A DNA stretch of 64,000 nt from an uncultured Candidatus Saccharibacteria bacterium. Its GTDB lineage: Bacteria; Patescibacteriota; Minisyncoccia; Phycocordibacterales; CALRHW01. Of this stretch, positions 1 through 64,000 are shown in pieces (positions within the stretch are counted from its first letter, which is position 1; every line of letters begins with the position of its first letter). The stretch spans positions 96,227 through 160,226 of the forward strand of contig CAYOUG010000001.1 in NCBI GenBank assembly GCA_964407105.1. The letters are read 5' to 3'. The notes beneath the pieces are model-generated. The model saw only the letters and a program-made list of their open reading frames with translations. It ran no database searches and was not told where the DNA came from. Made by a program: the position numbers and the translations under genes.

Positions 1-1
1 T

Positions 2-772
2 TTCCCTTATCTTTCAAAAGAATGGAAGAAAAATTGTGAAAAAGAACGATTACTTGGTGTTTCCATTACCGGCCAGTGGGATTCAGAAAAAGTACGCGAT
101 CCAAAAATTCTTGAAAAAATGAAAGCGGCCGCGATTGAAACTAATAAAAAATATGCAAAACGTTTTGGTGTTGGAGCATCAACATGTATAACATGTGTCA
201 AACCCTCAGGAACTGTTTCTCAAACCGTTGATTGTGCAAGTGGAATGCACCCTCGTCACTCACCATTTTATATCCGTCGCATTCGCATCGCAGCTACCGA
301 CGCTTTATTTAAAATGTTAAAAGATCAAGGAGTTCCCTACTATCCAGAGGTTGGTCAAACTCTCGAAAATGCAACCACATTCGTACTCGAATTTCCAGTC
401 AAAGCGCCGGAAGGTGCAATATGCAAAGACGATGTTGACGCAATTGCCCAACTAGAACATTGGAAAGTAGTAAAAAAACACTACACCGAACATAATCCAT
501 CTGTAACAATTTCTGTGGGTGATGATGAGTGGCTCAAAGTTGCACATTGGATTTTTGAAAACTGGGATTTGGTTGGAGGCCTTTCATTTCTTCCACGATC
601 AAATCATGTGTACCAGCTAGCCCCTTACGAACCAATCACCAAAGAAAAATATGAAGAGATGAAATTGCGTCTCGGTAATTTGGATTTTTCAAAAATTGTT
701 ACTTACGAAAGAGATGATGAAACAGAAGTAAAACGCGAACTTGCTTGTGTTGGTGGTTTGTGCGAAGTATAA
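2..772 (+). CDS. nrdJ: ribonucleotide reductase, class II (adenosylcobalamin-dependent)-like, C-terminal part; 5' end lies outside the window
   Basis: The frame is open from the window edge. It contains 'GVSITGQWD', 'KPSGTVSQTVDCASGMHP' and 'FYIRRIRI' (the RNR YxRR motif), plus a C-terminal Cys pair 'ACVGGLCEV'. It is followed by a cobalamin adenosyltransferase gene. Confidence 0.65.
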   Translation, partial: FPYLSKEWKKNCEKERLLGVSITGQWDSEKVRDPKILEKMKAAAIETNKKYAKRFGVGASTCITCVKPSGTVSQTVDCASGMHPRHSPFYIRRIRIAATDALFKMLKDQGVPYYPEVGQTLENATTFVLEFPVKAPEGAICKDDVDAIAQLEHWKVVKKHYTEHNPSVTISVGDDEWLKVAHWIFENWDLVGGLSFLPRSNHVYQLAPYEPITKEKYEEMKLRLGNLDFSKIVTYERDDETEVKRELACVGGLCEV

Positions 773-776
773 TTTT

Positions 777-1346
777 ATGCTTTACACTCGAAAAGGAGAC
801 AGCGGGACAACAAAACTATTTGATTGTCCTCAAGGAACACGCGTAAGTAAATCCGCTTTTATTTTTGAGGCGTTAGGAACATTAGACGAACTAAATTCTT
901 CGCTCGGATATTCAAAGGTTCTATCAAAAAAATCAAAAAGTGTGATTGCGATGAAAACTCAGTATATTTCCTATGAAGAAATATTAGAGAGGTTTCAGAA
1001 TAATTTATTTTGTATTCAAGCAGAACTCGGAGGATCAAAAATGCATGCAACAAAAAATCACATTCTATATATTGAAAAAATTATCAAAAAAATAGAGGAA
1101 TTATTGCCTCCTATCAAATCATTTATTGTCCCGGGGGGTGGAGAAACTGGAGCTTATTTAGATATAGGAAGAACTATTGCTAGAAAAGCGGAACGTCAAG
1201 TGATATTGCTTCGCGAATCAAAAGAGCGAATTATTCATGACAATAGCATTATTTTTCTAAACCGACTTTCTAGTGCTTTATATGCACTGGCACGTTTTGC
1301 AAATTATCAAGAGGGGTATTCTGAAAAAAAACCCGAGTACAATTAA
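777..1346 (+). CDS. ATP:cob(I)alamin adenosyltransferase, PduO type
   Basis: The N-terminus 'MLYTRKGDSGTTKL' matches the PduO-type 'YTKTGDxGxTSL' signature. The gene is about 190 aa. The ATG at 777 sits inside the longer ORF from the track. Confidence 0.75.
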   Translation: MLYTRKGDSGTTKLFDCPQGTRVSKSAFIFEALGTLDELNSSLGYSKVLSKKSKSVIAMKTQYISYEEILERFQNNLFCIQAELGGSKMHATKNHILYIEKIIKKIEELLPPIKSFIVPGGGETGAYLDIGRTIARKAERQVILLRESKERIIHDNSIIFLNRLSSALYALARFANYQEGYSEKKPEYN

Positions 1347-1427
1347 ACTCTTTACTTTCATCAAATTTTGCCATATACATATATTGGAACAACCCTCAAC
1401 CCAAACCCCCAGCCAGGAGCACAAACT

Positions 1428-2141
1428 ATGTCTGAAAAACAAATCTTGATGCTAGACTTTGATAACGTCGTAACACTGGATCCAAAAACTGGAATTGGTT
1501 CGGAAGAAATCAAAAGAAATGCTTGGCTTGATGTTTTCAGTGATGTCAAACTAGACCCCCTAAAGCATGCGTTGGTAACGGCTCATGAAAGAATAAGGGG
1601 TGGAGGAGATCGTAAAGATATTGCGCGATTCATCCTGAAAGAGCTACGAATGTGCAACGAGAAATTAGAAGATGAGGTGACTTCTCGGTGTAAGACGTTT
1701 GAAGATCGTGCACAAGTAGGAATCAGAATGATGACGATTCCTAAAAACACCCGAAAAGCTCTTGCGCAACTTTCAAAACACACTCGACTTTACCTCAACA
1801 CAGCTACCCCAACAGAAGCGGTGAAGATATCTCTAAGGGCACTTGATCTTGAAAAGTATTTTCTTGGGGTGTTTGGAAGACCCGCTAGCAAAATTCACAA
1901 CATTCGATTGGTTGCCGAACGAGAGGGCTTAAATCCGGAATCCACAAAAATGATGCACGACAGGGTTGTTTTTGTGGACGACCAAGCAGCTGGATTAGAT
2001 ACAGCACACAAAATCGGCTGTAGATTTGTCGCAATGAGAACACGAAACAACAGTGACTGGTTGAAAAATGCTACATTTCCAGTAATCAATTCACTCGATG
2101 AGCTATGGCCACTGTTATCTTTTTTCCGGCCTGACCAATGA
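1428..2141 (+). CDS. HAD-superfamily hydrolase
   Basis: It has HAD motif I 'LMLDFDNVV' (DxDxV) and a late 'VVFVDD' motif. AGGAG lies 7 nt upstream of the ATG at 1428. Confidence 0.65.
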   Translation: MSEKQILMLDFDNVVTLDPKTGIGSEEIKRNAWLDVFSDVKLDPLKHALVTAHERIRGGGDRKDIARFILKELRMCNEKLEDEVTSRCKTFEDRAQVGIRMMTIPKNTRKALAQLSKHTRLYLNTATPTEAVKISLRALDLEKYFLGVFGRPASKIHNIRLVAEREGLNPESTKMMHDRVVFVDDQAAGLDTAHKIGCRFVAMRTRNNSDWLKNATFPVINSLDELWPLLSFFRPDQ

Positions 2142-2161
2142 AACATTCACGCAATCAAATG

Positions 2162-2198
2162 GCCGGATCGCACCAAGGCGATCCGGCTTTACTTTTTT
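2162..2198 (+). terminator. rho-independent terminator after the HAD gene
   Basis: GCCGGATCGC-ACCAAG-GCGATCCGGC is a perfect 10-bp stem, followed by a T-run. Confidence 0.7.
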
Positions 2199-2252
2199 AA
2201 ATACAATATCTCAGTAGAAGACCTTTTTTTTGTTTTAGATATACTATATACA

Positions 2253-4403
2253 ATGGATAAAAATTCAGCTTTAAAAGAAGAACTTCGTTTAAATGACTTT
2301 CAAAATAAAGCCCTAAAAAAGCTTGGAATTACCACCGTCGAAGATCTTTTATACTATTTCCCAGTTCGCTATGGTGATGTAGCTCAATCTCGAGAAATTT
2401 CAAGCTTAAAAAAAGATGATGTGGTGGCCATTTACGGAAAAGTAAGCGGTCTGAAAACCAAAAAAGCTTTCCATAAAAAAATAGCAATGTCAGAAGCAAC
2501 CATAGAAGACGAAACCGGTACCATTAAAGCCGTTTGGTTTCACCAACCATACATTGCAAAAATGATTCAAGATGGTGCGTTTGTAAAAGTAGAAGGAAAA
2601 GTGAGTGAGCGCAAAGAAGTGCTTTCTTTTATAAATCCAGAAATTGAAAGCATCTCAACACTTCCAACCGGAGTTGGTAATTCACTTTTTGGAAAGGAAG
2701 ATCATAGTTTTGCCTATCCTGTGTATGCTGAAAGTAAAGGTGTCACTTCACGTTGGTTTTATCATGCACTACAAAAAATTTTTAAATCGGGTGTACTTGA
2801 TACAATACAAGATCCTATTCCTACAAACATTTTGGAACACTACAATCTTCCCTCTTTAAAAACAGCTCTGATTTGGATTCATACACCAAAGAAAAAAGAA
2901 GACAGCGTTTCAGCGCGCAAACGTTTTGCTTTCGAAGAAATTTTTATCATTCAACTAGAAAAATTTAAAGAGAGAAAAGAATATGAAACATTGCAGTCTT
3001 TTGCGATAAAAGATGATAAGGGTGATGTTGATAAATTTATTAAACGTTTTCCTTTTAAAGCCACCGAGGCGCAAGAACAAGCGGTTGAACGTATCCTTGA
3101 GGATTTCAAAAAACCTCATCCAATGTCACGTCTTCTGGAGGGAGATGTTGGTTCAGGAAAAACAGCTGTTGCGGCAGCAACAGTCTTTGCTGTAACCACT
3201 ACCCCACCACAAAATCACGAATACGGAAATCTACAAACCGCATACATGGTTCCTACAGAAATTTTAGCTGAACAACATTTTGAATCTTTCATTCAATATT
3301 TTTCTTATCTCGGTATAAATATTGGCCTTATTACTTCAAGTGGGTGTAAAAAATTTCCTTCAAAAATAAATCCAACAAAAGCAACAGACATTTCTCGCAC
3401 TCAACTTTTAAAATGGGTTGCTGAAGGTACAATTCCGATTCTTGTAGGTACACACTCGCTTATTTCAAAAACCGTTAAGTTCAAAAATCTTGCGTATATC
3501 ATTATTGATGAACAACATCGTTTTGGTACAGCGCAACGTAAAGCATTGCGCAGAAAGGATAATGTTGTACCCCACCTACTTTCAATGACCGCAACGCCCA
3601 TCCCGCGCACGCTCGCCCTCACGGTGTATGGCGACCTTGATCTTACGCTCCTCGACCAGATGCCACACGGACGAAAACCAGTAATCACGGAAATCATCCT
3701 TCCACATAATCGCGATGCAGTGTATGAAAAAGTGCGAGCCGAAATTATCTCGGGCAGACAAGCTTATGTCATTTGCCCACGTATCTACGAGCCTGACCCC
3801 CAAAAAGAAACTGCTATCAACGCAAAATCAGTGACAGAAGAAGCACGCCGACTCAAAACGGTAGTATTCCCCGAGTACGAAATCGGCGTGCTTCACAGCA
3901 AAATGAAACCGACAGAAAAAGATAGAAGCATGCTTGATTTCAAAAATGGCAAAACACATATTCTTGTTGCTACATCAGTGATTGAGGTTGGAGTAAATGT
4001 GCCAAACGCGACCACTATTATTATCGAAGGTGCTGAACGTTTTGGTCTCGCCCAACTTCATCAACTTCGTGGACGCGTTATACGAAGCAATCATCAAGCA
4101 TACTGCTACGTTTTCGCTGACAGTAAAACAGAAAAAACTCTCGAACGACTAAGGGCACTCAAAACAGCAAAAAATGGTTTCGAGCTTGCCGAGTTTGATT
4201 TGGTCCAACGTGGCGCCGGTGAGCTTTACGGCAAAAAACAGTGGGGTATCTCCGACCTCGCCATGGAAGCAATAAAAAATATTAAAATGGTAGAAGCTGC
4301 ACGCCATGAAGCACAGCTTTTAATTGAAAAAGATAGAAATCTTTTGAATTATCCTATTCTTAAAAACAAAATTCTACAGTCAGAAAAAATTCACTTCGAA
4401 TAA
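2253..4403 (+). CDS. recG: ATP-dependent DNA helicase RecG
   Basis: It has an N-terminal wedge-like 'FPVRYGD', Walker A 'GDVGSGKTAVA', 'DEQHRFG', 'SMTATPIPRTLAL' and helicase C motifs 'QLRGRVIRS'. Confidence 0.9.
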   Translation: MDKNSALKEELRLNDFQNKALKKLGITTVEDLLYYFPVRYGDVAQSREISSLKKDDVVAIYGKVSGLKTKKAFHKKIAMSEATIEDETGTIKAVWFHQPYIAKMIQDGAFVKVEGKVSERKEVLSFINPEIESISTLPTGVGNSLFGKEDHSFAYPVYAESKGVTSRWFYHALQKIFKSGVLDTIQDPIPTNILEHYNLPSLKTALIWIHTPKKKEDSVSARKRFAFEEIFIIQLEKFKERKEYETLQSFAIKDDKGDVDKFIKRFPFKATEAQEQAVERILEDFKKPHPMSRLLEGDVGSGKTAVAAATVFAVTTTPPQNHEYGNLQTAYMVPTEILAEQHFESFIQYFSYLGINIGLITSSGCKKFPSKINPTKATDISRTQLLKWVAEGTIPILVGTHSLISKTVKFKNLAYIIIDEQHRFGTAQRKALRRKDNVVPHLLSMTATPIPRTLALTVYGDLDLTLLDQMPHGRKPVITEIILPHNRDAVYEKVRAEIISGRQAYVICPRIYEPDPQKETAINAKSVTEEARRLKTVVFPEYEIGVLHSKMKPTEKDRSMLDFKNGKTHILVATSVIEVGVNVPNATTIIIEGAERFGLAQLHQLRGRVIRSNHQAYCYVFADSKTEKTLERLRALKTAKNGFELAEFDLVQRGAGELYGKKQWGISDLAMEAIKNIKMVEAARHEAQLLIEKDRNLLNYPILKNKILQSEKIHFE

Positions 4404-4404
4404 T

Positions 4405-7101
4405 CTAGAATAAAGAGGAAACAAGGTTTACCACCCAACCAATACTATTAATTAGAGAATCAACAAAAGCTTGGAAACCACCACTTACTGCGGTCCATGC
4501 ATTCGCATACAAATGCGAGCTATCTGTTTGAGCATAAGCAACAATTGGATTTGGTGCGCTAGCATTCTGAATAATCCATAATCCTTGTTGAGAAACTGGG
4601 TTAGCAGGAGTATAAATTATTGCATTTTCGAAAGTAATAGTGTCACCTCCAGCAGAAAGAACCACTGAAGATGTGCCATCTGAACTTCCAGAATTTACTA
4701 TAATATTTGAAAGAGTTTGACCACCAGAAAGTTTTGGGGTAAATCGCCACACGTTGTGGTCGCCCACATTAGCACCGGTGTACATATAATCTGTATACCA
4801 ATCAGAAATATCATTATCTATCATTTCTACATTTTCATAACCAAGCATCAAATTTATTTCAGTAAGAACACTATTTAAAAGTGGTGCTCCATTTGATCCA
4901 TCTCCTGTCCAATAAATAAATTGATCGTTATTTGCAAGTGCGACATGCATAAGCATTTCTTGGTACAAATCAGAAGAAGCAACCTGACTTCCGGGGTACG
5001 CTTTATCAGTAACCCAAGTATGAAGATGTGCGCTGTTAGATAAGGCGGCAGATTTTGCCCAATTTGCATACAAACGGAAAGAATTGAAAGCATTCGGTGT
5101 ATAGTTTGGCAAACCAGCAGAATTCATTTGAGACGCTGATGCATTTAAATCTCCATAAGCAAACGGGCCTTGATGTGTACCTGGGTGTGCACCATTACCT
5201 GTTTTATATATATCCCAAGATCCACCATACGGAACGTTATAATTATCATTCCAATGAAGAAATCCGTACGAAGACATTTTTACATCTGGAAAATAATTTG
5301 TAGCAACATCAAAAATTGCTTCGTCCATATAACCAGCCATTCTATCAAATAGCCAATCATCATAAACACGAATATTCTCAAGAAAATCATTGAAATTTTG
5401 ACCTGTAGAGGTACAAACTTTTTGAACAAAATCATTTGGAAAAGGAAAATCTTCTGGTGGAAAACGTAGATCAGCCACTATTGCTTCACACCAACTTACT
5501 GGGCAATTTGCTCTATCGGCAACACACTTTGTTTGTATTCCAGCAAGATTCCATCCACCCTGTCCAGCAACTGGCTCATCATCATTAACAATAACATCAA
5601 TTTTTTTACCGGCATTTTTTATACCCAAAAAGAATGCCGTTAACCAATTTTGAGTAAAGTTTTTTCCTTCATCCCACCACAAACACGGCATTGGAGCATC
5701 AACAATACCAGCAGGAACTCCTGGGGAGGGTTGAACATGAGGAAGATTTGCGGCTGAAGTACCAGTAAGATCTAGATGCATTATTTGTGGCTCACCGGTA
5801 GTAGGATTCAAACACATATCTTTCCATGTATTTGTAGATAAGTCTTTGTAACTAAAGAGCCAATCTTCTACGTTTCTAAAACGTACAACTTTATGTCCTT
5901 CTGGTTGGTTTGCAATGAAATCGATGGTTTTAGTAATAGCACCATCAACCGGATTTGAAACATTTCCTCCACCAGCACCAACCCAATAGAAAGTAAACAC
6001 ATTCGTATATTGACCAGGAGGTATATCTGGCCACGAATACGCATAAATTTTTCTAGAAGCCACGTCCGTAGGTGGCCACGAAAGTGATCCTGTTATAGAT
6101 GATCCCACCTGTACGTCAGGACAATCTTTTTCATCTATATTGTTTATCGTCACTGACGCACTTTTAAGACCACTAGTTGAATATGTTTTAGTAACAGATG
6201 AAGCTGAACCCGAAAGTCCATCACTTCCATCCCATGAGTAAGTATATGGTGGTGTACCTCCACTTACTGTGGTGGAGTATGTTACAGAGCCGCCCACTGA
6301 TATTTGCGTAGCAGAAGCAGAACATGAAATATTGTAATTTAGAGCCGGGTTTTCATTTACCGTTACAGCACTTGAACATGGAATTGAAACACCGTTTATT
6401 TTTACTGTTGCATTTTTGTTGCCTTCTGAATTATATATCTTAGTAACAGATGAAGCTGAACCAGAAAGATTGTTGGTACCGCTCCATAAATATGTGTAAG
6501 AACCGATTCCACCACTTACACTTGCTGTCCATGTTACAGATTGGCCCTGAATAATTGTTGCAATAGACGGACTACATGATCCAGTAACACCACCTGGAAG
6601 TGGAACTGGAAGTGCTGGTGCCAATGGAAGCGCGGGGGTAGTTGGTCCACCACAAGAAAGAGATTGTATTTTTGCACGTGTTGCTGGACCGGCTACACCA
6701 AAACCATTGGTAGCTGGAGTACCTCCAGACACTAAACCTACACGTGCTTGAAATTTTTGTAATGCGCTTTGTGTGGCTGCACCAAAAAAACCGGTGATTG
6801 TAGGATATGTATAATCTCCCTGTGCTTTTAAAAACTTTTGTAATTTAGACACTTGTCCACCAGTCGATGCATCATTAAGACCTATATACAAATTTTGGGT
6901 CAGAACAAGACATGAGGCTTGTTGACTAAGTAGAGTAGAGAGTTGTTGTTGAAGTTGAGTAATAAGCACAAGTAAGGCTTGGATTTGAGCTTGTTCGGAG
7001 GCTGTTGTTGCAGAAGATGTGCGAGGAGAAAAAGAAATGGAGAAAATAAGTGTTCCCAAAAGCACCAAAATACACAGAAAAGAGATAACTATTTTTTTCA
7101 T
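4405..7101 (-). CDS. large secreted protein with a signal peptide, a peptidoglycan-binding-like domain, two PKD-like repeats and an uncharacterised W/Y/N-rich C-terminal domain of about 550 aa
   Basis: The N-terminal hydrophobic signal is 'MKKIVISFLCILVLL'. 'VSKLQKFLKAQGDYTYPTITGFFGAATQSALQKFQARVGL' fits PG_binding_1. The repeats are 'GGIGSYTYLWSGTNNLSGSASSVTK' and 'GGTPPYTYSWDGSDGLSGSASSVTKTYS'. Confidence 0.65.
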   Translation of the reverse strand: MKKIVISFLCILVLLGTLIFSISFSPRTSSATTASEQAQIQALLVLITQLQQQLSTLLSQQASCLVLTQNLYIGLNDASTGGQVSKLQKFLKAQGDYTYPTITGFFGAATQSALQKFQARVGLVSGGTPATNGFGVAGPATRAKIQSLSCGGPTTPALPLAPALPVPLPGGVTGSCSPSIATIIQGQSVTWTASVSGGIGSYTYLWSGTNNLSGSASSVTKIYNSEGNKNATVKINGVSIPCSSAVTVNENPALNYNISCSASATQISVGGSVTYSTTVSGGTPPYTYSWDGSDGLSGSASSVTKTYSTSGLKSASVTINNIDEKDCPDVQVGSSITGSLSWPPTDVASRKIYAYSWPDIPPGQYTNVFTFYWVGAGGGNVSNPVDGAITKTIDFIANQPEGHKVVRFRNVEDWLFSYKDLSTNTWKDMCLNPTTGEPQIMHLDLTGTSAANLPHVQPSPGVPAGIVDAPMPCLWWDEGKNFTQNWLTAFFLGIKNAGKKIDVIVNDDEPVAGQGGWNLAGIQTKCVADRANCPVSWCEAIVADLRFPPEDFPFPNDFVQKVCTSTGQNFNDFLENIRVYDDWLFDRMAGYMDEAIFDVATNYFPDVKMSSYGFLHWNDNYNVPYGGSWDIYKTGNGAHPGTHQGPFAYGDLNASASQMNSAGLPNYTPNAFNSFRLYANWAKSAALSNSAHLHTWVTDKAYPGSQVASSDLYQEMLMHVALANNDQFIYWTGDGSNGAPLLNSVLTEINLMLGYENVEMIDNDISDWYTDYMYTGANVGDHNVWRFTPKLSGGQTLSNIIVNSGSSDGTSSVVLSAGGDTITFENAIIYTPANPVSQQGLWIIQNASAPNPIVAYAQTDSSHLYANAWTAVSGGFQAFVDSLINSIGWVVNLVSSLF

Positions 7102-7198
7102 ACTATATATTTGTAGATTATACTATAGATATATTTAATTGAAAAAGGACTACAATTAGGATATCATCAAGGAATTACGGTAATTCAAAAACCGCAAT

Positions 7199-7271
7199 GC
7201 ACGTGTAGCTCAGTTGGTAGAGCGGTCGTCTTATACACGACTGGTCCCAGGTTCGAGTCCTGGCACGTGCA
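7199..7271 (+). tRNA. tRNA with anticodon UAU (isoleucine, AUA-decoding); CCA not encoded
   Basis: I folded it by hand. The acceptor GCACGTG/CACGTGC has 7 bp, the D-stem is GCTC/GAGC, and the anticodon stem is GTCGT/ACGAC with loop CTTATAC. The variable region is 5 nt. The T-stem is CCAGG/CCTGG with loop TTCGAGT, and the discriminator is A. Confidence 0.75.
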
Positions 7272-7401
7272 CAATGAGCAGGGCGAATTGTGCACGTGAG
7301 CAAGTGCCCAATGGCACTTGCGAACAGGACGAGAAAGGCTTTTCGTTATCGAGAGAGCGTACTCGCTTTCGAGATCGAAAAGTACCCGCGGCGGTAGCCG
7401 A

Positions 7402-7421
7402 GAGTCCTGGCACGTGCACCA
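7402..7421 (+). repeat. second copy of the tRNA 3' end plus CCA: the T-loop 3' half, T-stem and acceptor 3' strand, 'GAGTCCTGGCACGTGCAC'
   Basis: There is an 18-nt identical direct repeat of tRNA positions 57-73 lying about 130 nt downstream of the tRNA. Only this copy is followed by CCA. The spacer is GC-rich and hairpin-rich. Confidence 0.6.
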
Positions 7422-7433
7422 TTAAAAAACAAT

Positions 7434-7499
7434 AAAAAAGACCTTCCTCACTAAAGCGCTTCGCTAACTCGTTCGGAAGGTCTTTTTTATTGTTTTTAT
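7434..7499. terminator. bidirectional rho-independent terminator between the tRNA and ftsH
   Basis: The arms AAGACCTTCC...GGAAGGTCTT are flanked by an A-run and a T-run. Confidence 0.65.
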
Positions 7500-7509
7500 T
7501 AATACCCAC

Positions 7510-9459
7510 TTAACTTGAGTGCTCTATATCCAGTTTGTTTTTTAGTGTAATTCCATTCGCAACAATAATCTGCTCGTATTCTGCACGTTCGATAGATTCG
7601 ACTTCAATAAGTCGCTTTGCAATAATATCAAGAAGTTTTCGATGTTTTGTAATAATTTCCTCGGTCTTCTGATACGCCTCTTTCATAATTTTTGAAACTT
7701 CGGCATCAATCATTGCGCTCACATGCTCTGAATATTCTTTATCTTCTACGCCACGACCAAAAAGTGGACGTCCACCAGAACCCTCAAGAGCAATGGGGCC
7801 AACTGTTTCAGACATTCCATATTTAGTCACCATATCTCGAGCAAGTGCCGTTGAAACCTGAAGGTCGTTTGAAGAACCAGTCGTAAAATCACCAAAAATA
7901 TTTTTCTCTACAACATATCCACCAAGTGACACCGCAATATCATCAAGAAATTCTTTTTTCGATTGCATTTTTTTGTCTTCAATCGGTAATTTGAGTGTGT
8001 AGCCAGCCGCACGTCCTCGAGAAATGATAGAAATTTTATGTACTGGATCAGCATACGGAAGAACTGAAGCAACGAGGGCATGACCCGCTTCATGATACGC
8101 AGTAATTTCTTTTTCTTTTTTAGAAAGAATATGACTACGACGCTCAGGACCAAGCATCACTTTTTCAATAGAACGAATAAGGTCGTACTGCGATACTGTT
8201 GTGCGATTTTCTCGCGCCGCCAAAATAGCACCTTCGTTCATAAGTGAATATAAATCTGCTCCAGAAAATCCTGGCGTACGCTCTGCGATCACAGACAAAT
8301 CCACATCTTCAGCAAAAGGTTTTTCTTTTGAATGAATTTCCAAAATTTCTTCACGATCTTTTCTGTCTGGAAAATCAAGAGTAACACGACGATCAAAACG
8401 GCCTGGACGCAAAAGTGCGGGATCGAGCACGTCTGGTCTGTTTGTAGCAGCCATTACAATCACTTTTTCGTTGGGCTCAAAACCGTCCATTTCTACAAGT
8501 ATTTGATTGAGTGTTTGTTCTCGCTCATCATTTCCCCCACCAGCACCAACCCCTCGCACACGTCCCACCGCATCTATTTCATCAACAAAAATAATTGCTG
8601 GAGCATTTTGTTTTGCTACCTTAAAAAGATCTCGTACACGCGAAGCTCCAACACCCACAAACATTTCCACAAACTCTGATCCCGAAATAGAGAAAAACGC
8701 AACACCAGCTTCACCTGCAACAGCACGCGCAAGGAGTGTCTTTCCGGTACCCGGAGCGCCCATGAGCAAAATACCTTTTGGAATACGCGCACCAATATCC
8801 AAAAACTTTTTTGGATTACGCAAAAAATCCACAATTTCAACAAGTTCTACTTTTGCTTCTTTTACACCAGCCACATCTTTAAATGTTACGCGTTGTTTTT
8901 TATCGTCAGGAGAAATCATGCGCGCTTTTGATTGACCAAAAGTAAAAGCTTGCATACCTGCACCCTTTACCTGTCTTGTCATAAACCACAAAAATCCAAG
9001 AATAAACAAAATCGGCAAAATAATTGGCGCGAGATTAAACGCCCAATACCAAAAACCACTCTGACTCTTTATTTCAATATTTACTCCAGCGAGTTTTTCT
9101 GGAGAAACACCATAGTTGGTGAGAGTTTCAGAAAGTGCAGCGTCATCTTCTTTTGAAGAAAATTTTTCTTCGCCACTCACATAAGTAATATCTAGAGAAC
9201 CGCTTTTTACAACAATACCAGATACCTTTCCAGCATTAATGTCTTTTGAAAGTTCGGTGAGAGAAATTGTGGTTGTATCTTTTTTTTGTCCAGAAAGTAA
9301 TCCGTAAAGACCAATTACCAAGAAAAAAATAAGAAAAGCGGTAAGAATGTGTCTTAAAATTCGTCCTCCACCCTCGGGAGCCGATGCATTCTTTTTTTGT
9401 GGTGCTTTTTTAAGCACAAATCGTACACGTTTTTTATCCTTTGAATTAAATAGTTTCAT
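7510..9459 (-). CDS. ftsH: ATP-dependent zinc metalloprotease FtsH
   Basis: It has an N-terminal TM region, Walker A '[19 protein letters not shown]', SRH '[19 protein letters not shown]' and the zinc motif 'HEAGHAL'. The start was chosen at MKLFNS. Confidence 0.95.
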
Positions 9460-9802
9460 GGGTGGATTATACAATATATTTGAATTTAGCAATAGAAAAA
9501 ACCGCCCTGTGTGATGGGCGGGGGTTAGAGGTAGGCTCCAAACCATGACTTGGACAAGAGCGATCTGCTCTTTTTGTTTGTCCTTCTAACAAACAAACGG
9601 TGTGGAGCACGAAAACGAAAAAACATTTGATCGACAGCTCGATACAACTGAACTGTCGTCAACAAAAACAGGAAAAAAAGTGCCAACAAATAGTAAACCA
9701 ACAAACAAACCTCCTTTTGAACGATTTGCGATATTATCACAAAAAAAGGCATTTTTGGCAATGGTATTATCAAACAAAAGCTAAATTTGGTATAGTACAA
9801 TC

Positions 9803-10246
9803 ATGAGTTTAATCAGAAACAAAAAAGCTTCATTTGATTATGAAATCAGCGAAAAATTCACTGCCGGTATGGAGCTTTTTGGTTTTGAAGTAAAATCCTT
9901 GCGCGCCGGACAAGGTGCACTTGAAGGATCATACGTTACTGTGCGTGGTGGCGAAGCATATATTATCGGCATGCACATTCCCCCATTTCAACCCAAAAAT
10001 ACTCCAGATGATTATGATCCGCTACGCAATCGTCGACTTCTCCTAACAAAAAAAGAGCTTGAAACCCTCGCTGAAACAGAAAAAAAGAATGGTTTGACAA
10101 TAGTACCGATTTCAGTGTATAATAGCAAACGCAAGCTAAAAATAGAGCTTGGTATAGCACGCGGAAAAAAGAAATTTGATAAACGTGAAACGATTAAAAA
10201 ACGTGACACTGAGCGTGAGATACGACGAACATTGAAAAACATTTGA
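9803..10246 (+). CDS. smpB: SsrA-binding protein SmpB
   Basis: The protein reads 'KKASFDYEI...GFEVKSLRAG...YIIGMHIPPFQ' and has a basic C-terminal tail. Confidence 0.9.
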   Translation: MSLIRNKKASFDYEISEKFTAGMELFGFEVKSLRAGQGALEGSYVTVRGGEAYIIGMHIPPFQPKNTPDDYDPLRNRRLLLTKKELETLAETEKKNGLTIVPISVYNSKRKLKIELGIARGKKKFDKRETIKKRDTEREIRRTLKNI

Positions 10247-10255
10247 TTTACATAC

Positions 10256-10660
10256 GGGGATGATCGGCCTAGACAGGATATCAAATCATATATGTGCAAC
10301 GTAGAGCTTGAATACCTCTTAAAACTTTTCAAAATTCTAAGTGCAAACAACTTAGTTACAAAAGCAAAGTCAGTTGTCTCTCCATATTTTGGAGCAAAGG
10401 ATTTTACTTTCGCTTACGCAATAGCCTAAGCGACGTCACGTGAGCTGTTGTTCGATTGGCTCATTGTGGTGTTATATCATCGAAATAGAATGTGTGGTGT
10501 TTCGACACACATTTGAAATTAATTGAAAATAGGAGTGTGGCGGTTTTGTCTGTTTCATACGCCCCATTCCGAAATCGCCGTTAGGCGAAGAAACTTTCTA
10601 CACGTTGTAGACTCATATGTGATCATGTTCTGCACGGCGGTTCGATTCCGCCCATCTCCA
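10256..10660 (+). ncRNA. ssrA: tmRNA (ssrA); resume codon GCA at 10343; tag reading frame 10343..10429, encoding ANNLVTKAKSVVSPYFGAKDFTFAYAIA
   Basis: The 5' end is GGGGAUGAUCGGCCUAGACAGGAU. The 3' T-arm is GGCGG-UUCGAUU-CCGCC, and the acceptor 3' strand CAUCUCC plus A pairs with the 5' end, including the G3:U70 alanine identity pair. 'UAAGUGCAAACAAC' resembles the E. coli resume context, and the frame ends at UAA. The gene lies immediately downstream of smpB. Confidence 0.8.
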
Positions 10661-11264
10661 CTAGACACGAATTTTGAGCCTCTGGGAGGGTAAATACTCT
10701 TAGGGGTAGCGACAGAATAGCGGTTTCAAACCCGCTATTTTTGTTGTATGCCAACAGTTCCTGAAATACAAGCCTTAAAACCAGTCTTTTTTGGTGAATA
10801 TTACCTTTTTTCCATTTATCTAAAGGGTTCTTCAGAAAATCAAAAACAATATCTAATGCGGTTTCAATGTTTGGTTTGAGTGAATCAAAAGACACGATAG
10901 AACTTTTTAAAACCATTTCTTTTTCTGCGATCTCACTCAATCGTTTCTCATAAACAGTCACCACGTTATCATCCACAGCTCTTGTAAGCCTTCCTAGCAA
11001 TCGGTTACGCTCGATTTCGAGTTCCGCCAACTCATCAAAAATTTGTCTTTTCTTGGCGGCAATTCCTTTCTCTTTACTTTGCCAAACATCTTCAACAATT
11101 TTCTTTGTAAGACTTAATACCGTCTTGCTTGGTTTAATTCTCCATAAGATATCTAAAAACTTCTTTTCCATTACATCTCTATGAATACTTTTATTTCTCT
11201 GGCTACAGCCAGTTTGATTACATCGAAAGTAGGGCTTTTTATGCCTCAATAGCACTATAACCAA
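10623..11264 (-). pseudogene. large serine recombinase, C-terminal fragment only (zinc ribbon, coiled-coil and C-terminal subdomain); the catalytic resolvase domain is missing
   Basis: 'LLRHKKPYFRCNQTGCSQRNKSIHRDVMEKKFLDIL' resembles the LSR zinc-ribbon region. 'KRQIFDELAELEIERNRLLGRLTRA' is coiled-coil, and 'KRLVLRLVFQELLAY' resembles the LSR C-terminus. The frame has no upstream ATG or catalytic domain. Its last 13 codons overlap the tmRNA 3' end. Confidence 0.5.
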
Positions 11265-11329
11265 TTTTCCTTCCTGAATTTTCTCTATACCCCCCTCATT
11301 GTTTGATAAGAATCAATTAGGGAAAAATG

Positions 11330-12148
11330 TTACTCACAGTATTGAATAATTTGATAATTAGTTGTTGTGAGCTGAGCATCCAGCGCATTCATCACACCTT
11401 GATAACGATCATTTTCGTTTTGGATTTCCGTCTCTAATACGCCACCGAACGTCCCCCCAGAATTTTGTTGAATCTGTGAAAGTTTGACGTTATGTTCAGT
11501 TAATGCCGCTTCTTTTTGTTGAGCTATGGACACGGCTTTTGATTTTGATTCTGCACACCAATCTTCCTCTATCGCAGGAACAGAAATACTTTCTGCTTCT
11601 TTTTTTACAAGAATAGGACAACCAATATCCTTATTGTAAGCATCAACTTTTCTAACAACACTTACTAAGATATTTTTTTGCCCAACGTCGTGTATAGAAA
11701 ATACCGCTTTATTGTTATCAATTTGATTTGTGAGATATTTTTTATCCCATTTAATTTCATAATTGGAAATATCATCGAATGGTATGTATATCTCCGCTTT
11801 TACCGAATCTCCATTAAACATTTCGTTTTTTGAAAGATTACATTGAGCAGTAAAGTCTTTTGGCATTGTAGGCGTTGGTTTTATTGGCTGAACAATTTTT
11901 GATGTAGGTATACTTGTTCCGTGTGATTCATTCACTGTTGGAGCCACAACTTCTTGTGTGGTTTTACTTTCACTTTCAAGTTTTTTTTCAAGTTCTTGTA
12001 TTCTATTTTCTAGTATATGAGTCTCGGTATCGTTTTTGTGGAAATTCCAGCTATCAAACCAAGATAAAGGATTCCACCAAGCGGCAGAGACCACTTGTGG
12101 GACTAGAATTGTAACCAGTAATAACATAACAAAGATTATTTTTTTCAT
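11330..12148 (-). CDS. secreted hypothetical protein with a signal peptide and a coiled-coil
   Basis: The signal peptide is 'MKKIIFVMLLLVTILVPQVVSA'. I recognised no domain. Confidence 0.5.
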   Translation of the reverse strand: MKKIIFVMLLLVTILVPQVVSAAWWNPLSWFDSWNFHKNDTETHILENRIQELEKKLESESKTTQEVVAPTVNESHGTSIPTSKIVQPIKPTPTMPKDFTAQCNLSKNEMFNGDSVKAEIYIPFDDISNYEIKWDKKYLTNQIDNNKAVFSIHDVGQKNILVSVVRKVDAYNKDIGCPILVKKEAESISVPAIEEDWCAESKSKAVSIAQQKEAALTEHNVKLSQIQQNSGGTFGGVLETEIQNENDRYQGVMNALDAQLTTTNYQIIQYCE

Positions 12149-12169
12149 ATAATAAGAATTGAATAATGA

Positions 12170-12565
12170 TTATAACCAACTATCGACTCCACCATGATGT
12201 GAACACGTTCCTTTTCTAGATTGACTAAAACTGTAAGTGTCGTCTCGACATCTAGCAGAAGCTCCTATTGGAATAGAATTATCTTGTGTATATGTTGGAG
12301 AATGCACCGAGTTACCGTAAGTATTGGTGTAGTAATTATCATTTGATAGCTCGGGGGTTTTTTGGGAAGTTGGTACTACTTTCTGAACGGTGTTTTGTGC
12401 ATTGACTTGGAACTGACTTGCAGGAGCTACTACTTGTGTCCCCTGAGTATATTGATTTGTGTTGTCACCCTGAAGACCACCCATACCCATCACGGCAACT
12501 GCTGCAACAGAAGCTAATATGTAGCGTTTCTTCTTATACCAAGGACGAGGGCTGTTTGGGTTCAT
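12170..12565 (-). CDS. membrane-anchored DUF3761-like protein
   Basis: It has an N-terminal TM anchor and the C-terminal 'CRDDTYSFSQSRKGTCSHHGGVDSWL', which matches the DUF3761 signature (CSHHGGV..W). Confidence 0.55.
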   Translation of the reverse strand: MNPNSPRPWYKKKRYILASVAAVAVMGMGGLQGDNTNQYTQGTQVVAPASQFQVNAQNTVQKVVPTSQKTPELSNDNYYTNTYGNSVHSPTYTQDNSIPIGASARCRDDTYSFSQSRKGTCSHHGGVDSWL

Positions 12566-12633
12566 ATACTTGAAGACTACACCCTTTCCTATCCTAATTC
12601 AATTCCCATAATGTGATTACAAAGTCCACCAAT

Positions 12634-12670
12634 AAAAAAACCGCACCCTAAGCTTACGCTACAGGTGCGG
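12634..12670 (-). terminator. rho-independent terminator for the 12704..13417 gene
   Basis: On the minus strand CCGCACC...GGTGCGG is followed by T7. Confidence 0.6.
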
Positions 12671-12703
12671 AGGTTCATTCACATCAACTTGTCAACTCCG
12701 TGT

Positions 12704-13417
12704 TCACCGACGACGTCTATATGTGAACATTCCAAGAACAAACAAACCGAGTGCTGATGGACCAGGAACTGTCGAACCGACTGAATCGATCCAGACTTCA
12801 CCTGACCCCATATTGAAATTTACAAAACCGATCGTATCAAAACCCGTAAACGATGGACCCCCATAGAAAGCGATCCAACTGGTCCAGGAGCCTTCATTCA
12901 ATCTGTATCGAGCCGATGCGTCTTGAGAACGCCACTCGATAGTGACGAGGTTCCAGATGTTGTCGGTATAGTCATCGAAACCAACATAAACATCCAGAAC
13001 AGGGTCAATGTAGGCGACCTGACCGCTTTTCATGAACGCCAAAGTCGCTCTCGACGGACCGTCCCACGAATCCTGAAAGAGACCGAGCTGAAAATTCTCG
13101 CCGATGCTGTAGTCTCCCCATTCAGAGTGGTTCACTGTCCGAACGTAAAACGACTGACTCCCATCTGCCAGTGAAACATCACCAGTCTTGGTAATGACAC
13201 TGTCGGCAAATTGATTGCTGCTTCCGATGGCTTCAGTCCCATCAATGCCGATGCCGTCCTGAACCAACCAGGTTTCACCATTGGCCCGATCGAACCAGTC
13301 TCCCTGCCCCACTACTGGTCCACTGACGTAGGAATTGAAATTATCCACGACAATGGAAGCTTGAGCATTCGTAGCCAAAAGAAAAAGCCACATAACGACA
13401 ATCACAATCATTTTCAT
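12704..13417 (-). CDS. secreted protein with a C-terminal PEP-CTERM-like sorting signal, in a GC-rich gene
   Basis: The signal peptide is 'MKMIVIVVMWLFLLATNAQA'. The extreme C-terminus 'VPGPSALGLFVLGMFTYRRRR*' has a Pro-rich motif, a hydrophobic helix and an Arg cluster. GC is visibly higher than in the flanks. Confidence 0.5.
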   Translation of the reverse strand: MKMIVIVVMWLFLLATNAQASIVVDNFNSYVSGPVVGQGDWFDRANGETWLVQDGIGIDGTEAIGSSNQFADSVITKTGDVSLADGSQSFYVRTVNHSEWGDYSIGENFQLGLFQDSWDGPSRATLAFMKSGQVAYIDPVLDVYVGFDDYTDNIWNLVTIEWRSQDASARYRLNEGSWTSWIAFYGGPSFTGFDTIGFVNFNMGSGEVWIDSVGSTVPGPSALGLFVLGMFTYRRRR

Positions 13418-13513
13418 TACAATTCTCCTATTTGAAGGTGCTTGAAAAAACCCATATCACTATACAATAAATCAATAACTAGTCAATGACACCTGGTTGA
13501 AAGTTCTTCTGTA

Positions 13514-13906
13514 TTAAATCTTCACAGCAATACTGCTTTCTTCAATCAAATAAGATTTGAAGATTTTGTAAGCTATCAACGTATTAAATATTACGAAAAG
13601 AACATACCATTGTTGACCAAGAATAATAAAATTATAGATAGAAATCAGTAAAACAATACTCGTGATAGTCAAAGCGGCCCCTTTCTTAGCCTTAAATTTA
13701 TTTGAATACAAGACTGCGGCAAAATAAATAGCCAATATACTTAGAATTGATCCGATTAACGAGTAGTTAGATGAAACCATCTCAATTCTTTCAGAAATCA
13801 CGGTGAGTATAACAACCGCTACATACTGAAACAATATTATCATTCCCATTACAATAATCACTGTTACCCAGATTGGTAAAACCTTTTTATAATCACCTCG
13901 GTTCAT
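13514..13906 (-). CDS. multi-pass membrane protein with about 4 TM helices, hypothetical
   Basis: Hydrophobic segments run through the whole protein. Confidence 0.45.
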   Translation of the reverse strand: MNRGDYKKVLPIWVTVIIVMGMIILFQYVAVVILTVISERIEMVSSNYSLIGSILSILAIYFAAVLYSNKFKAKKGAALTITSIVLLISIYNFIILGQQWYVLFVIFNTLIAYKIFKSYLIEESSIAVKI

Positions 13907-14102
13907 ATATACACTAATTTAACTCCAAACACTGTAATAAGTCCAATATTATTCAATTCCCTTCATGTGATCCAAAATATATTTGCACCCAAGGAAATAT
14001 TAAGTTTTCTTAAGTTATACAACCCCTAAAATCGCTTCAGACGACTCGAAAACCCAAGAATGTAGTTGGTTCCAATTTTCACTCACTAAGTCCACATCAA
14101 AT

Positions 14103-14130
14103 ACAAAAACCGTCCTTACTGGGCGGTTTT
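14103..14130 (-). terminator. rho-independent terminator after the beta-lactamase-like gene
   Basis: ACCGTCC-TTACT-GGGCGGT is flanked by A and T runs. Confidence 0.6.
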
Positions 14131-14133
14131 TGT

Positions 14134-15117
14134 TTACTTATTTTGTTTTTCCACTTCTGTGTACACAATACGTGACACTTCTGATATCACTTCAAGAAGA
14201 GAATCAAAACTGCTACCCCGAGTCATCACACAAAGCAAGTAAGGATCTTTTGGAAAATAGACAATACCGCAGTCGTGAAGTTGTTTAAGATTTTCTCCCT
14301 CAACAATATGCTCACCAAACTTGTGAGCCACCAACACATCAGATGGTACACCTCGCACCAAACCATCTTTAAAGTCAGTTTGAGAAAGTAAAGACAGAGC
14401 GGCATCAGAAAATGGCTTTTCTAAATAAGATGCATTGTAGAGAATTCTGAAAAAAGAACTGTAATCTTTTGCACTCATAAAATCTACATCATCATTTCTC
14501 ACCTGAAAACCAAGATCCTTATAAACTTCTATCGTATGATCAGGGCCTATTTTTTTAGATAGTAAAAGGGCTGCATCATTATCAGAATATATAATCATAC
14601 GTTCTGCCAACTCTCTCAAAGTATATTGTGAACCAACCTGTATACGTTCTTTGGGTGGAAAATTGAGGTCGTATTTAATATCAGAACCAGAAAACTCAAT
14701 AGTCTCTTCTGAAAATTTTGATCTCTCCTCTACCAACTGAAGAAAAGAAATAAGTAATGGAACCTTGAGCATGCTTGATGGCAAAAATTCTTCGCGCTCA
14801 TCAATACCAAACCATGGACCGTTATTGAGATTTCGATAATACACAGCTATATCAGAAACTTTTCCTTGTTGTTTTGTGGAATCAACATAATTTTGAACAG
14901 CGGGCTTAAAATTACTTGTGTTGTGTTGCAACATCTCACCCTGATCACACTGAAGTAATGGGTTTATAAACTTATATTGATTGTCTAATTCATGGGTCTC
15001 ATTGAAATCATCACTAATTCCTGAAACCGGTCTATAAATATGAGAATATGATAGAAACCCAGCAACAAAGGAGAGGGCAAAGAAAACACAAACAAAGACT
15101 CTCTTACACATTTTCAT
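14134..15117 (-). CDS. class A beta-lactamase-related serine hydrolase
   Basis: The SxxK motif is 'SSMLKV'. The SDN loop 'YSDNDAALLLSKKIGPD' parallels TEM 'MSDNTAANLLLTTIGGP'. The KTG position is degenerate ('KFG'). The N-terminus is a signal or TM segment. Confidence 0.55.
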   Translation of the reverse strand: MKMCKRVFVCVFFALSFVAGFLSYSHIYRPVSGISDDFNETHELDNQYKFINPLLQCDQGEMLQHNTSNFKPAVQNYVDSTKQQGKVSDIAVYYRNLNNGPWFGIDEREEFLPSSMLKVPLLISFLQLVEERSKFSEETIEFSGSDIKYDLNFPPKERIQVGSQYTLRELAERMIIYSDNDAALLLSKKIGPDHTIEVYKDLGFQVRNDDVDFMSAKDYSSFFRILYNASYLEKPFSDAALSLLSQTDFKDGLVRGVPSDVLVAHKFGEHIVEGENLKQLHDCGIVYFPKDPYLLCVMTRGSSFDSLLEVISEVSRIVYTEVEKQNK

Positions 15118-15162
15118 GTAGACTTACTATAACTCCAACGTACAAAAAAGCAACGAGTGTTT

Positions 15163-15729
15163 TTAATACTTTCTAACCACACCTTTTACTACAGCCGCAA
15201 TACGAAAACTTTCGCGTGGATATATCGGTTTATAATTTTTATTAGCGGGTTCGAGCCATATTTTTCCAGCCTTAATACGATAAAATTTCATTGTCCACCC
15301 ACCATCTACTTCTGCAATGACAATATCGCCGTCGCGCGCATATTCACGTTTCTCCGCAACCACCATGTCTCCTTCTCGTATTCCCTCTTCTATCATTGAG
15401 TCTCCCTTTACTTCAAGTAAATATGTATTACCTTGATCTTCAATAAGTAACTCATCGAGACTCAATGTATCGAGTGCTTCTGCTTCTGCAACAGAAGGAA
15501 TACCAGCTTCCACCAAACCAAGGACAGGAACTTGGTCAAACATATGCTTTGGAATAATTTTTCCACGGTCGTCTTTTTCAACAACACCTGCGTCGACAAG
15601 TTTGTTGATGAGCTTATAAACAGCATTTTTAGATTTGAAACCAACAAGAGACATGATCTCTTGATAGCTCGGCATACGCCGATGTTTTTTATAAAATGCT
15701 GTAATTTTTTGGAAATACTCCTCTTGCAT
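15163..15729 (-). CDS. lexA: LexA repressor
   Basis: It has an N-terminal wHTH, the cleavage-site region 'VEAGIPSVAEA', and the S24 Ser/Lys dyad ('KGDSM' ... 'MKFYRIK'). Confidence 0.9.
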   Translation of the reverse strand: MQEEYFQKITAFYKKHRRMPSYQEIMSLVGFKSKNAVYKLINKLVDAGVVEKDDRGKIIPKHMFDQVPVLGLVEAGIPSVAEAEALDTLSLDELLIEDQGNTYLLEVKGDSMIEEGIREGDMVVAEKREYARDGDIVIAEVDGGWTMKFYRIKAGKIWLEPANKNYKPIYPRESFRIAAVVKGVVRKY

Positions 15730-15747
15730 TAATTATGTTTTAAATCT

Positions 15748-15942
15748 TTACAAAAATGATACGAAACCAAATGATCGAGCGAGCCACGCACTGCGACGCA
15801 CCTGAGAAATCTGGCTACGAAGCTTTCTGTGTAAACGTGCTTCTTTTGCATATGATTGACCTTTTATAATCTTAAAATCTATTTGTTCGTTGAGTCTTTT
15901 AAGCTCATCGTGAATGGAATACACTAATTTGTTTTTACTCAT
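15748..15942 (-). CDS. small basic protein encoded upstream of, and presumably co-transcribed with, lexA; hypothetical
   Basis: It is 64 aa and sits between the LexA-box promoter and lexA. I recognised no family. Confidence 0.35.
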   Translation of the reverse strand: MSKNKLVYSIHDELKRLNEQIDFKIIKGQSYAKEARLHRKLRSQISQVRRSAWLARSFGFVSFL

Positions 15943-15997
15943 ATTATGGTGGGTTTAAATAAGTATTTGTTATGACCTTTGTATGTATACAGTATAG

Positions 15998-16013
15998 GTG
16001 AACTATCGTTCAC
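15998..16013. promoter_or_regulatory. LexA (SOS) box of the GAAC-N4-GTTC type inside the -35/-10 spacer of the lexA-operon promoter
   Basis: The box is GTGAACTATCGTTCAC, with perfect 6-bp arms. On the minus strand TTGACT precedes it by 1 nt and TATACT follows, 18 nt apart. A degenerate second box, CAACATATGTGC, lies near 16059-16070 on the divergent side. Confidence 0.6.
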
Positions 16014-16120
16014 TAGTCAATGTGGATAACATATCTGCAGAATAAAAATTTTTTACCGTCAACATATGTGCTAGAATATATAAATACAGGTCGATATATT
16101 ACAAGATATTTTGAATACAT

Positions 16121-16357
16121 ATGAACAACGAACACAACAACACCTGTACAACATGCACCGAAGGAAAAACATGTATAAAATGTTGTCAGTGCATACACCA
16201 CAGTATCATTCCAATATTGATGATTTTGTTTGCAACAACATTTCTACTTGGTTATCTAGGATATTTCGATATGCAAACAGTAAATACGATTTGGCCAATA
16301 CTTGTTGGTATCGCCGGCATTGCAAAACTTGGAGATCACAAATGTAAGTGTTGCTAA
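16121..16357 (+). CDS. small Cys/His-rich membrane protein, divergent from the lexA operon
   Basis: The N-terminus is 'CTTCTEGKTCIKCCQCIHH'. Two TM helices follow, and the protein ends with 'HKCKCC'. A terminator hairpin lies at 16369-16400. Confidence 0.45.
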   Translation: MNNEHNNTCTTCTEGKTCIKCCQCIHHSIIPILMILFATTFLLGYLGYFDMQTVNTIWPILVGIAGIAKLGDHKCKCC

Positions 16358-16368
16358 CTTTTTTCTCA

Positions 16369-16400
16369 AAAAACCAGTTCCTCAGTGGGCTGGTTTTTTG
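16369..16400 (+). terminator. rho-independent terminator
   Basis: AACCAG...CTGGTT is followed by T6. Confidence 0.55.
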
Positions 16401-16418
16401 CTAGACTAATATACATAC

Positions 16419-17495
16419 ATGGAAGAAAAAGTACTAAAATTTTTTACACAATCAGACACTGCGTGGGAAGCTATGCTTGAAGCTTGCGAAAAAGCTACGG
16501 TGTCCATAGATATGGAACAGTATATTTTTACCAATGACAGTATCGGCAAACGTTTTCTTGAAATTTTCATAAAAAAAAGAAAGGAGGGTGTGGCTATCAG
16601 ATTGTTGTGTGATACCGTGGGCAGTTATTATTTTTATAATTCAATAGTACCGGAAGAACTTCAGATTCTTGGCATTGAAATACGTTTTTTTAATATCATC
16701 GATCCGTGGCGTATTGGCAACTTTTTTTCTTGGTATTTTAGAGATCATAGAAAAATACTCGTGGTAGACGGTATGGTGGGTATTATTGGTGGCGTTGGTA
16801 TTCGCGAAGATATGGCTTTTTGGCGAGATACTTGTGTACAAATGAACGGTGAGGGTGCACAAGAAATGCAACACACATTCAACGATATGTGGAGACTTTC
16901 TGCGCGAAAAAATATTTTTGAACGTATCAAACAATCAAGAATTGTGACAAAAAGTAAATATGTTGTCACCAATGCCCCCTACCCTCGCCGACGTTTTTTG
17001 TATCGCCAACTTATTAATACTATTCGTGGAGCAAAAAAATCTGTATTACTCACAACGCCATATTTCGTGCCAAACCCACATCTTGTTTGGGCACTAAAAT
17101 TTGTAGCGAAACGTGGTGTCGACGTGCGCATCATTGTTCCACATACTTCGGATAATATTCTAGTAAATCGTGCTTCCCACAGTTTCTTTTTTGATTTGTT
17201 ATCGAGCGGTATACGTATTTATGAATATTCTGGAAATTTTATTCATACAAAAACAGCTATTGTAGATGGACGATGGTGTACATTTGGAAGTTTAAATTTT
17301 GATAATCTCAGTTTCACTTATAATCACGAAGCAAATATTATTTCCACAAACAATATTTTTGTAAACACACTTACAGAACATTTTGAAAATGATTTAGAAA
17401 AATGTAATGAGGTACATATTGATGATTGGATTAAACGACCTTTTTCATGGAAATTTCGAGAGTTTTTAATTCTTCCTTTTAGACGTTTTTTATAA
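16419..17495 (+). CDS. phospholipase D family protein (cardiolipin synthase-like, two HKD motifs, no TM segment)
   Basis: The first HKD motif is 'RDHRKILVVDG' and the second is 'FIHTKTAIVDGRW'. 'GSLNFDNLS' follows. Confidence 0.8.
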   Translation: MEEKVLKFFTQSDTAWEAMLEACEKATVSIDMEQYIFTNDSIGKRFLEIFIKKRKEGVAIRLLCDTVGSYYFYNSIVPEELQILGIEIRFFNIIDPWRIGNFFSWYFRDHRKILVVDGMVGIIGGVGIREDMAFWRDTCVQMNGEGAQEMQHTFNDMWRLSARKNIFERIKQSRIVTKSKYVVTNAPYPRRRFLYRQLINTIRGAKKSVLLTTPYFVPNPHLVWALKFVAKRGVDVRIIVPHTSDNILVNRASHSFFFDLLSSGIRIYEYSGNFIHTKTAIVDGRWCTFGSLNFDNLSFTYNHEANIISTNNIFVNTLTEHFENDLEKCNEVHIDDWIKRPFSWKFREFLILPFRRFL

Positions 17496-17572
17496 AAATA
17501 TAAAAAAGCCGATCGCACAAACATGCGAACGGCTTTGGGTGATGCGGAGTGTTTTTTCAATTACACCGCACC

Positions 17573-18025
17573 CTAGATTTTGTGAGGTTCGCCGTGATTG
17601 CGGCAAGGACTATGTGGTGAATGACCACCACAGTCACAGGTATTTGATCGGCCGAGATTACGACAGGAACCGAGTTTCTCACAATCACAGGTATGTGGTC
17701 GACCAAGATGTGATCCGTCTTCATGTGTCGCACCACCATGCGCGTTGTTTGCCGATGGTTGGCGACATGACAAGTCATCGAACAACGGAGTCTCTTGGAT
17801 CTCTGTGGTTGCAGCGAGTAGAGTCCCCGCCGCTTTAAATAGAGCCCGATTCAATTCTTCTGAACTCCCTTCGGCGATCTGTCTGAGTTCTTCTGGGGTG
17901 GCCCGTCTTGACGCTAGCGCCACCAAAACCCGCCTAGCAATCAATAGTCCCCAAAACGCCATCTCGCAACTCTCAGCTCTTTGCTTTGGCATTTTGTTAA
18001 GCTCAACACTATCACTACCGCCCAT
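17573..18025 (-). CDS. Cys/His-rich hypothetical protein in a GC-rich island
   Basis: AGGAGG lies 6 nt upstream of the ATG at 18025. The C-terminus is 'HTCDCEKLGSCRNLGRSNTCDCGGHSPHSPCRNHGEPH'. The region is clearly GC-richer than its neighbours. Overlapping ORFs on the opposite strand look less gene-like. Confidence 0.4.
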   Translation of the reverse strand: MGGSDSVELNKMPKQRAESCEMAFWGLLIARRVLVALASRRATPEELRQIAEGSSEELNRALFKAAGTLLAATTEIQETPLFDDLSCRQPSANNAHGGATHEDGSHLGRPHTCDCEKLGSCRNLGRSNTCDCGGHSPHSPCRNHGEPHKI

Positions 18026-18190
18026 CAGACACCTCCTGCCCCTTTTAAGGGCAAAAAAGAAACTGAGGAACAAATTTCATCTATATGTATAACACAAAAA
18101 ACCCTTATTTGATATGTCTCAGACCACTTGCTCTATTTTCAAAACAATGCTATATTTTCTTGACGTTATTAGGTTATTTTTATACACATA

Positions 18191-18700
18191 TTGAGTACCA
18201 AGGTTAGAATAAATCATCAGATAAAAGCACCTGAGCTTCGGGTTATTGGTCCTGAAGGTGAAAATTTTGGGGTTATTTCCCTAGAAGAAGCCTTGAAAAG
18301 GGCCACAGAAGCTGGGTTTGATCTGATCGAAATATCACCAAACGCCGTTCCTCCGGTCGCAAAGATCATGGACTATGGCAAGTACCAATATGATGACAAC
18401 AAAAAAGCTAAGCTTGCAAAAGCAAAAGCTCATGTTGTGGAGGTAAAAAATATCCAAGTAAAAGTGGGTACAGGAGATCATGACTTGGCGCTAAAAGCAA
18501 AAAAGGCTTCAGAGTGGCTCGCCGAAGGAAACAGAGTAAAAATTGATCTATTTCTTCCAGGCAGAACAAAGTACATGGATCTAAATTTTCTTAAGGAGCG
18601 AATGGATAGAGTTCTTAAACTTATCACGATAGAATACAACATCGCCGATACGCCAAAGAAAAGCCCAAAAGGACTTACAACACTCATAGAAAGAAAATAA
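18191..18700 (+). CDS. infC: translation initiation factor IF-3
   Basis: The protein reads 'INHQIKAPELRVIGPEGE...' and has an IF3 C-terminal domain. The start is non-canonical, either TTG at 18191 or the in-frame ATA at 18188, as is typical of autoregulated infC. Confidence 0.9.
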   Translation: MSTKVRINHQIKAPELRVIGPEGENFGVISLEEALKRATEAGFDLIEISPNAVPPVAKIMDYGKYQYDDNKKAKLAKAKAHVVEVKNIQVKVGTGDHDLALKAKKASEWLAEGNRVKIDLFLPGRTKYMDLNFLKERMDRVLKLITIEYNIADTPKKSPKGLTTLIERK

Positions 18701-18720
18701 CTGTGTAAAACATAAAAAAT

Positions 18721-18906
18721 ATGAAAACAAACAAATCATTTACAAAAAGATTAAAACTCACTCGAACTGGCAAGATTATTGCTCGTAAGACGGGTCAAAA
18801 TCATTTCAATTCAAAAGAAAGCGGTCGAAGTCAAATTTCAAAAAAACGATCTACGGTGTTTATCATGAACAACAAGATAAAAAGCCGATACATGGTCAAT
18901 CAATAA
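18721..18906 (+). CDS. rpmI: 50S ribosomal protein L35
   Basis: It is a small basic protein of 'MKTNKSFTKRLKLTRTGKIIARKTG' type and sits between infC and rplT. Confidence 0.85.
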   Translation: MKTNKSFTKRLKLTRTGKIIARKTGQNHFNSKESGRSQISKKRSTVFIMNNKIKSRYMVNQ

Positions 18907-18940
18907 CAGTAAAACTGAAAATCATATTTAATTAAAAAAC

Positions 18941-19285
18941 ATGACAAGAGTAAAAAAAGGAGTTAACGCTCTAAAAACAAGACGAAACGTTTTAAAACAA
19001 GTAAAAGGATACCGTTTTGGTCGTAGTACCAAAGAACGAGAGGCGTACGATGCTATCGCTCACGCTGGAGCATATGCGTTTGCACATCGACGAGACAAAA
19101 AAAATGATTTCCGCAAACTTTGGACAGTGCGCATAAACGCAGCACTTGAAACTCACGGACTTTCATACAGTAAATTTATGGGCGCTCTCAAAAAGAAAGG
19201 TATTGCTGTAGATCGAAAAATTCTTGCAACACTCGCGGCACAAAATCCAGAATCATTTGAACGAATTGTGAACAGTGCCAAATAA
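18941..19285 (+). CDS. rplT: 50S ribosomal protein L20
   Basis: The N-terminus is 'MTRVKKGVNALKTRRNVLKQVKGYRFGR'. Confidence 0.95.
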   Translation: MTRVKKGVNALKTRRNVLKQVKGYRFGRSTKEREAYDAIAHAGAYAFAHRRDKKNDFRKLWTVRINAALETHGLSYSKFMGALKKKGIAVDRKILATLAAQNPESFERIVNSAK

Positions 19286-19332
19286 GATCTCGAAATAGTC
19301 CACCAGAAAAACACCGTCAAAAACATTGATAA

Positions 19333-19368
19333 AACGCATCAGTCATTCAATTGATCGATGCGTTTTTC
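19333..19368 (+). terminator. rho-independent terminator after rplT
   Basis: AACGCATC...GATGCGTT has 8 bp and is followed by a T-run. Confidence 0.6.
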
Positions 19369-19434
19369 GTTGACTAATAAATAAATAAAAGATAATGTGA
19401 GCGGGGCCCCAACAGAACATTTTGGAGAGAAAAG

Positions 19435-19605
19435 ATGTGTTGTAATAAAGATCACTGCAATCACAAACCATACACCTCACGTGAAATAATCATCGCAATC
19501 ATCTTCATGGCAATAGCCGTCTCGATCATTTTCTTTTTCAGGACTCAAATTGAAGAGAAAAAGCTTGAGATACAAACATCAACCACAAAAGCACCGGCCT
19601 CATAG
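19435..19605 (+). CDS. unlisted 56-aa Cys-rich single-TM peptide, MCCNKDHCNHKPYTSREIIIAIIFMAIAVSIIFFFRTQIEEKKLEIQTSTTKAPAS
   Basis: GGAGAG lies 5 nt upstream of the ATG. It has one strong TM helix, and a hairpin plus T6 follow the TAG. It was not in the ORF track because it is under 60 aa. Confidence 0.35.
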   Translation: MCCNKDHCNHKPYTSREIIIAIIFMAIAVSIIFFFRTQIEEKKLEIQTSTTKAPAS

Positions 19606-19693
19606 GCGGTGTTTTTTCATTTATACTCCATAATTTTCAGCACATCACAAAAAATAAAGTCTGTTATCAAATAATATAAGTGGAAACAAAAAA

Positions 19694-21064
19694 CTAACAA
19701 GGCAGATCATAAGCTTTTCCGCGCTCAGGATACATTGCATTAACATTCAAATAATCGCGTAAACGCTGTACCAAAAAAAGTCCTGCTTTTGGCTCACCGA
19801 GTACCACAAAAACTTTTTTCACACTTTTACTTGTGTGTTCAACAAACTCAACGAGATGATCTGAGTCTTTGTGTGCAGAATATCCAGAAAGCATTTCAAC
19901 ACGTGCACGCACTGGCACATTTTCACCGTTTATAAAAAGTGGATTTACACCATCTTGAAGTTTTCGTCCCATCGTACCAAGCCCCTGATAACCTATAAGT
20001 AAAATGGTGTTATTTTTGTCTGGTAAATAATGTGCTTCGTGGTGTACCACTCGCCCACCATTGGACATTCCTGAACCTGCAATAATTATTTTAGGGTTTG
20101 CGGTGTGCACAATAGCGCGTGAATCTTGACCCCTCATAACATTTTTTAATTTGGGAAAATTAAAAATATGATCTCCGCCAGCAATATCTTTTTGAGTGGT
20201 TTCATTAAATTGATTTTGAGAAGCAAAACGATTGTAAATTTCGGTAATTTTAATAGCCAACGGAGAATCTAAATATACGGGTATAGAACCCACCACACCG
20301 TCTTCTATCATATTGTTTATCTTATAAAGCATAATTTGTGTACGCTCCAAAGAAAAAGACGGAATAACAAGTACACCTTTTCTAGAAATAGTATCTTTAA
20401 TTACTTGCACTAGTTTTGCGTCAGAATCTTGAATACTTTCGTGGTTTCTATCGCCATATACACTGTCAATAATTAAATAATCGGCATCTGTAATAAACTC
20501 CGTATCCTTTAAAAGCATCGCTGGTGAGTGCCCCAAATCGCCACAGAAAACGATGTTTTTGCCATTGTATGTCAGTTTAATAATAGAAGAGCCGAGCACA
20601 TGGCCAGCGTCACTTAAATACACGTCAAAATCATTCGATACTGCTTTTTTTTGATGATAAGGAATTGTCTGCCACAAAGAAAACGCTTCGCGCACGTGAG
20701 TATCAAAATAAAGCGGTTCTTTACCTTTTTCTTTTGATTCAAGCTCAAGTATCTTTACTGCATCTTCGAGCATTAAATGAGCAATTTCTTTTGTTTCTGG
20801 TGTTGAATAAATAATACCCTTGAAACCATCACGAACAAGCTTTGGAATACGACCGATATGGTCGATATGTGCATGCGTTACAAAAAGCATGTCTATTGAG
20901 GCAGGATTGTAATCAAATGCTTTTTTATTTTCTTCTTCTGCATACTGACTCCCCTGCATTAATCCACAATCTACCAAAATTTTTGTCTGCGGACTTTCCA
21001 ATAAAAAATTGGCGCCAGTCACCGTGCCTACCCCAGTACAAAATGTGAGTTTTAAAGATTGCAT
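19694..21064 (-). CDS. MBL-fold beta-CASP family ribonuclease (RNase J/TTHA0252-like)
   Basis: It has 'VTHAHIDHIG' (HxHxDH) and downstream beta-CASP His/Asp motifs. It is 456 aa. Confidence 0.75.
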   Translation of the reverse strand: MQSLKLTFCTGVGTVTGANFLLESPQTKILVDCGLMQGSQYAEEENKKAFDYNPASIDMLFVTHAHIDHIGRIPKLVRDGFKGIIYSTPETKEIAHLMLEDAVKILELESKEKGKEPLYFDTHVREAFSLWQTIPYHQKKAVSNDFDVYLSDAGHVLGSSIIKLTYNGKNIVFCGDLGHSPAMLLKDTEFITDADYLIIDSVYGDRNHESIQDSDAKLVQVIKDTISRKGVLVIPSFSLERTQIMLYKINNMIEDGVVGSIPVYLDSPLAIKITEIYNRFASQNQFNETTQKDIAGGDHIFNFPKLKNVMRGQDSRAIVHTANPKIIIAGSGMSNGGRVVHHEAHYLPDKNNTILLIGYQGLGTMGRKLQDGVNPLFINGENVPVRARVEMLSGYSAHKDSDHLVEFVEHTSKSVKKVFVVLGEPKAGLFLVQRLRDYLNVNAMYPERGKAYDLPC

Positions 21065-21067
21065 TTA

Positions 21068-21538
21068 TTATATTTGGGTTTTATAAAATTTATCATCAGC
21101 ATCAAGATCTTTTGGAGAAAGAATATCTTTTTTTCCAAGTACTAAAATGTATTTATGTAAAAAAAGCGCAGATACAAAACCACCCACACCGTCCATAATG
21201 ATATCAAGTATAGTATCTGCAACATAATTGTTTACTGTGAAAGTAATACCTGTAAAATATTCGAAAATTTCCCAAGCCACCCCAATACCAAGCGCACTTA
21301 AAAGCGCAATAAAAAGTACTGAGGAAAACTTTGAGTTATTGGGCACTTTCACATAATCAGAAAAAAAGAAAAACCATACTGCCACAAACCCAAACCAAAA
21401 ACCACCCAAAAAATGCATCATAATATCAAACCAACCAAAAATCCAATACAGATCAAGTTGCATGGCGATTGTCTGCAATACCGCAACTACAAAAATGAAA
21501 ATAAATAAAAATAGGAAAAAGGGTTTTTTTAGTATCAT
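21068..21538 (-). CDS. integral membrane protein, possibly VanZ-like
   Basis: It has 4-5 TM helices. 'DTILDIIMDGVGG' resembles the VanZ-like conserved region. Confidence 0.4.
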   Translation of the reverse strand: MILKKPFFLFLFIFIFVVAVLQTIAMQLDLYWIFGWFDIMMHFLGGFWFGFVAVWFFFFSDYVKVPNNSKFSSVLFIALLSALGIGVAWEIFEYFTGITFTVNNYVADTILDIIMDGVGGFVSALFLHKYILVLGKKDILSPKDLDADDKFYKTQI

Positions 21539-21879
21539 ATCTTCTTAAATACCGATCACTTTAAGCTCACATAATCATATCGTCTTTCATTACAAATTAA
21601 AACATCCGCTTGCGCGGATATTTTAATCAGGGCTACCTGGGTATATTGCCCTAGTGTTAAAACTAGGTGGGTGCCCGAATGTTGTACTACAAGAGCGCAA
21701 CACAATCTAAAGCTCCCTGAATATTACTTTAATCTAGATAATATCCCAAATAACCCCACGTTAATTATATGCCTTCAAAACTCTTTTTCAACTTTTTTGG
21801 GCTACTGTGATACACAATACTTCAAGACGCAATAAGAGAAAGAAAAAAAGCCTTATATTTGGTCACTTAAAAATTGTAT

Positions 21880-22491
21880 TTATTCTAAAATACCATCAAG
21901 ATTTACATCGTACAAAATTTCCTCTTGTATATTTCGGTAATCAATTACTTCCTTTGGAGAAAACCAATGAATGATTTCTTTTTCTGCTTCATCAACGGTT
22001 CCCGAGGCGTGCACTAAATTACGAATAGCTCGACTGTCTGTATCAGACATTGTATATGAATCAAGAACAAAGTCGCCACGAATAGTACCAACATCAGTGT
22101 TTAGAGGCTCGGTACCACCTGTAATTTTTCTCACAATAGACACGGCGTGCGCACCCTCCCAAACCATACACACAACAGGACCGCTCGTCATATACTTCTT
22201 TAAACGTTCGAGTACAAGTCTTGTGATCTCAAGCGGGTCTTCTGACATTGGCGCTTCTCCTCGTGCTTTTGCGGCCTTAATACTCTTTTCACCAGTGATA
22301 CGTCGCCATTCTGGATCTAGGGTGTAATGTTGTTCAATATGCTCTGCAGTAGGAACACACATTTTTAAAGCGACAAGTTTTAAACCGACTCTTTCATATC
22401 GTCCCACAATTTCTCCAATGAGTGATCGCTGAATGCTGTCTGGTTTTAAAATAACAAGTGTTCGTTCCTTTTTGGGATGTTTTTTATTCAT
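21880..22491 (-). CDS. ndk: nucleoside diphosphate kinase (long variant)
   Basis: It has 'ERTLVILKPD' and the catalytic His region 'RNLVHASGT'. At 203 aa it has insertions relative to canonical Ndk. Confidence 0.8.
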   Translation of the reverse strand: MNKKHPKKERTLVILKPDSIQRSLIGEIVGRYERVGLKLVALKMCVPTAEHIEQHYTLDPEWRRITGEKSIKAAKARGEAPMSEDPLEITRLVLERLKKYMTSGPVVCMVWEGAHAVSIVRKITGGTEPLNTDVGTIRGDFVLDSYTMSDTDSRAIRNLVHASGTVDEAEKEIIHWFSPKEVIDYRNIQEEILYDVNLDGILE

Positions 22492-22546
22492 ATTTTTTTA
22501 TTTATTTCGTTAGTATACCAATTTTTTCACTTCAAGCAATAAAAAA

Positions 22547-23317
22547 TTATTTTGTAAGAATGATAGGCTCACCTTCTGTAATGGCAATCGTATGTTCAAA
22601 ATGCGCACTACGTTTTCCGTCACGTGTGCGAAAAGTGTAACCATCTTGATCAAGTTTGATGTTTCCTGTACCCAGATTTAACATTGGTTCTATAGCAATC
22701 ACCATACCTGGTTTTAATGTAATACCCGTCCCCTTTTTTCCAGTGTTTGGCACATAAGGATCTTCATGCACACGATAACCCACACCGTGTCCAGCCAAAC
22801 CTTCAGCATGAGAAAATCCATATGGTTTGACAAATGTTTCTATCGCAAAACCAATGTCTCCAATTTTATTTCCTCCTCGTGCAACATTAATACCTTTAAA
22901 AAGAGCTTCTTTAGTAACACGTAAAAGTTCACGTGCCTCTTCATCAATTTTTCCCACAGGCACAGTAATGGCAGAATCTGTAATAAGGCCTTTATGCACA
23001 ATTCCCATATCTAAACCCACAATATCTCCTTCTTTTAACTCTCTTGGGTGTTCATTTGGAATGCCGTGCACAACCTCATCGTTTATAGAAACACACAAGC
23101 TGGCTGGATACGGTCGACTCGCACCATCTGGTTGATAATTTAAAAAAGACGGCTGATCTCCATTTTCATAGGAAAGATTACGCGCAACATCATCTAGTTC
23201 TTTTGTGGTAATGCCGGGTTTTACCATTGATGCAAGAGTATTCAATATAAAAGCCAAGCGAGCACCGCCTTCTTTAAGAATTTCTATTTCTTCTGGAGTT
23301 TTAATAGTAACCGCCAT
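22547..23317 (-). CDS. map: methionine aminopeptidase type I
   Basis: It has 'EHPRELKEGDIVGLDMG' and 'GHGVGYRVHEDP' metal-ligand motifs. Confidence 0.95.
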   Translation of the reverse strand: MAVTIKTPEEIEILKEGGARLAFILNTLASMVKPGITTKELDDVARNLSYENGDQPSFLNYQPDGASRPYPASLCVSINDEVVHGIPNEHPRELKEGDIVGLDMGIVHKGLITDSAITVPVGKIDEEARELLRVTKEALFKGINVARGGNKIGDIGFAIETFVKPYGFSHAEGLAGHGVGYRVHEDPYVPNTGKKGTGITLKPGMVIAIEPMLNLGTGNIKLDQDGYTFRTRDGKRSAHFEHTIAITEGEPIILTK

Positions 23318-23329
23318 TTCGTATCTGAA

Positions 23330-23926
23330 TTAAAAAAATGTTATTTTTTTTATTATCTCTTCATGAACAAGGTCTTTGTCTTTCTCCCCACTTACTTCTA
23401 TTAGATTGTATCTTGAATTATTTTTAAAATGATCTATTGCGGGCATCGCATCTCGATCAAACCAATCGAGACGTTTATTGATCTTTTCAAGTGTCGCATC
23501 ATCAGATCGTCCACGAGCAATGAGTCTTTTTAAAGACCAATCTCGACTTACGCTGAGATATATCACATTAGCCTTTCGGCCATAAAAATCAAGTGCGGTG
23601 TCTAAGGTGAGAGCTTCAGGAAGAGAACGTGGTGTGCCGTCTACGACGATATGCTCTTGGCCATTAATATGTTCTATAAACAAGTTTGACCACATCCAAA
23701 TGGCCAAAAAATCTGGTTGTCGTTCATCGTTTTCATATATTTTTTTAGAAAGTGTACTTGAATATGATGAACCTTTTATAAAATCTCTAAATCGTGCTCC
23801 AGACTCAAGATAAAAAATAGGTCGTGCTGATGATTCTTGATTTTTTAAATATGTCATAAGCAAATCAGCCTGTGTTCCCTTTCCACAACCCGATCGCCCG
23901 ATAAATATAAATGTTTGAGGATTCAT
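23330..23926 (-). CDS. adk: adenylate kinase (divergent P-loop 'GRSGCGKGTQA')
   Basis: It has a P-loop followed by GKGTQ, and sits in the conserved secY-adk-map context. Confidence 0.8.
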   Translation of the reverse strand: MNPQTFIFIGRSGCGKGTQADLLMTYLKNQESSARPIFYLESGARFRDFIKGSSYSSTLSKKIYENDERQPDFLAIWMWSNLFIEHINGQEHIVVDGTPRSLPEALTLDTALDFYGRKANVIYLSVSRDWSLKRLIARGRSDDATLEKINKRLDWFDRDAMPAIDHFKNNSRYNLIEVSGEKDKDLVHEEIIKKITFF

Positions 23927-23972
23927 GAATTAATTATAACCCAAAAACAAAAAACCGGCCGTAGCCGATTTT

Positions 23973-25244
23973 TTAGTACTCACGAATAGAAAGCTGTGCG
24001 TCGGTTTTTTTGATTAAATCAATTACCACAGACACTACGATAAGAAGCGCCGTACCGCCCACAGAGAAAGCTGTAATACCTGTACCCGCTTTCATTATCA
24101 AAGGAAGCACAGCAATAATTCCAAGGAAAAGTGCTCCAAATAGTGTCAAACGAGTTAGGATACGGGCGATGTATTCTGATGTTGGCTGACCCGGACGTAC
24201 CCCAGGAATAAACGCTCCGCCTTTTTGCAAGTTGGTTGAGATTGAATCTGGATCAAAAGTAACCGCGGTGTAAAAGTATGTAAACACAAACACAAGAAGG
24301 AAATAAAGAACAGCGTGAATCCATCCGTTATTCAGAACGTTTAGAATTGATGCTGCGATATTTTTAAATCCTGCTCCACCAACATTTTTCAAGAAACTAA
24401 AAATCATTTGAGGAAAAAGCAAAATAGATAGAGCAAAAATAATTGGAATTACTCCAGCTTGATTGAGTCGAAGTGGAAGATATGTGGAAACACCACCATA
24501 CACCTTGCTACCACGCACACGTTTTGCATATGTAATAGGAATTGGTCGTTCCGCTTCGGTAATTACTACCACAGCTCCGATAACAACAAGTGTAATCGCA
24601 AAAAATAGAAGATAAACAGGAATTTGCGCTACATCGAACACAAATTGAAGTTGTGCAATACCTCTCGGCAATCCAGCTACGATACCAGCAAAAATAATAA
24701 GAGAAAGACCGTTGCCTATACCATATTCTGTAATAAGCTCACCAATCCACATAAGAAGTATCGCTCCACCCGTAATGATAGCCACGTTTACTATTTGTTC
24801 TGGCCAAGTCATTATTGCAAGTACTCCGCTTGATCTAAGAAGTGCAAGGAAACCAAAAGATTGAATGATGGCAATAGGTACAGTGACAATACGAGAATAC
24901 TGACTAAACTTTTTTCTTCCAGCGTCTCCCTCCTCCTGATAGAGCGCCTTAAGACGAGGAGACATAATGGTAAGCAACTGCATAATGATAGACGCTGTAA
25001 TGTATGGACTTACACCAATCATCACAATAGATAAATTTGAAAATCCACCTCCAGAAAATATATTAAAAAGATTTAGAAAATCATTGCCAGAAAAAAGAGC
25101 CTGCAAACGACTTACGTCTACGCCCGGTATAGGAATAGCGGCAAAAGCCCGAAACACAATAAGCGCTCCGAGTGTAAACAAAATTTTCTTTCGAAGGATT
25201 CGATCCTGAAAGATTGTAGAAAGTGTATTAAAAATTGTTTTCAT
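23973..25244 (-). CDS. secY: preprotein translocase subunit SecY
   Basis: It has 10 TM helices and sits directly after rplO. Confidence 0.95.
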   Translation of the reverse strand: MKTIFNTLSTIFQDRILRKKILFTLGALIVFRAFAAIPIPGVDVSRLQALFSGNDFLNLFNIFSGGGFSNLSIVMIGVSPYITASIIMQLLTIMSPRLKALYQEEGDAGRKKFSQYSRIVTVPIAIIQSFGFLALLRSSGVLAIMTWPEQIVNVAIITGGAILLMWIGELITEYGIGNGLSLIIFAGIVAGLPRGIAQLQFVFDVAQIPVYLLFFAITLVVIGAVVVITEAERPIPITYAKRVRGSKVYGGVSTYLPLRLNQAGVIPIIFALSILLFPQMIFSFLKNVGGAGFKNIAASILNVLNNGWIHAVLYFLLVFVFTYFYTAVTFDPDSISTNLQKGGAFIPGVRPGQPTSEYIARILTRLTLFGALFLGIIAVLPLIMKAGTGITAFSVGGTALLIVVSVVIDLIKKTDAQLSIREY

Positions 25245-25245
25245 A

Positions 25246-25680
25246 TTATTTTGCTACAGTTCCACCAGCTTTTTCTATTTTTGCTTTTGCTGATGCAGAG
25301 ACAAGACAACCAGACACAGTAAGTTTTTTGGTAAGTTCACCTCCTCCAAGAATTTTAACAAATAATTTTGCTCCTTTGTGAGAAGTTATAAGACCTTTTT
25401 CTGCAATTACTTTTGGGGTTATGCTGTCTCCATTTGAAAATGCCTTTTCAAACATACCGACATTTATCGCTGTAGATTTTGCATAAATACTTTTTGCACT
25501 ATAACCACGAAGTTTTGGAAGTCGTTTAATAAAATCTCGTACTTCTGGACGAAGCTTTCCTCCAGCTCGCGCTTTCTGACCTTTTGTCCCACGGCCTGAA
25601 GTTTTGCCACGCTTTCCACCACGACCTACAGACTGTGATCGTTTATTTTTTGTTTTTCTTTTTATATTGTGAATCTGCAT
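25246..25680 (-). CDS. rplO: 50S ribosomal protein L15
   Basis: It has a Gly/Arg/Lys-rich N-terminus 'GRGGKRGKTSGRGTKGQKARAGG'. Confidence 0.9.
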   Translation of the reverse strand: MQIHNIKRKTKNKRSQSVGRGGKRGKTSGRGTKGQKARAGGKLRPEVRDFIKRLPKLRGYSAKSIYAKSTAINVGMFEKAFSNGDSITPKVIAEKGLITSHKGAKLFVKILGGGELTKKLTVSGCLVSASAKAKIEKAGGTVAK

Positions 25681-25690
25681 GGTCTTTGTA

Positions 25691-26320
25691 TTATGCTTTT
25701 ACTCTTGTCTTTCGCTCTTTTAATTTACCAAGTGCATCAAGAGCAGCCTTTGCATTGTTAAGCTGATTTTTACTTCGTGAGAAAATTTTTGCTCCCGCGT
25801 TTTTGATACCAGCAAGCTCAAGTACAGGACGAACAGAGCTTCCTGCGATAATACCCTTTCCTGGAGCCGGCATAATGAGTACACGAGAACCACAATATTT
25901 AGATTCTACATCGTGTGAAATAGACATGTCTTTTGTGAGGCGTACGGTAATCATGTGTTTTTTTGCGTTTCGAAGCGCTTTGTCTATAGCAAGAGAAGTG
26001 TCTCCTGCTTTTCCAATACCCACACCCACAAGACCTTTTCGGTTGCCAGCAACAAGAGCCACGCTAAATGCAAATCGTCGACCTCCTGTTACCACACGAG
26101 TTACGCGACGAATGCTAATAATTTTCTGATCAAACTCAGGTTTTGCACGAGGTTCTCGTCTTGGACCTTGTTTGCGAGGATTTTTTTGAAATCCACCTCT
26201 AGAATCACGACCAAACGGCACTCGTGCATCTCTAGGTTTTTGTAAAGCAGGAGAAACAGCAATCACTTCTGGTTGTGTTGTTTCTGTTACTGTATCAATT
26301 GTTGTTGTATCTTTTTCCAT
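25691..26320 (-). CDS. rpsE: 30S ribosomal protein S5 (N-terminal extension of about 55 aa)
   Basis: It has 'RVTRVVTGGRRFAFSVALVAGN' and 'GVGIGKAGD'. Confidence 0.9.
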   Translation of the reverse strand: MEKDTTTIDTVTETTQPEVIAVSPALQKPRDARVPFGRDSRGGFQKNPRKQGPRREPRAKPEFDQKIISIRRVTRVVTGGRRFAFSVALVAGNRKGLVGVGIGKAGDTSLAIDKALRNAKKHMITVRLTKDMSISHDVESKYCGSRVLIMPAPGKGIIAGSSVRPVLELAGIKNAGAKIFSRSKNQLNNAKAALDALGKLKERKTRVKA

Positions 26321-26323
26321 ATA

Positions 26324-26674
26324 TTAAAATTGTAAACCTGCTTCTCTGGCACTTTCTGCTACCGCCTTTATCTTTCCCGTGTACACAAATCCACCACGGT
26401 CAAATACGACAGATTTTAATCCAGCCTTTAGTGCTTTTTCTGCAATATCTTTTCCTGCCTCTCTGGCGCGCTCTATGCCGGTCTTGCCTTTTGTATCTCG
26501 AGTAGAAGACGCTACAAGTGTTTTTCCAGACTCGTCATCAATGAGTTGCAAATAAATTGCTGTGTTTGTTTTTGAAACTGAAAATCGAGGACGGTTTGCA
26601 GTGCCAGAAATAACACTTCGGATTTTTTTGTGTCTTCGGATTCTTTTTTCTGTTTTGTTTTGGCTAATACTCAT
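26324..26674 (-). CDS. rplR: 50S ribosomal protein L18
   Basis: It has 'RPRFSVSKTNTAIYLQLIDD'. Confidence 0.9.
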   Translation of the reverse strand: MSISQNKTEKRIRRHKKIRSVISGTANRPRFSVSKTNTAIYLQLIDDESGKTLVASSTRDTKGKTGIERAREAGKDIAEKALKAGLKSVVFDRGGFVYTGKIKAVAESAREAGLQF

Positions 26675-26684
26675 GTTTGTATTT

Positions 26685-27215
26685 TTATGCAGCTTTCTTA
26701 CCCTGCTTTCGACGCACTATTTCATCTGAATATCTAATACCCTTACCTTTATATGGTTCGGGTTTTTTCCAAGATCGAACCTCTGCCACAAATTGACCAA
26801 CTTTTTCTTTATCTATACCAGAAACAGTAATAGTATTTTTGTCTGTACTTACCTTAAGACCGTTTGGAATGGACATTTTTACTAAATGAGAAAAACCCAA
26901 ACTCATCACAAGGTCTGTTCCTTTTACTTCGGCTTTATATCCAATACCTTCAATAATAAGTTTCTTTTCGTAAGCTTTGTTTACACCAGCAATCATATTC
27001 ATAACATGAGATGCAACGGTACCCCACAGTGCTGGGTTTGTATTATTTTTTGTAGGAACAACAGTGATATTGCCATCTGCCACTGTAAAAGAAACACCAG
27101 ATGCAAATGATCGAGAGATCTCACCTAAAGATCCTTTCACTGTCACAGAAGAGCCAGAAGCTGTTACTTCGGTTTTTTCAGGAATTGCTATTATTTTTTT
27201 TCCAATTCTTGACAT
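26685..27215 (-). CDS. rplF: 50S ribosomal protein L6
   Basis: It reads 'MSRIGKKIIAIPE...VKGSLGE' and has the two-domain L6 pattern. Confidence 0.9.
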   Translation of the reverse strand: MSRIGKKIIAIPEKTEVTASGSSVTVKGSLGEISRSFASGVSFTVADGNITVVPTKNNTNPALWGTVASHVMNMIAGVNKAYEKKLIIEGIGYKAEVKGTDLVMSLGFSHLVKMSIPNGLKVSTDKNTITVSGIDKEKVGQFVAEVRSWKKPEPYKGKGIRYSDEIVRRKQGKKAA

Positions 27216-27221
27216 ATTTTA

Positions 27222-27611
27222 TTACCAAATCTTAAAAAGTAATTCTCCGCCCACCTTTTCTTTCTTCGCATCTCTGTTTGTCATAATTCCTTTTGGGGTT
27301 GTAAGAATCATCAAACCAGTTCCATATTTTACTGATCGAAGATCTTTTGCTTTCTGATAAACTCGCTTTGAAAGTTTTGATACACGCGCAACACCTTGCA
27401 CTTTTGGAGAACCGTCTGCTTCATAGACAAGCTCGGCTTCAATAAACTTAGTTATTTTTTTACCCTTTTTTGAAACAGATTTAAGAAAGCCTTCTTTTTC
27501 AAGAAGTGTTGCAATTTCAAATTTAATTTTTGAATACGGAAAAATAACAGACTCTTTTTTTACGTCTTGAGCATTCTTTATACGTGTGATCATGTCAGCG
27601 ATTTGGTCCAT
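27222..27611 (-). CDS. rpsH: 30S ribosomal protein S8
   Basis: It has 'ADMITRIKNA' and the C-terminal 'GGELLFKIW'. Confidence 0.9.
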   Translation of the reverse strand: MDQIADMITRIKNAQDVKKESVIFPYSKIKFEIATLLEKEGFLKSVSKKGKKITKFIEAELVYEADGSPKVQGVARVSKLSKRVYQKAKDLRSVKYGTGLMILTTPKGIMTNRDAKKEKVGGELLFKIW

Positions 27612-27620
27612 ATTTTTTTA

Positions 27621-27806
27621 TTACCAAGAAGATTTCTTTACTCCTGGGATTTTTCCTTCATTAGCAAACTCACGAAAACAGATTCGGCAAAGGTCAAAGT
27701 CTCGCATATATCCTCGTTTTCGACCGCATCGAAAACATCTTCGAACTATACGGGTCGAGAATTTTGGTTTCTTTAATGCTCTTGCTTTTACTGATGTTTT
27801 TGCCAT
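27621..27806 (-). CDS. rpsZ: 30S ribosomal protein S14 type Z (zinc-binding)
   Basis: It has 61 aa and a CxxC...CxxC motif ('[23 protein letters not shown]'). Confidence 0.9.
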
Positions 27807-27895
27807 TTCTGGTTTTTATCTTAATTTATTGAAACAAAAAAAGCTTCAAAAAGCTTGCGCTTCATACTAGCAGGAAGGTATACCATTGTCAAAGC

Positions 27896-28468
27896 TTACT
27901 TTTTTGCCTTACCCTTACTCTTTTCTGCCTCCTCCCCCTTTTTAAACGGAAAGCCAAGGTGATCTAAAAACGCCTTTGCTTCGGTGGCATTTTTTGCTGT
28001 AGTTACAACAGTCACCGCCAAACCAAAGATGTCTTTAAGTTCTTCATCACTCGTTTCAGGGAAAATGCTATGTTCTCTGATACCAAGGGTATAATTACCC
28101 ATTGCATCAATCGCTTTTGAAGAAATGCCACGAAAGTCTTTTGTACGAGGAAGCGCGATGTTTACAAGTTTGTCGATAAAATCGTACATGCGTTTACCTC
28201 GAAGAGTAACCTGAAGGCCCACAGGATCACCTTGACGAACCTTAAAAGCGGCAATAGAAACTTTTGCTCCTTTCTTTGATGCTTTCTGACCGGTAATTTT
28301 TGTGAGGCGATCTTCTACTAGATCAATTTTTTTCTTGTCTTTAAAAGAACCGACACCAGCAGATATTACCACTTTTACCAAACGCGGTGCTTGCATTGGG
28401 TTTGTATATTTTTGTGATTCTTTGAGCGCCGTGAATGCTCCGTCATTTTTTTCTTTAATCGTTTTCAT
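27896..28468 (-). CDS. rplE: 50S ribosomal protein L5
   Basis: It has 'PRLVKVVISAGVG' and 'FRGIS...GNYTLGI'. Confidence 0.9.
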   Translation of the reverse strand: MKTIKEKNDGAFTALKESQKYTNPMQAPRLVKVVISAGVGSFKDKKKIDLVEDRLTKITGQKASKKGAKVSIAAFKVRQGDPVGLQVTLRGKRMYDFIDKLVNIALPRTKDFRGISSKAIDAMGNYTLGIREHSIFPETSDEELKDIFGLAVTVVTTAKNATEAKAFLDHLGFPFKKGEEAEKSKGKAKK

Positions 28469-28485
28469 ACGTGTGTATTATATCT

Positions 28486-28791
28486 TTAGAGTGTTGTTCC
28501 GCTTTTTTTAGAAATACGTATCTTTTTTGCACCATCTTTTTTAATGCCGACACGAGATGGTTTGTTTGTTTTTGGATCAACAATCATCACGTTTGAAATG
28601 TGAATTGGCATGGTTTTATCTACAATCTGACCCTTCTGACCGCTTTTGCGTCCACGTTCGTGTGTTTTTCTTACATTCACACCGGCCACAATTACTTTGT
28701 TTTCTTTAGGAAAAGACTTCACAACCTTTCCAGTTTTGCCTTTATCTTTTCCAGAAATCACTATTACATTGTCATCTTTGCGAATTTTCAT
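28486..28791 (-). CDS. rplX: 50S ribosomal protein L24
   Basis: It reads 'MKIRKDDNVIVISGKDKGKTGKV' and has a KOW motif. Confidence 0.9.
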   Translation of the reverse strand: MKIRKDDNVIVISGKDKGKTGKVVKSFPKENKVIVAGVNVRKTHERGRKSGQKGQIVDKTMPIHISNVMIVDPKTNKPSRVGIKKDGAKKIRISKKSGTTL

Positions 28792-28796
28792 GATGT

Positions 28797-29168
28797 TTAT
28801 ACTACTTCGGGTGCCTTAGAAATGATTGTTTGAAAACCAAACTCTCCGAGTTCTCGTGGAATTGGCCCGAAAATACGACCCGCAACAGGCTCGTCTTTTT
28901 CTTTTTCCAAAATCACTACTGCGTTTTCATCAAAACGAATATATGATCCGTCTTTTCGACGAAATGCTGCTTTTTGTCGCACCACCACCGCTCGAAGCAC
29001 GTCTTTCTTTTTTATAGTCTTTCGAGGAGCTGCTTTTTGAACCGAAAGAATGATGGTGTCACCAATACAAGCATATCTTTTCTTTGAACTACCGAGCACT
29101 TTGAACACTCGTCCGATTTGCGCTCCGGAGTTATCTGCTATTTTAATAATTGATCGTGGCTGAATCAT
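28797..29168 (-). CDS. rplN: 50S ribosomal protein L14
   Basis: It reads 'MIQPRSIIKIADNSGA'. Confidence 0.95.
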   Translation of the reverse strand: MIQPRSIIKIADNSGAQIGRVFKVLGSSKKRYACIGDTIILSVQKAAPRKTIKKKDVLRAVVVRQKAAFRRKDGSYIRFDENAVVILEKEKDEPVAGRIFGPIPRELGEFGFQTIISKAPEVV

Positions 29169-29174
29169 AAAAAT

Positions 29175-29417
29175 TTATAAAACTTTAAAATGCTTATCTT
29201 TTGAAATTGGTCGTGTTTCCTCAATGGTTACCACTTCCCCTATTTTTTTTGTATTACCAGCATCATGTGCCTTAAACTTTTTGTGAATATGAACAAATTT
29301 TTGATACTTTGGATGCTTAACATATCGTTCAACACGAACAACTATAGTGTCTTTCATTTTGTCTGACACCACAATTCCCTTTAGGGTTCGTTTTGCTTTT
29401 TGTATCTTTTTTTCCAT
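29175..29417 (-). CDS. rpsQ: 30S ribosomal protein S17
   Basis: It has 'KGIVVSDKMKDTIVVRVERYVKHPKYQK'. Confidence 0.9.
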   Translation of the reverse strand: MEKKIQKAKRTLKGIVVSDKMKDTIVVRVERYVKHPKYQKFVHIHKKFKAHDAGNTKKIGEVVTIEETRPISKDKHFKVL

Positions 29418-29418
29418 A

Positions 29419-29601
29419 TTATTTTACTCGTGATTGAAGCTCTGTAAGTATTCGAGCAATTTCTCGCTTGAGCTCACGTCCTTCTTTTACGTTTCGCACC
29501 TTACTTCCTGCAATACCAAATCTAAAATTTTTAAGCGCCACTCGCTTGTCTTGGAGTGTTTTCTGCAATTCTTGTTCTTTTGTGTTTTTTAGATCTGACA
29601 T
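29419..29601 (-). CDS. rpmC: 50S ribosomal protein L29
   Basis: It is a 60-aa helical protein in the position between L16 and S17. Confidence 0.85.
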   Translation of the reverse strand: MSDLKNTKEQELQKTLQDKRVALKNFRFGIAGSKVRNVKEGRELKREIARILTELQSRVK

Positions 29602-29644
29602 AACAATTTGTGTATAGTATCTTTTTTATGACTTAAGTCAACGT

Positions 29645-30070
29645 TTATGCCATTCCTCGGGCAATTATTTTTGATTTAAGAGGAAGTTTTGTTCCAGCTT
29701 TTCGAAGTGCTTCACGAGCAATTGCTTCATCCACTCCATCAACCTCAAAAATAACACGTCCTGGTTTTACAGGTACCTGATAACCCTGAAGATCTCCTTT
29801 TCCTTTTCCAAGCTTTACTTCAGCTGGCTTTGCGGTAAAAGGCATGTCTGGGAAAATACGTATCCAAATACGACCATTTTTACCAAGTGCACGAGAAAGA
29901 GTTTTTCGAGCAGCTTCGATTTGATTTGATCTGACACGCTCGTATGTAAGTGCCTTAAGTCCAAATGATCCAAAAGCAATAGTTGTGCCTCTAGTTGCAA
30001 CACCAATTTTTTTTGGGTTTTCTCGGAAAGTGTGCCACTTTCGATATTTAACTTTTTTAGGCATTAACAT
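29645..30070 (-). CDS. rplP: 50S ribosomal protein L16
   Basis: It has 'MLMPKKVKYRKWH' and 'RIWIRIFPD'. Confidence 0.95.
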   Translation of the reverse strand: MLMPKKVKYRKWHTFRENPKKIGVATRGTTIAFGSFGLKALTYERVRSNQIEAARKTLSRALGKNGRIWIRIFPDMPFTAKPAEVKLGKGKGDLQGYQVPVKPGRVIFEVDGVDEAIAREALRKAGTKLPLKSKIIARGMA

Positions 30071-30084
30071 GGTGGTAATTTAAA

Positions 30085-30756
30085 TTATGCTTTCTTGAGA
30101 TCCTTACTAAAAATATCTCCTTTATAAATCCAGACCTTAATACCGATTTTTCCGTATGGCAAATATGCTTCATATTTACAATAATCAACGTCTGCGCGAA
30201 GTGTTTGAAGTGGAACGCGTCCTTTTTTCATCTTTTCTGTTCGAGACATTTCTGCACCACCAAGACGTCCTGAAAGTTCAAGTTTTACACCAAGTACTTC
30301 ACGATTGGCCATAATTTTTTCTACCATCTGTTTCATCACGCGACGAAATGGCATTCTTTTCTCAAGACCCTCTGACACCATTTGTCCCACGATAGCAGCA
30401 TTTGCTTCTGGATATCGTACTTCTTTTATATCTATTTTTAATTCTTCTTTTCCAAGCATGTCTCTTTTTGAGAGCATAGCTATAAGATCGTTGCGAAGTT
30501 TTGTCATTCCCTCTCCATTTCGACCGATAATAGCTCCTGGTCTTGATGTTTCAATGATTACTCGAAGAATTTTTGCACCACGTTCTATTTCAATATTACT
30601 TATATATTGTCCACGAAGTTTCTTTTCTAGATATTCTCTAATAGTGATATCCCCTTTTAAAAGAATTTTGTATTGACCTTTTACACCAAACCAACGACTT
30701 TTCCAGTCTTTTATGATGCCAAGTCTATGTGAATATGGGTGTACTCTGTGTGACAT
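30085..30756 (-). CDS. rpsC: 30S ribosomal protein S3
   Basis: It has a KH domain ('RPGAIIGRNGEGM') and 'GRLGGAEMSRTE'. Confidence 0.95.
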   Translation of the reverse strand: MSHRVHPYSHRLGIIKDWKSRWFGVKGQYKILLKGDITIREYLEKKLRGQYISNIEIERGAKILRVIIETSRPGAIIGRNGEGMTKLRNDLIAMLSKRDMLGKEELKIDIKEVRYPEANAAIVGQMVSEGLEKRMPFRRVMKQMVEKIMANREVLGVKLELSGRLGGAEMSRTEKMKKGRVPLQTLRADVDYCKYEAYLPYGKIGIKVWIYKGDIFSKDLKKA

Positions 30757-30757
30757 G

Positions 30758-31174
30758 TTATTTTTTAATTGTTTTTGTTTTTGTAGTTTTTACAGAAACA
30801 GCTTTTTTAACTTTCTCTATTTTTTCTTTTTCTGTCTTAGCGATTTTTTCACCAAGCACGATAACTACAGAACTTGTACGTTTTCTAATAGGAAAAGCAC
30901 GTCCTCGTGCCATAGGCATTTGACGATAAAGTATTGCGCCACCATTAACACTTATATTTTTTATTACAAGATTTTCTATATCAAGATTTAAATTTTTTGC
31001 ATTTGATACTGCAGAATCGAGAAGTTTTTCTATAGGAAGTGCAGCTTTTTTGTCTGCAAAAGCAAGTGCGGCCTTAGCGGCATCTACACTTTTACCTCGA
31101 ATGAGATTTGCTACGAGTCGCACCTTTCTTGGTGATTGTCGGTAATTATTGAGTTGTGCGGTAGCAGTATTCAT
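30758..31174 (-). CDS. rplV: 50S ribosomal protein L22 (Lys-rich C-terminal tail)
   Basis: It has 'SPRKVRLVANLIRGKSVDAA'. Confidence 0.9.
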   Translation of the reverse strand: MNTATAQLNNYRQSPRKVRLVANLIRGKSVDAAKAALAFADKKAALPIEKLLDSAVSNAKNLNLDIENLVIKNISVNGGAILYRQMPMARGRAFPIRKRTSSVVIVLGEKIAKTEKEKIEKVKKAVSVKTTKTKTIKK

Positions 31175-31182
31175 GGCAAATA

Positions 31183-31527
31183 TTATTTCTTAGCGGTATC
31201 GCCAGTTGTTTTTGCAGATTGAGCAGCAGCAATTTCACCCTCCTTCTTTTTAATTTCAAGATCTTTCTGCATTTTTCCTCCGTGTTTAATAAACTTTCGA
31301 GTATGAGAAAATTCACCGAGACGGTGTCCTACCATGTCTTCGGTTACAAGAACCTCTATGTGTTCTCGGCCGTTGTGAACGCCGAAAATAAAACCTACCA
31401 TTTCAGGAGCTATTTGACTGTCTCTTGCCCATGTTTTTATAACACCGGTTTCAAGCGGTTTTTTGCCCTCAATTTTTTTGAGAAGCTTTTCATAAACATA
31501 TGGACCTTTTTTAAGTGATCGTGTCAT
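31183..31527 (-). CDS. rpsS: 30S ribosomal protein S19 (C-terminal extension)
   Basis: It has '[11 protein letters not shown]' and '[31 protein letters not shown]'. The start was chosen inside the longer ORF. Confidence 0.9.
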
Positions 31528-31636
31528 TTTTAGACAGTTTTTTAGTCGTTTTTCGACTAGTTTAAATAAAAACAGCGCACCAGAACGCGTAGAGACCATC
31601 ATAGCCAAACGGCTAACAATAGTCAACCCTCTAACA

Positions 31637-32476
31637 CTACTGCTTACCTACCTTTCGACGGCTCACAATAAGGCGATTTGAGTACTTCTTTGGAGTACGT
31701 GACTTCTGGCCTTTTCCTGTAGGCTTGCCCCATCGGCTCTTTGCACGTCGAGTACCACGTCCTTGTCGTCCTTCTCCTCCACCGTATGGATGATCTACTG
31801 GGTTCATGGCAGTACCACGCACTGTAGGGCGAATACCAAGCCATCGGCTTCGTCCTGCTTTTCCTACAACAACAAGACGATTTTCTTCATTCGACACTTC
31901 ACCCACGCTCGCCCAAGCTGTTTCCTCTACTTTTCTCACCTCAGAAGAAGGCATTTTTAAATCTACATATCCACCGTCTTTTGCCACTACTTCAGCAAAG
32001 CTTCCTGCAGATCGTACCATTTTAGCACCGCCACGAGGCTTGATTTCAATATTGTATACAAATGTTCCTACGGTAATATTTCGCAAAGTAAGACGATTAC
32101 CGGGTTTTATTTCAGCTTTTTCTGAAGTGATGAGTGTGTTGCCCACTTTTACTCCCTTTGGAAGTAGTACGTAACGCTTTTCACCGTCTCGATAAAACAC
32201 AAGTCCAATAAAACCAGATCGATTTGGATCATATTCAACAGTTTTAACTGTGTATGGAATATCTAATTTTTCGTATCTAAAATCTATTTCACGGAAAAGA
32301 CGTTTGTGACCACCTCCTTTGTGTCGAGTAGTAATGCGTCCACGATTGTTGCGTCCCATTGGTCTGTGAAAACCTTTTGTGAGAGCTTTTTCTGGATCAT
32401 TTACGGTTATAAAATCACCGTATGAAATGGTTGTGAGTTGTCGACGACTTGGTGATGTTGGTTTATATCTTTTCAT
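31637..32476 (-). CDS. rplB: 50S ribosomal protein L2
   Basis: It has '[19 protein letters not shown]' and '[12 protein letters not shown]'. Confidence 0.95.
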
Positions 32477-32484
32477 GTTGGTGA

Positions 32485-32754
32485 TTATATAATCTCAATT
32501 TTATCTCCTTCTTTGAGATATACGTACGCTTTTTTTATTGAAGCAGTTTTACCTCGTTTACCACGAACAAGTACTTTTTTTGCAGGAGTTGTGGTGATAT
32601 TCACAAATTTTGGACGAACTTTGTAATCCGCGAAAATAGCGTTAGCAACGTCATGTTTGTTGGCGTTTTTATGAATTTCAAAAACATATGCATGTTTTTC
32701 TGTTTGCATTGTTGCTTTCTCTGTTATTCGAGGTCGTATAAGTATGTGTGTCAT
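32485..32754 (-). CDS. rplW: 50S ribosomal protein L23
   Basis: It has 'IRPRITEKA...YVFEI'. Confidence 0.85.
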   Translation of the reverse strand: MTHILIRPRITEKATMQTEKHAYVFEIHKNANKHDVANAIFADYKVRPKFVNITTTPAKKVLVRGKRGKTASIKKAYVYLKEGDKIEII

Positions 32755-32755
32755 A

Positions 32756-33520
32756 TTATTTTTTTACAACTTTTTTCACAGTTTTGGTTTTTGTGGTCTT
32801 TTTTGCAACCTTTTTTGTTTTTTCTTTCGCAACAACCTTTTTGACTGACGCCACCCCCGCTGTTTCTCCACGAAGCAAAGCTTTTACAGATTCTTCTGGA
32901 TCTGCAAATATTACAAACTTTGAGTTCACAAGGTGAAGTGGATTAATATTTCGTGTTTCGCTCACCTCAATATTTGAAAAATTACGAAAACTTTTTTCAG
33001 TAGCTGAATTTTTTGTAGCAAACGCAAGAAGTGCAGCATTTGTTTTCTTTTTTGAAATTGCCTCAAAACCCTTGATAGAAGCAAGGGCGTTTATCACCAC
33101 TTTTGCATCTTTTGTTTTTGGAACACCAAAAGAAAGAGAATCTATGAAAAGTATTTCACCGTCTTTATATTTGCGAGACAAAATAGTGAAAAGTGCTTTT
33201 GTCTTCATCTTTTTATTTACCTTTCGGTCAAAATTTTTGTCGTTGCGAGGACCATGAGTGATACCTCCACCTACCCATATTGGAGATCGAGAAGAGCCGT
33301 GTCGAGCGCGACCGGTTCCTTTTTGCTGCCAAGGTTTTTTTCCTCCTCCACGTACTTCACCACGGGTTTTTACGTGCGCTATTGGAAAACGAGCTGAAGA
33401 AGTAAGAGATGTAATAACTTGATGCACAAGATCAGAATTCCAAGGTAAACCAAAAACATTTTCTGGAAGTGTTATGTTTCCGACGCTGTCACCTTTTTGG
33501 TTGTATACTTTTGATTCCAT
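32756..33520 (-). CDS. rplD: 50S ribosomal protein L4 (Lys-rich C-terminal extension)
   Basis: It has 'KKPWQQKGTGRARHGS'. Confidence 0.9.
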   Translation of the reverse strand: MESKVYNQKGDSVGNITLPENVFGLPWNSDLVHQVITSLTSSARFPIAHVKTRGEVRGGGKKPWQQKGTGRARHGSSRSPIWVGGGITHGPRNDKNFDRKVNKKMKTKALFTILSRKYKDGEILFIDSLSFGVPKTKDAKVVINALASIKGFEAISKKKTNAALLAFATKNSATEKSFRNFSNIEVSETRNINPLHLVNSKFVIFADPEESVKALLRGETAGVASVKKVVAKEKTKKVAKKTTKTKTVKKVVKK

Positions 33521-33534
33521 AATAAAATAAATAT

Positions 33535-34155
33535 TTATGCGGTGCGGACTTCTACAAGCGTGCCCCTTCTTCCCGGAATAGCACCTTTCACTAGAATCAT
33601 GTTGTGTGCCATGTCGATATCTACAATTTGTAGGTTTTGCACAGTAATACGATCGCCTCCCATTCGGCCGGCCATACGCATATTTTTTGGCACACGTCCT
33701 CCATTTCTATTTCCTCCTGAAATAGAACCTGGTTCGCGTTCTGAATGTTTCTGACCGTGACTTCGGGGTCCTCCACGGAAACCGTGTCTTTTTACCACAC
33801 CCTGAAAACCCTTTCCTTTTGATGTAGAAGAGATTACTACATTGTCCCCTTTTGCAAAAGTACTAGCATCGATAGTGTCGCCTACTTTTAGAGCACTCTC
33901 CTCACTGTCGAGTCGGAACTCTTTTGTGTACATAAAATTACCAAGTGTTTTAAAGTGGCCTTTTTGTGCTTTTGCAATATTTTTTTCCTTTCGAGCACCA
34001 AAGCCTACTTGCACAGCTTTATATCCATCTTTTCCTCCGTCTTTTACTTGTGTCACCACTATAGGACCGGCTTCGACTACGGTTACAGGAACAACAAGAC
34101 CTTGTTCATCAAAGACTTGTGACATTGTTACTTTTTTTCCGAGAATGAATTTCAT
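33535..34155 (-). CDS. rplC: 50S ribosomal protein L3
   Basis: It has 'GKGFQGVVKRHGF' and 'GGNRNGGRV'. Confidence 0.95.
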   Translation of the reverse strand: MKFILGKKVTMSQVFDEQGLVVPVTVVEAGPIVVTQVKDGGKDGYKAVQVGFGARKEKNIAKAQKGHFKTLGNFMYTKEFRLDSEESALKVGDTIDASTFAKGDNVVISSTSKGKGFQGVVKRHGFRGGPRSHGQKHSEREPGSISGGNRNGGRVPKNMRMAGRMGGDRITVQNLQIVDIDMAHNMILVKGAIPGRRGTLVEVRTA

Positions 34156-34173
34156 GCTGTTTTTATATAATAC

Positions 34174-34215
34174 GAGGCCTCGTGGGTGGGGGTTTAACCC
34201 ACCCCAAGAGGCCTC
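34174..34215. repeat. GC-rich compound hairpin between rpsJ and rplC
   Basis: GAGGCCTC-GT-GGGTGGG-(GGTTTAA)-CCCACCC-CAAG-AGGCCTC gives an 8+7 bp stem with an internal loop. No adjacent T-run exists on either strand. Confidence 0.5.
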
Positions 34216-34224
34216 ATACTAGCC

Positions 34225-34581
34225 TTACATTATCTTTACGTCAATATTTACACCTGAAGGCAAGCTTAGATTTGTGAGAGACTCAATAATCTTTGGGCTT
34301 GGATTTAAAATGTCGATGAGACGTTTGTGAATGCGCATCTCAAACTGCTCTCGAGCATTTTTGTATACGAACGCCGCGCGATTGACTGTATACTTTTTTA
34401 TTTCTGTTGGAAGAGGAATTGGTCCAAGTACCGTTGCGTCGTATCGAATAGCTGTATCAATAATTTGTTTTACCGACAAATCGAGTACTTTGTATTCGTA
34501 CGCCTGCACCCGAATACGAAGTTTTTGAATGGTATCTCCAGTTTTCTTTGGTGCTTTTTTTGTTACGGTTGCTTTGGTCAT
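34225..34581 (-). CDS. rpsJ: 30S ribosomal protein S10 (short N-terminal extension)
   Basis: It has 'IRIRVQAYEYKVLD' and 'GPIPLPT'. The start was chosen at MTKATV, because the longer ORF overlaps the tuf 3' end. Confidence 0.9.
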   Translation of the reverse strand: MTKATVTKKAPKKTGDTIQKLRIRVQAYEYKVLDLSVKQIIDTAIRYDATVLGPIPLPTEIKKYTVNRAAFVYKNAREQFEMRIHKRLIDILNPSPKIIESLTNLSLPSGVNIDVKIM

Positions 34582-34615
34582 GTTCCTTTTTAATGTACTA
34601 CTTTCTTTAATAGAG

Positions 34616-35812
34616 TTAAGCGATAATTTTTGTGATAACTCCCGCTCCCACCGTTTTACCTCCTTCTCGAATAGCAAATCTTTGTTTTTCTTCAAGAGCA
34701 ACTGGTGCTACAAGCTTTACTTTGAAAGTCACTGTGTCTCCTGGCATAACCATTTCAACACCCTCTTTTAGAGTCACATCTCCTGTAACGTCTGTTGTTC
34801 GGATATAGAATTGTGGTTTGTATCCTGAGAAGAAAGGAGTGTGTCGTCCACCTTCTTCTTTCTTTAGAATGTAAACTTCTGATTCAAACTCTGTGTGAGG
34901 TGTTACTGATCCTGGTTTTGCAAGAACCTGTCCTCGAGAAATATCTTCTTTTTTAAGACCTCGAACAAGAATTCCGGCATTGTCTCCAGCCATACCCTCA
35001 GAAAGTGATTTGTTGAACATTTCGATACCAGTCACAACAGTCTTTGCAATAGGTTTTAGACCAACAACTTCTACCTCTTCACCCACTTTTATAACACCGC
35101 GTTCGATACGTCCGGTTACCACTGTTCCACGACCTTCGATTGAGAAAATGTCCTCAACTGGCATAAGAAATGCCTTTTCAAGATCACGAGCTGGAATTGG
35201 AATGTATGTATCAAGAACGTTTGCGAGTTCAAGAATCTTTTGTGCCCATTCATCACTATTATCTTTTGCTTCAAGTGCTTTTAGACCAGAACCACGAATC
35301 ACAGGAGCGTTTGCGCCATCATATTCATTTTTTGTAAGGAGTTCACGCACTTCTTCTTCCACAAGGTCAATGAGTTCTTTATCAGGAACCATGTCACACT
35401 TGTTTAGAAAAACAACAACCTTTGGTACTCCAATCTGTCGAGCCAAAAGAATATGTTCGCGAGTTTGTGGCATAACACCGTCTGTAGCAGCCACCACAAG
35501 AATAGCACCGTCCATTTGAGCGGCACCGGTGATCATGTTTTTAATATAGTCGGCATGGCCCGGAGCGTCGATGTGAGCGTAATGACGAGTTGGTGTTTCG
35601 TATTCGTTGTGAGAAAGCGCAATGGTAATACCACGAGCTTTTTCTTCAGGGGCTTTATCAATACCGTCGATACCCACAACCTTTGCACTAAAACCTGTGC
35701 CTTGTCGTGATAGAACCGCAAGAATAGCTGCTGTTAATGTGGTCTTTCCATGATCAACGTGGCCGATAGTTCCTACGTTTACATGGGGTTTTGATCGATC
35801 AAAATCTGTCAT
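34616..35812 (-). CDS. tuf: elongation factor Tu
   Basis: It has '[23 protein letters not shown]', 'DAPGHADY' and 'NKCD'. Confidence 0.97.
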
Positions 35813-36004
35813 GTTTTTAATGTTAGCCCGACACACAGTGTGGTCGAGGGGTTATAAATAAATTACTGCTTTATTTCGTTTTGTATGATGTTTTTTGAAG
35901 ACAACAAAACAAAAACGGCGCAAAAAGCGATAGTGCTCATATTAGCAAACGATGTGCAATAGTCAAGCAGACACGGCTTGAACAACAATTATCATTTGTT
36001 GGAC

Positions 36005-36034
36005 TTGACATGGTCACTAAAAATATGCTATTGT
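36005..36034 (+). promoter_or_regulatory. sigma70-type promoter (TTGACA, 18 nt, TGcTATTGT extended -10) for the 36080 gene
   Basis: I read it directly. AAGGAG lies 7 nt before the ATG at 36080. Confidence 0.5.
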
Positions 36035-36079
36035 GTGAGCGAGGTTACTGTCTTTTCGCCACCTTAAAGGAGACCTATA

Positions 36080-36334
36080 ATGGCTGAAACAAAAGACTAC
36101 GGTATTCAAATGCCCACTTCACGCGGCGGTTTCATGTTCTTTTTTTACGTGTTCTTTGCGGTAATGGGGCTCATCTCGTGGAATTTTGGCTTAACAGGAG
36201 CTCATGTGTTTTTGTTTGTTGTTTCGCTTGTTCTTTTGATTATATTATCAATGAGTGACTGTCCATTGTCTTTAATAGGTTGTGTGGGAGTGGTGGCTAT
36301 TACGTTACTAGTCCTACTACGATTAACTCTTTGA
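36080..36334 (+). CDS. small membrane protein (3 TM helices), hypothetical
   Basis: It has a strong promoter and SD, and hydrophobic helices. It is inserted between tuf and fusA. Confidence 0.55.
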   Translation: MAETKDYGIQMPTSRGGFMFFFYVFFAVMGLISWNFGLTGAHVFLFVVSLVLLIILSMSDCPLSLIGCVGVVAITLLVLLRLTL

Positions 36335-36518
36335 GGTGAAATAGGGTGTCACGTAAAGTCTAAGTCTTTTTCTTCACAATCGAAGCGATCAATTCTGGTC
36401 GCTTTTTCTTTTGACAATTTACAAAAATCTCTAAAAAAGAATACCAATATTGGGTTTTAGATTTAAAAAAGAAAGCCCCGACGAGAATTGTTGGGGCAGT
36501 GAAAACAAGTGGAGCTGG

Positions 36519-37091
36519 TCACTTGGATGTGTCAGCTTGGTCCAGTGAGCGGTCCAACTCTTCTCGCGCGGCCTTCTGCGAAGCTTGGAGCCAATCCGTC
36601 CAAGATGTCCACTGCGAAGATGGGAGCGGTGGCTTGAGAACAAGCAGTTTGTCGCCCCCTAGTCGCTTCGCGGTGGAACCGGTCAACACCATCACCACAT
36701 AACGCACCGGGTGATGATTCAGCTCTTCAAGCATGCTCCCCGTATTGCGCGGAGACATTTTACACCTGGTCATATGACTCCACGGCTTCCAGAAAACTGG
36801 CGGTCGAACCATCTCAAGATCAGAATTAAGCCACACATCACTCTTCCCCACCAGCAGTACTCCAAGTACAGCGTGATGACCCAGCTCGTGGAAACCCGCA
36901 GGGCGCACATACATATCCGACAAGGTTGCCGGTCGCACCTTGATTGAGCGGATCTTGTTGGGATAGAAAGCAAGCCATGGTAGCCTTGCCCTATATCCCT
37001 CCAGACCAGTCCCAGAAAGAGGTTCGAGTTCGTATATCTCATTGAACATTTTCTCGATTTCTGGTGAAAAAAAATACTCTGGGTAAATCAT
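36519..37091 (-). CDS. HExxH zinc metallopeptidase-like protein (possibly ImmA/IrrE-M78-like), in a GC-rich gene
   Basis: The motif is 'YVRPAGFHELGHHAVLGVLL'. AAGGAG lies 8 nt upstream of the ATG at 37091. A TTGACA-containing promoter lies upstream. GC is markedly higher than in the flanking str-operon spacer. Confidence 0.5.
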   Translation of the reverse strand: MIYPEYFFSPEIEKMFNEIYELEPLSGTGLEGYRARLPWLAFYPNKIRSIKVRPATLSDMYVRPAGFHELGHHAVLGVLLVGKSDVWLNSDLEMVRPPVFWKPWSHMTRCKMSPRNTGSMLEELNHHPVRYVVMVLTGSTAKRLGGDKLLVLKPPLPSSQWTSWTDWLQASQKAAREELDRSLDQADTSK

Positions 37092-37291
37092 TCCAAATCT
37101 CCTTCGTGGCACAGCCACTTTGTAGAAGCGCACAGCACTTCATAAGTAAAGAACGGGTAAAGCACGGCTTTACCGCCAAAAACATAATATAACAAAAGTA
37201 TATTTTGTCAAATAGAATTACCGCCGGTATCACGAGGTTTCTTTATAACTTCTTTAGGGAAACTTTAGGAAATATATGATTCTATTTAGGG

Positions 37292-37825
37292 ATGAAAAAC
37301 AATAATACACAAGATTCAATTGAAGTTGTTTTAAGTGAAAATGTACAAAATAAAATTTATATGATTAGAAATGAAAAGGTTATGCTCGATTTTGATTTGG
37401 CTGCACTTTACAAGATAAAAACCCAAGCTCTTAATCAAGCCGTTAAAAGAAACCTGAAAAGATTTCCTTCTGATTTTATGTTTCCCCTAAGTAAAGACGA
37501 GGAGAAAATTTTGATATCACAAATTGTGATATCAAAATCAGGCGGTAGACGAAAACCTGTCTTCGCCTTTACCGAGCAAGGCATAGCAATGCTCTCAAGC
37601 GTTCTAAAAAGCGACCGCGCTATTGCGGTAAACATTCAAATAATAAGAACATTCACCCAGCTAAGGCGCATGCTTTCAACCCACAAAGAACTCCGAGAGA
37701 AAATTGAGGAGCTTGAGAAAAAGTATGATGGAAAATTTGAAATCCTCTTTAAAACGATTCGGCAAATTTTAACAGAACAAGAAGAACCTAGAGAAAAAAT
37801 TGGGTTTAAAAATCAAAATCTATAA
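37292..37825 (+). CDS. ORF6N-domain (KilA-N-related, phage-associated) DNA-binding protein
   Basis: 'IRNEKVMLDFDLAALYKIKTQALNQAVKRNLKRFPSDFMF' and 'GGRRKPVFAFTEQGIAMLSSVLKSDRAIAVNIQIIRTF' match the ORF6N signature. Confidence 0.65.
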   Translation: MKNNNTQDSIEVVLSENVQNKIYMIRNEKVMLDFDLAALYKIKTQALNQAVKRNLKRFPSDFMFPLSKDEEKILISQIVISKSGGRRKPVFAFTEQGIAMLSSVLKSDRAIAVNIQIIRTFTQLRRMLSTHKELREKIEELEKKYDGKFEILFKTIRQILTEQEEPREKIGFKNQNL

Positions 37826-37857
37826 ACAAAAAACCGCCAGAGGCGGTTTTTTGTTTT

Positions 37858-40002
37858 CTACTTTCGACTCTCCACAATCGTCTTCTCCACGTTTGGAGGC
37901 ACAATATCGTAGTGATCAAATTCCATTCCAGCGTTTCCGCGACCTTCGGTCATTGAGCGGAGTTGTGTGGTAAATCCAAACATTTCAGAAAGAGGCACCA
38001 TCGCTCGAATTACTTTTATGCCTCCTGGGCGATCTTCAAAACCTTCTATTGTTGCGCGTTTTGATGAAAGACTTCCTGTAATGTCTCCGAAGAATTTTTC
38101 AGGGACGGTCACTTCAAGTTTCATAATTGGCTCAAGAATAACTGGTCGAGCTTTCTTTGCAGCTTCTTGAAACGCTTGAGACGCAGCAATTTTATAAGCA
38201 ATTTCAGATGAATCCACGTCGTGATAAGAACCGAAAGTGAGCTCACAAGATACGTTTACCATTTTGTATCCAGCCACAATTCCACGATCCATTGCTTCTT
38301 TTACTCCTTTTTCTACTGCAGGAATAAACTCCTGAGGAATAACCCCTCCCTTAATTGAATCCACGAATTCAAATCCGTCGTATCGTTTTACGTTTTTAGG
38401 AATTTTTGCTCCCTCTTCGATTTTTTCAAGTGGTTTGATATTCAATTTTACGTGACCGTACTGACCCTTTCCTCCAGATTGCTTGATGTATTTGTGTTCT
38501 GCTTCTGCGGTTCCTGTGATTGTTTCTTTATAAGACACTTGAGGTTGGCCAACGTTTGCTTCCACGGTAAATTCTCGCTTCATTCGGTCTACCATAATTT
38601 CAAGGTGAAGCTCTCCCATTCCTGAAATAATTGTTTCGCCAGTATCTGAGTTTGAACTAATTTTAAATGTTGGATCTTCGTCAGAAAGTTTTTTGAGAGC
38701 CATTCCCATTTTTTCACTGTCTGCTTTTGTTTTTGGTTCGATACGCAAAGACACAACGGGTTCAACGAATTTAATTGGATCAAGAATAATCGGCTGATTT
38801 TCATCACAAAGAGTATGGGATGTTCTGGCACTTTTTAAACCCACCGCCGCCGCGATTTCTCCAGCAAAAACTTTTTTTACTTCTTCACGTTTGTCGGCCT
38901 GAAGTCGCACAATACGACCGAGTCGCTCTTTTTCGCCAGTTGTGGAGTTATAAATATAGGTTCCAGCTTCGATTGTTCCTGAATACACGCGGAAAAACGT
39001 AAGCTGCCCAACAAATGGATCGTTTTGGAGCTTGAAAGCAAGCGCCGCAAAAGGTTCATCATCTGACGCGTGTCGTGTAATGGTGTCTCCTGTTTTTGGA
39101 TCAAGACCGGTTACTGGAGGAATATCAAGTGGAGACGGAAGATACTCTACAACACCATCAAGTACAAGCTGAACACCTTTATTTTTCAACGCAGAACCAG
39201 CAAACACTGGAATAAGTTTTACCGCGAGTGTGGCTTTTCTAAGTGTTGCTTTTAATGCAGACATTTCAGGCTCTTTACCATCAAGATACATAGACATGAG
39301 CTCATCATCTTGTTCAACAATTTTTTCAATAAGTGTCGCTCGATGTTTTTTTGCTTCTTCTAAATATTCTGCAGGAATTTCTGCTTCTCGAATTTCAATA
39401 CCCATCGTTCCTTCAAAATAATATGCTTTCATTTTGAGTAAATCGATAACGCCTTCAAAATGTTCTTCAAGACCAATAGGAATTTGGAGACGTACAGCGT
39501 TTGGATTTAGTCTGTCGACAATAGATTTAAATGATCGTTCAAAACTCGCACCCATACGATCGAGTTTGTTGATAAAACATACTCGAGGCACTTTTCCATC
39601 ATCAGCATATCGCCAATTTGTTTCAGATTGAGGTTCTACTCCAGCCACGCCGTCGAAAACCACCACCGCACCGTCGAGTACTCGTAGAGAGCGCTTTACT
39701 TCAGCAGTAAAATCAATGTGTCCGGGAGTATCAATAATATTAAAACGAAACATTGCGCTTTTTTCTTTTGGCGCATATGTAGGATTCCAAAAACAAGTAA
39801 TGGCCGCAGCGGTAATGGTGATACCACGTTCTCGTTCCTGCTCCATCCAGTCAGTGGTAGTATTTCCTTCATGCACTTCACCTATCTTGTGACTCATTCC
39901 TGTGTAATACAAAACGCGCTCTGATGTGGTTGTTTTCCCAGCATCAATATGCGCAATAATTCCAAAATTTCTTGTTTTTTCTAATGGGTAGTCGCGGTTC
40001 AT
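37858..40002 (-). CDS. fusA: elongation factor G
   Basis: It has 'RNFGIIAHIDAGKTTTSERVLYYTG' and 'DTPGHIDF', and is 714 aa. Confidence 0.97.
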   Translation of the reverse strand: MNRDYPLEKTRNFGIIAHIDAGKTTTSERVLYYTGMSHKIGEVHEGNTTTDWMEQERERGITITAAAITCFWNPTYAPKEKSAMFRFNIIDTPGHIDFTAEVKRSLRVLDGAVVVFDGVAGVEPQSETNWRYADDGKVPRVCFINKLDRMGASFERSFKSIVDRLNPNAVRLQIPIGLEEHFEGVIDLLKMKAYYFEGTMGIEIREAEIPAEYLEEAKKHRATLIEKIVEQDDELMSMYLDGKEPEMSALKATLRKATLAVKLIPVFAGSALKNKGVQLVLDGVVEYLPSPLDIPPVTGLDPKTGDTITRHASDDEPFAALAFKLQNDPFVGQLTFFRVYSGTIEAGTYIYNSTTGEKERLGRIVRLQADKREEVKKVFAGEIAAAVGLKSARTSHTLCDENQPIILDPIKFVEPVVSLRIEPKTKADSEKMGMALKKLSDEDPTFKISSNSDTGETIISGMGELHLEIMVDRMKREFTVEANVGQPQVSYKETITGTAEAEHKYIKQSGGKGQYGHVKLNIKPLEKIEEGAKIPKNVKRYDGFEFVDSIKGGVIPQEFIPAVEKGVKEAMDRGIVAGYKMVNVSCELTFGSYHDVDSSEIAYKIAASQAFQEAAKKARPVILEPIMKLEVTVPEKFFGDITGSLSSKRATIEGFEDRPGGIKVIRAMVPLSEMFGFTTQLRSMTEGRGNAGMEFDHYDIVPPNVEKTIVESRK

Positions 40003-40062
40003 AATTGTTTAATTAATAATTTTTAGTATTGAAATTCGTCAGAAATTATTGAGTAAGTGTGT

Positions 40063-40185
40063 CCGAAAATTATTTCAGCGTAGCTTTTGAGGGGGGGTCT
40101 CGAGCGCGACGGCGCGAGAGCTTCAGGATTTTTTAAGCTTCAAAAAATCCGTACCCCACAAAAGCTATGATGAAATAATTTTCGG
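40063..40185. repeat. 123-bp element with roughly 27-bp imperfect terminal inverted repeats enclosing GC-rich nested hairpins (MITE-like or structured intercistronic RNA)
   Basis: The left arm is CCGAAAATTATTTCAGCGTAGCTTTTG. The right arm's reverse complement is CCGAAAATTATTTCATCATAGCTTTTG, matching at 24 of 27 positions. The interior has GGATTTTTT-aagcttc-AAAAAATCC and GC-rich GAGCGCGACGGCGCGAGAG. Confidence 0.5.
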
Positions 40186-40197
40186 AAACCCAACAAC

Positions 40198-40668
40198 TTA
40201 CCACGCAAAGTGAGCAAAAGCCTTGTTTGCTTCGGCCATTTTGTGTGTGTTTTCTCTCTTCTTCACAGCTTCACCTTCGTTTTTACTTGCGGCGATAATT
40301 TCATCGGCAAGTCGCACGTGCATAGGAGAGCCCTTTTTTGCTCGAGCGGCTTCGATAATCCATTTCATAGAAAGTGCGAGACGTCGTTCTGGTCGAACTT
40401 CTCGAGGAATCTGATAATTTGCTCCACCAACACGTCGTGATCGCACTTCCATAAGAGGACTTGTGTTTTTAAGTGCCATATCAAGAATCTCAATAGGATC
40501 AGTTACTTTTGCTTTTTCTTTTAATTGTTCCATAGCAGCATACACAACCTTTTGAGCGGTTTGCTTTTTACCATCGTTCATCACGTAGTTTATAAGTTTG
40601 CCGATTTTTGTAGATTCATATACAAAATCTGGTCCTACGATATTTCTGTTTTTTACTTTTCGTCTCAT
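40198..40668 (-). CDS. rpsG: 30S ribosomal protein S7
   Basis: It has 'GKKQTAQKVVY' and 'VGGANYQIP'. Confidence 0.95.
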   Translation of the reverse strand: MRRKVKNRNIVGPDFVYESTKIGKLINYVMNDGKKQTAQKVVYAAMEQLKEKAKVTDPIEILDMALKNTSPLMEVRSRRVGGANYQIPREVRPERRLALSMKWIIEAARAKKGSPMHVRLADEIIAASKNEGEAVKKRENTHKMAEANKAFAHFAW

Positions 40669-40683
40669 AGATCAGTCTGATTA

Positions 40684-41094
40684 TTATTTCTTAGGTTTTT
40701 TAGCTCCGTACACGCTTCGGCTTGTCATTCGCTTGTCTACACCAGTAGCATCGAGCACGCCACGCACAATAGTGTATCGAAGACCAACGTCCTTTACACG
40801 TCCACCTCGAATCATGACCACTGAATGCTCTTGGAGATTGTGACCGATACCTGGAATATATGCAGTAACTTCCATACCATTTGAAAGACGCACACGAGCG
40901 ATTTTTCGAATAGCAGAATTAGGTTTTCGAGGGGTTTTTGTGGTTACTTTTGTACAAACACCTCGCTTGAAAGGGGCGGCAAAATATACTGGGCGATTTT
41001 TAAGAACGTTAAAACCACGAGAAAGAGCGACAGCTTTTGACTTTCGTTTTGTTTTGCTTCTTTTTCGTTTTACTAGTTGATTTATCGTTGACAT
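40684..41094 (-). CDS. rpsL: 30S ribosomal protein S12
   Basis: It has '[12 protein letters not shown]' and '[17 protein letters not shown]'. Confidence 0.97.
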
Positions 41095-41166
41095 ATATAA
41101 ACCGCTTACCGTTTAAAAAGGATACGACATACTCTAATATGTAACCATAAAAAATGCAAGCAGGCG

Positions 41167-41823
41167 CTATAAGCTAAAACCTGTAATAAGCCAAAATATT
41201 AATCCGATAATCGGAGAAAGTACTGGCCAAAGAAAGAAAATGAAAATAAGCACAAGAAAAAATCCATACATCTCAAGAAAGTTACGAACCTTGCGCATAT
41301 GATAAGGCAGAATGGCAAATAAAATTTTTGAACCATCGAGAGGTGCGATTGGCACAAGATTAAACACTGCAAGTAAAATGTTGATGAACACAAGCGAAGC
41401 GGAGATGGTTATTACATCTGTAGAAAGAAGTCCTGCGGGCACAGCAAAACGAATTATGAGTCCGAAAAAAACAGCAATAACAATATTAGATAATGGTCCA
41501 GCCCCAGCCACTATAGCTTCTCCCCACTTACCACCACGCTGAAAATTGTATGGGTTATATGGCACTGGTTTTGCCCAACCAAATACAAAACCAGCTTTTG
41601 TGATTACTAGAAGAATCGGAAGAATAACAGAACCAAAAATATCTAAGTGTTTTAAAGGATTAAGTGTCAGTCTGCCTTCATTTTTTGCTGTTGGATCACC
41701 AAGTATGTACGCAGCATAACCATGCGACACCTCGTGCACCACGACAGACATGATCAAAAGAATGATTTGAAACAGTGTATCCATACTTGCTAAATATAGA
41801 CCATATGATAGCATACAGAACAT
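41167..41823 (-). CDS. site-2 protease (M50) family membrane metalloprotease
   Basis: It has 'VVVHEVSHGYAAYILGD' (HExxH in a TM helix) and is polytopic. The start is uncertain. Confidence 0.65.
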   Translation of the reverse strand: MFCMLSYGLYLASMDTLFQIILLIMSVVVHEVSHGYAAYILGDPTAKNEGRLTLNPLKHLDIFGSVILPILLVITKAGFVFGWAKPVPYNPYNFQRGGKWGEAIVAGAGPLSNIVIAVFFGLIIRFAVPAGLLSTDVITISASLVFINILLAVFNLVPIAPLDGSKILFAILPYHMRKVRNFLEMYGFFLVLIFIFFLWPVLSPIIGLIFWLITGFSL

Positions 41824-41845
41824 TCAATACGAATAGTTTACTAAC

Positions 41846-42088
41846 ATGGCAAAAATTTGCGCAATAACAAAAAGAGGTTCTATTGTAGGTGGTGGTTATA
41901 GCAACCGTACTCGTGCAACCCAGTTTAATCCAACGGGTAAAACACGAAAATACTTAAACCTACAAAGAAAAAAGATTTATGTGCCTGAACTTAAAAAGCA
42001 TATTATTTTAAGCGTTTCTACTAGAGCACTCAAAACTATAAATAAAAACGGAGCGTTTGCTACTCTAAAAAAAGCAGGGCTTATTTAA
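41846..42088 (+). CDS. rpmB: 50S ribosomal protein L28
   Basis: It reads 'MAKICAITKRGSIVGGGYSNRTRATQ' and is 80 aa. Confidence 0.8.
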   Translation: MAKICAITKRGSIVGGGYSNRTRATQFNPTGKTRKYLNLQRKKIYVPELKKHIILSVSTRALKTINKNGAFATLKKAGLI

Positions 42089-42172
42089 AAAATAATCCTA
42101 AAAAAACAAAAAGCCCGAAAGGGTTTTTTGTTTTACAAAATAAAGATCCCCCAACGCCGTTGCGAAAGAGGA

Positions 42173-42784
42173 TCAGGTGCTCTGTTGAGAGAAAGAGGTT
42201 TCATCAACAGCCACGAAAAGTTGATACCGACCAAACCGCCAGAATGGATCATGGAAAGTGCCGGAGTTTACACTCCAACCACCAAACCATCCCGGACGCC
42301 AAAACACAAAAACCGGGCAAAGCACACCTGCGTGGTTTAACACAGGAAAGATGTTCAGATCACCATTTGTTCTGAGAACACCCGCCTTACCCTTTCTTTG
42401 CGCTTTCATCAAAAAGTAGACCTGAGCAAGGCCGGTGCGGTGGTTTTCTCCCAAAACAACGGGTTCGTTGGTCTCAGGAAGTGGTTTGGACACAAAGCAA
42501 ACGAGAATACTCGCCTGACTTGGTTCTTCTACCACCCCTCCAAAGTTTGCAACAAAACGCTTGCCTCGGTCTACAATTTTGACTCCCGTGAAGAGATTCC
42601 GCCCCCGCACGAAATTGCGCCTAACAACAAACTCTTCTTTGATTCTCGGTACCACAACCGGAGACAGATCTCTTAGGGTAATTGGTTCCGAATTCAAAGA
42701 TGCTGTTTTTGGCACAGTCTGATTATCAGACACTGAACGCAGGAATTCGCGCCACGAGCGCAGATCTCCAATACTCATACTCAT
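42173..42784 (-). CDS. hypothetical protein in a GC-rich island
   Basis: AAAGGAGGTG lies upstream of 'MSMSIGD'. The start was placed by ORF-track arithmetic, with an uncertainty of about 3 nt. I recognised no domain. GC is higher than in the neighbours. Confidence 0.4.
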   Translation of the reverse strand: MSMSIGDLRSWREFLRSVSDNQTVPKTASLNSEPITLRDLSPVVVPRIKEEFVVRRNFVRGRNLFTGVKIVDRGKRFVANFGGVVEEPSQASILVCFVSKPLPETNEPVVLGENHRTGLAQVYFLMKAQRKGKAGVLRTNGDLNIFPVLNHAGVLCPVFVFWRPGWFGGWSVNSGTFHDPFWRFGRYQLFVAVDETSFSQQST

Positions 42785-42887
42785 TTTCCACCTCCTTTCT
42801 TTTTGTGGATGAATTTTAGTATGTTCTAATATAGGAGTATACACGATAAAGAATCATTTAAAATGGGTAGGTGTGAATATGAAATAA

Positions 42888-43802
42888 TCAGAATATTCGT
42901 CTAAAAATTTCTCCATTAGATTTAAACATCACCGTCCCCTCTTTAAAAGTAACTAATGTAGAGATATCACTTTTTGAAAGCCGACCAAGTACATCTTCGT
43001 GAGGATGTCCATAGCGATTATTTTCCCCCGCAGAAATAACAGCAACATCCGGAGATACAGCTTTAATAAAGATTTCACTTGTTGATGTTTTTGAGCCGTG
43101 ATGTGCCACCTTTAATATATCGCTATCAAGAAAAAACATGCCGGACAAAGCTTGGCTAAATTTTTTGTGTGAAAATTCATCAAGCTCAACCAAATATCCC
43201 TCCATATCATCTGTAGTATCCCCCGTAAGCATCACTGAAGTATTTTTATAAACAAGTTTCGCTACTATCGAGCCATCGTTTGTAGAAAACGTAGAGACAT
43301 CACGGTCCGGAAAAAGAATAATGAGATGCACCTCATTATCAATTTTAAAATCCATACCCCGTCGAGCAATAATCTTTTTTGTACCAACCCCTTTTACCTC
43401 TTCATCAATCTTTTTTTCTAATTCTTTGTAAACCGCTGTTTCTGGCATTGTGCCCGGCTCAACAACAGCACCAACTTCGTATTTTTCTAACACATCAATA
43501 AATCCAGCTATATGATCTTTATCTGGATTTGTCACAAATATCATATCTATAGAGTTATCAAAAAGAGGCATTAATTTTGCGAGATGTTGAGAAATAGAAT
43601 TATCTGGCCCACCATCTACAATAATTTGATTACCATTTGGAGTTTCAATGAAAATCGCATCTCCTTGACCAATATCCAAAAAAGCGACAAAAAGCTCATT
43701 GCTTGGCCTAAAATCTAGCACTTCTCGCCAAACAAAAAACAATCCGATAATAAAAATTATTAAAAGTGAAATTTTTGGATATGTAAAAACGCGTTTTAAC
43801 AT
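42888..43802 (-). CDS. membrane-anchored MBL-fold hydrolase, stand-alone ComEC C-terminal domain
   Basis: It has an N-terminal TM segment and 'FLDIGQGDAIFI', 'KVAHHGSKTS' and 'GENNRYGHPH'. Confidence 0.75.
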   Translation of the reverse strand: MLKRVFTYPKISLLIIFIIGLFFVWREVLDFRPSNELFVAFLDIGQGDAIFIETPNGNQIIVDGGPDNSISQHLAKLMPLFDNSIDMIFVTNPDKDHIAGFIDVLEKYEVGAVVEPGTMPETAVYKELEKKIDEEVKGVGTKKIIARRGMDFKIDNEVHLIILFPDRDVSTFSTNDGSIVAKLVYKNTSVMLTGDTTDDMEGYLVELDEFSHKKFSQALSGMFFLDSDILKVAHHGSKTSTSEIFIKAVSPDVAVISAGENNRYGHPHEDVLGRLSKSDISTLVTFKEGTVMFKSNGEIFRRIF

Positions 43803-43827
43803 TACATTTGTGATATATTAGTTAGAT

Positions 43828-44427
43828 ATGAAACCATACACAGAAAAACAATTTAATATCGGGGATCTCGTGGGTATTTCAAAGAAAAATATCGAAGAAC
43901 ATCTAAAACTTTATTCTGGTTATGTAAAAAACACTAACCTGATTTTTCAAAAACTCGACGAATTGCGAACTGATAGCGAAAAAAATACATTTGTTATAGG
44001 TGAATTACAGCGTCGACTCGGTTTTGAATTTGATGGAATGCGTAACCATGAATATTATTTTCATAGTTTTGAAGGTGGTTCACAAACTTTAAATAGCGAT
44101 AACGCATTTGCTATGGCAATTTCTTCTCAATTTGGAAGTTTTGATGCGTGGCTTTCGGTTTTTAAATCTATCGCACTCACGCGTGGTGTGGGCTGGGCAA
44201 TTCTTTATTATGACAATCAAACCGGCCAATTCGTAAATACTTGGGTTGAAGAACAACATCTTGGACATCTCACTGGACTGCAACCAATACTTGCTCTTGA
44301 TATGTGGGAACATGCATATGTTTACGATTTCCCTACTTCTGAAAAGAAAAAATATGTTGAAGCATTTTTTGCGAATCTAAATTGGAGCGTGATTGAAGAA
44401 AATTTTAAAAAAGCAAAAGATTTGTAG
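43828..44427 (+). CDS. sodA: Fe/Mn superoxide dismutase
   Basis: It has 'HLKLYSGYV' and 'LALDMWEHAYVYDF'. Confidence 0.9.
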   Translation: MKPYTEKQFNIGDLVGISKKNIEEHLKLYSGYVKNTNLIFQKLDELRTDSEKNTFVIGELQRRLGFEFDGMRNHEYYFHSFEGGSQTLNSDNAFAMAISSQFGSFDAWLSVFKSIALTRGVGWAILYYDNQTGQFVNTWVEEQHLGHLTGLQPILALDMWEHAYVYDFPTSEKKKYVEAFFANLNWSVIEENFKKAKDL

Positions 44428-44520
44428 AAACTCTCGCAGACAACAAAAATAATACTTAAGGCGAATTAATAAAAGCATGTGATTTTTTACTATGCATGGT
44501 TTTGATTTATGCGATATATT

Positions 44521-46041
44521 TCAAACATCATTTTTGTTGTTTGTAATTAAACATTTGTTATACAAAAGCCAACCCAACACAACAATATAAACCACCAATA
44601 CAATCCATACAGAAAACACCACAAACTCTCTGTAAGCAAAAGGTATTTTCACAGAAATTCGAACAACACTAAATATATAATCGAGTAAAATATAAGCAAT
44701 GTAAGCTGGAAAAATTGCCAAAAAAACCGATACGAATCCAAATAAACCAGAAATAAAACTCATAAGCATTGCAATGGGTATGATCGCAATCACAAGAAGA
44801 TTTGTAAAAATAGAAACAAAAGAAACCATACCGGTCATAAAGACAAGCATGGGTAACAAAAAAAGCTGGGTAGAAAGTGTAGAAGCAACACACGATCGTA
44901 TTTGAAACTTTTTTGGCAACCACCACAAACGATGTTCCATAGCTGGTACAAATGCAATCAGTGCAAAAGTAGCCATACACGAAAGTTGAAAAGACGGATC
45001 AGAAAGTAAAATGTGTGGGTTGTAAAAAACCATTGCGCACGAAGCTACAGCAAGTGCACGCAATACATCATAAGTACGGCCAGTAAGACGGGCTATGAGT
45101 AAAAGAAGTGACATAATAGATGCACGCACCACAGTTGCTCCCCCACCGGTAAGTATTGCAAAACAGAAAATACCAAGTGCACCAAAAGCACCCGCCCATA
45201 CTTTTGGCAAAAAAGAAAAAAGATGAATCATAAAATCTGCGACAATCGTAACGTTGTATCCGGACAAAACCACCACGTGTATGAGTCCAGCTTTTCTAAA
45301 ATCGTCTTGCAAATCTTTACCAAGTGAATGTTTTGTACCAAGCAAAATACCGCCCGCAAGCGAAGCGTGTGGTTCTCTAATAACACGAGAAATACTTTGC
45401 ATAAACGCACTTTTTATACGAAGCATAAAACTTTTTAAAATATTTCCGTGTCCACCAGATACAAAATTTATTTGTGGTTGGAATATTTGATAAACAACAT
45501 CGTCTTTTTTCAAATACGAAACATAATCAAATTCTCGGCCGGTGTTTGTTTTAAAATTTTCTGGTTTTTCAAGTGGACCCACGACAGAAACAATGTCTCC
45601 ATAAGAAAAATTTTGATACAAAGAAGTAATAAGAATAATTTTTTCATCTCCAGACGGTTTGTTTGTTTCAACATCTACCGGAAGTACAGTAAGACGTATT
45701 GAGGACTCTCGCACATCTGGTTCTTCTGTAATACGTGCAAAAAACTCTACGTCTCTACCCACACGCGCCTTTAAAAATTCATTTTCTTTAAATAATTCGT
45801 GTGTATAAGAATAACGAAGTGTCCCGATACTCATAGAAAAAACACATAATACAAAAAGAAAAAATATCCGCACAACAAAAATGTGCTTTTTTATTTTTGT
45901 CACATAAAACATAAAAAGCAGAAAAATTGCAGAAAGCACAAAAAACCATATCGCAAGAAAAAGAGAAAAAACATAAAAAGAACCCAGTATAATTCCAAAT
46001 AAAAATCCAACAACTATTGTGTACAATGTCGAACCATTCAT
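44521..46041 (-). CDS. comEC: ComEC/Rec2 competence channel (DUF4131 plus competence domain; MBL domain encoded separately)
   Basis: It is polytopic and has 'GLIHVVVLSGYNVTIV'. It lacks a C-terminal MBL domain. Confidence 0.75.
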   Translation of the reverse strand: MNGSTLYTIVVGFLFGIILGSFYVFSLFLAIWFFVLSAIFLLFMFYVTKIKKHIFVVRIFFLFVLCVFSMSIGTLRYSYTHELFKENEFLKARVGRDVEFFARITEEPDVRESSIRLTVLPVDVETNKPSGDEKIILITSLYQNFSYGDIVSVVGPLEKPENFKTNTGREFDYVSYLKKDDVVYQIFQPQINFVSGGHGNILKSFMLRIKSAFMQSISRVIREPHASLAGGILLGTKHSLGKDLQDDFRKAGLIHVVVLSGYNVTIVADFMIHLFSFLPKVWAGAFGALGIFCFAILTGGGATVVRASIMSLLLLIARLTGRTYDVLRALAVASCAMVFYNPHILLSDPSFQLSCMATFALIAFVPAMEHRLWWLPKKFQIRSCVASTLSTQLFLLPMLVFMTGMVSFVSIFTNLLVIAIIPIAMLMSFISGLFGFVSVFLAIFPAYIAYILLDYIFSVVRISVKIPFAYREFVVFSVWIVLVVYIVVLGWLLYNKCLITNNKNDV

Positions 46042-46247
46042 ACATTAAATATACAAATTAAATCTCAAGAACTTATAAAAAAAAGATAAAGTAATTTTAT
46101 TGACTTTTTTATTTTTTGTATTACTTTATAGAAAGAATCGCTGACTCGACAGCTTTCTGTACATGAAGTATCTCGAGTGGACCTGAAATCCATTTGAGAT
46201 GGAGACTGACCTCCTTTGTACAAAATTCGAGCAAAAGGAATGGTTAA

Positions 46248-46913
46248 ATGACCAAACTTGAACGCCTGTTCTTTGATGGTAGGGTGTCACCACTACTCTT
46301 GAGATTGTGGTGCCCAATAGATGGTCACAAAATGGTGAAGATGTGGTACAAGAACAGAAATGAGGGGGCGTTCTTCTCAATCATCTTCTTGTTTTGTACG
46401 GCTTTCTTTGTTTTCAAGTACATTACAACTTCTACTATTTTTTGGCACAACGGTGATTTTGGCACCTCCAGCATCAGCCTGCTCGAATTGGGGTTGATCT
46501 GTATCCCTTACGCCATGTTTGGTTTTTCTGGACTTTTCGTGTTCAAAATGCTTTTACGCAACCTCCACTACAAAACAGATCCATTCGAAGACGTAAGCAA
46601 ATTCCCTGATACTAAATTCTTTGACGCCTGCGACAGGCTAGCAGAGATTTTAGAAATTAGCACCGCAGGATACGCGAGCAAGGAGTGGATCAGACAAGCA
46701 GTAGACACACATCTCGTAAGAATCGGTCGACATGTGGTCGATGAAGAAAAGAGTGGAGTAAGAGACTCTGAAACATTAGAAGAAAACCGAAAAAAAATGA
46801 GAGAAGATCACAGCTTTCTGGTAGATAATTTTCCAGCGGTTGTGGACGGAACCTTCAATAGATATTACCAAATAGCAGAAGAAAAATGGGCTGAGGAAAA
46901 CAGCCCAACTTAA
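46248..46913 (+). CDS. membrane protein (2 TM helices), hypothetical, in a moderately GC-richer gene
   Basis: AAGGAA lies upstream of the ATG. A terminator lies at 46946-46982. Confidence 0.45.
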   Translation: MTKLERLFFDGRVSPLLLRLWCPIDGHKMVKMWYKNRNEGAFFSIIFLFCTAFFVFKYITTSTIFWHNGDFGTSSISLLELGLICIPYAMFGFSGLFVFKMLLRNLHYKTDPFEDVSKFPDTKFFDACDRLAEILEISTAGYASKEWIRQAVDTHLVRIGRHVVDEEKSGVRDSETLEENRKKMREDHSFLVDNFPAVVDGTFNRYYQIAEEKWAEENSPT

Positions 46914-46994
46914 CTGTTCATCCGTTCGATCACCCGTCTCTCCAGCGCCTCACACCCCCTTGGTGTTGTGGGCGCTTTTTTTATAAATCTAAAA

Positions 46995-47741
46995 TTACAT
47001 TTTCCACTGCGCAATAATGATTTTCTCCTCTGATTCATTTAACGCCTTCTTAAATTTTGCACCAGAAATACCATTCACGCGACGTTCACATTCTTCCCAT
47101 GTTTTATGTGTTTCTATTTTTCCATTTACCATACTCAAATATGAATAAGCCTTAGAGCGAGAACGACTTTTTGAAGTACTTTTTTCTTTTTTTTGTTCTG
47201 TATTAAAAGAAATATTTGAGATATCAAAATTATAATCTGCACGATTTCCTAAAAAAAGTTTTTGAGTTTGACCTTCTGCAAAATTAGAAGCTATTTCATC
47301 GACCCTTTCATTACCCACAATGCCAATATGTCCACCAACATACTTCCAAGAGATTTTTGTATCAAAAAACTTAATGTTTTCAACAGCATTATCGAGTCTC
47401 TCCCACAAATCCTTATTTATTACATCTTCTTTTTGTAGGGTTTTCCATTGACGCTTTTTCCATCCAGCAATCCATTTTGTGATACCGTTTATTACATAAT
47501 TTGAATCAGTGTAAAGTGTAATTGGTAACTTTGATAATTCTGGCTCACCGTTCATATTTTCCACGACAATTTCTAGTGCTTTTATTGCACCCATAAGCTC
47601 CATTCTATTATTTGTTGTGTGCGTCTCTTTTCCACCAAGTTCAACTATTGTATCGCCCAAAGATACAATCGCTCCCCAACCACCCGGCCCAGGATTACCT
47701 TTCGATGCTCCGTCACTGAAAATTATTATCTCTGATTTCAT
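46995..47741 (-). CDS. rnhA: ribonuclease HI with a C-terminal hybrid-binding (Cauli_VI-like) domain
   Basis: It has 'IFSDGASKGNPGPGGWG...TNNRMELMGAI...YTDSNYVINGITKW'. The C-terminal 'KTWEECERRVNGISGAKFKKALNESEE' matches the HBD signature, which is normally N-terminal. Confidence 0.8.
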   Translation of the reverse strand: MKSEIIIFSDGASKGNPGPGGWGAIVSLGDTIVELGGKETHTTNNRMELMGAIKALEIVVENMNGEPELSKLPITLYTDSNYVINGITKWIAGWKKRQWKTLQKEDVINKDLWERLDNAVENIKFFDTKISWKYVGGHIGIVGNERVDEIASNFAEGQTQKLFLGNRADYNFDISNISFNTEQKKEKSTSKSRSRSKAYSYLSMVNGKIETHKTWEECERRVNGISGAKFKKALNESEEKIIIAQWKM

Positions 47742-47834
47742 ATTTTGATAATTATATACATAAAACTAAAAACGGTCTTCAAACAAATTAGCAAAAAATT
47801 ATAGAGTGTTTAGATTTAATAATTTTTTCTTTTT

Positions 47835-49577
47835 TTAAACAATAATATCAACAATTCTTAATCGTAATTCTGGATAATTTTTAAACATAGATTTTTCAAG
47901 TGTCGCTACAAGATTAATGCTCATACCCGATTTAAGCTGTTCACGAGTGTGAGCTGAAGCAAAAAAAGCTATTGCTGAAACCGGTTTGCTTTCGCTTGTG
48001 ATAAAACGTAATTCTAAATGATTTTTTTCCTTACCAAATAATTTACATTCTTTAATCACAATCCGTTCAAACATAAAAAGAGGTTTCGGATTGCCCACGC
48101 CAAACGGCGCAAGTTGTTCAATAATTTTGTATGTATTCCAATTTACATCATCAAGACTAAGTTTTTTGTCTATCATCACTGGTTCTATGCCTATCCCCAG
48201 CCCCTTCTCCGCAAGAATAGAATGTGCAGACACAAGCACGTCTTCAAGTGTGTGAATTTTTTCGTGAGACACAGAAAAACCGCCGGACATTTTGTGACCA
48301 CCGTATGCAATAAAAGAATCTTTTGCGCCGTGCATAATATCTACCACACTCAGAGTTCCGTCGGAACGACACGAACCTTTTATCACCGAACCATCTTCTC
48401 TTCCCCAAAGAAACACACTGCAACCATAATCATCTTTTAATGTATTTGCTACAAGTCCCAAAAGAGATGGTTTCCAATCTGGATTGCCGAGCACAATAAC
48501 TTTTTTCATCGTTCCTCCACTAATGCGATGCTCTATCGTTTTTTTTATTTCTTTTACCATTGACGCCACAATTCCCTTTCGTTCGTCGTTTATAGCGTGC
48601 AAATGTTCACTGAGCATTCCAGCTTCTACCTCATCTTTTGTTGAAAGTAATTTAAAAGCATCAAGTGGTACACCCATTCTAGAAGCGGCGTTGATGCGCG
48701 GAGAAATCATAAAACCAATATCATCTTCGGTAATATATCGCTGATTAGTTTTTACTTTTTTTAAAAGCTTCATAAGTCCAACGCGTGGAGAAATACGAAG
48801 CACTTTCAAACCATAATACGCAAAAACTCTGTTTTCACCCACAAGTGGCACCATGTCTGAAAGAGTTGCAAGGCCCACCATATCCAAAAGCCATTTTTCC
48901 CAACCATAAGTAATATCTTTCACAATCTCTCTTTGACGCGCCGTGTGCACAAGCGCCTGCACAAATTTAAAAATAACCCCCGAACCACAAAGAATTTTTT
49001 CTGGATACTGACAATCTGCTTGTTTTGGATTGAGAATCGCATAAGCCGGTGGAATTTCAAGACCGGTTTCGTGATGGTCTGTAATAATCACATCGATACC
49101 AAGATCATTTGCACGACGCACAGGCAAAACATCAGCAATTCCACAGTCAATCGTGATAATAAGTTTAGCTCCATCACGCGCAAATTCTTCCACGGCTTCA
49201 ATATTTAAACCAAAACCCTCTTCGGTACGATGTGGAATATAATTTTCAAAATTTTCAAAAGCGATTTTTTTAAAAAAATCATGAAGCACCACCGCTCCCG
49301 GAATACCATCTGCGTCATAATCGCTATAAATGATTATTTTTTCGTTGTTTTTTATTGCTTTCAATGCTCGCTCTACCGCACGCTCCATGTCTTTCATACG
49401 ATACGGATGATGATTGTCGCGGTCATAATCTGGATTTAAAAATTGTTCCGCCGTTTCTTTTGTTGTAAAACCACGCGATTTAAGAAGAGACTGCATGAGT
49501 TCCGGATACACCGCAAGATCGTCTTGTGTTGGTAATGCTGTGTGTTCTCGAACCACATAACTATTCATGCGATACAT
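47835..49577 (-). CDS. recJ: single-stranded-DNA-specific exonuclease RecJ
   Basis: It has DHH motifs 'IITDHH' and DHHA1 'GGHKMSGGF'. The start is uncertain, between 49568 and 49622. Confidence 0.85.
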   Translation of the reverse strand: MYRMNSYVVREHTALPTQDDLAVYPELMQSLLKSRGFTTKETAEQFLNPDYDRDNHHPYRMKDMERAVERALKAIKNNEKIIIYSDYDADGIPGAVVLHDFFKKIAFENFENYIPHRTEEGFGLNIEAVEEFARDGAKLIITIDCGIADVLPVRRANDLGIDVIITDHHETGLEIPPAYAILNPKQADCQYPEKILCGSGVIFKFVQALVHTARQREIVKDITYGWEKWLLDMVGLATLSDMVPLVGENRVFAYYGLKVLRISPRVGLMKLLKKVKTNQRYITEDDIGFMISPRINAASRMGVPLDAFKLLSTKDEVEAGMLSEHLHAINDERKGIVASMVKEIKKTIEHRISGGTMKKVIVLGNPDWKPSLLGLVANTLKDDYGCSVFLWGREDGSVIKGSCRSDGTLSVVDIMHGAKDSFIAYGGHKMSGGFSVSHEKIHTLEDVLVSAHSILAEKGLGIGIEPVMIDKKLSLDDVNWNTYKIIEQLAPFGVGNPKPLFMFERIVIKECKLFGKEKNHLELRFITSESKPVSAIAFFASAHTREQLKSGMSINLVATLEKSMFKNYPELRLRIVDIIV

Positions 49578-49636
49578 TTTATCACGAAAGATTTTTTTGT
49601 AAGGAAAAATTCGCACGAACACACAAGAATGTTACA

Positions 49637-50008
49637 ATGTCACTTATGGAAAACTGTATTTTTTGCAAAATAATAAGTGGTGATGTGCCATCACACAAAA
49701 TATACGAAGATAATGATTTTTTAGCGTTTTTAGATATCAATCCCCGCTCACCCGGACACACTCTTGTAATCCCAAAAAAACATTATCGTTGGGTGTGGGA
49801 CGTACCGAACGTTGGAAAATATTTTGAAATAACAAAAAAAATCGCTCTCGCGCAACAAAAATCATTTGGAACAGAAATGATCCTTTCAAAAATAGTTGGA
49901 GAAGAAGTGTCTCACGCACACATTTGGGTGTTTCCTCAACCAGAAACCGCTCAGGGTGACAAAAAAGCATTTGAAGAAAATGCTAAGAAAATAAAAGCCT
50001 GTATGTAG
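49637..50008 (+). CDS. HIT-family (histidine triad) protein
   Basis: It has 'CIFCKI', 'RSPGHTLVIPKKH' and the triad 'HAHIWV'. Confidence 0.8.
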   Translation: MSLMENCIFCKIISGDVPSHKIYEDNDFLAFLDINPRSPGHTLVIPKKHYRWVWDVPNVGKYFEITKKIALAQQKSFGTEMILSKIVGEEVSHAHIWVFPQPETAQGDKKAFEENAKKIKACM

Positions 50009-50057
50009 CGACGCACAGCTTTCCTTCTGCGCCAAGTACTCTATCCACACCAACATT

Positions 50058-51182
50058 CTACTTTTTCAACACTTCAATCCCTGGCAACGTACCGTTTGCG
50101 AGAAAATCCAACATTGCCCCTCCTCCAGAAGACACGAAACTAAATTTATCTTCAATATGAAGCTCGGCAATAGCAGAGAGTGTGTCGGCGCCGCCGATCA
50201 CCGACTCGGCGGTGCTTTCTGCAATTTTTTTTGCAAGCTCAAGTGTTCCACCCTTAAAACCAATTTCAAAGTTTCCCAGCGGACCATTCCATAAAACATA
50301 TTTAGAAGAATCCACAATTTCACCAAGCGCCCCAAGAGCACTAGGGCCAGCATCTAAAATCATATCGTCGTCTGTTACGTTTGTCGGCAACTTTACTTCT
50401 ATTGTCTCTCCCCTTTTTACCACCACATCAATTGGTAATATAATTTTTTTATTTTCCAAAAGTTTTTTTAGTTCAAAATTTCCATCTGAAACAACAGATG
50501 CGCCTACGTTATATCCCATTTCCTTAAAAAAATTGTTAGCAAGTGCACCACCCACAAAAACAGTGTCTGCAATTTCTAAAAATTTTGTTATGAGAGGAAT
50601 TTTTGTATCAAACTTTGCACCGCCAAGAATAAACAAGAAAGGATGTGGTGGATTAAAGGTTTTTGATAAATTTTCTACTTCATTTTCAAAAAGTAAGCCG
50701 GCGTAAGAAGGAATAATTGATGGAATACCCACAACAGAAGCATGTTTTCTATGAGAAACAGAAAAAGCTTCATTCACATAAATATCCGCAAGAGAAGCAA
50801 GCAATCGAGCAAACTCAGGGTCATTTTCTTTTTCTCCTGGATACTGGCGAAGATTTTCGAGAAGTAACATTTCTCCTTCAGCAAGGGCACTCACAGCAGA
50901 AACGGTTGCATCATCTACATATTTTTCAACAAAAGAAATTGGCAACGTGCGTTTTAAATATTCAAATGGAATTTTCAAAGACGTAAGCTCTTTTCCTTCA
51001 CAATGACTGATAATAATAATTTTTGCTCCTGCATTACGTAACCATTCTATGGTTGGCATCGACTTTCTAATACGAAAATCATCAGTAATAACTCCGTCTT
51101 GCACGGGCACATTTAAATCAAGTCGAAGTAAGATTTTTTTACCGCGAATATCCCCCGCGTCTTTTATTGATCGTAATTTCAT
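50058..51182 (-). CDS. pgk: phosphoglycerate kinase
   Basis: It has 'KKILLRLDLNVP' and 'GGGA' motifs, and is 374 aa. Confidence 0.93.
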   Translation of the reverse strand: MKLRSIKDAGDIRGKKILLRLDLNVPVQDGVITDDFRIRKSMPTIEWLRNAGAKIIIISHCEGKELTSLKIPFEYLKRTLPISFVEKYVDDATVSAVSALAEGEMLLLENLRQYPGEKENDPEFARLLASLADIYVNEAFSVSHRKHASVVGIPSIIPSYAGLLFENEVENLSKTFNPPHPFLFILGGAKFDTKIPLITKFLEIADTVFVGGALANNFFKEMGYNVGASVVSDGNFELKKLLENKKIILPIDVVVKRGETIEVKLPTNVTDDDMILDAGPSALGALGEIVDSSKYVLWNGPLGNFEIGFKGGTLELAKKIAESTAESVIGGADTLSAIAELHIEDKFSFVSSGGGAMLDFLANGTLPGIEVLKK

Positions 51183-51193
51183 AAATATTTTCT

Positions 51194-51967
51194 CTATGCC
51201 TTTGCTACAATACTGATAATTTCTCCGAAATTTACCGCTTCCAAGCTTTGTCGCCCCACAAGAAATCCATCTATTTGTCCTTGTTCAGCAATGTCTCTTG
51301 CGTTTATCGGTGCCACAGATCCACCGTATAAAATTAGTGTTTGTGCAGATTCATCTTTACCATAAGAATCAGCAAGGATTTTTTTAATGAAAATAGAGAT
51401 CTCCTGCACATCTTTTCCTGCCATTGCATTATTATAATTTTTACCCACCGCCCACACCGGCTCATAAGCAACCACGATTTGTTTAATTGTTTTTTTATTC
51501 ACTTTCGCAAGTGATTCGGTTATCTGATTTTTTAAAAAGGTTAAATATTCTCCGTTTTGATCGCGTTCTTTTTCACCAACACACACGATAACTTTTAGTC
51601 CTTCTTTTAAGGACGACTCAATTTTTCTTGCTACCACCTCATTTGTTTCTCCCATCGCTCGCTTTTCCGAATGACCAATAATGACATACTCACAACCTAC
51701 AGCACGAAGCATTTTTGCACTAACTTGACCAGTAAAAGAGCCGGATTCTTCTTCAAACACATCTTGCGCACCCATATGCACAGGCTCAACAGACCTTGAA
51801 AGTGTTTGTATAAACGGATACGGCGGACACACCGCCACTTCTACCCCACTATTTTTTACAGAAACTCTTTTAATACCTCTAAAAATTTTCTTCGCCTCCT
51901 CTAACGTTGACGGATTCATTTTCCAATTTCCCACCACCAATCTCTTTCGTTTTGCTCCATTTTTCAT
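51194..51967 (-). CDS. tpiA: triosephosphate isomerase
   Basis: It has 'VVGNWKMN', 'AYEPVWAVG' and 'YGGSV'. Confidence 0.93.
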   Translation of the reverse strand: MKNGAKRKRLVVGNWKMNPSTLEEAKKIFRGIKRVSVKNSGVEVAVCPPYPFIQTLSRSVEPVHMGAQDVFEEESGSFTGQVSAKMLRAVGCEYVIIGHSEKRAMGETNEVVARKIESSLKEGLKVIVCVGEKERDQNGEYLTFLKNQITESLAKVNKKTIKQIVVAYEPVWAVGKNYNNAMAGKDVQEISIFIKKILADSYGKDESAQTLILYGGSVAPINARDIAEQGQIDGFLVGRQSLEAVNFGEIISIVAKA

Positions 51968-52002
51968 AGGTTTATTTTACCACAACAAAAAACTAAAGAT
52001 TT

Positions 52003-53511
52003 TTATGATTCAACCTCTTCCCAAGACAAAATCTCATATTGATCGGACGTCAAAGGAAAACTTGGTGGTGGACCATAAAGCAAATTGGCATCATAACTAA
52101 TATTTCGAGTACAATATCCACTTCCAATCTGACCGATAGAACCACCGCAATTAAAACTGCTTCCGGTGTAAGTAAATCCATAACGTCCATAAGTACCAAT
52201 CATTCCATAAAGATTGATCGAATTTCGATGCCACCACGAAGTACCACTATTTGTACAACTTGTATTGTAATAATATCTTCCCACGCGACCGTTTTGTGCC
52301 ATAAGTGCGGCGTCTATATCAAGATTATCGTCACTAAATAATCCAATATTAATATTGTTCTGGGCAATTAATGCAATAACATCAGTTCCGTCGGTATTTG
52401 TGTAATTTAAATCATTGTTTACCGTTATACTTGTTCTGGTAGAAGGATTGTCAGGAAACTTTCCTGAAGCTACAGTCACACGAGTATTACTAATAGTGCC
52501 TTCCACCCACACATGGTCTTCCACAAAAATAAGACCGTTTGCGGGAACGTTGTATGTACCAACAAGAGTTTGTGATCCACCAGTTGTACCAATACTCCAC
52601 GTGCCCCACCCTGTCTGATTTTGACTATTTGTACAACCGCTCGGCGCTGAACGAAGTGTGTTTACTTTATACACCGACACAGTATCAGTACCGTTTATTG
52701 GATTAAATAAAAGACGATAACCAAGAGCTCCTGACGGTGCTAGATATTTACCGTTTGCCTGTGCGTCTGTTTTAATTTCTGCTAAATCAGAAGCAATACC
52801 CACAAAATCTACTGCTGGTACTGGAAACTGTCTTCCAGCTTCAAATACATCAAAATGACTTGGTACCGCAGCTGGTGGCAGTGGATCTGTGGGGCTAACG
52901 TGCGTATGGACAGCAAATTCTAATGGGTCTGTGCCTGATTCATCATGATCAGGATCATCATAGCTTGTAAGGGCACTTGAGACTATGTTGTGAGCTAAGC
53001 CATCAAAACGAATTCCACCGTTTGAATGAATCGGACCGAAAACTTCAGTACCTGCACCAAAACGCATATCGCTACTTGAAACAAAAGCAAATTTTGCAAA
53101 AGACGCAATAGCAAGACGAGATTCTACTTTGCGTGAGATTGACGGATCAGCAAGCACGGTACCTTTAGATGAAATTTTTACGATTGTTGATCCAATCGGC
53201 GGTGGTGTAATGGTAAGAACAAAACTTCCAATATCAACACCGTCTTTGTCTGCAAAATTATGTGTATATGGCCCAGGTTGTCCCGTACCATCTTGAAAAT
53301 CTTGTGGTGAATGCGCTAAGTGCCATCGATAATAATCTATCCCCGCCTCAGCAATCTGTATTGCCTGTTCTCTGTACGCCGCCCGCCTCGATAATTTTAT
53401 ATTTGTACTACCCCACATTATTAAGCCACCCATAATAACAACAGCGATAGACGCAAAAACAAGCGCTTGGATAACAATAAAACCTTTTGTCTTGTTTTGG
53501 TGCGTGATCAT
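52003..53511 (-). CDS. PilX-like large minor pilin
   Basis: The N-terminus is prepilin-like, 'KGFIVIQALVFASIAVVI'. 'LSRRAAYREQAIQIAEAGIDYY' resembles the PilX N-terminal domain. It overlaps the upstream gene by 4 nt. Confidence 0.6.
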   Translation of the reverse strand: MITHQNKTKGFIVIQALVFASIAVVIMGGLIMWGSTNIKLSRRAAYREQAIQIAEAGIDYYRWHLAHSPQDFQDGTGQPGPYTHNFADKDGVDIGSFVLTITPPPIGSTIVKISSKGTVLADPSISRKVESRLAIASFAKFAFVSSSDMRFGAGTEVFGPIHSNGGIRFDGLAHNIVSSALTSYDDPDHDESGTDPLEFAVHTHVSPTDPLPPAAVPSHFDVFEAGRQFPVPAVDFVGIASDLAEIKTDAQANGKYLAPSGALGYRLLFNPINGTDTVSVYKVNTLRSAPSGCTNSQNQTGWGTWSIGTTGGSQTLVGTYNVPANGLIFVEDHVWVEGTISNTRVTVASGKFPDNPSTRTSITVNNDLNYTNTDGTDVIALIAQNNINIGLFSDDNLDIDAALMAQNGRVGRYYYNTSCTNSGTSWWHRNSINLYGMIGTYGRYGFTYTGSSFNCGGSIGQIGSGYCTRNISYDANLLYGPPPSFPLTSDQYEILSWEEVES

Positions 53512-54125
53512 AAATTATCTTTAAGATTTCGAAGTGATACTTGAGATGTAGATGTAATAGCTCCTGGCGGACGATTTGTATCTGTGTCTATTATAACCGT
53601 AACTTTTACAAGACGCACAGAAAGAGTATTGATGGGTAAAGAAAGTGGAGATGTTGTACCACTATATGATGAATTGTAATAATCAAAAACAGGAGTGGTG
53701 GTTCCATTTCGCACATATTGAATGAGTGATTTTATTTGCTCGGTGCCAGTGTATACCACAGGACTCCCTGTAGGCTCAATAACACCCCTCTTCAAGGTTT
53801 GATTATCCAAATAATATCTCACTTTTTCTTTTTGTCCGTCGTTATCAATATCTCCATAAAAAGTAATCGTACTTGTCGCGGCTTGAGCAATAGGATATGC
53901 ACCAGCCCCAGATGGTGACATTGAACGCATTTCACTTATCATGGTTTTAAGTACACGACCCGCCTGAAATTGCGCATTAAGACTTCCCTGCAAAGAAGTA
54001 TTGAGTGAAAATATATCTTTTTGAAATGTGGTAAGTGCGATAGCAATTGTAGAAAAAATGGTTATTGTAACCAGCACTTCTACAAGTGTTAATCCTCCTC
54101 TTTTTTTGTAAAAAAGATTTTGCAT
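53508..54125 (-). CDS. type IV pilin / pseudopilin
   Basis: It has the class III signal 'KKRGG|LTLVEVLVTITIF'. Confidence 0.75.
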   Translation of the reverse strand: MQNLFYKKRGGLTLVEVLVTITIFSTIAIALTTFQKDIFSLNTSLQGSLNAQFQAGRVLKTMISEMRSMSPSGAGAYPIAQAATSTITFYGDIDNDGQKEKVRYYLDNQTLKRGVIEPTGSPVVYTGTEQIKSLIQYVRNGTTTPVFDYYNSSYSGTTSPLSLPINTLSVRLVKVTVIIDTDTNRPPGAITSTSQVSLRNLKDNL

Positions 54126-54126
54126 T

Positions 54127-55917
54127 TTATTCTGGTAGCAAAGTTATTTCATAACTTTGCCAATCAAGTAATACCGGCGCTATTACCTCAACCGTTTCAT
54201 AACCCTCTTTAGATATTGTGAGTGTGTATGGGCCGGTACTTAAACCAGAAAAAAGAGCTTGCCCTGGAGGAATACATTCAGAGGTATATGTAAAAGAAAT
54301 TTGTGCAAGATTTGGTGTTAAGGTTGTGCTTGCGGTATTAAAAAGTAATTTATATCTTAAATATCTATCACCGTTATGTACCGAACTTATATTTGCATTA
54401 GAGGTTGTATAATATGACCCTGCTGTACCGTCTGGTCCCAAAAATGTCCAAGGGCTGGATGTGCTGTTGTTTGTGGCAACCTGAAAACGAACGTTGTCTG
54501 ACCCCGTTTCTGGTTGTTGACTTACTGGTTCCCACACAAGATTATTGAAATTACTTGTAGTGCCTGTATCAAAAGTAGAGCTTGTAAGAATTCCATCTGT
54601 TACATATTCACCAAACACATTACGTAAACGAAGTTCTCCGGCGGGGTTGTTGGTATCAATATTTCCATCAGAAGAGAAAAATTTAGTTTCATCGTCTGCA
54701 AATTCAACCTGTCCACTTCCACCCGACCAATCACTTTGCGTATAAAAACCTTGTCCAGTAATACGTTCTTCTGTAGAGCCAGCGGAATATTCAAGTTTGG
54801 CTTTAGCGCCAGACAATGGCAATTGAGTACTTGCATCTTTTACTGATACAAGTGCACTCTTAGGATTTTTTGGTGCAACAATTAAATCAACATCCTGCGT
54901 ACTGTTTGCAACTATATTAAATGGGTTTTGTGGATTCATACCCACAAATTCGTATGCACTATCGGTAAGTTCTAGAGAATATGAATCCCACTCAATATCT
55001 GAAATTGTTTTTTTACCACTACCATTCGTTACGTGATTGGCAACATATTTTTTTACATCTGGATTAATCCCAATAAGTTTTGAGCCTTCTAGAGAAAAAT
55101 CTACCGAACCCACTGGTCCACAAGAAGGCGTAATACTAGAAACCTTAATCGTACTTACTTTGTCTATCACAAAAGTAATTTGTGTTACCTGTTGAATTGC
55201 CACTGTGGCGTCAGGCTTTAATGGATTTGGATTGGCTGGATCACCCGGAGTATAAGTTTTATCTGTTGTGTATCCATCTTTTGTCACTACAATTTCATAT
55301 GCATTTACACCTGGTGGCACATCTACAATCTGAAGCATTCCCAATGTGTTTGAAACATCATCTATTACAAGCGCTGGATTTGGTTGATTATTCTCAATAT
55401 GTACATCAGCGTCTTCCACGGGTTCTCCATTAGCATCAAGAACTTGAACAAAAAGTGCTCCATTAGTAGAAGCTGTTTCAAGATTTTTTGGTGCAACACG
55501 AGAAGTTACTTTCATTGCAGAAAAATTTTTACAAGTATCACAGGTTACCTCTACTTCAGCAAGTTTGTAATCTGCTGGAGACAAATCGTTTGGAGATCCA
55601 CCGATGGTACCGTCAAAAGGATCATCAACGTTTCGAACGGTTGTGATCACATTAAAAGAAATTCCATCTCTTATAAGTGTTTGCTCATGATCAAGTAATC
55701 CAGATGGAATAGAGTTTAAAATACCCACATCTGCGTACTCAAGATTACGTATTATTTCAAATTGTTCGTTGATAAGATTTGCTGCGGTAATTTTTACACG
55801 CGCGACACTCACAACACCATAAATGGAAGAGTAACCACCATAAACACTTATAGCAATAAGTAAAAAGAGTGCGACACCGACTACAACTTCGACCAATGTA
55901 AGACCTTTTTTATTCAT
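54127..55917 (-). CDS. large prepilin-type protein with CarboxypepD_reg-like/Ig-like domains (putative tip adhesin)
   Basis: The N-terminus is 'MNKKG|LTLVEVVVGVALF'. It has 'VTKDGYTTD' and 'ISKEGYETVEV' beta-sandwich motifs. Confidence 0.65.
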   Translation of the reverse strand: MNKKGLTLVEVVVGVALFLLIAISVYGGYSSIYGVVSVARVKITAANLINEQFEIIRNLEYADVGILNSIPSGLLDHEQTLIRDGISFNVITTVRNVDDPFDGTIGGSPNDLSPADYKLAEVEVTCDTCKNFSAMKVTSRVAPKNLETASTNGALFVQVLDANGEPVEDADVHIENNQPNPALVIDDVSNTLGMLQIVDVPPGVNAYEIVVTKDGYTTDKTYTPGDPANPNPLKPDATVAIQQVTQITFVIDKVSTIKVSSITPSCGPVGSVDFSLEGSKLIGINPDVKKYVANHVTNGSGKKTISDIEWDSYSLELTDSAYEFVGMNPQNPFNIVANSTQDVDLIVAPKNPKSALVSVKDASTQLPLSGAKAKLEYSAGSTEERITGQGFYTQSDWSGGSGQVEFADDETKFFSSDGNIDTNNPAGELRLRNVFGEYVTDGILTSSTFDTGTTSNFNNLVWEPVSQQPETGSDNVRFQVATNNSTSSPWTFLGPDGTAGSYYTTSNANISSVHNGDRYLRYKLLFNTASTTLTPNLAQISFTYTSECIPPGQALFSGLSTGPYTLTISKEGYETVEVIAPVLLDWQSYEITLLPE

Positions 55918-55923
55918 GTGTAA

Positions 55924-57147
55924 TTAAATTGCGTCTGCAAGTGAATACATTGGGCCGAGCATAGAAATAGCAAAAAATCCAACAGCTATTCCGATAATCA
56001 CCATCAAAAACGGCTCAATAATAGTCGACATATCTTTTGTTTTTTGTTCAACCTCATCTTCATAAAATTCGGCGACATTTGAAAGCATTGCGGACAATTT
56101 GCCTGTTTCCTCACCAATATTTACCATTTCTCCCACAAAAACCGGATAAAGTTTTTCGTTTGTTAAAAAAATATTTGAAATCGGATCGCCTTTTTCAACA
56201 TTTTTTTCCGCCTGCTGAAGCACATTTTTATAATATGAATTTTGGATAACATCACGAGTAATACGCATAGCCACAAGCACATCAACACCAGAAGAGAGAA
56301 GTGAAGAAAGTGTGCGTGCGGTACGTGCTGAGTTTACATTTTTTACGATACCAGAAATAAGTGGAATATGTAAAATGATAGTGTCAAACGTTCTTTTACC
56401 ACGCGAGGTTTTTAAAAATATTTTAAGACCAATTCCCACCACAACAATAAAAATCAAACTCACTAAAATATTATTTTTCAAAAAATCAGAGAAAAAGATG
56501 ACAAGCTTTGTAGATACTGGCAAATTAACATTTAACTCACGAAATGTAGCAGTAAGTGTTGGTACAAGATAAATAAGCATGAGTACACCAATCACAACCA
56601 TAATAGAAATAATGATGATTGGATAAATAAGTGCTCCACGAATTTTCTTTGTAAGAGAGTGGGCTTTTTCGAGCTGTGAAGCAACTATTTTTAATGCTCC
56701 AGTAACACCACCACTTTCCTCGCCAGACTTAACCATTGAAACAAAAAGAGAAGAGAATACATCTGGATGTTTTGCCATAGCTTCACTAAGCGCACTTCCC
56801 TTTCCAATATCAGCGTTAATTGTAGACACGACCGATTTAAGTTTTTTACTTTTTGATTGTCGTTCAAGTACAGAAAGTGCTCGCGCCATAGGCAAACCAG
56901 CCTCTATCATGGTGCCAAGATTTTTGGCAAACATAATCTTGTCTACCATTTTTACTTTTCCAAATAAATTACGAAAACTAAAACCACTACCAAACCCAGT
57001 TTTTTTGTTTCCTTTTTCCTCCGCAAAAATAACCGTGTCACCCTCAAGCTTTATCTGCTGATAAAGCGCTGATTTACTTGCAGCTTCACGTGCACCCTCG
57101 TATGTTTCACCTGTTGATTTTGTGGCTTTGAAATTAAAAATTGGCAT
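55924..57147 (-). CDS. pilC: type IV pilus assembly platform protein PilC (GspF family)
   Basis: It has two T2SSF repeats and 3 TM helices, and is 407 aa. Confidence 0.85.
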   Translation of the reverse strand: MPIFNFKATKSTGETYEGAREAASKSALYQQIKLEGDTVIFAEEKGNKKTGFGSGFSFRNLFGKVKMVDKIMFAKNLGTMIEAGLPMARALSVLERQSKSKKLKSVVSTINADIGKGSALSEAMAKHPDVFSSLFVSMVKSGEESGGVTGALKIVASQLEKAHSLTKKIRGALIYPIIIISIMVVIGVLMLIYLVPTLTATFRELNVNLPVSTKLVIFFSDFLKNNILVSLIFIVVVGIGLKIFLKTSRGKRTFDTIILHIPLISGIVKNVNSARTARTLSSLLSSGVDVLVAMRITRDVIQNSYYKNVLQQAEKNVEKGDPISNIFLTNEKLYPVFVGEMVNIGEETGKLSAMLSNVAEFYEDEVEQKTKDMSTIIEPFLMVIIGIAVGFFAISMLGPMYSLADAI

Positions 57148-57161
57148 ATATTTTTTTCACA

Positions 57162-58916
57162 TTATTCTGATACCACACGCAAAATTTCTTCTATTGTTGT
57201 GTGACCTTGTACCGCTTTAAACATTCCGTCTTCAATCATAGTAAGCATACCTTCTTCTTTGGCGACCTTTTCTATTTCTTTGTCTGTTTTTCCTTGCATC
57301 ACAAGCTCTTTTATAGCGGGTGACATTTTAAATACTTCATAAATTCCTACACGACCAGAAAAAGCTTCATCTGTATCCATTCCAGCTTTTGGTCTATAAA
57401 GAGGAATTTTGTCCCACGTTACTTTGCCCTCAACGATTTTTTCATCTTTCAAAAACTTAAGCACACGATCAAGATCAATGGTTTTTTTGAGAGTTTCGAT
57501 TTCAGCTGAAGAAAGAAAATATTTTTCTTTCTTTTCGGTTAATTTTCGCACGAGACGTTGAGCGATAACGATACTGACTGTTGAAACAATCAAAAACGGT
57601 TCGACCTTCATATCCATAAGTCTAGGAATGGCACCTGCTGCACTATTTGTATGAAGAGTTGAGAGCACCAAATGTCCAGTAAGTGATGCATTCACCGCGA
57701 GAGACGCTGTTTCATTGTCACGAATTTCACCCACCATAATGATGTCTGGATCTTGACGCACGAGTGTTCGCAAACCGTTGCTAAAAGTGAGACCTATTTC
57801 AGATTTTACTTGTGTTTGATTTACACGTTCCATCTGATACTCCACAGGATCTTCAATAGTAGAAATATTTACGTCTGGTGTATTTAAAATATCCAAAAGA
57901 GTATAAAGTGTGGTGGTTTTTCCAGAACCAGTAGGACCGGTGGTAAGAATCATACCGGTTGTAAGACTTGATGCTTTATGAATTTGTTCTAAAGCTTCTC
58001 CATGAAAACCAAGAACTTCCAAAGTAAAACCGGAAGCAGATTCTCGAAGTAAACGCATCACTATTTTTTCACCATAATAAATTGGAAGTGTTGAAACACG
58101 AAACGACACTTTTTCACTATTCATATCAGTTTTAAAACGTCCGTCTTGTGGTAAACGCTTTTCATCAAGTTTAAGATTTGAAAGAACCTTAATACGCGCG
58201 CTAATACTTGGACCAATATTTTTAGGCAGTGTCATGGCATCATGAAGCATACCGTCTATTCGATAGCGTACCACCACCTGATTTTCAAGTGGCTCGATAT
58301 GGATATCAGATGCATTTTGAATAATGGCGTGCTTTAAAAGAGTGTCCACAATACGCACCACCGGCATATCTTCTGCAAGTTTTTTTAGATCGCCCTCAGA
58401 AATATCTTCGCCCAAATCTCCTTCAGCAACAGTTTTAAGTGATGTCGCCTCTTTTTGAATAATGTCTCCAAATTCCGCTTTAAGACTTTTTTGATACTGC
58501 AAAAGTGCACTTTTCATTGACTCGCTGTCGGTCAAACGTGGCAAAATTTTTAACCCAACTTTCTTTTTAACAAAATCAATAGTGGTGAGATTGGCGATAT
58601 CGAGCATGGCTACCTCGAGGCCTGCAGAAGTTTTTTTGAAACTCACAACATTGTGATTGCGAGCAATCGGCTCAGGAATAAGAGCAAGTACATCAAAGTC
58701 AAGTTTTTGTCCTTTGAGATCAACAAAAGGAATACCTAAAATGTGTGCGTGAATACGACGTAAATCATCTTCACTTATTTTTCCATTACTTACTAGAATT
58801 TCACCAATACTTTGTTCATTTTTTTCAGATTCTTTTTCTGCTTCAGCTAAATCAGCTTTGGATACAAGTCCGGCGTCGATTATAAAATCTTTAAATTGTT
58901 TTTCTTCAATGTGCAT
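57162..58916 (-). CDS. pilB: type IV pilus assembly ATPase PilB (GspE family)
   Basis: It has a GSPII_E N-domain, Walker A 'TGPTGSGKTTTLY' and Asp/His boxes. Confidence 0.9.
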   Translation of the reverse strand: MHIEEKQFKDFIIDAGLVSKADLAEAEKESEKNEQSIGEILVSNGKISEDDLRRIHAHILGIPFVDLKGQKLDFDVLALIPEPIARNHNVVSFKKTSAGLEVAMLDIANLTTIDFVKKKVGLKILPRLTDSESMKSALLQYQKSLKAEFGDIIQKEATSLKTVAEGDLGEDISEGDLKKLAEDMPVVRIVDTLLKHAIIQNASDIHIEPLENQVVVRYRIDGMLHDAMTLPKNIGPSISARIKVLSNLKLDEKRLPQDGRFKTDMNSEKVSFRVSTLPIYYGEKIVMRLLRESASGFTLEVLGFHGEALEQIHKASSLTTGMILTTGPTGSGKTTTLYTLLDILNTPDVNISTIEDPVEYQMERVNQTQVKSEIGLTFSNGLRTLVRQDPDIIMVGEIRDNETASLAVNASLTGHLVLSTLHTNSAAGAIPRLMDMKVEPFLIVSTVSIVIAQRLVRKLTEKKEKYFLSSAEIETLKKTIDLDRVLKFLKDEKIVEGKVTWDKIPLYRPKAGMDTDEAFSGRVGIYEVFKMSPAIKELVMQGKTDKEIEKVAKEEGMLTMIEDGMFKAVQGHTTIEEILRVVSE

Positions 58917-58952
58917 AAAATAAATTTAGAATGTACGTACATTTAGTATAGC

Positions 58953-58990
58953 AAAAAAAAATACGTATCTGTGTGGATACGTATTTTTTT
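58953..58990. terminator. bidirectional rho-independent terminator
   Basis: The perfect 9-bp stem ATACGTATC / GATACGTAT is flanked by an A-run and a T-run. Confidence 0.7.
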
Positions 58991-59009
58991 ATTTAAAATT
59001 TTTATTTAA

Positions 59010-59942
59010 TTAAATTGCTGAACCGTTGACTTGAATTGAGGAGTTTAATTCTGAAAGTATCGGTTGTATATTGGTTGTGTCAAAAGTACTGGAAGCACCA
59101 CCAGCTAACGATGCATTCGAATAAGCTTTTGGCGCGTATCCGGTTCGTGTAAACGTACCTTCACTAGCATCAGCACCAACTGGAATTCCAGACACAGAAA
59201 GATCAACATAAATCTTTATAGGAGAACTTGTTAGGTTTGTTACTCTATATTGATGCCCAGAACCACCACCAGAAGATGAAACACCTATATATGTTATAGA
59301 AAAAATAGAAGGTGTACCACCGATACTATTGGTTGGGCTAGCTGGCTGAACACCACTAAAGTTTGACATTGTTGCAAATTGTAAACCGCCAGAAGGCCAA
59401 ACAGTACGACAATCAACAACTCCTCCAGGAGCCATACAAAGACCTGTTCCTTGCACCTGTCCTTCTGCTATAACCTTTCCATTGGCTTCATAAAGCATAG
59501 AATTACCAAGTGTGGCTGTATTCGTAAACTTTGCAATTCTATTTACTGTTCCAGATCCACCCATTCCTCCACTGCCTCCGGTAGGCCAACCAGTAATACA
59601 AGGATCTGTTCCAATACAAAAACCTGAAGCTCTAACATTGCCGCTCACATGAACTTTTTCTGTTGGAGCTAAAACACCAAAACCAATACGGCCTGTTGGA
59701 ACATAAAGAGCCATATCAGTTGCCGTGACACCTGAACCAACAATCAAACCTCCGAGTTTAGTTTGAGCTGATCCGCCCACATGAAGTGGTGCATCACAAC
59801 CCGAAGTTCCTGTTGGACAATCAGGAGGTGAACCTGGTGGATTCGTCCACGCAGAAATAGTGGTAATGCCAGCGCTTAGTATGAGCGCGAGTATTAATAT
59901 TTTTAGATTGTTGATTATGTGGTTTTTTGTAAATGTGTTCAT
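59010..59942 (-). CDS. secreted Gly/Ser/Thr-rich protein, hypothetical
   Basis: It has a signal peptide. It also has 'RIGFGVLAPTEKVHVSGNV', reminiscent of the tail-fibre-like 'VGIGTxxPxxKLxVxG' motif. Confidence 0.5.
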   Translation of the reverse strand: MNTFTKNHIINNLKILILALILSAGITTISAWTNPPGSPPDCPTGTSGCDAPLHVGGSAQTKLGGLIVGSGVTATDMALYVPTGRIGFGVLAPTEKVHVSGNVRASGFCIGTDPCITGWPTGGSGGMGGSGTVNRIAKFTNTATLGNSMLYEANGKVIAEGQVQGTGLCMAPGGVVDCRTVWPSGGLQFATMSNFSGVQPASPTNSIGGTPSIFSITYIGVSSSGGGSGHQYRVTNLTSSPIKIYVDLSVSGIPVGADASEGTFTRTGYAPKAYSNASLAGGASSTFDTTNIQPILSELNSSIQVNGSAI

Positions 59943-59977
59943 GATATTGATATGTTTGTAATAAATTTATTGTAACA

Positions 59978-60298
59978 TTATTTTGCACTCATTGACTCTT
60001 GTAATTTCACACTTTGCTCTGGCGACAACACACTTTTACCTTTTGCCGTCATTTCTTTCTCAAGCTGTTTCTTTTGTTCATCAGTAATTACCGATGGACC
60101 TTTTGCAGACATGCTTTCCAAAAGAAGCTGTTCTGAAGATGGGACATTTTGATCTACAACATCCTGCTTCTTTTTAAACACCGTCACCAAAGCGATAATA
60201 ATAATAAGACAAGCAATAAACACAAGAATCCACTTTATCTTGTGATGATCTAGTGGCGCTAGTGTAGGAGTAAGAGAATTGTTATTTGTATAATCCAT
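59978..60298 (-). CDS. small membrane-anchored protein with three tandem repeats of about 17 aa
   Basis: It has a TM anchor followed by 'EQLLLESMSAKG', 'EQKKQLEKEMTAKG' and 'EQSVKLQESMSAK'. Confidence 0.45.
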   Translation of the reverse strand: MDYTNNNSLTPTLAPLDHHKIKWILVFIACLIIIIALVTVFKKKQDVVDQNVPSSEQLLLESMSAKGPSVITDEQKKQLEKEMTAKGKSVLSPEQSVKLQESMSAK

Positions 60299-60309
60299 AA
60301 TTTCTTTAA

Positions 60310-62418
60310 TTAAAATTCAATAATGTTGGGTTGAACCACTACCGTAACCTGAGGAGCACAGTCCACCGTCTTTACTTGTTGTGGTACCGAACTGTCTCTA
60401 ATGGTTACAGATGCTATTTTATTTCCTGTTGTTGAATATGTTTTTGTAACAGATGCTGAAAATGCATCTTCTCCCAAATTATCTGTACCATCCCATGTGT
60501 AAGAAAATGGTGCCAGACCACCAGAAGTGATCGAAGCTGTCCACGTAACAAATTTGTTTACTAAATACGGTGCCTGCCCACTTGGCACACAAGAAGCCAC
60601 AATAGGAGGATAGACAGGAGACGGCACGGTTACACCAACGTTAACCTCTTCTACGTCACCCTGTACATCATCTGGCGCACCAGTAACACGAAGGGTGTAT
60701 AGTGCTGACTGCGCATTTGCTGGTACAGAAACAGAAATAATACTTGAGCAGTTTGGGCTACAAGTAGCATTAGACAAAATCGAAGCACTTGGAATAAATC
60801 TGAAACCATTTGGATTAAGAATTGTGGCAGTGATTTTTACTGGTTTTGTAGCTCCCATATCAAGTATTCTGGTAACTGTGGTGGTATTACTTTGACCTTT
60901 TTCTATTGTTAGATTTAAAGGATTTGCAGAGAGATGATAATCAAATGTAGTAGAAGGCGCTCCGTATGTCACGGTGTGATTTTCGCCACTAAAATTTAAC
61001 CAACCGAGCACTTCTCCTCCCCACGCCCAACCCACCAAACGTGCTGTTGGAGGGTGGTAAGTCACACCCTTAGAACCATCTATATATGCCGCACCAGAAG
61101 GATTGTTGGCACCAGAAAGACTGATCCAACCATCAAACCCTGGAGTAAGATCACCAGTAAGAATTTTTCCCCAACCCTTAAATGTTCCACTCGTAGGAGT
61201 AAGACTGGTCAACTCTGCATTTCCACTAAAAGTACCATTTCCTGTTGGAAAATTAGAAAGTCCACCAAATTTAATCCAACCAAGATGATCATTCCACGCA
61301 CTACCAGTCATGGTACCAGCACCGGCTGGTACATTTGCATTATTATTATTGTTTGTATTATTTATTCGCACACCATAAGAGGTCGTTTCACAGCTTCCTA
61401 AGTCTGGTAAACCATCGAGTGGCGCCACATCAGAACAACTATTCATTTTTATCCAGCCAACATTAGAAGACCAAGCCCAACCGTATACGTTGCCCACTTC
61501 TGGTACCGATACAGGTATACATGCGCCGTTTGAAAATGTATATCCAGAATTACAAGTATATTCACATTTTGGCGCTCCACATGATGCTACAAGTGTTTTT
61601 GCTGTATCTACTGTGAGTCCAGCATCGTCATTAGTACAAAGTCCGGAGTTGGCAGGAGTAGCACCAAAACAAGAGAAATTTCCGGGTGGTGTCTCTGGTG
61701 GGTTTACGGGAGATAATTCACGCCAAGGACCATATATACCCTGGCAATTATCATAGTTTCTCACACCAACCTTTACAGGCTGAGGACTTCCTGAACCAAA
61801 AGAAATATTAAATGGTCCTGTTATTGTGGCATTTGAGAGTGGGAAATAACCATCAAAAAGAGCATAATTTGGTATTATTTCGTTATCAAGATCTTGGGTT
61901 GCAAGCACAACTCGCAAATTGTGATGATCTCCAAAACCATTTTTGGGTGGTGCAGGAATCGTAACATTTATGGTGTCACCATCAATAAAATAACCCTCTA
62001 GAAAGTATGGTGGAGCAGGAACTTCGTTTGTACAATTCATATCAAGACACACACCGTACGCTGGACACCCCAAACCAGGATCTACCATGGTGCACACAGT
62101 ACTTCCAAATGGATCACAGTCTAAATTATCATCACACTCAAAATCATGGTCTATACAAGCTGGCGGCATTGGCTGACATGTACCAAAATGACCTTGAGAA
62201 CAAGTACCGTCTCCACCAACACAATTACCAGATTGACAATCTAGGTCAGAACCACAAAGAGCACCGTTAAATCCCCCATAATAACATCCGAGTTTTATTT
62301 GAGCCGTAACATTTGGGGTAGAAAAAATAACGGCAAAACCAATTAAAGAAAAAGCTAAAACAATCGAAAGAAAAAGATGGAGTTGATTTCTAGTAATTTT
62401 TTTTAAAATATTAAACAT
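60310..62418 (-). CDS. large secreted protein with a Cys-rich N-terminal module and a C-terminal PKD-like repeat
   Basis: It has a signal peptide and about 30 Cys in 'CYYGGFNGALCGSDLDCQSGNCVGG...CPAYGVCLDMNC'. The C-terminal 'PFSYTWDGTDNLGEDAFSASVTKTYSTTGNKIASVTI' is shared with the 4405..7101 protein. Confidence 0.65.
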   Translation of the reverse strand: MFNILKKITRNQLHLFLSIVLAFSLIGFAVIFSTPNVTAQIKLGCYYGGFNGALCGSDLDCQSGNCVGGDGTCSQGHFGTCQPMPPACIDHDFECDDNLDCDPFGSTVCTMVDPGLGCPAYGVCLDMNCTNEVPAPPYFLEGYFIDGDTINVTIPAPPKNGFGDHHNLRVVLATQDLDNEIIPNYALFDGYFPLSNATITGPFNISFGSGSPQPVKVGVRNYDNCQGIYGPWRELSPVNPPETPPGNFSCFGATPANSGLCTNDDAGLTVDTAKTLVASCGAPKCEYTCNSGYTFSNGACIPVSVPEVGNVYGWAWSSNVGWIKMNSCSDVAPLDGLPDLGSCETTSYGVRINNTNNNNNANVPAGAGTMTGSAWNDHLGWIKFGGLSNFPTGNGTFSGNAELTSLTPTSGTFKGWGKILTGDLTPGFDGWISLSGANNPSGAAYIDGSKGVTYHPPTARLVGWAWGGEVLGWLNFSGENHTVTYGAPSTTFDYHLSANPLNLTIEKGQSNTTTVTRILDMGATKPVKITATILNPNGFRFIPSASILSNATCSPNCSSIISVSVPANAQSALYTLRVTGAPDDVQGDVEEVNVGVTVPSPVYPPIVASCVPSGQAPYLVNKFVTWTASITSGGLAPFSYTWDGTDNLGEDAFSASVTKTYSTTGNKIASVTIRDSSVPQQVKTVDCAPQVTVVVQPNIIEF

Positions 62419-62541
62419 ATTTAATTATCAATATTAATACCTGCCGTGTTAAGCACTGTTAGTAAATTTAGTATAACACAAGAAAAATTCGTGCTCATTT
62501 TTACATACACAAAAAAGTGGATAAGAACAGCTAAAATATCG

Positions 62542-62570
62542 AAGTATTGACTTTTTACTGTTTTTGGTAT
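62542..62570 (+). repeat. promoter module copy 1 (AAGTATTGACTnnnnnACTGTTTTTGGTAT, followed by TATAAT)
   Basis: It is near-identical to 63197-63225. TTGACT is followed 17 nt later by TATAAT. Confidence 0.55.
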
Positions 62571-62642
62571 ATAATTGTAATAGTAGATAGTTTGTTCGTT
62601 GTCGTCACTTTTGTCTTTTTTTCTCTTTTCTAGGAGATACTC

Positions 62643-63089
62643 GTGCTTTCGAGAAATAGAAAAATTGGTCTGTGGTGTTGGTTTGTGACGGTGATTTTTA
62701 CCGTCACATTTTTTTCCGTAACGCTGTGGATCATCGATATCCACAAGCCTCACCCAGCACAGAAAATCGTCGGAAACGACGCGGGAGGGTTTCTGACATT
62801 GGTCAAAACCCACGGAACACGGTACGAAGGAACGTACCTGTTCAAGGAAGGGAAAGAGTTCAGCGAGATTGTCTTAAGAATCGAGGGTGGGTATGTTCCC
62901 AACCCAGAACAGATCAGTACGATCTGTTTCGACGAATTCTCTAAAGCTTCCCTGAAATCTTTCTCTCCAGCCTGGATTGAAATCGTTTTTAAGGACGATG
63001 GAAATCCATCGATCACCACATCGATGACGGTGCCGGACTCCAACCCAATACCCGACGGCGAAAGAAGAAAGCTCATCATCGGAAAGTGA
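62643..63089 (+). CDS. small TM-anchored/secreted protein, hypothetical, in a GC-richer gene
   Basis: It has a GTG start with AGGAG 7 nt upstream and an N-terminal TM segment. Confidence 0.5.
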   Translation: MLSRNRKIGLWCWFVTVIFTVTFFSVTLWIIDIHKPHPAQKIVGNDAGGFLTLVKTHGTRYEGTYLFKEGKEFSEIVLRIEGGYVPNPEQISTICFDEFSKASLKSFSPAWIEIVFKDDGNPSITTSMTVPDSNPIPDGERRKLIIGK

Positions 63090-63096
63090 TGGAACG

Positions 63097-63152
63097 GTGC
63101 TGAATACCACCTTAAACTATTCACAAGCCTGCGTAACAACGTGGGCTTTTTT
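63097..63152 (+). repeat. 3' UTR/terminator module copy 1 (GTGCTGAATACCACCTTAAACTATTCACAAGCCTGCGTAAC... hairpin, T6)
   Basis: A 41-nt identical stretch is shared with 63794-63834. Confidence 0.6.
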
Positions 63153-63196
63153 GTTACAAAAATTAATAAAAAATGATTAAAAAATGCAAACAGTAA

Positions 63197-63225
63197 AAGT
63201 ATTGACTAATTACTGTTTTTGGTAT
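63197..63225 (+). repeat. promoter module copy 2
   Basis: It reads AAGTATTGACTaattACTGTTTTTGGTAT. Confidence 0.55.
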
Positions 63226-63281
63226 CTATTTGTATGAGTAATTCGGCAGTTCTTCGTTTCATCACAAACCCAGGAGAAAAC

Positions 63282-63770
63282 ATGCGTCTCAATAAAATCT
63301 TGGTTGGTTTGGTTTTTGTGTTGGGTACACTGTTGGCCGGCAACATTCTTACAAGTCACAGTTTTCTTTGGAATAAACAAAAACGCCCAGAAAAGATGTT
63401 AGCTGCAAGTGGCGAGGGGGTCTTGTTTCTCTGTAAATATACCAATCCCGTTTGGGGTGATTCTTGGGAAGGATTCTTTTTTTTGCAGAAGGGATGGGAA
63501 TCATTTGATGTGTTAGTAGAAACTAACGGCCAAAACATCAAAACAGGAAGCAAAAAGGTTGGCTATGTAGAGTCCTTAAACCTTCATGAGGTTTGCTCAA
63601 CAGAGCTCGAAAAAGCAACGGGGGTCGAAGAAAAAGTTGTTTGGATAAAAATCAGGTTAACCGAAGAAACAAAATATTCGGTAATCACAGCAACAAGAAA
63701 AAAGGATGTTCCACCAAACGGTCCATTACCACCAACAATCATCACAGAGAGATCTGATTTAACGCCTTGA
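63282..63770 (+). CDS. small TM-anchored/secreted protein, hypothetical
   Basis: AGGAGAAAAC lies upstream of the ATG at 63282. It has a signal/TM segment 'MRLNKILVGLVFVLGTLLAG'. Confidence 0.5.
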   Translation: MRLNKILVGLVFVLGTLLAGNILTSHSFLWNKQKRPEKMLAASGEGVLFLCKYTNPVWGDSWEGFFFLQKGWESFDVLVETNGQNIKTGSKKVGYVESLNLHEVCSTELEKATGVEEKVVWIKIRLTEETKYSVITATRKKDVPPNGPLPPTIITERSDLTP

Positions 63771-63793
63771 GATTTCAATAATCAAAGATTGTT

Positions 63794-63847
63794 GTGCTGA
63801 ATACCACCTTAAACTATTCACAAGCCTGCGTAACGACGCAGGTTTTT
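63794..63847 (+). repeat. 3' UTR/terminator module copy 2 (perfect CCTGCGT-AACG-ACGCAGG hairpin, T-run)
   Basis: It has the same 41-nt module as copy 1. Confidence 0.6.
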
Positions 63848-63896
63848 CTTTTTATTGTGATATCATAGATTTTATATAATTATTAACATTGACTAT

Positions 63897-64000
63897 TATG
63901 CAATTTAAAAGAACAACCTATTTATTATTCGTATGTGTTGGTTTCATTGTAGTATCTTCTCTTATTACCGGTTCAAATAATGTAAATTATTTGACATCGA
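63897..64000 (+). CDS. 5' part of a third small secreted-protein gene (signal peptide MQFKRTTYLLFVCVGFIVVSSLITG...); runs off the window
   Basis: An ATG is followed by a hydrophobic signal sequence. A TTATTG...TATAAT promoter lies upstream. Confidence 0.4.

Follow-up and report, generated by a model that had tools for sequence, protein, structure and literature searches.

The window analyzed here, i.e., the whole stretch of 64,000 nucleotides, contains a tRNA-Ile gene whose own 3′ end recurs unchanged about 130 nt further downstream. This locus raises the question of whether the second copy marks the scar of a past integration, the far end of an interrupted tRNA gene, or one part of a structured unit of another kind.

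The tRNA-Ile(UAU) gene and the second copy of its 3′ end

The tRNA gene is located on the forward strand at positions 7199–7271, with C74 at 7272 (ARAGORN span, 7199–7272). ARAGORN identified it as tRNA-Ile with anticodon TAT, and the Rfam model RF00005 matched 7199–7271 with 73.6 bits, as compared to a gathering score of 29, as is typical for a canonical bacterial tRNA; the anticodon loop reads CUUAUAC. These results confirm the anticodon given in the preliminary description, which had also considered UAU an Ile anticodon that is rare in bacteria. Within this lineage, UAU is the usual Ile anticodon, as all 55 tRNA-Ile genes called by ARAGORN in the window and in 112 related loci carry UAU; the anticodon is therefore no oddity of the window locus, and a tRNA-Ile(UAU) gene beside ftsH is the rule among the fetched loci. 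The related loci were fetched via FtsH from genomes (L001–L080) and metagenomes (L081–L112), complemented by exact-protein look-ups; because every locus was fetched through ftsH, the sample is biased and shows only genes near ftsH.

The window represents a chromosomal segment of a Patescibacteria bacterium (Paceibacteria/Taylorbacteria-like), and the genes in this part of it are, in order, recG, a gene encoding a peptidoglycan-binding surface protein, the tRNA gene, ftsH, smpB, and the tmRNA gene. A promoter-like site (TTGAAA-17-TATCAT, 10 of 12 consensus positions matched in a consensus scan) is found at 7139–7167 on the forward strand, about 30 nt upstream of the tRNA gene, and the same scan identified no promoter-like site inside the element that follows the tRNA gene. 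Downstream of the second repeat copy, an inverted repeat with 23-bp perfect arms, an A-run, and a T-run (7425–7497) represents a bidirectional terminator shared with the convergent ftsH (7510–9459, reverse strand; Pfam AAA and Peptidase_M41), the gene used as anchor for orthologous loci. With a promoter upstream of the tRNA gene, none inside the element, and a terminator after it, the tRNA and the element probably belong to one transcription unit in the window, as judged from these sequence signals.

The exact direct repeat of 18 nt (GAGTCCTGGCACGTGCAC) is present at 7255–7272 and 7402–7419, with 147 nt from start to start and 129 nt between the copies. Even with up to three mismatches allowed, this sequence was found just twice in the 64 kb, as compared to zero expected from 100 shuffles, and the repeat reported in the preliminary description thus exceeds chance expectation. 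Copy 1 comprises G57 of the T-loop, the 3′ strand of the T-stem, the 3′ strand of the acceptor stem, A73, and C74 of the functional tRNA, while copy 2 supplies the 3′ strands of two helices described below, P3 (7404–7409) and P1 (7411–7419), and is followed by CA (7420–7421), giving an end in ACCA. Because copy 1 is trailed by AAT and copy 2 by CAT, GCACCA can be read at copy 2 only, as had been described. Only two spurious open reading frames (7214–7435 and 7231–7509) overlap the region between the repeats; the neighboring proteins are the peptidoglycan-binding protein and FtsH, and no integrase is encoded between the repeats.

Predicted fold of the sequence between the repeats

Positions 7290–7419 are predicted to form one closed multi-helix fold (−68.6 kcal/mol, z = −5.95), and the G+C content between the repeats is 55%, as compared to ~39% for the window; the earlier observation of a GC-rich, hairpin-rich spacer is thus supported, and the hairpin quoted as an example, with CAAT between its arms, is located at 7300–7321. 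Directly after copy 1, a short spacer (AATGAGCAGGGCGAATT, 7273–7289) precedes the closed fold, and its ends lengthen a 12-bp alternative hairpin formed by 7264–7275 with 7287–7298. The fold itself starts with the 5′ strand of P1 (7290–7298, GTGCACGTG), which is exactly complementary to the 9 nt at the end of the repeat, i.e., antisense to the acceptor 3′ strand, A73, and C74; in the P1 helix, 7290–7298 (GUGCACGUG) pairs with these final 9 nt in copy 2. An unpaired A and the conserved hairpin P2 follow (7299–7321), with the 9-bp hairpin itself (GCAAGTGCC-CAAT-GGCACTTGC) at 7300–7321; P2 splits the antisense copy exactly at the junction between T-stem and acceptor stem (65|66). The 5′ strand of P3 (CAGGAC, 7325–7330) is antisense to G59, U60, and the T-stem 3′ strand, and is immediately followed by a conserved GAGAAA (7331–7336). 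The remainder, which P3 encloses together with GAGAAA, consists of a long hairpin, P4 (7338–7383), with a symmetric GA/GA internal loop (7351–7352 and 7371–7372), and a small hairpin, P5 (7389–7400), with a GGC-GGTA-GCC core and GUAC before it. As 7290–7298 and 7325–7330 both pair with copy 2, this second copy is one strand of a closed structure.

In the predicted fold, P1 together with P3 mimics the 12-bp stack that acceptor and T-stem form in the neighboring tRNA, and P2 exits where the tRNA body would. The Rfam tRNA and tmRNA models gave no match on 7290–7421; as judged against tRNA-like structures, this segment has the stack geometry and lacks a T-loop, and A73 and C74 are paired. The element shares with the tRNA-like domain of tmRNA, viral 3′ tRNA-like structures, and minihelices a 7-bp acceptor-type helix stacked on a T-stem-type helix of 5–6 bp, a continuous 3′ strand, a branch at the place of the tRNA body, and, in the window, a 3′ end in ACCA. 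It differs from them in that P4 and P5 take the place of the T-loop, in that A73 and C74 are paired, in that G3·U70 is lost in the copy linked to tmRNA (see below), and in that CCA is not conserved.

The preliminary description had offered, as an alternative, a tRNA with a large intervening sequence in the T-loop. In such an interrupted gene, the 5′ part would pair with copy 2 and its CCA, and about 147 nt would be removed or tolerated. The nearest-neighbor minimum-energy fold of 7199–7424 is indeed a swapped conformer (−110.2 kcal/mol, as compared to −96.8 kcal/mol for the cloverleaf plus closed element), in which the 5′ acceptor strand pairs with copy 2 and the acceptor strand of copy 1 pairs with the antisense arm; the CCA encoded at copy 2 only would also fit such a gene. 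However, copy 1 already completes a normal tRNA, and in the homologues described below, the element is preceded by a terminator and copy 2 is not followed by CCA. Group I and group II intron readings were rejected, as Rfam gave no match for either even at E ≤ 10, and the group I rule of a U at the 5′ splice site and a G at the intron end is unmeetable within a perfect repeat, where the last exon base and the last intron base are the same. A 3-4-3 bulge-helix-bulge motif, as known from archaeal-type introns, was not visible in the predicted folds. Overall, an interrupted tRNA gene is extremely unlikely. A group I intron in the T-loop of a tmRNA has reportedly been described by Williams in 2002 (cited in PMC13011429). 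The element resembles introns of tRNA-like genes in representing extra structured sequence at the T-loop region in an intron-rich phylum, but it lies outside a complete gene copy, is too small, lacks a group I core and group I boundaries, and is flanked by a perfect duplication, whereas an intron interrupts a single copy. A survey of tRNA introns in Patescibacteria describes group I introns in the anticodon loop (PMC13011429), and a search of its text gave no mention of the T-loop, which also argues against an interrupted gene.

An insertion in the window and a family of elements at other tRNA and tmRNA genes

Seven relatives of the same clade (L081, L178, L180, L303, L305/306, L307/308, and L309; FtsH 79–86% identical) lack the element. 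Their tRNA genes have the same acceptor stem, with at most single-base differences, and the covariance model described below yielded no hit in any of the seven. The L305 locus aligns with the window across the upstream promoter region and the tRNA gene, and its tRNA end (GCACC) leads directly into an A-run and the terminator, as copy 2 does in the window. The alignment of orthologous loci that had been proposed as a check thus identifies the spacer of about 130 nt together with one repeat copy as an insertion, since seven relatives with essentially the same tRNA lack it. The window represents an ancestral arrangement A-X-C, with X being the repeated gene end, plus a 147-bp insertion at the T-loop/3′-end site of tRNA-Ile(UAU). 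The inserted segment is 7273–7419 or, equally, 7255–7401; because the two copies are identical, insertion of X-B and insertion of B-X give the same sequence, and both copies qualify equally as the ancestral one. Absence from the same site in related genomes, a criterion applied to genomic islands, was thus observed for this element.

In one contig from the same species (L177; FtsH 99% identical), the tRNA is present from its position 8 onward and is followed by the spacer, the antisense arm, and half of P2; an internal deletion of 139 nt (window 7311–7449) comes next, and the 5′ flank differs. This contig represents a deletion and not an empty site, and no pair of empty and filled sites in near-identical strains was found; exact-protein look-ups returned just a 1.9-kb contig for SmpB and nothing on record for the 100%-identical FtsH (P0001). 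A fragment of an open reading frame (78 aa) without an informative Pfam hit was also seen upstream of the tRNA in L177.

Homologues with P2, GAGAAA, P4, and P5 were identified after a tRNA-Ile gene (L086), a tmRNA gene (L007), and a tRNA-Ser gene (L003), and in each case the P1 and P3 arms match the element's own neighboring gene. In L086, the element follows a tRNA-Ile with acceptor GCACGCG and T-stem GTAGG/CCTAC and is flanked by a 15-nt repeat; its P1 reads GUGCACGCG and its P3 GGUAGG, the base of P2 is the same (GCAAG...CUUGC), and GAGAAA, P4, and P5 are present. The element in L007 is located directly 3′ of the tmRNA gene; the tmRNA end (TTCGACTCCCAGCATCTCCAC) is repeated over 21 nt, and its exact complement is split by P2. 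The element in L003 follows tRNA-Ser(GCU) and is accompanied by a partial second tandem unit. The GA/GA loop in P4 is also present in L086 and L007, and the homologues read (U)GUAC(A/U)G and then NNCUGUAAGNN at the P5 region. Partial or decayed copies were found after tRNA-Ile in L101, L111, and L016 and after tmRNA in L016; L101 and L016 lack an intact second copy. The place of the window spacer (7273–7289) is taken by a palindromic terminator in L086, L007, L101, and L016. The CCA encoded at copy 2, which had been presented as a feature of the window locus, is incidental; it is missing after copy 2 in L086, L007, and L003, and L106 has CCA after copy 1.

A covariance model was built from the window, L086, and L007, with L003 left out, and this model found L003 with 65 bits (E about 1e-13). 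In a scan of related loci (1.17 Mb), the matches with E < 0.01 were located 3′ of a called tRNA or tmRNA gene with a single exception (L101, 210–282), a P4–P5 fragment amid sequence resembling a tmRNA 3′ end, where neither ARAGORN nor Rfam called a tmRNA. Overall, 96% of cells were paired and 20 of the 28 pairs were changed on both sides, in an alignment that is fitted to the model and includes weak hits; none of 500 shuffles reached the observed values, and slid controls were 32–50% paired. P2, which is not tRNA-derived, was 100% paired, with compensatory changes in seven of its nine pairs. Folding z-scores were −5.95 for the window, −5.97 for L086, −11.85 for L007, and −3.52 for L003, and a purely structural descriptor recovered the same loci but gave no match in shuffled sequence. 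The forward strand folds 2–8 kcal/mol better than the reverse strand in each of the four full copies. Beyond the insertion itself, these data establish a family with a common, covarying fold and with arms that are re-matched to the local gene.

The family, which is previously undescribed, consists of protein-less structured mini-elements of about 130–150 nt in Paceibacteria-type CPR bacteria. Their layout is the gene end X, a spacer or terminator, the antisense copy X′, internal hairpins, and a second X, with X reaching from the T-loop to C74; in the subfamily to which the window belongs, X′ is split at 65|66 by P2, and the internal part comprises GAGAAA, P4, GUAC, and P5. The same layout (X, terminator, X′, internal hairpins, X) with unrelated internal hairpins was found at tRNA-Ile in L106, tRNA-Lys in L032, and tRNA-Ser in L021, indicating that the architecture is broader than the window's subfamily. 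Repeat lengths among the elements are 15, 18, 19, 21, and 36 nt. The genomes of CPR bacteria (Patescibacteria) are very small and, group I introns aside, are usually said to contain little mobile DNA. At the gathering score and at E ≤ 10, Rfam 15 identified only tRNA and tmRNA in the region, the window, and eight related loci, apart from weak matches on the terminator. BLAST searches with the element against phage and plasmid collections gave no match, and pattern scans of IMG/VR for P2 and for GUAC-P5 gave chance matches only, without hairpin or tRNA context. Neither an integrase nor any other open reading frame was found within the element or beside it, and the fetched loci did not include a full-length relative that carries genes.

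A repeat that reaches from the T-loop to the 3′ end is a known signature of integration into tRNA and tmRNA genes (PMC4383910, PMC1762012); a regenerated target plus a displaced fragment is the classic layout of genomic islands and prophages that tyrosine integrases insert at the T-loop sublocation (Islander concept, PMC4383910), and the attP of phage Ms6 is located in a tRNA-Ala T-loop (PMC1762012). The window shows an intact gene plus a displaced direct copy of its 3′ fragment from loop to 3′ end over 18 of 18 nt (G57–C74), which is one of the criteria for islands, and the same pattern is present in L086, L007, L003, L106, and L032. The preliminary description had accordingly likened the locus to an att-core duplication. 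This likeness stands with regard to the insertion and the classic repeat from T-loop to C74, but the notion of a passive scar does not, since a conserved, covarying element recurs with re-matched arms. Under the latter notion, an integrase-borne island or prophage inserted at the T-loop would have lost its interior, leaving attL, attR, and a functionless arm of ~130 nt. It would account for the repeat from T-loop to C74 and for the absence of the spacer in relatives, and tRNA-Ile(UAU) is a recombination hot spot in this group, with displaced 3′ halves in L011, L021, L096/L098, L107, and L016. However, a shared, covarying architecture of P2, P4, and P5 at various genes and in various genomes would not result from independent deletions, att arms are not expected to include the core in perfect antisense form, and no integrase-bearing version was seen among the fetched loci, making a passive scar improbable.

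Origin of the arms and nature of the element

The antisense arm is the complement of the gene's 3′ strand and not of its 5′ strand, as L007 has A-U where the tmRNA has G3·U70, and it also pairs with A73 and C74. In L007, L016, L101, L086, and L106, the arm extends further and is also complementary to the genomic trailer, and together with the gene end and the terminator it thus makes up a single long palindrome. A degenerate tandem tRNA, with the arm copied from the 5′ acceptor strand, was therefore rejected based on the A-U in place of G·U, the pairing of A73 and C74, and the complement of the trailer. A second, convergent tRNA-like gene on the reverse strand was also rejected, as the branch fits a tRNA only on the forward strand and the forward strand is the more stable one in four of four elements. 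Among known mechanisms, none of IS200/IS605-type guide-plus-hairpin ends, casposon- or CRISPR-like duplication, and tRNA-primed reverse transcription accounts for all features, as the two hairpins differ from each other, the length of the repeat is variable, and the antisense arm follows the genomic trailer and not a mature CCA end.

The long palindrome in these five loci is what would be expected if template switching during replication at a palindromic terminator (with a quasi-palindrome being extended or corrected and a local duplication added) had generated the arrangement, without any function or mobility, and the variable repeat length (15–36 nt) also fits such an origin. Template switching leaves unexplained, however, that P2, GAGAAA, and P5 are homologous across loci at different genes, and that L003 gives a 65-bit match to a model built from other loci; common descent of the internal hairpins across targets is already largely demonstrated. 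We therefore assign this origin a low probability.

The main rival explanation is a resident gene for a functional tRNA-like small RNA that borrows the acceptor and T-stem sequence of its neighbor. Such an RNA would be matured and stabilized by RNase P, 3′ trimming, and CCA-adding enzymes and might act as a minihelix mimic, e.g., as a decoy, sponge, or primer, while concerted evolution with the adjacent gene would keep its arms matched. Several observations are consistent with this explanation: P2 and P5, neither of which is tRNA-derived, covary; the unpaired A after P1, GAGAAA, the GA/GA loop, GUAC, and a UGUAA loop are conserved; P2 exits exactly at 65|66, like a real tRNA body; and the window element is probably located inside the tRNA transcription unit. 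The conservation of unpaired motifs and the strand bias seen in four of four elements fit a resident RNA gene equally well. On the other hand, the element is sporadic, being absent in seven close relatives and partly deleted within the same species (L177), the same internal hairpins are found beside three different gene types, and a terminator lies ahead of the element in L086, L007, L101, and L016. The element also lacks a T-loop, and aminoacylation-type mimicry is unlikely, because P1 pairs A73 and C74 and, in L007, P1 has A-U in place of G3·U70. Altogether, a resident small RNA gene seems somewhat unlikely.

The explanation that we favor, tentatively and at a little less than even probability, is a protein-less, non-autonomous integrative mini-element that uses the T-loop/3′-end site and is co-transcribed with the tRNA as a mimic of a tRNA minihelix. 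The integrative part of this explanation builds on features that match known elements integrating into tRNA and tmRNA genes: the repeat from T-loop to 3′ end, the absence in relatives, the occurrence at tRNA as well as tmRNA genes, and the accumulation of fragments. A recombinase or other enzyme supplied in trans may move the element by site-specific recombination, and integration would leave a regenerated tRNA gene and a displaced 3′ fragment. In the window, transcription would proceed from the promoter at 7139–7167 through the tRNA and the element to the terminator at 7425–7497. The element RNA would then fold closed, with P1 and P3 copying the coaxial acceptor/T-stem stack of the neighboring tRNA, P2 exiting at the position of the tRNA body, and P4 and P5 standing in for the T-loop; RNase P, RNase Z, or a CCA-adding enzyme might process it, if any of these acts on it. 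Co-transcription does not appear to be general, because a terminator separates gene and element in four homologues (L086, L007, L101, and L016).

With integrase-borne islands and prophages, the mini-element has in common that tRNA and tmRNA genes are targeted in their 3′ part, that an intact gene is accompanied by a displaced fragment running from the T-loop to the gene's 3′ end, that relatives lack the insert, and that decayed fragments pile up at the same gene. In contrast to these islands, it measures only 147 bp and has no open reading frame, and thus neither the tyrosine integrase gene nor the cargo genes by which islands are recognized, and it represents a conserved folded module with a perfect antisense copy of its target and with arms re-matched to three gene types. 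A classic integrase model leaves two features unexplained, namely this perfect antisense copy and the match of both arms, in the absence of a templated step, to tRNA-Ile, tRNA-Ser, and tmRNA over 15–21 nt. No model that we considered explains the match of both arms to all three gene types.

MITEs and REPIN-type repeats resemble the element in being small, protein-less, hairpin-forming, intergenic, and sporadic, and in a probable dependence on an enzyme supplied in trans. The element differs from them in that its terminal inverted arms equal the local target and are not constant, in that its long duplication varies in length (15–36 nt), and in that its observed sites are confined to the 3′ ends of tRNA-like genes. 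Constant inverted repeats and a duplication of fixed length, by which MITEs and transposons are recognized, are thus not found here, as the arms follow the host gene.

Folded single-strand recombination sites are a further point of comparison. In integron attC sites and in the attP(+) hairpin of CTX-phi, which is used by XerCD, the hairpin stem rebuilds a duplex recombination target, and structure is conserved above stem sequence. The stem also has a branch or extrahelical feature, the terminal structure is variable, and, as in Xer-exploiting elements, the recombinase is not self-encoded. By analogy, the element may be likened to such sites in having a stem that copies the target, a structure better conserved than the stem sequence, a branch, a variable end, and no recombinase of its own, a likeness that concerns only the visible hairpin architecture. 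It differs from them in lacking a dif-like or attC core motif, in that its stem is the end of a tRNA gene, and in having no known associated recombinase; a single-stranded intermediate would be pure conjecture.

What is new at this locus is an insert of 147 bp that encodes no protein, forms a conserved folded module, and carries a perfect antisense copy of its target that changes with the target. A more far-reaching proposal, which we consider doubtful, is that the family represents a new kind of guide-bearing mobile unit or, equally new, a class of noncoding RNAs that mimic tRNA minihelices and are matured by the tRNA-processing machinery. As a mobile unit of this kind, an RNA or single-stranded DNA hairpin of ~130 nt would carry an antisense "guide," interrupted by a protein-binding hairpin, to the last 16–22 nt of a tRNA-like gene, and its pairing would be used for homing or recombination into the T-loop/3′-end site. 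Its targets would be tRNA, tRNA-like, and tmRNA genes, and both arms would be re-templated from each new target.

A protein-less module without an Rfam match thus recurs at tRNA-Ile, tRNA-Ser, and tmRNA genes with a sense and an antisense copy of the neighboring gene's tail. If it is mobile, no smaller occupant of the classic tRNA/tmRNA integration site would be known, and how its arms are re-templated becomes the question; if it is an RNA gene, it would represent a new class of tRNA mimics. Such elements create duplicates of tRNA 3′ ends, alternative folds of pre-tRNAs, and apparently "split" genes, all of which can cause tRNA genes and genomic islands to be misannotated in metagenome-assembled genomes. 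The internal deletion in L177, the partial tandem unit in L003, and the decayed copies suggest dispensable, accreting DNA; such decay and accretion are as expected of a selfish insert.

tRNA-Ile(UAU) beside ftsH and displaced 3′ halves

In Paceibacteria-like CPR genomes, ftsH was found linked to tRNA-Ile(UAU), in both orientations, among the related loci that were fetched through ftsH (genomic and metagenomic loci L001–L112 and the later exact-protein look-ups L177–L182 and L303–L309); UAU was the anticodon of all tRNA-Ile genes called in this set. Because tilS is located in the ftsH operon of many other bacteria, this linkage may deserve attention.

At several of these loci (L011, L021, L096/L098, L107, and L016 at 11597–11640), an intact tRNA-Ile(UAU) is followed, 17–60 nt further on, by part of another tRNA-Ile allele: its 3′ half, which starts just 3′ of the anticodon and differs in acceptor sequence. 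The upstream flank is common to L107 and L108, but their whole tRNAs differ. The displaced halves look like the product of whole-gene replacement in which the old 3′ half was retained.

Two further observations concern sequence 3′ of tRNA-Ile. In L107 (~2340–2460), the displaced old 3′ half is itself split by ~115 nt of unrelated sequence that separates the T-stem 5′ strand from the T-loop. In L024 (~7925–8020), tRNA-Ile is immediately followed by masked sequence (a run of N) that is flanked by fragments of another tRNA.

Variant copies of the element and the tmRNA locus

An exact 25-nt repeat, GAAGCGAGTACGATGCGAAGACTAT, was identified in L003 (12470–12494 and 12538–12562), where the element follows tRNA-Ser(GCU); a partial second unit therefore follows the L003 element, having arisen either by tandem accretion or by unequal crossing-over. 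The tmRNA-linked copy in L016 (2740–2776(-)) carries a P1 arm that fits the local tmRNA acceptor, but its P3 arm, GGTAGGACTTGAAC, corresponds to another T-arm, GTTCAAGTCCTACC. Either this element originated in a different lineage, or the tmRNA was altered later. The window's own tmRNA (10256–10661; 406 nt), with smpB (9803–10246) directly 5′ of it, encodes a long tag peptide (ANNLVTKAKSVVSPYFGAKDFTFAYAIA) and ends in CATCTCCAC, followed by TAGACACG; no element lies 3′ of this gene.

The same-species contig L177 (Logan DRR274965), aligned to window positions 7150–7520, presented a 139-nt deletion within the element as well as a sequence 5′ of tRNA position 8 that differs from that of the window. 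Its acceptor 5′ strand, CCATCTG, forms five of seven pairs, and the end of an unknown ORF precedes the divergent 5′ sequence. L177 represents either a displaced tRNA copy beside another insertion or an assembly chimera.

A second recurrent module downstream of tRNA genes

A second recurrent module, distinct from the window's element and without a match in Rfam, was found downstream of tRNA-Ile and tRNA-Lys genes in L106 (~3150–3300(-)), L089 (3790–3880), L018, L111 (~2560–2650), and L032 (12470–12600(-)). Its layout consists of the motif GCCGAGG-N-GGGGUCGCGA, followed by a hairpin and then by UYGUGAC. In L106 and L032, where the predicted folds have z-scores of -8.7 and -6.2, respectively, the module is enclosed by antisense and sense copies of the local tRNA end.

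Follow-up and report, generated by a model that had tools for sequence, protein, structure and literature searches.

The usual targets of known large serine recombinases (LSRs) are protein-coding genes or intergenic sites. The Islander paper (PMC4383910) states that serine-family integrases are not known to target tDNAs. By description, the ssrA islands of Dehalococcoides appear to be the closest precedent for the locus analysed here. As set out in part of the report by McMurdie et al. (2011, PMC3146451), a ~540-aa serine recombinase gene (DsiB, CcrB-like) lies there on the reverse strand directly beside ssrA (attL); the same part of that report places the inferred insertion point in the middle of the tmRNA T-loop and describes tandem islands and remnants that pile up downstream of ssrA with variable cargo.

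We analysed a window of 64 kb, meaning the whole stretch of DNA under study (64,000 nucleotides), from a genome of the Paceibacterota (Patescibacteria/CPR). With a probability of roughly 85%, the region downstream of its tmRNA gene represents the attL-proximal end, now decayed, of a small LSR-driven integrative element, originally about 4-8 kb in size, in the tmRNA T-loop. Homology to intact LSRs, the conserved position and the att repeats of relatives are established by sequence comparison. The island itself is an ordinary decayed island, consisting of a broken integrase tail and about four leftover cargo genes. The family to which it belongs, small elements inserting into the tmRNA T-loop, is one of which we found no description in the literature searched.

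An integrase fragment antisense to the tmRNA 3' end

The features around the integration site are as follows.

10094..10123, plus strand: promoter-like site within the 3' part of smpB, upstream of ssrA (sigma-70 consensus 12/12, 18-nt spacer; consensus match only)
10256..10663, plus strand: intact tmRNA gene, ssrA (ARAGORN and Rfam RF00023)
10644..10663, plus strand: tmRNA 3' end from mid T-loop to terminus, attL-side copy only (equals the att direct-repeat segment of relatives)
10623..11264, minus strand: N-terminally truncated LSR (homology to intact LSRs)
10672..10744, plus strand: putative element-derived tmRNA 3' trailer block (terminator scan, RNA fold, nucleotide conservation)

ARAGORN called the tmRNA gene at 10256-10661 with the tag peptide ANNLVTKAKSVVSPYFGAKDFTFAYAIA, and the Rfam model RF00023 matched in full length over 10256-10663 (117.6 bits). 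The consensus match in smpB may represent its promoter. On the opposite strand, an ORF of 213 codons (642 nt, uninterrupted) covers the last 39 nt of the tmRNA gene. The 13-codon overlap claimed in an earlier, sequence-only reading was found as described: the ORF stop and 12 sense codons (ending in VEMGGIEPPCRT) occupy 10623-10661, antisense to the T-arm and the 3' strand of the acceptor stem. The ORF begins with TTG and is preceded by an in-frame stop 16 codons upstream; an in-frame ATG is present as codon 32, and the NCBI annotation corresponds to this 182-aa form (P0001).

Alignment places the fragment at residues ~308-519 of intact LSRs of 505-526 aa, which makes it the C-terminal ~40% of such an enzyme, in agreement with its earlier description as a C-terminal part. 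Of the zinc ribbon it retains the second Cys pair (2/4 Cys), together with the coiled-coil region and the tail; the catalytic and recombinase domains and the other half of the ribbon are missing, and no N-terminal integrase piece is present elsewhere in the 64-kb window. In tblastn comparisons with 10 intact LSRs the fragment showed 52-62% identity (E 1e-60 to 1e-77), and the nearest intact copies, L042 and L044, reached 78% and 75%. Homologues in a set of 5.8 billion proteins and in GTDB genomes were 46-67% identical, and a profile search of a representative library returned 4345 matches, many of which were proteins of 514-548 aa matched at ~280-520. Direct scans of the fragment against Pfam, PHROGs, NCBIfam and PDB sequences gave no recombinase match, and the Pfam check proposed earlier returned no resolvase or zinc-ribbon match either, so that the LSR identity rests on homology to intact relatives.

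Intact relatives, decay and the terminal block

The suggestion that the tmRNA gene served as integration site is borne out by related genomes, in which intact copies of the same integrase hold the same position. In more than 25 related Paceibacterota loci, intact LSRs of ~520 aa overlap the tmRNA 3' end in antisense, and almost all loci with sufficient sequence show the 3' end of the integrase gene lying over the tmRNA 3' end with smpB beyond; a single locus, L016, has tRNA-Ala(GGC) as its target instead. Stop-to-stop integrase ORFs measured 505-526 aa in L005, L006, L008, L009, L010, L012, L013 and L014 and were longer in L016 and L018 (602 and 573 aa), since there the frame continues beyond the target gene. 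The integrases of L008, L010, L016, L042 and L047 matched Resolvase (E ~1e-24), Recombinase and Zn_ribbon_recom, and among solved structures the catalytic domain was matched best by the TP901-1 integrase (E 1e-8).

The intact elements span 4-8 kb, and the tmRNA 3' end, from the T-loop onwards, flanks them as a direct repeat of 16-19 nt, with identities of 19/19 nt in L047 (element of 7.75 kb), 16/16 nt in L009 (4.25 kb) and 16/17 in L018 (6.8 kb). L021 and L023 contain tandem degenerate copies of the tmRNA 3' end in which divergence sets in immediately after ATCGA of the T-loop. Upstream of intact integrases, the core genes comprise two ORFs of ~70 aa and a TerS-like or DUF5681-like gene, as exemplified by the TerS-like HTH gene of L047 (phrog_4102, E 7e-20) and by core gene c15 with weak DUF5681-like similarity. 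Cargo differs greatly among intact elements. The att repeats and the patchy distribution suggest that the family may be mobile; our searches found no excised or circular form. A search for a far att site found the ssrA 3' end just once in the window, and matches to the att repeat elsewhere in it, with up to 5/16 mismatches, are at chance level.

Remnants in different loci form a series of integrase ORFs of 334 aa (L001), 309 aa (L004), 240 aa (L011) and, in our window, 213 aa. In L017, the closest remnant among GTDB species representatives, the integrase is frameshifted, the fusion proteins P0013 and P0017 differ in their integrase truncation points, and in L019-L023, L057 and L058 only the terminal block is left. 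This block comprises hairpin A (~10678-10707) followed by an intrinsic terminator hairpin with T-run (10714-10741), the latter found by the terminator scan, and the two-hairpin fold has a z score of -3.7. Its antisense strand encodes the integrase stretch ending in NSGFETAILSLPLRVFTLPEAQ, and the tmRNA trailer with its intrinsic terminator is the antisense of the last ~30 integrase codons. Across all loci the nucleotide sequence of the block is nearly invariant, with a third-codon-position identity of 0.83 compared to 0.53 in the 46 codons upstream, and it persists even where the remaining integrase gene has vanished. The terminal block is thus under nucleotide-level constraint, and its fold and position suggest that it functions as tmRNA trailer and terminator. 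In L023 the live tmRNA has another terminator, which means that the block is not needed everywhere.

Outside its 3' ~110 nt the fragment is most likely a pseudogene, and the ORF as a whole is probably one. We consider it highly improbable that the truncated 182-213-aa product still acts as a dominant-negative partner, or as a site-occupancy factor that blocks related elements at the tmRNA site and so provides remnant-encoded immunity. The frame is unbroken with an in-frame ATG, so that a truncated protein may be made, independently truncated copies are likewise open (L001, L004 and L011), and the coiled-coil region of LSRs controls directionality through subunit contacts, all of which would be compatible with such a role; however, the truncation point is different in every lineage, the closest representative remnant is frameshifted, the many loci with the terminal block alone fit neutral decay halted at the tmRNA terminator, half a zinc ribbon is unlikely to fold or bind DNA, and we found no promoter evidence for the fragment. 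The dN/dS ratio does not discriminate because synonymous sites are saturated.

We propose that the LSR of the element would integrate into the T-loop of the tmRNA gene and bring along a host-matched copy of the tmRNA 3' end, followed by the structured trailer and the intrinsic terminator, all antisense within the final ~45 integrase codons. Since the element carries both the host-matched 3' end and the terminator, the chimeric ssrA would be completed and terminated by element DNA after integration. In our window, a deletion would then have taken the N-terminal ~307 integrase codons (catalytic Ser domain, recombinase domain and first Cys pair of the zinc ribbon), and the same or a similar deletion would have removed the small core genes upstream of the integrase, joining g1 to the integrase stump. 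We infer this order of deletion events. The far att repeat would also have been lost, which would leave the element immobile. Selection on tmRNA 3'-end formation and termination may keep the 3' ~110 nt of the stump, and g1-g4 (11330-13906) would be retained or accreted cargo.

Content and extent of the island

Five genes had been described downstream of the fragment, and all were present; they are listed with the far flank.

11330..12148, minus strand: g1, secreted, AAWWNPLSW motif following the signal peptide, retained element gene (c14 cluster in intact elements)
12170..12565, minus strand: g2, DUF3761 protein, probable cargo (Pfam DUF3761, E 7e-22)
12704..13417, minus strand: g3, GC-rich, PEP-CTERM-like C-terminus (VPGPSALGLFVLGMFTYRRRR) (GC and weak NCBIfam match)
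13514..13906, minus strand: g4, small multi-pass membrane protein, last gene before the conserved flank, probable cargo (hydrophobic sequence, by inspection)
14134..15117, minus strand: g5, class A beta-lactamase-related serine hydrolase, conserved flank (Pfam Beta-lactamase2, E 8.5e-36)
15163..15729, minus strand: LexA, core host gene, far flank (Pfam Peptidase_S24 and LexA_DNA_bind)

A link to the element family exists for g1, which has no Pfam match: members of its family (cluster c14) lie 1-3 kb upstream of intact integrases in L008, L014, L016 and L018, L037 has a weaker N-terminal match, and P0013 is a g1-like N-terminus fused to an integrase fragment. The g2 motif GTCSHHGGV resembles, by inspection, the GTCSxHGGV of the Cys-rich secreted c24 genes in L010 and L014. 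In g3, which is probably horizontally acquired cargo, GC is 0.486 compared to a window mean of 0.386 (sd 0.031), that is, ~3 sd above it, and 0.5% of 700-nt windows reach 0.49; its NCBIfam PEP-CTERM match is weak (E 0.07) and a terminator hairpin follows at about 12636-12670. Pfam, PHROGs and NCBIfam scans gave no significant family match for g4.

Although we take g2-g4 as probable cargo, homologues of the three genes were absent from the ~50 related loci and intact elements examined, including those of the closest integrases L042 and L044, and g4 had none in any related locus, L026 included. The stump and g1 could accordingly be the sole relics of the LSR element, with g2-g4 stemming from unrelated events in a plastic region downstream of ssrA, an explanation that we regard as possible but rather unlikely. 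It would fit the variable content of the LexA-ssrA interval in relatives (see below), the GC of g3, unlike that of g1 (0.349) and g4 (0.313), and the inversion of the smpB-ssrA-island segment as a whole between lineages. Yet cargo is itself highly variable in this family, with a SMODS gene in the remnant island of L001, a HATPase_c_3 gene in L047 and Cys-rich secreted proteins encoded in L010 and L014; serial LSR-mediated insertions, as in the tandem arrays of L021 and L023, would give the same picture, and the g2 motif is common to the element gene family c24.

The island is absent from the close relative L026 (FtsH 83%, LexA 88%, SmpB 74% and g5 59% identical to the window), in which the order is PLD-g78-g64-LexA-g5-[450 nt]-tmRNA-SmpB-FtsH and no integrase remnant, terminal block or g1-g4 is present between the same flanks. 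The g64-LexA order is common to L026 and L029, and LexA of the window is 64-91% identical to thousands of Paceibacterota LexA proteins of 187-188 aa. It had been asked whether smpB-ssrA is followed directly by lexA in relatives, which was the case in none of those examined: the interval holds a small ORF and g5 in L026, and an 8-kb polysaccharide cluster without g5 in L029. As g5 lies between LexA and tmRNA in the remnant-free L026, the island would comprise about 10664-14100, namely the fragment and g1-g4, and with no far att repeat in the window the boundary near 14100 rests on this single close relative.

The proposal that all five genes are cargo is thus supported for g1-g4, which are absent from L026 and of which the g1 family occurs inside intact elements, and does not extend to g5, which is syntenic there. 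That the island reaches 15117 and includes g5 is improbable, even if g5 is far less similar to its L026 counterpart than are LexA and FtsH, is missing from this position in L029 and has its own terminator (14103-14133), given that it occurs in L026 without any integrase trace, has 4033 homologues spread across Patescibacteria and shows a GC of 0.359 typical of the window. We therefore assign g5 and LexA to what appears to be the conserved host flank.

Comparison with known systems

In being small, with the integrase at one end and a TerS-like gene (L047), the elements may be likened to PICI-like phage satellites, a resemblance suggested by one profile match and size. Judged by domains alone, the SMODS and HATPase_c_3 cargo is of a type common in anti-phage defence islands; unlike for such satellites, no helper phage is known, and genes for capsid remodelling or replication were not found. 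The intact relatives share the Resolvase, Recombinase and Zn_ribbon_recom architecture with the LSRs of phages and ICEs (TP901-1, A118, Bxb1, phiC31; CcrB of SCCmec), but differ in that they target a tRNA-like T-arm and that their integrase coding sequence runs through attL into the target gene; in addition, no member of the family was found among IMG/VR viral contigs.

Tyrosine-integrase islands and prophages within tRNA or tmRNA genes (Williams, 'Traffic at the tmRNA gene'; Islander, PMC4383910) likewise enter the 3' part of the tDNA, bring a replacement 3' fragment so that the target gene stays functional, leave the displaced fragment at the far end and carry the integrase gene beside the att site, the difference being a tyrosine enzyme in place of a serine enzyme. 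The DsiB islands belong to the Chloroflexota, whereas the present family is found in Paceibacterota/CPR. In the part of their description considered here, they are much larger than 4-8 kb and have a six-gene integration module with DsiA (another serine recombinase, of small size), homologues of ParB and Mom, and a pseudo-tRNA, of which nothing was seen in the present family, whose core genes are different ones. By that same partial description, the two families nevertheless resemble each other in the reverse-strand serine recombinase at ssrA, T-loop insertion, tandem remnants and variable cargo.

The ORF antisense to the tmRNA 3′ end

In the window, the tmRNA gene (ssrA) is intact as judged by ARAGORN and Rfam and is followed by a run of minus-strand genes, the first of which overlaps its 3′ end:

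FtsH gene, 7510-9546, minus strand, to the left of smpB
SmpB gene, 9803-10246, plus strand (Pfam SmpB, E 4e-51)
tmRNA gene, 10256-10661 (ARAGORN) or 10256-10663 (Rfam, 117.6 bits, full model), plus strand
Integrase-fragment ORF, 10623-11264, minus strand, 213 codons with a TTG start

The ORF has an in-frame stop 16 codons upstream and an ATG at codon 32, and the NCBI annotation gives a 182-aa form (P0001). The tmRNA T-arm and acceptor 3′ strand (10623-10661), read as the reverse complement, encode its stop and last 12 sense codons (VEMGGIEPPCRT), so that ssrA is overlapped by 39 nt and the 13-codon overlap described in the sequence-only reading is exact. Two further features of the neighbourhood are worth recording. 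A perfect 12/12 sigma-70 consensus (TTGACA, 18 nt, TATAAT) lies at 10094-10123 on the plus strand, inside the 3′ part of smpB and ~130 nt upstream of the tmRNA 5′ end, and is a likely candidate for the ssrA promoter. A tRNA-Ile gene (anticodon TAT) at 7199-7272 adjoins FtsH; it also occurs in 20 of the related loci that were scanned, close to FtsH in several, and is thus a conserved neighbour in the lineage.

The same reading had taken the ORF for the C-terminal part of a large serine recombinase (LSR) without a catalytic domain. No resolvase, recombinase or zinc-ribbon match emerged when the fragment was compared with Pfam, PHROGs, NCBIfam and PDB sequences; such direct profile scans are uninformative because only half of the zinc ribbon is left, and it was homology to intact relatives that identified the ORF instead. 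A search of a 5.8-billion-protein collection returned 21 homologues at 46-67% identity, from Paceibacterota-type sources and several with PF13408, and a profile search of 1.84 billion representatives gave 4345 matches, many of them 514-548 aa long and matching at residues ~280-520. Scanning of GTDB species genomes revealed 19 loci with a fragment homologue, and a metagenome scan added 31 further loci, including those of the intact integrases L042 (78% identical to the fragment) and L044 (75%). Measured from stop to stop, the ORF containing the match has 505-526 aa in 8 of the 19 GTDB loci; L016 and L018 have longer ones (602 and 573 aa), as their frame remains open beyond the target gene. All ten of these intact integrases share the N-terminus MQKxLIYCRVSSERQ, with RVSS at residues 10-13, and Pfam analysis of five intact proteins (L008, L010, L016, L042 and L047) detected Resolvase (E ~1e-24 or better) together with Recombinase (PF07508; E 3e-8 to 5e-5 in intact relatives) and Zn_ribbon_recom (PF13408; E 1e-6 to 1e-9).

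Over ~204 residues, the fragment shares 52-78% identity with these three-domain proteins, with E down to 1e-109. When the ten intact integrases were used as tblastn queries, the sole match in the window was 10605-11246, corresponding to protein residues ~305-530 (52-62% identity, E 1e-60 to 1e-77), and no N-terminal or other integrase piece was found elsewhere in the 64 kb. Alignment of the fragment with the intact proteins placed its beginning inside the zinc ribbon, at residue ~308; the second Cys pair is kept (YFRCNQTGC, i.e. C315 and C320 in L008 numbering) and the first CxxC pair is deleted, whereas the long helical region and the tail are retained, the coiled-coil region being assigned from its alignment position only. 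Both the resolvase catalytic domain with the nucleophilic serine (PF00239) and the Recombinase domain (PF07508) are absent. These comparisons identify the ORF as the C-terminal ~40% of an LSR, as had been proposed, and since the catalytic domain is missing, the window copy is a fragment of a family member and not a functional one. Calculation of dN/dS for the fragment against L042 and L044 yielded no usable value, with synonymous sites saturated.

Extent of the island and its flanks

The minus-strand genes beyond the fragment are as follows:

g1, 11330-12148, minus strand
g2, 12170-12565, minus strand, DUF3761
g3, 12704-13417, minus strand
g4, 13514-13906, minus strand
g5, 14134-15117, minus strand, Beta-lactamase2
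LexA gene, 15163-15729, minus strand

The close relative L026 has the same flanks on both sides (identity to the window: FtsH 83%, LexA 88%, SmpB 74%, g64 80%, PLD 66%) in the order PLD-g78-...-g64-LexA-g5-(450 nt with a 90-aa ORF)-tmRNA-SmpB-FtsH, and lacks the integrase remnant, the terminal block that adjoins ssrA and g1-g4. From this comparison, the window-specific insert therefore spans ~10664-14100 and consists of the stump and g1-g4. In L029 (LexA 84%), an 8-kb polysaccharide-synthesis cluster occupies the interval between LexA and ssrA, and sporadic presence among relatives sharing the flanks is thus borne out by one empty locus and one with other content. LexA is a core gene, sharing 64-91% identity with thousands of Paceibacterota proteins of 187-188 aa, and g5 has 4033 homologues across Patescibacteria; both are assigned to the flank. 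The possibility that LexA is an element-encoded CI-like repressor was rejected, as it is a highly conserved vertical gene. In kind, the sequence-only interpretation holds, namely that an integrative element decayed at ssrA and left cargo behind, but the cargo would amount to four genes instead of five, g5 being present in L026. Nor was lexA originally the immediate neighbour of ssrA: in the relatives examined, the two are separated by g5 (L026) or the polysaccharide cluster (L029).

No homologue of g2-g4 was found in any related locus, and these genes may have come with the element or at a later time. The GC content of g3 (0.486) is the sole clear outlier from the window mean of 0.386 (sd 0.031), with g1, g2 and g4 at 0.31-0.42, and the gene (12704-13417) ends in a PEP-CTERM-like sorting signal (VPGPSALGLFVLGMFTYRRRR). 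Signals of this kind go with the exosortase systems found in diderm bacteria and so are unexpected in a Paceibacterota genome; together, GC content and this tail, odd for a CPR cell, point to a foreign origin of g3. In intact elements, a g1-type gene is located 1-3 kb upstream of the integrase, while in the window g1 abuts integrase residue ~308. The simplest account would be a single deletion that took the core genes and the 5′ part of the integrase gene and joined g1 to the stump. A further such deletion is represented by the protein P0013, in which a g1-like signal peptide is fused to an integrase fragment.

A displaced far-end copy of the tDNA 3′ fragment, which is an island hallmark, is absent from the window but present in L047, L009, L018, L021 and L023. 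The search for a second ssrA 3′ end suggested by the sequence-only reading found none in the 64 kb at ≤3 mismatches of 18 or 32 nt, a 16-nt probe allowing ≤5 mismatches gave chance-level matches only, and a general repeat finder returned nothing above chance as a far att site. A 21-nt repeat (12597-12617 and 13951-13971; 19/21 identical, ATTCAATTCCC.T.ATGTGAT) was considered as att sites on either side of g3-g4 and rejected, since each copy precedes a minus-strand gene start, that of g2 or g4, by 30-65 nt. The repeat, which brackets the GC-rich g3 together with g4 and has borderline repeat statistics, is more likely a shared promoter or operator.

Two observations concern the wider region. Directly past the PLD gene, a second GC-rich patch at 17500-18000 (GC ~0.51 versus 0.386) coincides with ORFs of either strand and contains a 30-nt repeat, with copies at 17629-17658 and 17680-17709, 51 nt apart. 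Moreover, comparison of window 7510-17495 with L020, L007, L023 and L026 showed that the smpB-ssrA-island-g78 segment, flanked by FtsH and the PLD-IF3-L35-L20 block, is flipped in place among lineages, with the window, L026 and L008 in one orientation and L020, L007 and L023 in the other. Depending on the lineage, the island side thus faces PLD or FtsH.

Integration into the T-loop and the dual-coded integrase tail

Where a locus offers enough sequence, the 3′ end of the integrase gene almost always overlaps that of a tmRNA gene, with smpB beyond, so that the window ORF occupies the usual integration site of the family. The same geometry was found in L016 with tRNA-Ala(GGC): at 10508-10651 of this locus, an intact integrase overlaps the tRNA 3′ end, carries the same terminal block and its ORF runs on through the tRNA, which suggests a target switch between two alanine-type acceptor/T-arms. 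Five loci show the boundaries of their elements. In L047, the antisense tmRNA 3′ end recurs as a perfect direct repeat of 19 nt (TGGAGATGCTGGGAATCGA) at a distance of 7.75 kb; direct repeats of 16 nt and 16/17 nt are spaced 4.25 kb and 6.8 kb apart in L009 and L018, respectively; and L021 and L023 contain degenerate copies of the tmRNA 3′ end in tandem. The displaced copies in L023 depart from the live tmRNA directly after ATCGA, in the T-loop, which places the crossover there. The element accordingly supplies the 3′ strands of T-stem and acceptor as well as all sequence beyond them. A split integrase of the SSV1 type, in which attP interrupts the gene and the N- and C-terminal halves end up at opposite island ends, was dropped in view of the lack of an N-terminal half in the window and the position of the att core at the extreme 3′ end of the CDS.

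At 9770-10300 of L023, three tandem copies of the tmRNA 3′ end are spaced 200-300 nt apart, with the integrase tail block still in the middle one; this array was left by successive integrations and a subsequent, nearly total deletion. Many metagenome contigs (L033, L041, L042, L044 and L046; 3.9-5.9 kb) end ~10-260 nt past the integrase gene. Their assembly may break off at the att site, which is what populations polymorphic for the element would lead one to expect.

Nucleotide alignment of 22 loci revealed that a ~75-nt block just outside the tmRNA (10672-10744 in the window) is almost invariant, unlike the coding sequence upstream. In integrase orientation it reads AAxAGCGGGTTTGAAACCGCTATTCTGTCGCTxCCxxTAAGGGTATTTACCCTCCCAGAGGCTCAAAAA, and at third codon positions pairwise identity averages 0.83 within the block versus 0.53 in the preceding 46 codons. 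Read in tmRNA sense, the block forms two hairpins (fold z -3.7), the second of which (10714-10741), followed by a T-run, is predicted to be an intrinsic terminator. The family's most conserved peptide, NSGFETAILSLPLRVFTLPEAQ, thus lies antisense to a predicted tmRNA trailer and terminator. This antisense role explains a series of decaying ORFs of 334 aa (L001), 309 aa (L004), 240 aa (L011) and 213 aa (window), continuing with the frameshifted L017 and with L019-L023, L057 and L058, which keep the block alone: deletions would be accepted as long as they stop short of the sequence with which ssrA is completed and terminated. The live tmRNA of L023 uses another hairpin terminator, so that the requirement is for a terminator and not for the block as such. 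The compact design is one of overlapping constraints, in which the integrase CDS antisense-encodes a replacement tmRNA 3′ end and its predicted terminator, which accounts for the long survival of integrase tails as footprints of dead elements.

The element family and its comparison with known systems

Clustering of ORFs across loci gave the following gene order upstream of the integrase:

c10, 65-72-aa ORF, overlaps the integrase start
c5, 72-84-aa ORF, in conserved order upstream of the integrase
c15, DUF5681-like ORF starting MRGGYR, often present upstream of the integrase
Secreted proteins including c14, with an ASWWNPFSW motif after the signal peptide, upstream of the integrase

Members of c14 are g1 in the window and genes in L008, L014, L016 and L018, and L037 has a weaker N-terminal match to g1. 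Cargo otherwise varies by locus. L047 (1758-9515) carries a HATPase_c_3 protein with a 489-aa partner and a small-terminase-like HTH protein (phrog_4102, E 7e-20), and the remnant island of L001 (5600-9930) contains a SMODS nucleotidyltransferase-domain gene and an HTH_17 gene; by domain content, such cargo seems to be of a type common in anti-phage defence islands. Three scans of the viral contigs in IMG/VR gave no family member and only unrelated LSRs at 22-24% identity, and no circular contig or terminal overlap was detected on any metagenome contig. We tentatively regard the elements as small mobilizable or satellite-like islands rather than prophages.

The window locus itself is ordinary, a dead island remnant at ssrA, which explains both a hypothetical ORF overlapping this gene and a patch of orphan secreted-protein genes. 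It belongs to a family of small CPR elements whose LSR targets the T-loop of tmRNA or tRNA-Ala, with the integrase frame overlapping the target 3′ end and terminator. The mobile elements of CPR bacteria are, to our knowledge, very poorly characterized. A more far-reaching reading, to which we assign a probability of about 0.35, would be that the expressed tmRNA across a broad set of Paceibacterota is a host-element chimera; that its T-stem and acceptor 3′ strands, trailer and terminator come from small LSR elements, with the integrase frame running antisense through them; that the remnant is domesticated mobile DNA on which an essential RNA depends, the truncated protein perhaps acting as an immunity factor; and that at least two dozen natural serine integrases exist with inferable attB/attP in a universally conserved RNA gene. 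The att sites of intact members are recoverable, making these integrases candidate tools for site-specific integration.

No description of the family was found in the literature searched, and the Islander survey of tDNA islands noted that serine-family integrases targeting tDNAs were not known (PMC4383910). Serine integrases that target the T-loop of tmRNA or tRNA-Ala are barely documented, the ssrA islands of Dehalococcoides being the one described case found. As outlined in PMC3146451, these islands encode DsiB, a ~540-aa CcrB-like serine recombinase on the reverse strand adjoining attL, and show a 20-bp repeat and T-loop insertion. The module outlined there (the small serine recombinase DsiA with ParB, Mom and a pseudo-tRNA) was not seen upstream of intact Paceibacterota integrases, where the genes are small ORFs without DsiA-, ParB- or Mom-type domains, and the bounded elements of L009, L018 and L047 contain no additional tRNA-like gene according to ARAGORN. 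In T-loop insertion and integrase placement, however, the Dehalococcoides islands match the Paceibacterota family.

What the first reader, a model, noticed from the sequence alone, without database searches (positions are those of the whole stretch)
12704..13417. PEP-CTERM-like C-terminal sorting signal on a GC-rich secreted protein
The protein ends exactly with a Pro-containing motif, a roughly 14-residue hydrophobic helix and an RRRR cluster (VPGPSALGLFVLGMFTYRRRR). That is the architecture recognised by exosortase/archaeosortase. No exosortase is in the window. The gene is visibly GC-richer than the flanks and has its own terminator, which suggests horizontal acquisition. I do not know of exosortase substrates in CPR-type genomes. 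That is my recollection, not a searched result.
Basis: partly seen in the sequence, partly recalled or inferred. Interest (0 to 1): 0.5.

Follow-up and report, generated by a model that had tools for sequence, protein, structure and literature searches.

The report
Degenerate PEP-CTERM tail on CPR lectin
A small secreted lectin-like surface protein of a CPR-type bacterium ends in a membrane-anchoring tail that descends from the PEP-CTERM sorting signal but has lost its key glutamate, and its relatives show that true PEP-CTERM tails occur in this supposedly outer-membrane-less bacterial group.

Summary
The ORF is real: 12704-13417 on the minus strand, 237 aa. It has a signal peptide, a β-sandwich domain and the tail VPGPSALGLFVLGMFTYRRRR, plus its own RBS, promoter-like site and terminator.

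The tail fails the curated PEP-CTERM models: Pfam 12.2 bits against a 20.7 cut-off, TIGR02595 15.1 against 16. It is nevertheless homologous to true PEP-CTERM tails. About 37 relatives carry [VI]PEP + TM + RRK directly after the same domain. They include proteins from MAGs labelled Candidatus Staskawiczbacteria and Nealsonbacteria. Only this protein has Gly in place of the Glu. Reverting G219E in silico lifts it over both cut-offs.

The closest relatives (53-62% identity) have no tail at all. The modelled domain (pLDDT 84.5) has a concanavalin-A-like lectin fold.

The GC anomaly is real but confined to the lectin domain (GC3 0.52). The signal peptide and tail have host-like GC3 (0.25 and 0.22).

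No exosortase, sortase or rhomboid family matched any of the 31 non-ribosomal window ORFs scanned. None is recorded in the ~7 kb left flank or in four 11-18 kb neighbourhoods of tailed relatives. The whole genome could not be searched.

My reading is a PEP-CTERM-derived anchor on a CPR surface lectin. Whether it is still processed is unresolved.

The parts
13459..13486 (-). Promoter-like site TTGACT-16-TATAGT upstream of the gene
   Evidence: 10 of 12 consensus matches. This is a consensus match only; the count in the region is not above shuffles.
13425..13429 (-). Ribosome-binding site AGGAG, 7 nt upstream of ATG 13417
   Evidence: Sequence read. It favours the first ATG over the second one (13411) used in the public record P0001.
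12704..13417 (-). Complete CDS, 237 aa plus stop (TGA at 12704-12706)
   Evidence: An identical protein, starting two residues later, is in public data on a 284,280-bp NCBI contig.
13358..13417 (-). Signal peptide, residues 1-20 (MKMIVIVVMWLFLLATNAQA, predicted cleavage after AQA)
   Evidence: Sequence inspection. Modelled as helix 2-15. GC3 is 0.25, host-like.
12779..13357 (-). Globular β-sandwich domain with a concanavalin-A-like lectin fold, residues 21-213; the compositionally foreign part
   Evidence: AlphaFold model with pLDDT 84.5 and pTM 0.80. Foldseek hits to legume lectins, the calreticulin lectin domain, BT_1020, TtX122 and CBM66, E 1e-7 to 1e-5. A family of 458 representatives. GC3 0.52 against 0.255 expected from host codon usage.
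12707..12778 (-). C-terminal tripartite tail, residues 214-237 (GSTVPGPSALGLFVLGMFTYRRRR), homologous to PEP-CTERM
   Evidence: Aligned with 11 PEP-CTERM-tailed relatives: G214, P218, P220 and R235 are invariant. A profile of 37 relatives' tails gives 12.3 bits, matched by 1 of 4000 shuffles. GC3 0.22, host-like.
12758..12766 (-). Signature motif Pro218-Gly219-Pro220 (CCT GGT CCA) where relatives have Pro-Glu-Pro
   Evidence: Glu at this position in all 37 tailed relatives. In silico G219E raises PF07589 from 12.2 to 22.8 bits and TIGR02595 to 18.5 bits.
12719..12757 (-). Hydrophobic segment, residues 221-233 (SALGLFVLGMFTY), abutting the motif with no spacer
   Evidence: Sequence inspection. 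Modelled as helix 222-236. Relatives that pass TIGR02595 have segments of the same length, 13-14 residues (P0158, P0038, P0201).
12707..12718 (-). Arg cluster RRRR at the extreme C-terminus
   Evidence: codons AGA CGT CGT CGG.
12634..12670 (-). Intrinsic terminator: 8-bp G+C-rich stem with an inner 3-bp stem, then U7
   Evidence: the centroid structure is this hairpin alone. MFE of the 86-nt stretch is -26.8 kcal/mol, z -2.0.

Best explanation
The gene encodes a Sec-exported surface protein of a CPR-type (Patescibacteria) bacterium. A cleavable signal peptide takes a roughly 190-residue concanavalin-A-like, probably glycan-binding, β-sandwich across the membrane.

The last 24 residues descend from the PEP-CTERM sorting signal carried by many members of the same CPR protein family. 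They consist of a motif that directly abuts a short hydrophobic helix, followed by RRRR. The otherwise invariant Glu of Pro-Glu-Pro is Gly here.

I infer that the helix, with its Arg cluster on the cytoplasmic side, holds the lectin domain on the cell surface as a C-terminal membrane anchor. I also infer that the exosortase-type cleavage and re-anchoring step implied by the strictly conserved PEP motif of the relatives is weakened or lost in this protein.

The gene is a compositional mosaic. The lectin-domain DNA is foreign-like, probably exchanged with another CPR lineage of higher GC. The signal peptide and tail are native-like.

Shown: the ORF, the tail's homology, the fold, the mosaic, and the absence of a sorting enzyme among the ORFs examined locally. 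Inferred: topology, glycan binding, and lack of processing.
For: - ORF and tail.
- Tail homology: alignment A3. Ours reads VWIDSVGSTVPGPSALGLFVLGMFTYRRRR; P0158 reads VYIDSLGSPVPEPASLGLLLIGSFLFLRRR, 16 of 30 identical. A profile of 37 relatives' tails scores ours at 12.3 bits, reached by 0 of 2000 free shuffles and 1 of 2000 shuffles with RRRR fixed.
- Relatives' tails are bona fide: TIGR02595 scores 16.9-28.5 bits against a 16-bit cut-off in 7 of 10 tested. PF07589 scores 22.9 and 24.1 for P0184 and P0201.
- The Glu is the only thing missing: G219E gives PF07589 22.8 bits (cut-off 20.7) and TIGR02595 18.5 bits (cut-off 16).
- CPR setting: family members carry NCBI names Staskawiczbacteria, Nealsonbacteria, Parcubacteria group, Patescibacteria group and Saccharibacteria. 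In the window, S5 and L15 are adjacent with no L30 between them.
- Fold.
- Mosaic: GC3 is 0.52 in the domain, 0.25 in the signal peptide and 0.22 in the tail. The amino-acid-matched Mantel-Haenszel z is -3.69, and the ends match host expectation (0.23 observed, 0.26 expected). Tailed relatives L008 and L041 do not show this pattern.
- Family-wide compositional discordance with host contigs: L035 0.604 vs 0.446, L004 0.384 vs 0.496.
- No exosortase, sortase or rhomboid hit in 31 non-ribosomal window ORFs. None is recorded in L006 or near tailed relatives in L047, L049, L051, L052.
Against: - Only about 71 kb of a genome with at least a 284-kb contig was examined, so an exosortase elsewhere is not excluded.
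- V, P, P and S of the motif and the whole tail are otherwise intact. Host-like codon usage suggests long residence. That fits continued selection on the tail, so it may still be processed.
- No experiment shows that Glu is indispensable for exosortase recognition.
- The mosaic rests on 39 informative codons at the two ends.
- NJ placement relative to the tailed clade is unresolved: it is sister to it in 45 of 200 bootstraps.
- The fold match has modest TM-scores (0.4-0.59), and no ligand-binding residues were checked.
Confidence: 0.55

Rival explanations
1. The tail is a fully functional sorting signal. An exosortase- or archaeosortase-type enzyme encoded elsewhere in the genome recognises VPGPS, cleaves it and transfers the lectin domain to a lipid or cell-wall acceptor. 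PGP would then be a tolerated or lineage-specific variant of PEP.
For: - Every other feature of the signal is intact and aligned with true PEP-CTERM tails.
- The isolated tail scores 15.1 bits on TIGR02595, just under the 16-bit cut-off.
- The tail's codon usage is host-like, suggesting it has been maintained in this genome.
- Strict PEP conservation in 37 relatives implies that a cognate enzyme exists in CPR lineages.
- Exosortase-family systems do exist in monoderm bacteria: XrtG with Firmicu-CTERM in Lactiplantibacillus (PMC12854382).
Against: - It is the only tail of 38 in the family without the Glu.
- No sorting enzyme turned up in about 71 kb here or in about 55 kb around four tailed relatives.
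- It is the only such tail in the window and its flank, whereas PEP-CTERM genomes usually carry many (Haft preprint).
Confidence: 0.3
2. The whole gene, tail included, was recently transferred from a diderm bacterium that has a classical PEP-CTERM/exosortase system. It is an orphan substrate in the CPR host.
For: The gene has the most deviant composition in the window, with GC3 0.51 against 0.30. PEP-CTERM is described as a feature of bacteria with an outer membrane.
Against: - All close and intermediate relatives that carry any taxonomic label are CPR.
- Contigs of tailed relatives have low GC, 0.31-0.39.
- One tailed relative lies 5 kb from a sortase and FemAB genes, a monoderm-type context.
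- The tail and signal peptide of this gene have host-like, not donor-like, codon usage.
Confidence: 0.07
3. The tail is a chance C-terminal transmembrane anchor, or a read-through extension, unrelated to PEP-CTERM.
For: Curated HMM hits are all below threshold: E 0.21 for Pfam and 0.07-0.11 for NCBIfam. The six closest homologues end right after the domain with no tail.
Against: Position-by-position alignment with the tails of homologous proteins shows an invariant G214, P218, P220 and R235. The family tail profile beats 3999 of 4000 shuffles. A single residue change restores passing scores on both curated models.
Confidence: 0.03
4. The tail is a substrate of a classical sortase (an LPXTG-type signal), as is common in monoderm and CPR bacteria.
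For: A sortase gene (PF04203) lies 5 kb from a tailed relative in the Staskawiczbacteria contig L049. The overall tripartite design is shared with LPXTG signals.
Against: There is no LPXTG-like pentapeptide (the sequence is STVPGPS). No LPXTG model hit appeared even at E<=10. The motif abuts the hydrophobic segment with no spacer, which is typical of signals cut by intramembrane enzymes rather than by sortase (Haft preprint). No sortase is in the window.
Confidence: 0.03

Closest known systems
PEP-CTERM sorting signal with exosortase (TIGR02595 / PF07589; XrtA, EpsH)
   Same: It sits at the extreme C-terminus and has an N-terminal signal peptide. The motif V-P-x-P-S directly abuts a hydrophobic stretch of about 13 residues, followed by an Arg cluster. 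It is homologous to the tails of relatives that pass the curated models.
   Different: The Glu of PEP is Gly, so scores fall below cut-off. The host is a CPR-type, presumably monoderm, bacterium rather than a diderm. No exosortase and no second tailed protein were found in about 71 kb.
PGF-CTERM with archaeosortase A (archaeal S-layer glycoprotein anchoring)
   Same: It is a tripartite C-terminal signal in a cell without an outer membrane, where cleavage leaves a surface protein attached to the membrane. This is a plausible functional analogue for CPR.
   Different: The motif is different (PGF), the organisms are archaeal, and no PGF- or PEF-CTERM model hit for this protein appeared.
Exosortase G (XrtG) with Firmicu-CTERM in Lactobacillaceae
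   Same: It is a precedent for an exosortase-family system in monoderm bacteria (PMC12854382).
   Different: There the substrate, XrtG and glycosyltransferases are adjacent. Here the neighbours are DUF3761, a small membrane protein, a β-lactamase-family protein and LexA. No Firmicu-CTERM hit appeared.
Concanavalin-A-like lectin/glucanase fold (legume lectins, calreticulin lectin domain, CBM66, TtX122)
   Same: The predicted β-sandwich matches these at Foldseek probability 1.0, E 1e-7 to 1e-5.
   Different: Sequence identity is 7-15% and TM-scores are 0.4-0.59. No Pfam, NCBIfam or PHROG family covers the domain. Ligand and binding site are unknown.
'Choice-of-anchor' style surface domains (one domain found with alternative anchoring modules; concept from NCBIfam naming, recalled from my own knowledge)
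   Same: The same domain occurs in several settings. It can have no tail, or be the C-terminal domain of larger proteins with PG_binding_1 or collagen-like regions. It can carry a PEP-CTERM tail, or other C-terminal hydrophobic extensions.
   Different: It is not a member of any named choice-of-anchor family: no NCBIfam hit.

Membership tests
PEP-CTERM sorting domain (TIGR02595 / PF07589) | Score at or above the curated cut-off of the family model | tested here: not met
   PF07589 scores 12.2 bits against 20.7. TIGR02595 is not reported for the full protein and scores 15.1 against 16 for the isolated 32-aa tail.
PEP-CTERM sorting domain (TIGR02595 / PF07589) | Signature motif Pro-Glu-Pro | tested here: not met
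   The motif is Pro-Gly-Pro (codons CCT GGT CCA). All 37 tailed relatives have Glu.
PEP-CTERM sorting domain (TIGR02595 / PF07589) | Tripartite design at the extreme C-terminus: a motif abutting a hydrophobic helix, then an Arg-rich cluster | tested here: met
   VPGPS, then SALGLFVLGMFTY, then RRRR and the stop. Helix 222-236 in the model. Design criteria are as in the Haft preprint.
PEP-CTERM sorting domain (TIGR02595 / PF07589) | N-terminal signal peptide on the same protein | tested here: met
   MKMIVIVVMWLFLLATNAQA|S has an n-region Lys, a hydrophobic core and an AxA site (sequence inspection). No dedicated predictor was available.
PEP-CTERM sorting domain (TIGR02595 / PF07589) | Homology of the tail to tails that do pass the model | tested here: met
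   Alignment A3. The family tail profile gives 12.3 bits, reached by 1 of 4000 shuffles. The G219E revertant passes both models.
PEP-CTERM sorting domain (TIGR02595 / PF07589) | Several non-homologous proteins with the same tail in one genome | tested here: inconclusive
   The target is the only PEP- or PGP-tailed ORF in the 64-kb window and the L006/L007 flanks. In a relative's contig (L055), two unrelated lectin domains carry PEP-CTERM.
PEP-CTERM sorting domain (TIGR02595 / PF07589) | Co-occurrence with an exosortase (EpsH/Xrt, PF09721/TIGR04178) in the genome | tested here: inconclusive
   No hit among 31 non-ribosomal window ORFs and none recorded in the left flank L006. The remaining 200+ kb of the contig and any other contigs could not be searched.
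LPXTG / sortase substrates | LPXTG-like pentapeptide with a spacer before the hydrophobic segment | tested here: not met
   There is no such motif in STVPGPSALG..., and no LPXTG model hit at E<=10.
MYXO-CTERM (TIGR03901) | [quoted passage not shown] | tested here: not met
   The tail has no Cys. Scores are 12.9 bits for the full protein and 17.7 for the tail alone, against 20.
Concanavalin-A-like lectin/glucanase fold | β-sandwich jelly-roll matching solved lectins and CBMs | tested here: met
   Model pLDDT 84.5. 292 PDB chains match at E<=1e-3; the top hits are lectins, calreticulin and CBM-like domains. Carbohydrate binding itself is not testable here.

The most novel reading that the evidence does not exclude
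CPR/Patescibacteria, which are thought to lack an outer membrane, may run an exosortase- or archaeosortase-like C-terminal sorting pathway. It would attach lectin-type adhesins (ConA-like and C-type lectin domains) to their surface, for example for episymbiotic attachment to host cells. The window's protein would be a member of that substrate family with an altered recognition motif (PGP): either a specificity variant, or a snapshot of the signal decaying into a plain membrane anchor.
Probability: 0.35. Interest if true: 0.7.

Novelty: new variant of a known kind. Interest (0 to 1): 0.45.

Why it matters
PEP-CTERM/exosortase sorting is described as a trait of bacteria with a periplasm and outer membrane (Haft preprint). 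Full-text searches of the held library found no paper linking it to CPR.

This gene led to a CPR-wide lectin-fold family in which about 37 members carry canonical PEP-CTERM tails with a strictly conserved PEP motif. That conservation implies a cognate processing enzyme in at least some CPR lineages. How these ultra-small episymbionts display adhesins is an open question, and this family makes it testable.

The window's own copy is a natural experiment. It has an intact tail lacking only the Glu, and a lectin domain that appears to have been swapped in between a native signal peptide and a native tail.

Tried and rejected
- Looking up the target protein's own contig failed. Neither start variant is indexed, so the genome could not be walked. 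The Logan contigs for the same run are short. Cluster look-ups gave no names or accessions.
- The genome is not among the GTDB representatives. The single genome-contig scan returned only a Saccharibacteria relative.
- A phage origin for the family was considered, because distant relatives lack signal peptides and end in INIGDxWK repeats. I rejected it as a general explanation: there are no meaningful PHROG hits and only one IMG/VR locus.
- The first structure model, from a 7-sequence alignment, was poor (pLDDT 58.9) and was replaced. The afdb50 fold library was unavailable.
- A Biopython bootstrap timed out. The numpy re-implementation left the placement unresolved.
- Rfam scans of the other GC-rich stretches found nothing.
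- The neighbouring 130-aa membrane protein (13514-13906) was considered as a possible sorting enzyme. I rejected it: it has no Cys or His and no family hit.

Full report
**1. What is there**

The minus-strand ORF at 12704-13417 encodes 237 aa. It starts with MKMIVIVVMWLFLLATNAQA|SIVV, a Lys-containing n-region, a hydrophobic core and an AxA site. It ends with ...WIDSVGSTVPGPSALGLFVLGMFTYRRRR*.

An AGGAG lies 7 nt upstream of ATG 13417. The public record P0001 starts at the second ATG. A 10/12 promoter-like site lies at 13459-13486. A G+C-rich hairpin followed by U7 lies at 12634-12670, 33 nt after the stop. The gene therefore looks like a self-contained transcription unit.

A scan of the window for ORFs ending in a hydrophobic stretch plus a basic cluster returned four. 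The target was the only one in the gene set chosen.

**2. Curated models**

Against NCBIfam and Pfam the tail gives only sub-threshold hits:
- PF07589 PEP-CTERM: 12.2 bits (cut-off 20.7).
- MYXO-CTERM: 12.9 bits (cut-off 20).
- NF038120: 13 bits (cut-off 80).
- TIGR02595 on the tail alone: 15.1 bits (cut-off 16).

On these numbers alone, the tail could be a chance anchor.

**3. Relatives settle the origin of the tail**

The six closest homologues (53-62% identity) end exactly after the globular domain (...YIDxL*) and have no tail.

A profile search of 1.84 billion representatives found 458 relatives. Two further searches added more. Among 249 sequences collected:
- 99 end within 3 residues of the domain.
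- About 37 continue with G-x(0-4)-[VI]PEP-[STA], a 13-20 residue hydrophobic stretch, and R/K at the C-terminus.

Seven of ten tested tails pass TIGR02595 at 16.9-28.5 bits. P0184 and P0201 pass PF07589.

In the alignment of twelve tailed proteins, G214, P218, P220 and R235 are invariant. Glu219 is present in all but the window's protein.

The most similar tail is that of P0158, with 16 of 30 positions identical:
- P0158: VYIDSLGSPVPEPASLGLLLIGSFLFLRRR
- Window: VWIDSVGSTVPGPSALGLFVLGMFTYRRRR

I built an HMM from the 37 relatives' tails, leaving ours out. It scores our tail at 12.3 bits. None of 2000 free shuffles reached that, and 1 of 2000 shuffles with RRRR fixed did. Changing Gly219 to Glu in silico raises the scores as follows:
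- Family tail profile: 22.3 bits.
- PF07589: 22.8 bits.
- TIGR02595: 18.5 bits.

The last two are above the curated cut-offs. The tail is therefore a PEP-CTERM homologue that lacks only the signature Glu.

**4. Who carries this family**

Source names attached to family members are:
- Candidatus Staskawiczbacteria (P0184, GCA_001821875.1).
- Candidatus Nealsonbacteria (P0179).
- Parcubacteria group (P0023).
- Patescibacteria group (P0218).
- An uncultured Saccharibacteria MAG (L005).

P0184 has a canonical tail, GANPVPEPGTIVLLLTGLIACGFLLRRK. Its contig also carries a sortase, FemAB and FtsQ.

Contigs of tailed relatives have GC of 0.31-0.39. Many loci come from 0.1-µm groundwater fractions.

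The window itself is CPR-like. It has 38.6% GC, and S5 and L15 are 10 nt apart with no L30 gene. That L30 is absent in CPR is from my own knowledge.

In contig L055, a ConA-like lectin with a PEP-CTERM tail runs without a stop codon into a second unit. That unit has its own AGGAGG and ATG, and consists of a signal peptide, a C-type lectin domain (PF00059, 24.3 bits) and a PEP-CTERM tail (22.9 bits). So at least two unrelated domains share the tail in one organism. Its first domain is 71% identical to the Nealsonbacteria protein.

PEP-CTERM tails are thus a real feature of CPR-type genomes. Full-text searches found no paper that links the two.

**5. The domain**

With a 14-sequence alignment, AlphaFold gives pLDDT 84.5 and pTM 0.80. 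The model has an N-terminal helix (the signal peptide), a 13-strand β-sandwich, and a C-terminal helix at 222-236.

Foldseek against the PDB returns the sialidase BT_1020, calreticulin lectin domains, legume lectins, TtX122 and CBM66. E-values are 1e-7 to 1e-5 and TM-scores 0.4-0.59. This is a concanavalin-A-like lectin fold.

No Pfam, NCBIfam or PHROG family covers it. In most relatives it is the C-terminal domain of larger proteins with PG_binding_1, collagen-like or Pro-rich regions. One domain therefore occurs with alternative anchoring modules.

**6. Composition**

The gene is the most compositionally deviant 714-nt stretch of the window. GC3 is 0.506 against 0.296 ± 0.083, and the tetranucleotide distance is at the 99.8th percentile.

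The anomaly is not uniform:

| Region | GC3 | Codons counted |
|---|---|---|
| Domain, residues 21-213 | 0.52 | 182 |
| Signal peptide | 0.25 | 16 |
| Tail | 0.22 | 23 |

- Fisher test, tail vs domain: p = 0.007.
- Fisher test, both ends vs domain: p = 0.0013.
- Amino-acid-matched Mantel-Haenszel z = -3.69.
- The ends match host codon usage (0.23 observed, 0.26 expected). The domain does not (0.52 observed, 0.255 expected).

Tailed relatives L008 and L041 show no such pattern.

Family members often differ in GC from their contigs, and in either direction. L035 is 0.604 vs 0.446, L033 is 0.557 vs 0.470, L004 is 0.384 vs 0.496, and L024 is 0.443 vs 0.512. Several sit next to restriction-modification genes or LexA.

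My reading is that the lectin-domain DNA is exchanged among CPR lineages. Here it was placed, or replaced, between a resident signal peptide and a resident tail.

**7. The sorting enzyme**

No exosortase, archaeosortase, sortase or rhomboid family hit was found among 31 non-ribosomal ORFs of the window. The remaining ORFs are ribosomal proteins and translation factors, judged from their sequences.

None is recorded among the called genes of:
- the ~7 kb left flank (L006);
- four neighbourhoods of tailed relatives: L047 (12 kb), L049 (13 kb), L051 (18.5 kb) and L052 (11.6 kb).

No other PEP- or PGP-tailed ORF occurs in any fetched locus outside this family. The second unit of L055 was found separately.

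Presence or absence of an exosortase is therefore untested at genome level.

**8. Mechanism and verdict**

Shown:
- A Sec-type N-terminus.
- A lectin-fold domain.
- A C-terminal tail homologous to PEP-CTERM with Glu replaced by Gly.
- Mosaic composition.
- No sorting enzyme among the ORFs examined locally.

Inferred:
- The protein is exported, and the helix with its RRRR cluster retains it in the membrane with the lectin domain outside.
- In relatives, the strictly conserved PEP implies recognition by an intramembrane exosortase-type enzyme.
- In this protein that step is probably impaired, because it is the only one of 38 tails without the Glu.

The alternative is that PGP is tolerated and the tail is still processed. 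This stays open at about 0.3, because the tail is otherwise intact and looks resident.

A chance anchor, a sortase substrate, and a whole-gene import from a diderm are each unlikely.

Domain-only NJ phylogeny places the protein inside a clade that mixes tail-less CPR proteins with the P0025/P0158 tailed clade. It is sister to the tailed clade in the full-data tree but in only 45 of 200 bootstraps. Whether the tail is ancestral here is unresolved.

**9. Comparison and novelty**

It works like a PEP-CTERM protein and descends from one. It fails two defining membership features, the PEP motif and the model cut-off, so I do not file it as a member.

The closest analogues for a cell without an outer membrane are PGF-CTERM with ArtA in archaea and XrtG with Firmicu-CTERM in lactobacilli.

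I rate it a new variant of a known kind, with moderate interest. The single gene is a degenerate signal. It does expose an undescribed PEP-CTERM-tailed lectin family in CPR bacteria, and it points to an exosortase-like pathway there that can be tested.

Noticed in passing
window 35837-37857: About 2 kb is inserted between tuf (34616-35836, -) and fusA (37858-40002, -). It holds a GC-rich ORF at 36519-37133 (GC 0.52, GC3 0.56, no Pfam or NCBIfam hit) and an ORF6N/KilAC-type gene at 37292-37825 (PF10543, E 4e-32). It looks like a small foreign insertion inside the str operon. No Rfam hit of note.
   Followed up: partly
window 7199-7272 (+): A tRNA-Ile with a UAU anticodon (ARAGORN, Rfam 73.6 bits). 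Most bacteria read AUA with a lysidine-modified CAU tRNA, so a genuine UAU tRNA-Ile is unusual (from my own knowledge).
   Followed up: no
window 17573-18073: A GC-rich stretch (0.51) upstream of infC. Its only long ORF looks spurious (Cys/His/Arg-rich, TTG start). No Rfam match at E<=0.1. It may be an undescribed structured RNA or a gene remnant.
   Followed up: partly
window 25246-26320: Ribosomal protein genes S5 (TIGR01021) and L15 (TIGR01071) are 10 nt apart with no L30 gene between them. This is consistent with a CPR genome.
   Followed up: yes
L055 1495-2739: A ConA-like lectin with a PEP-CTERM tail continues in frame, with no stop codon, into a second unit: signal peptide, C-type lectin (PF00059) and PEP-CTERM. 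An AGGAGG and ATG are embedded in the RRRL codons of the first tail. So two unrelated PEP-CTERM lectins are in tandem or fused in one CPR-like contig.
   Followed up: yes
L049 10948-12564; L051 10870-13113; L041 682-1815; window 15163-15729; L004 10567-11127: Family members sit next to restriction-modification genes. L049 and L051 have MvaI_BcnI plus an N6_N4 methyltransferase, which in L051 is fused to a LexA/S24 domain. L041 has a C5 methyltransferase. Others sit near LexA: 1.7 kb away in the window and 3.2 kb in L004, where the LexA is 54% identical. This may be a variable or defence-island context that favours exchange.
   Followed up: partly
L012, L023, L024 (C-termini of the matched ORFs): Three relatives have long C-terminal extensions after the lectin domain. 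They end in a shared motif, SPSPEPT...K(R)FFLW[IF]xxxF, which may be a different conserved C-terminal anchor or signal.
   Followed up: no
P0072, P0090, P0105 and other distant relatives: Distant family members start directly with MATIF(T/E)DNFNSY and have no signal peptide. Some end in repeated INIGDxWK units, reminiscent of virion or fibre proteins. However, PHROGs gave no real hit and IMG/VR only one locus (L054).
   Followed up: partly
window 12170-12565 (-) and 13514-13906 (-): The flanking genes are a DUF3761 protein with an N-terminal TM segment (PF12587, E 7e-22) downstream and a 130-aa four-helix membrane protein with no family hit upstream. Neither has features of a sorting enzyme.
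   Followed up: yes
window 42173-42844 (-), 46248-46913 (+), 62643-63089 (+): Three more ORFs have raised GC3 (0.44-0.57) and no Pfam or NCBIfam family. They may be further foreign genes or spurious ORFs.
   Followed up: partly
window 13411-13417: The public protein record (P0001, 235 aa) starts at the second ATG. The AGGAG spacing (7 nt) favours the first ATG, which adds Met-Lys to the signal peptide's n-region.
   Followed up: yes
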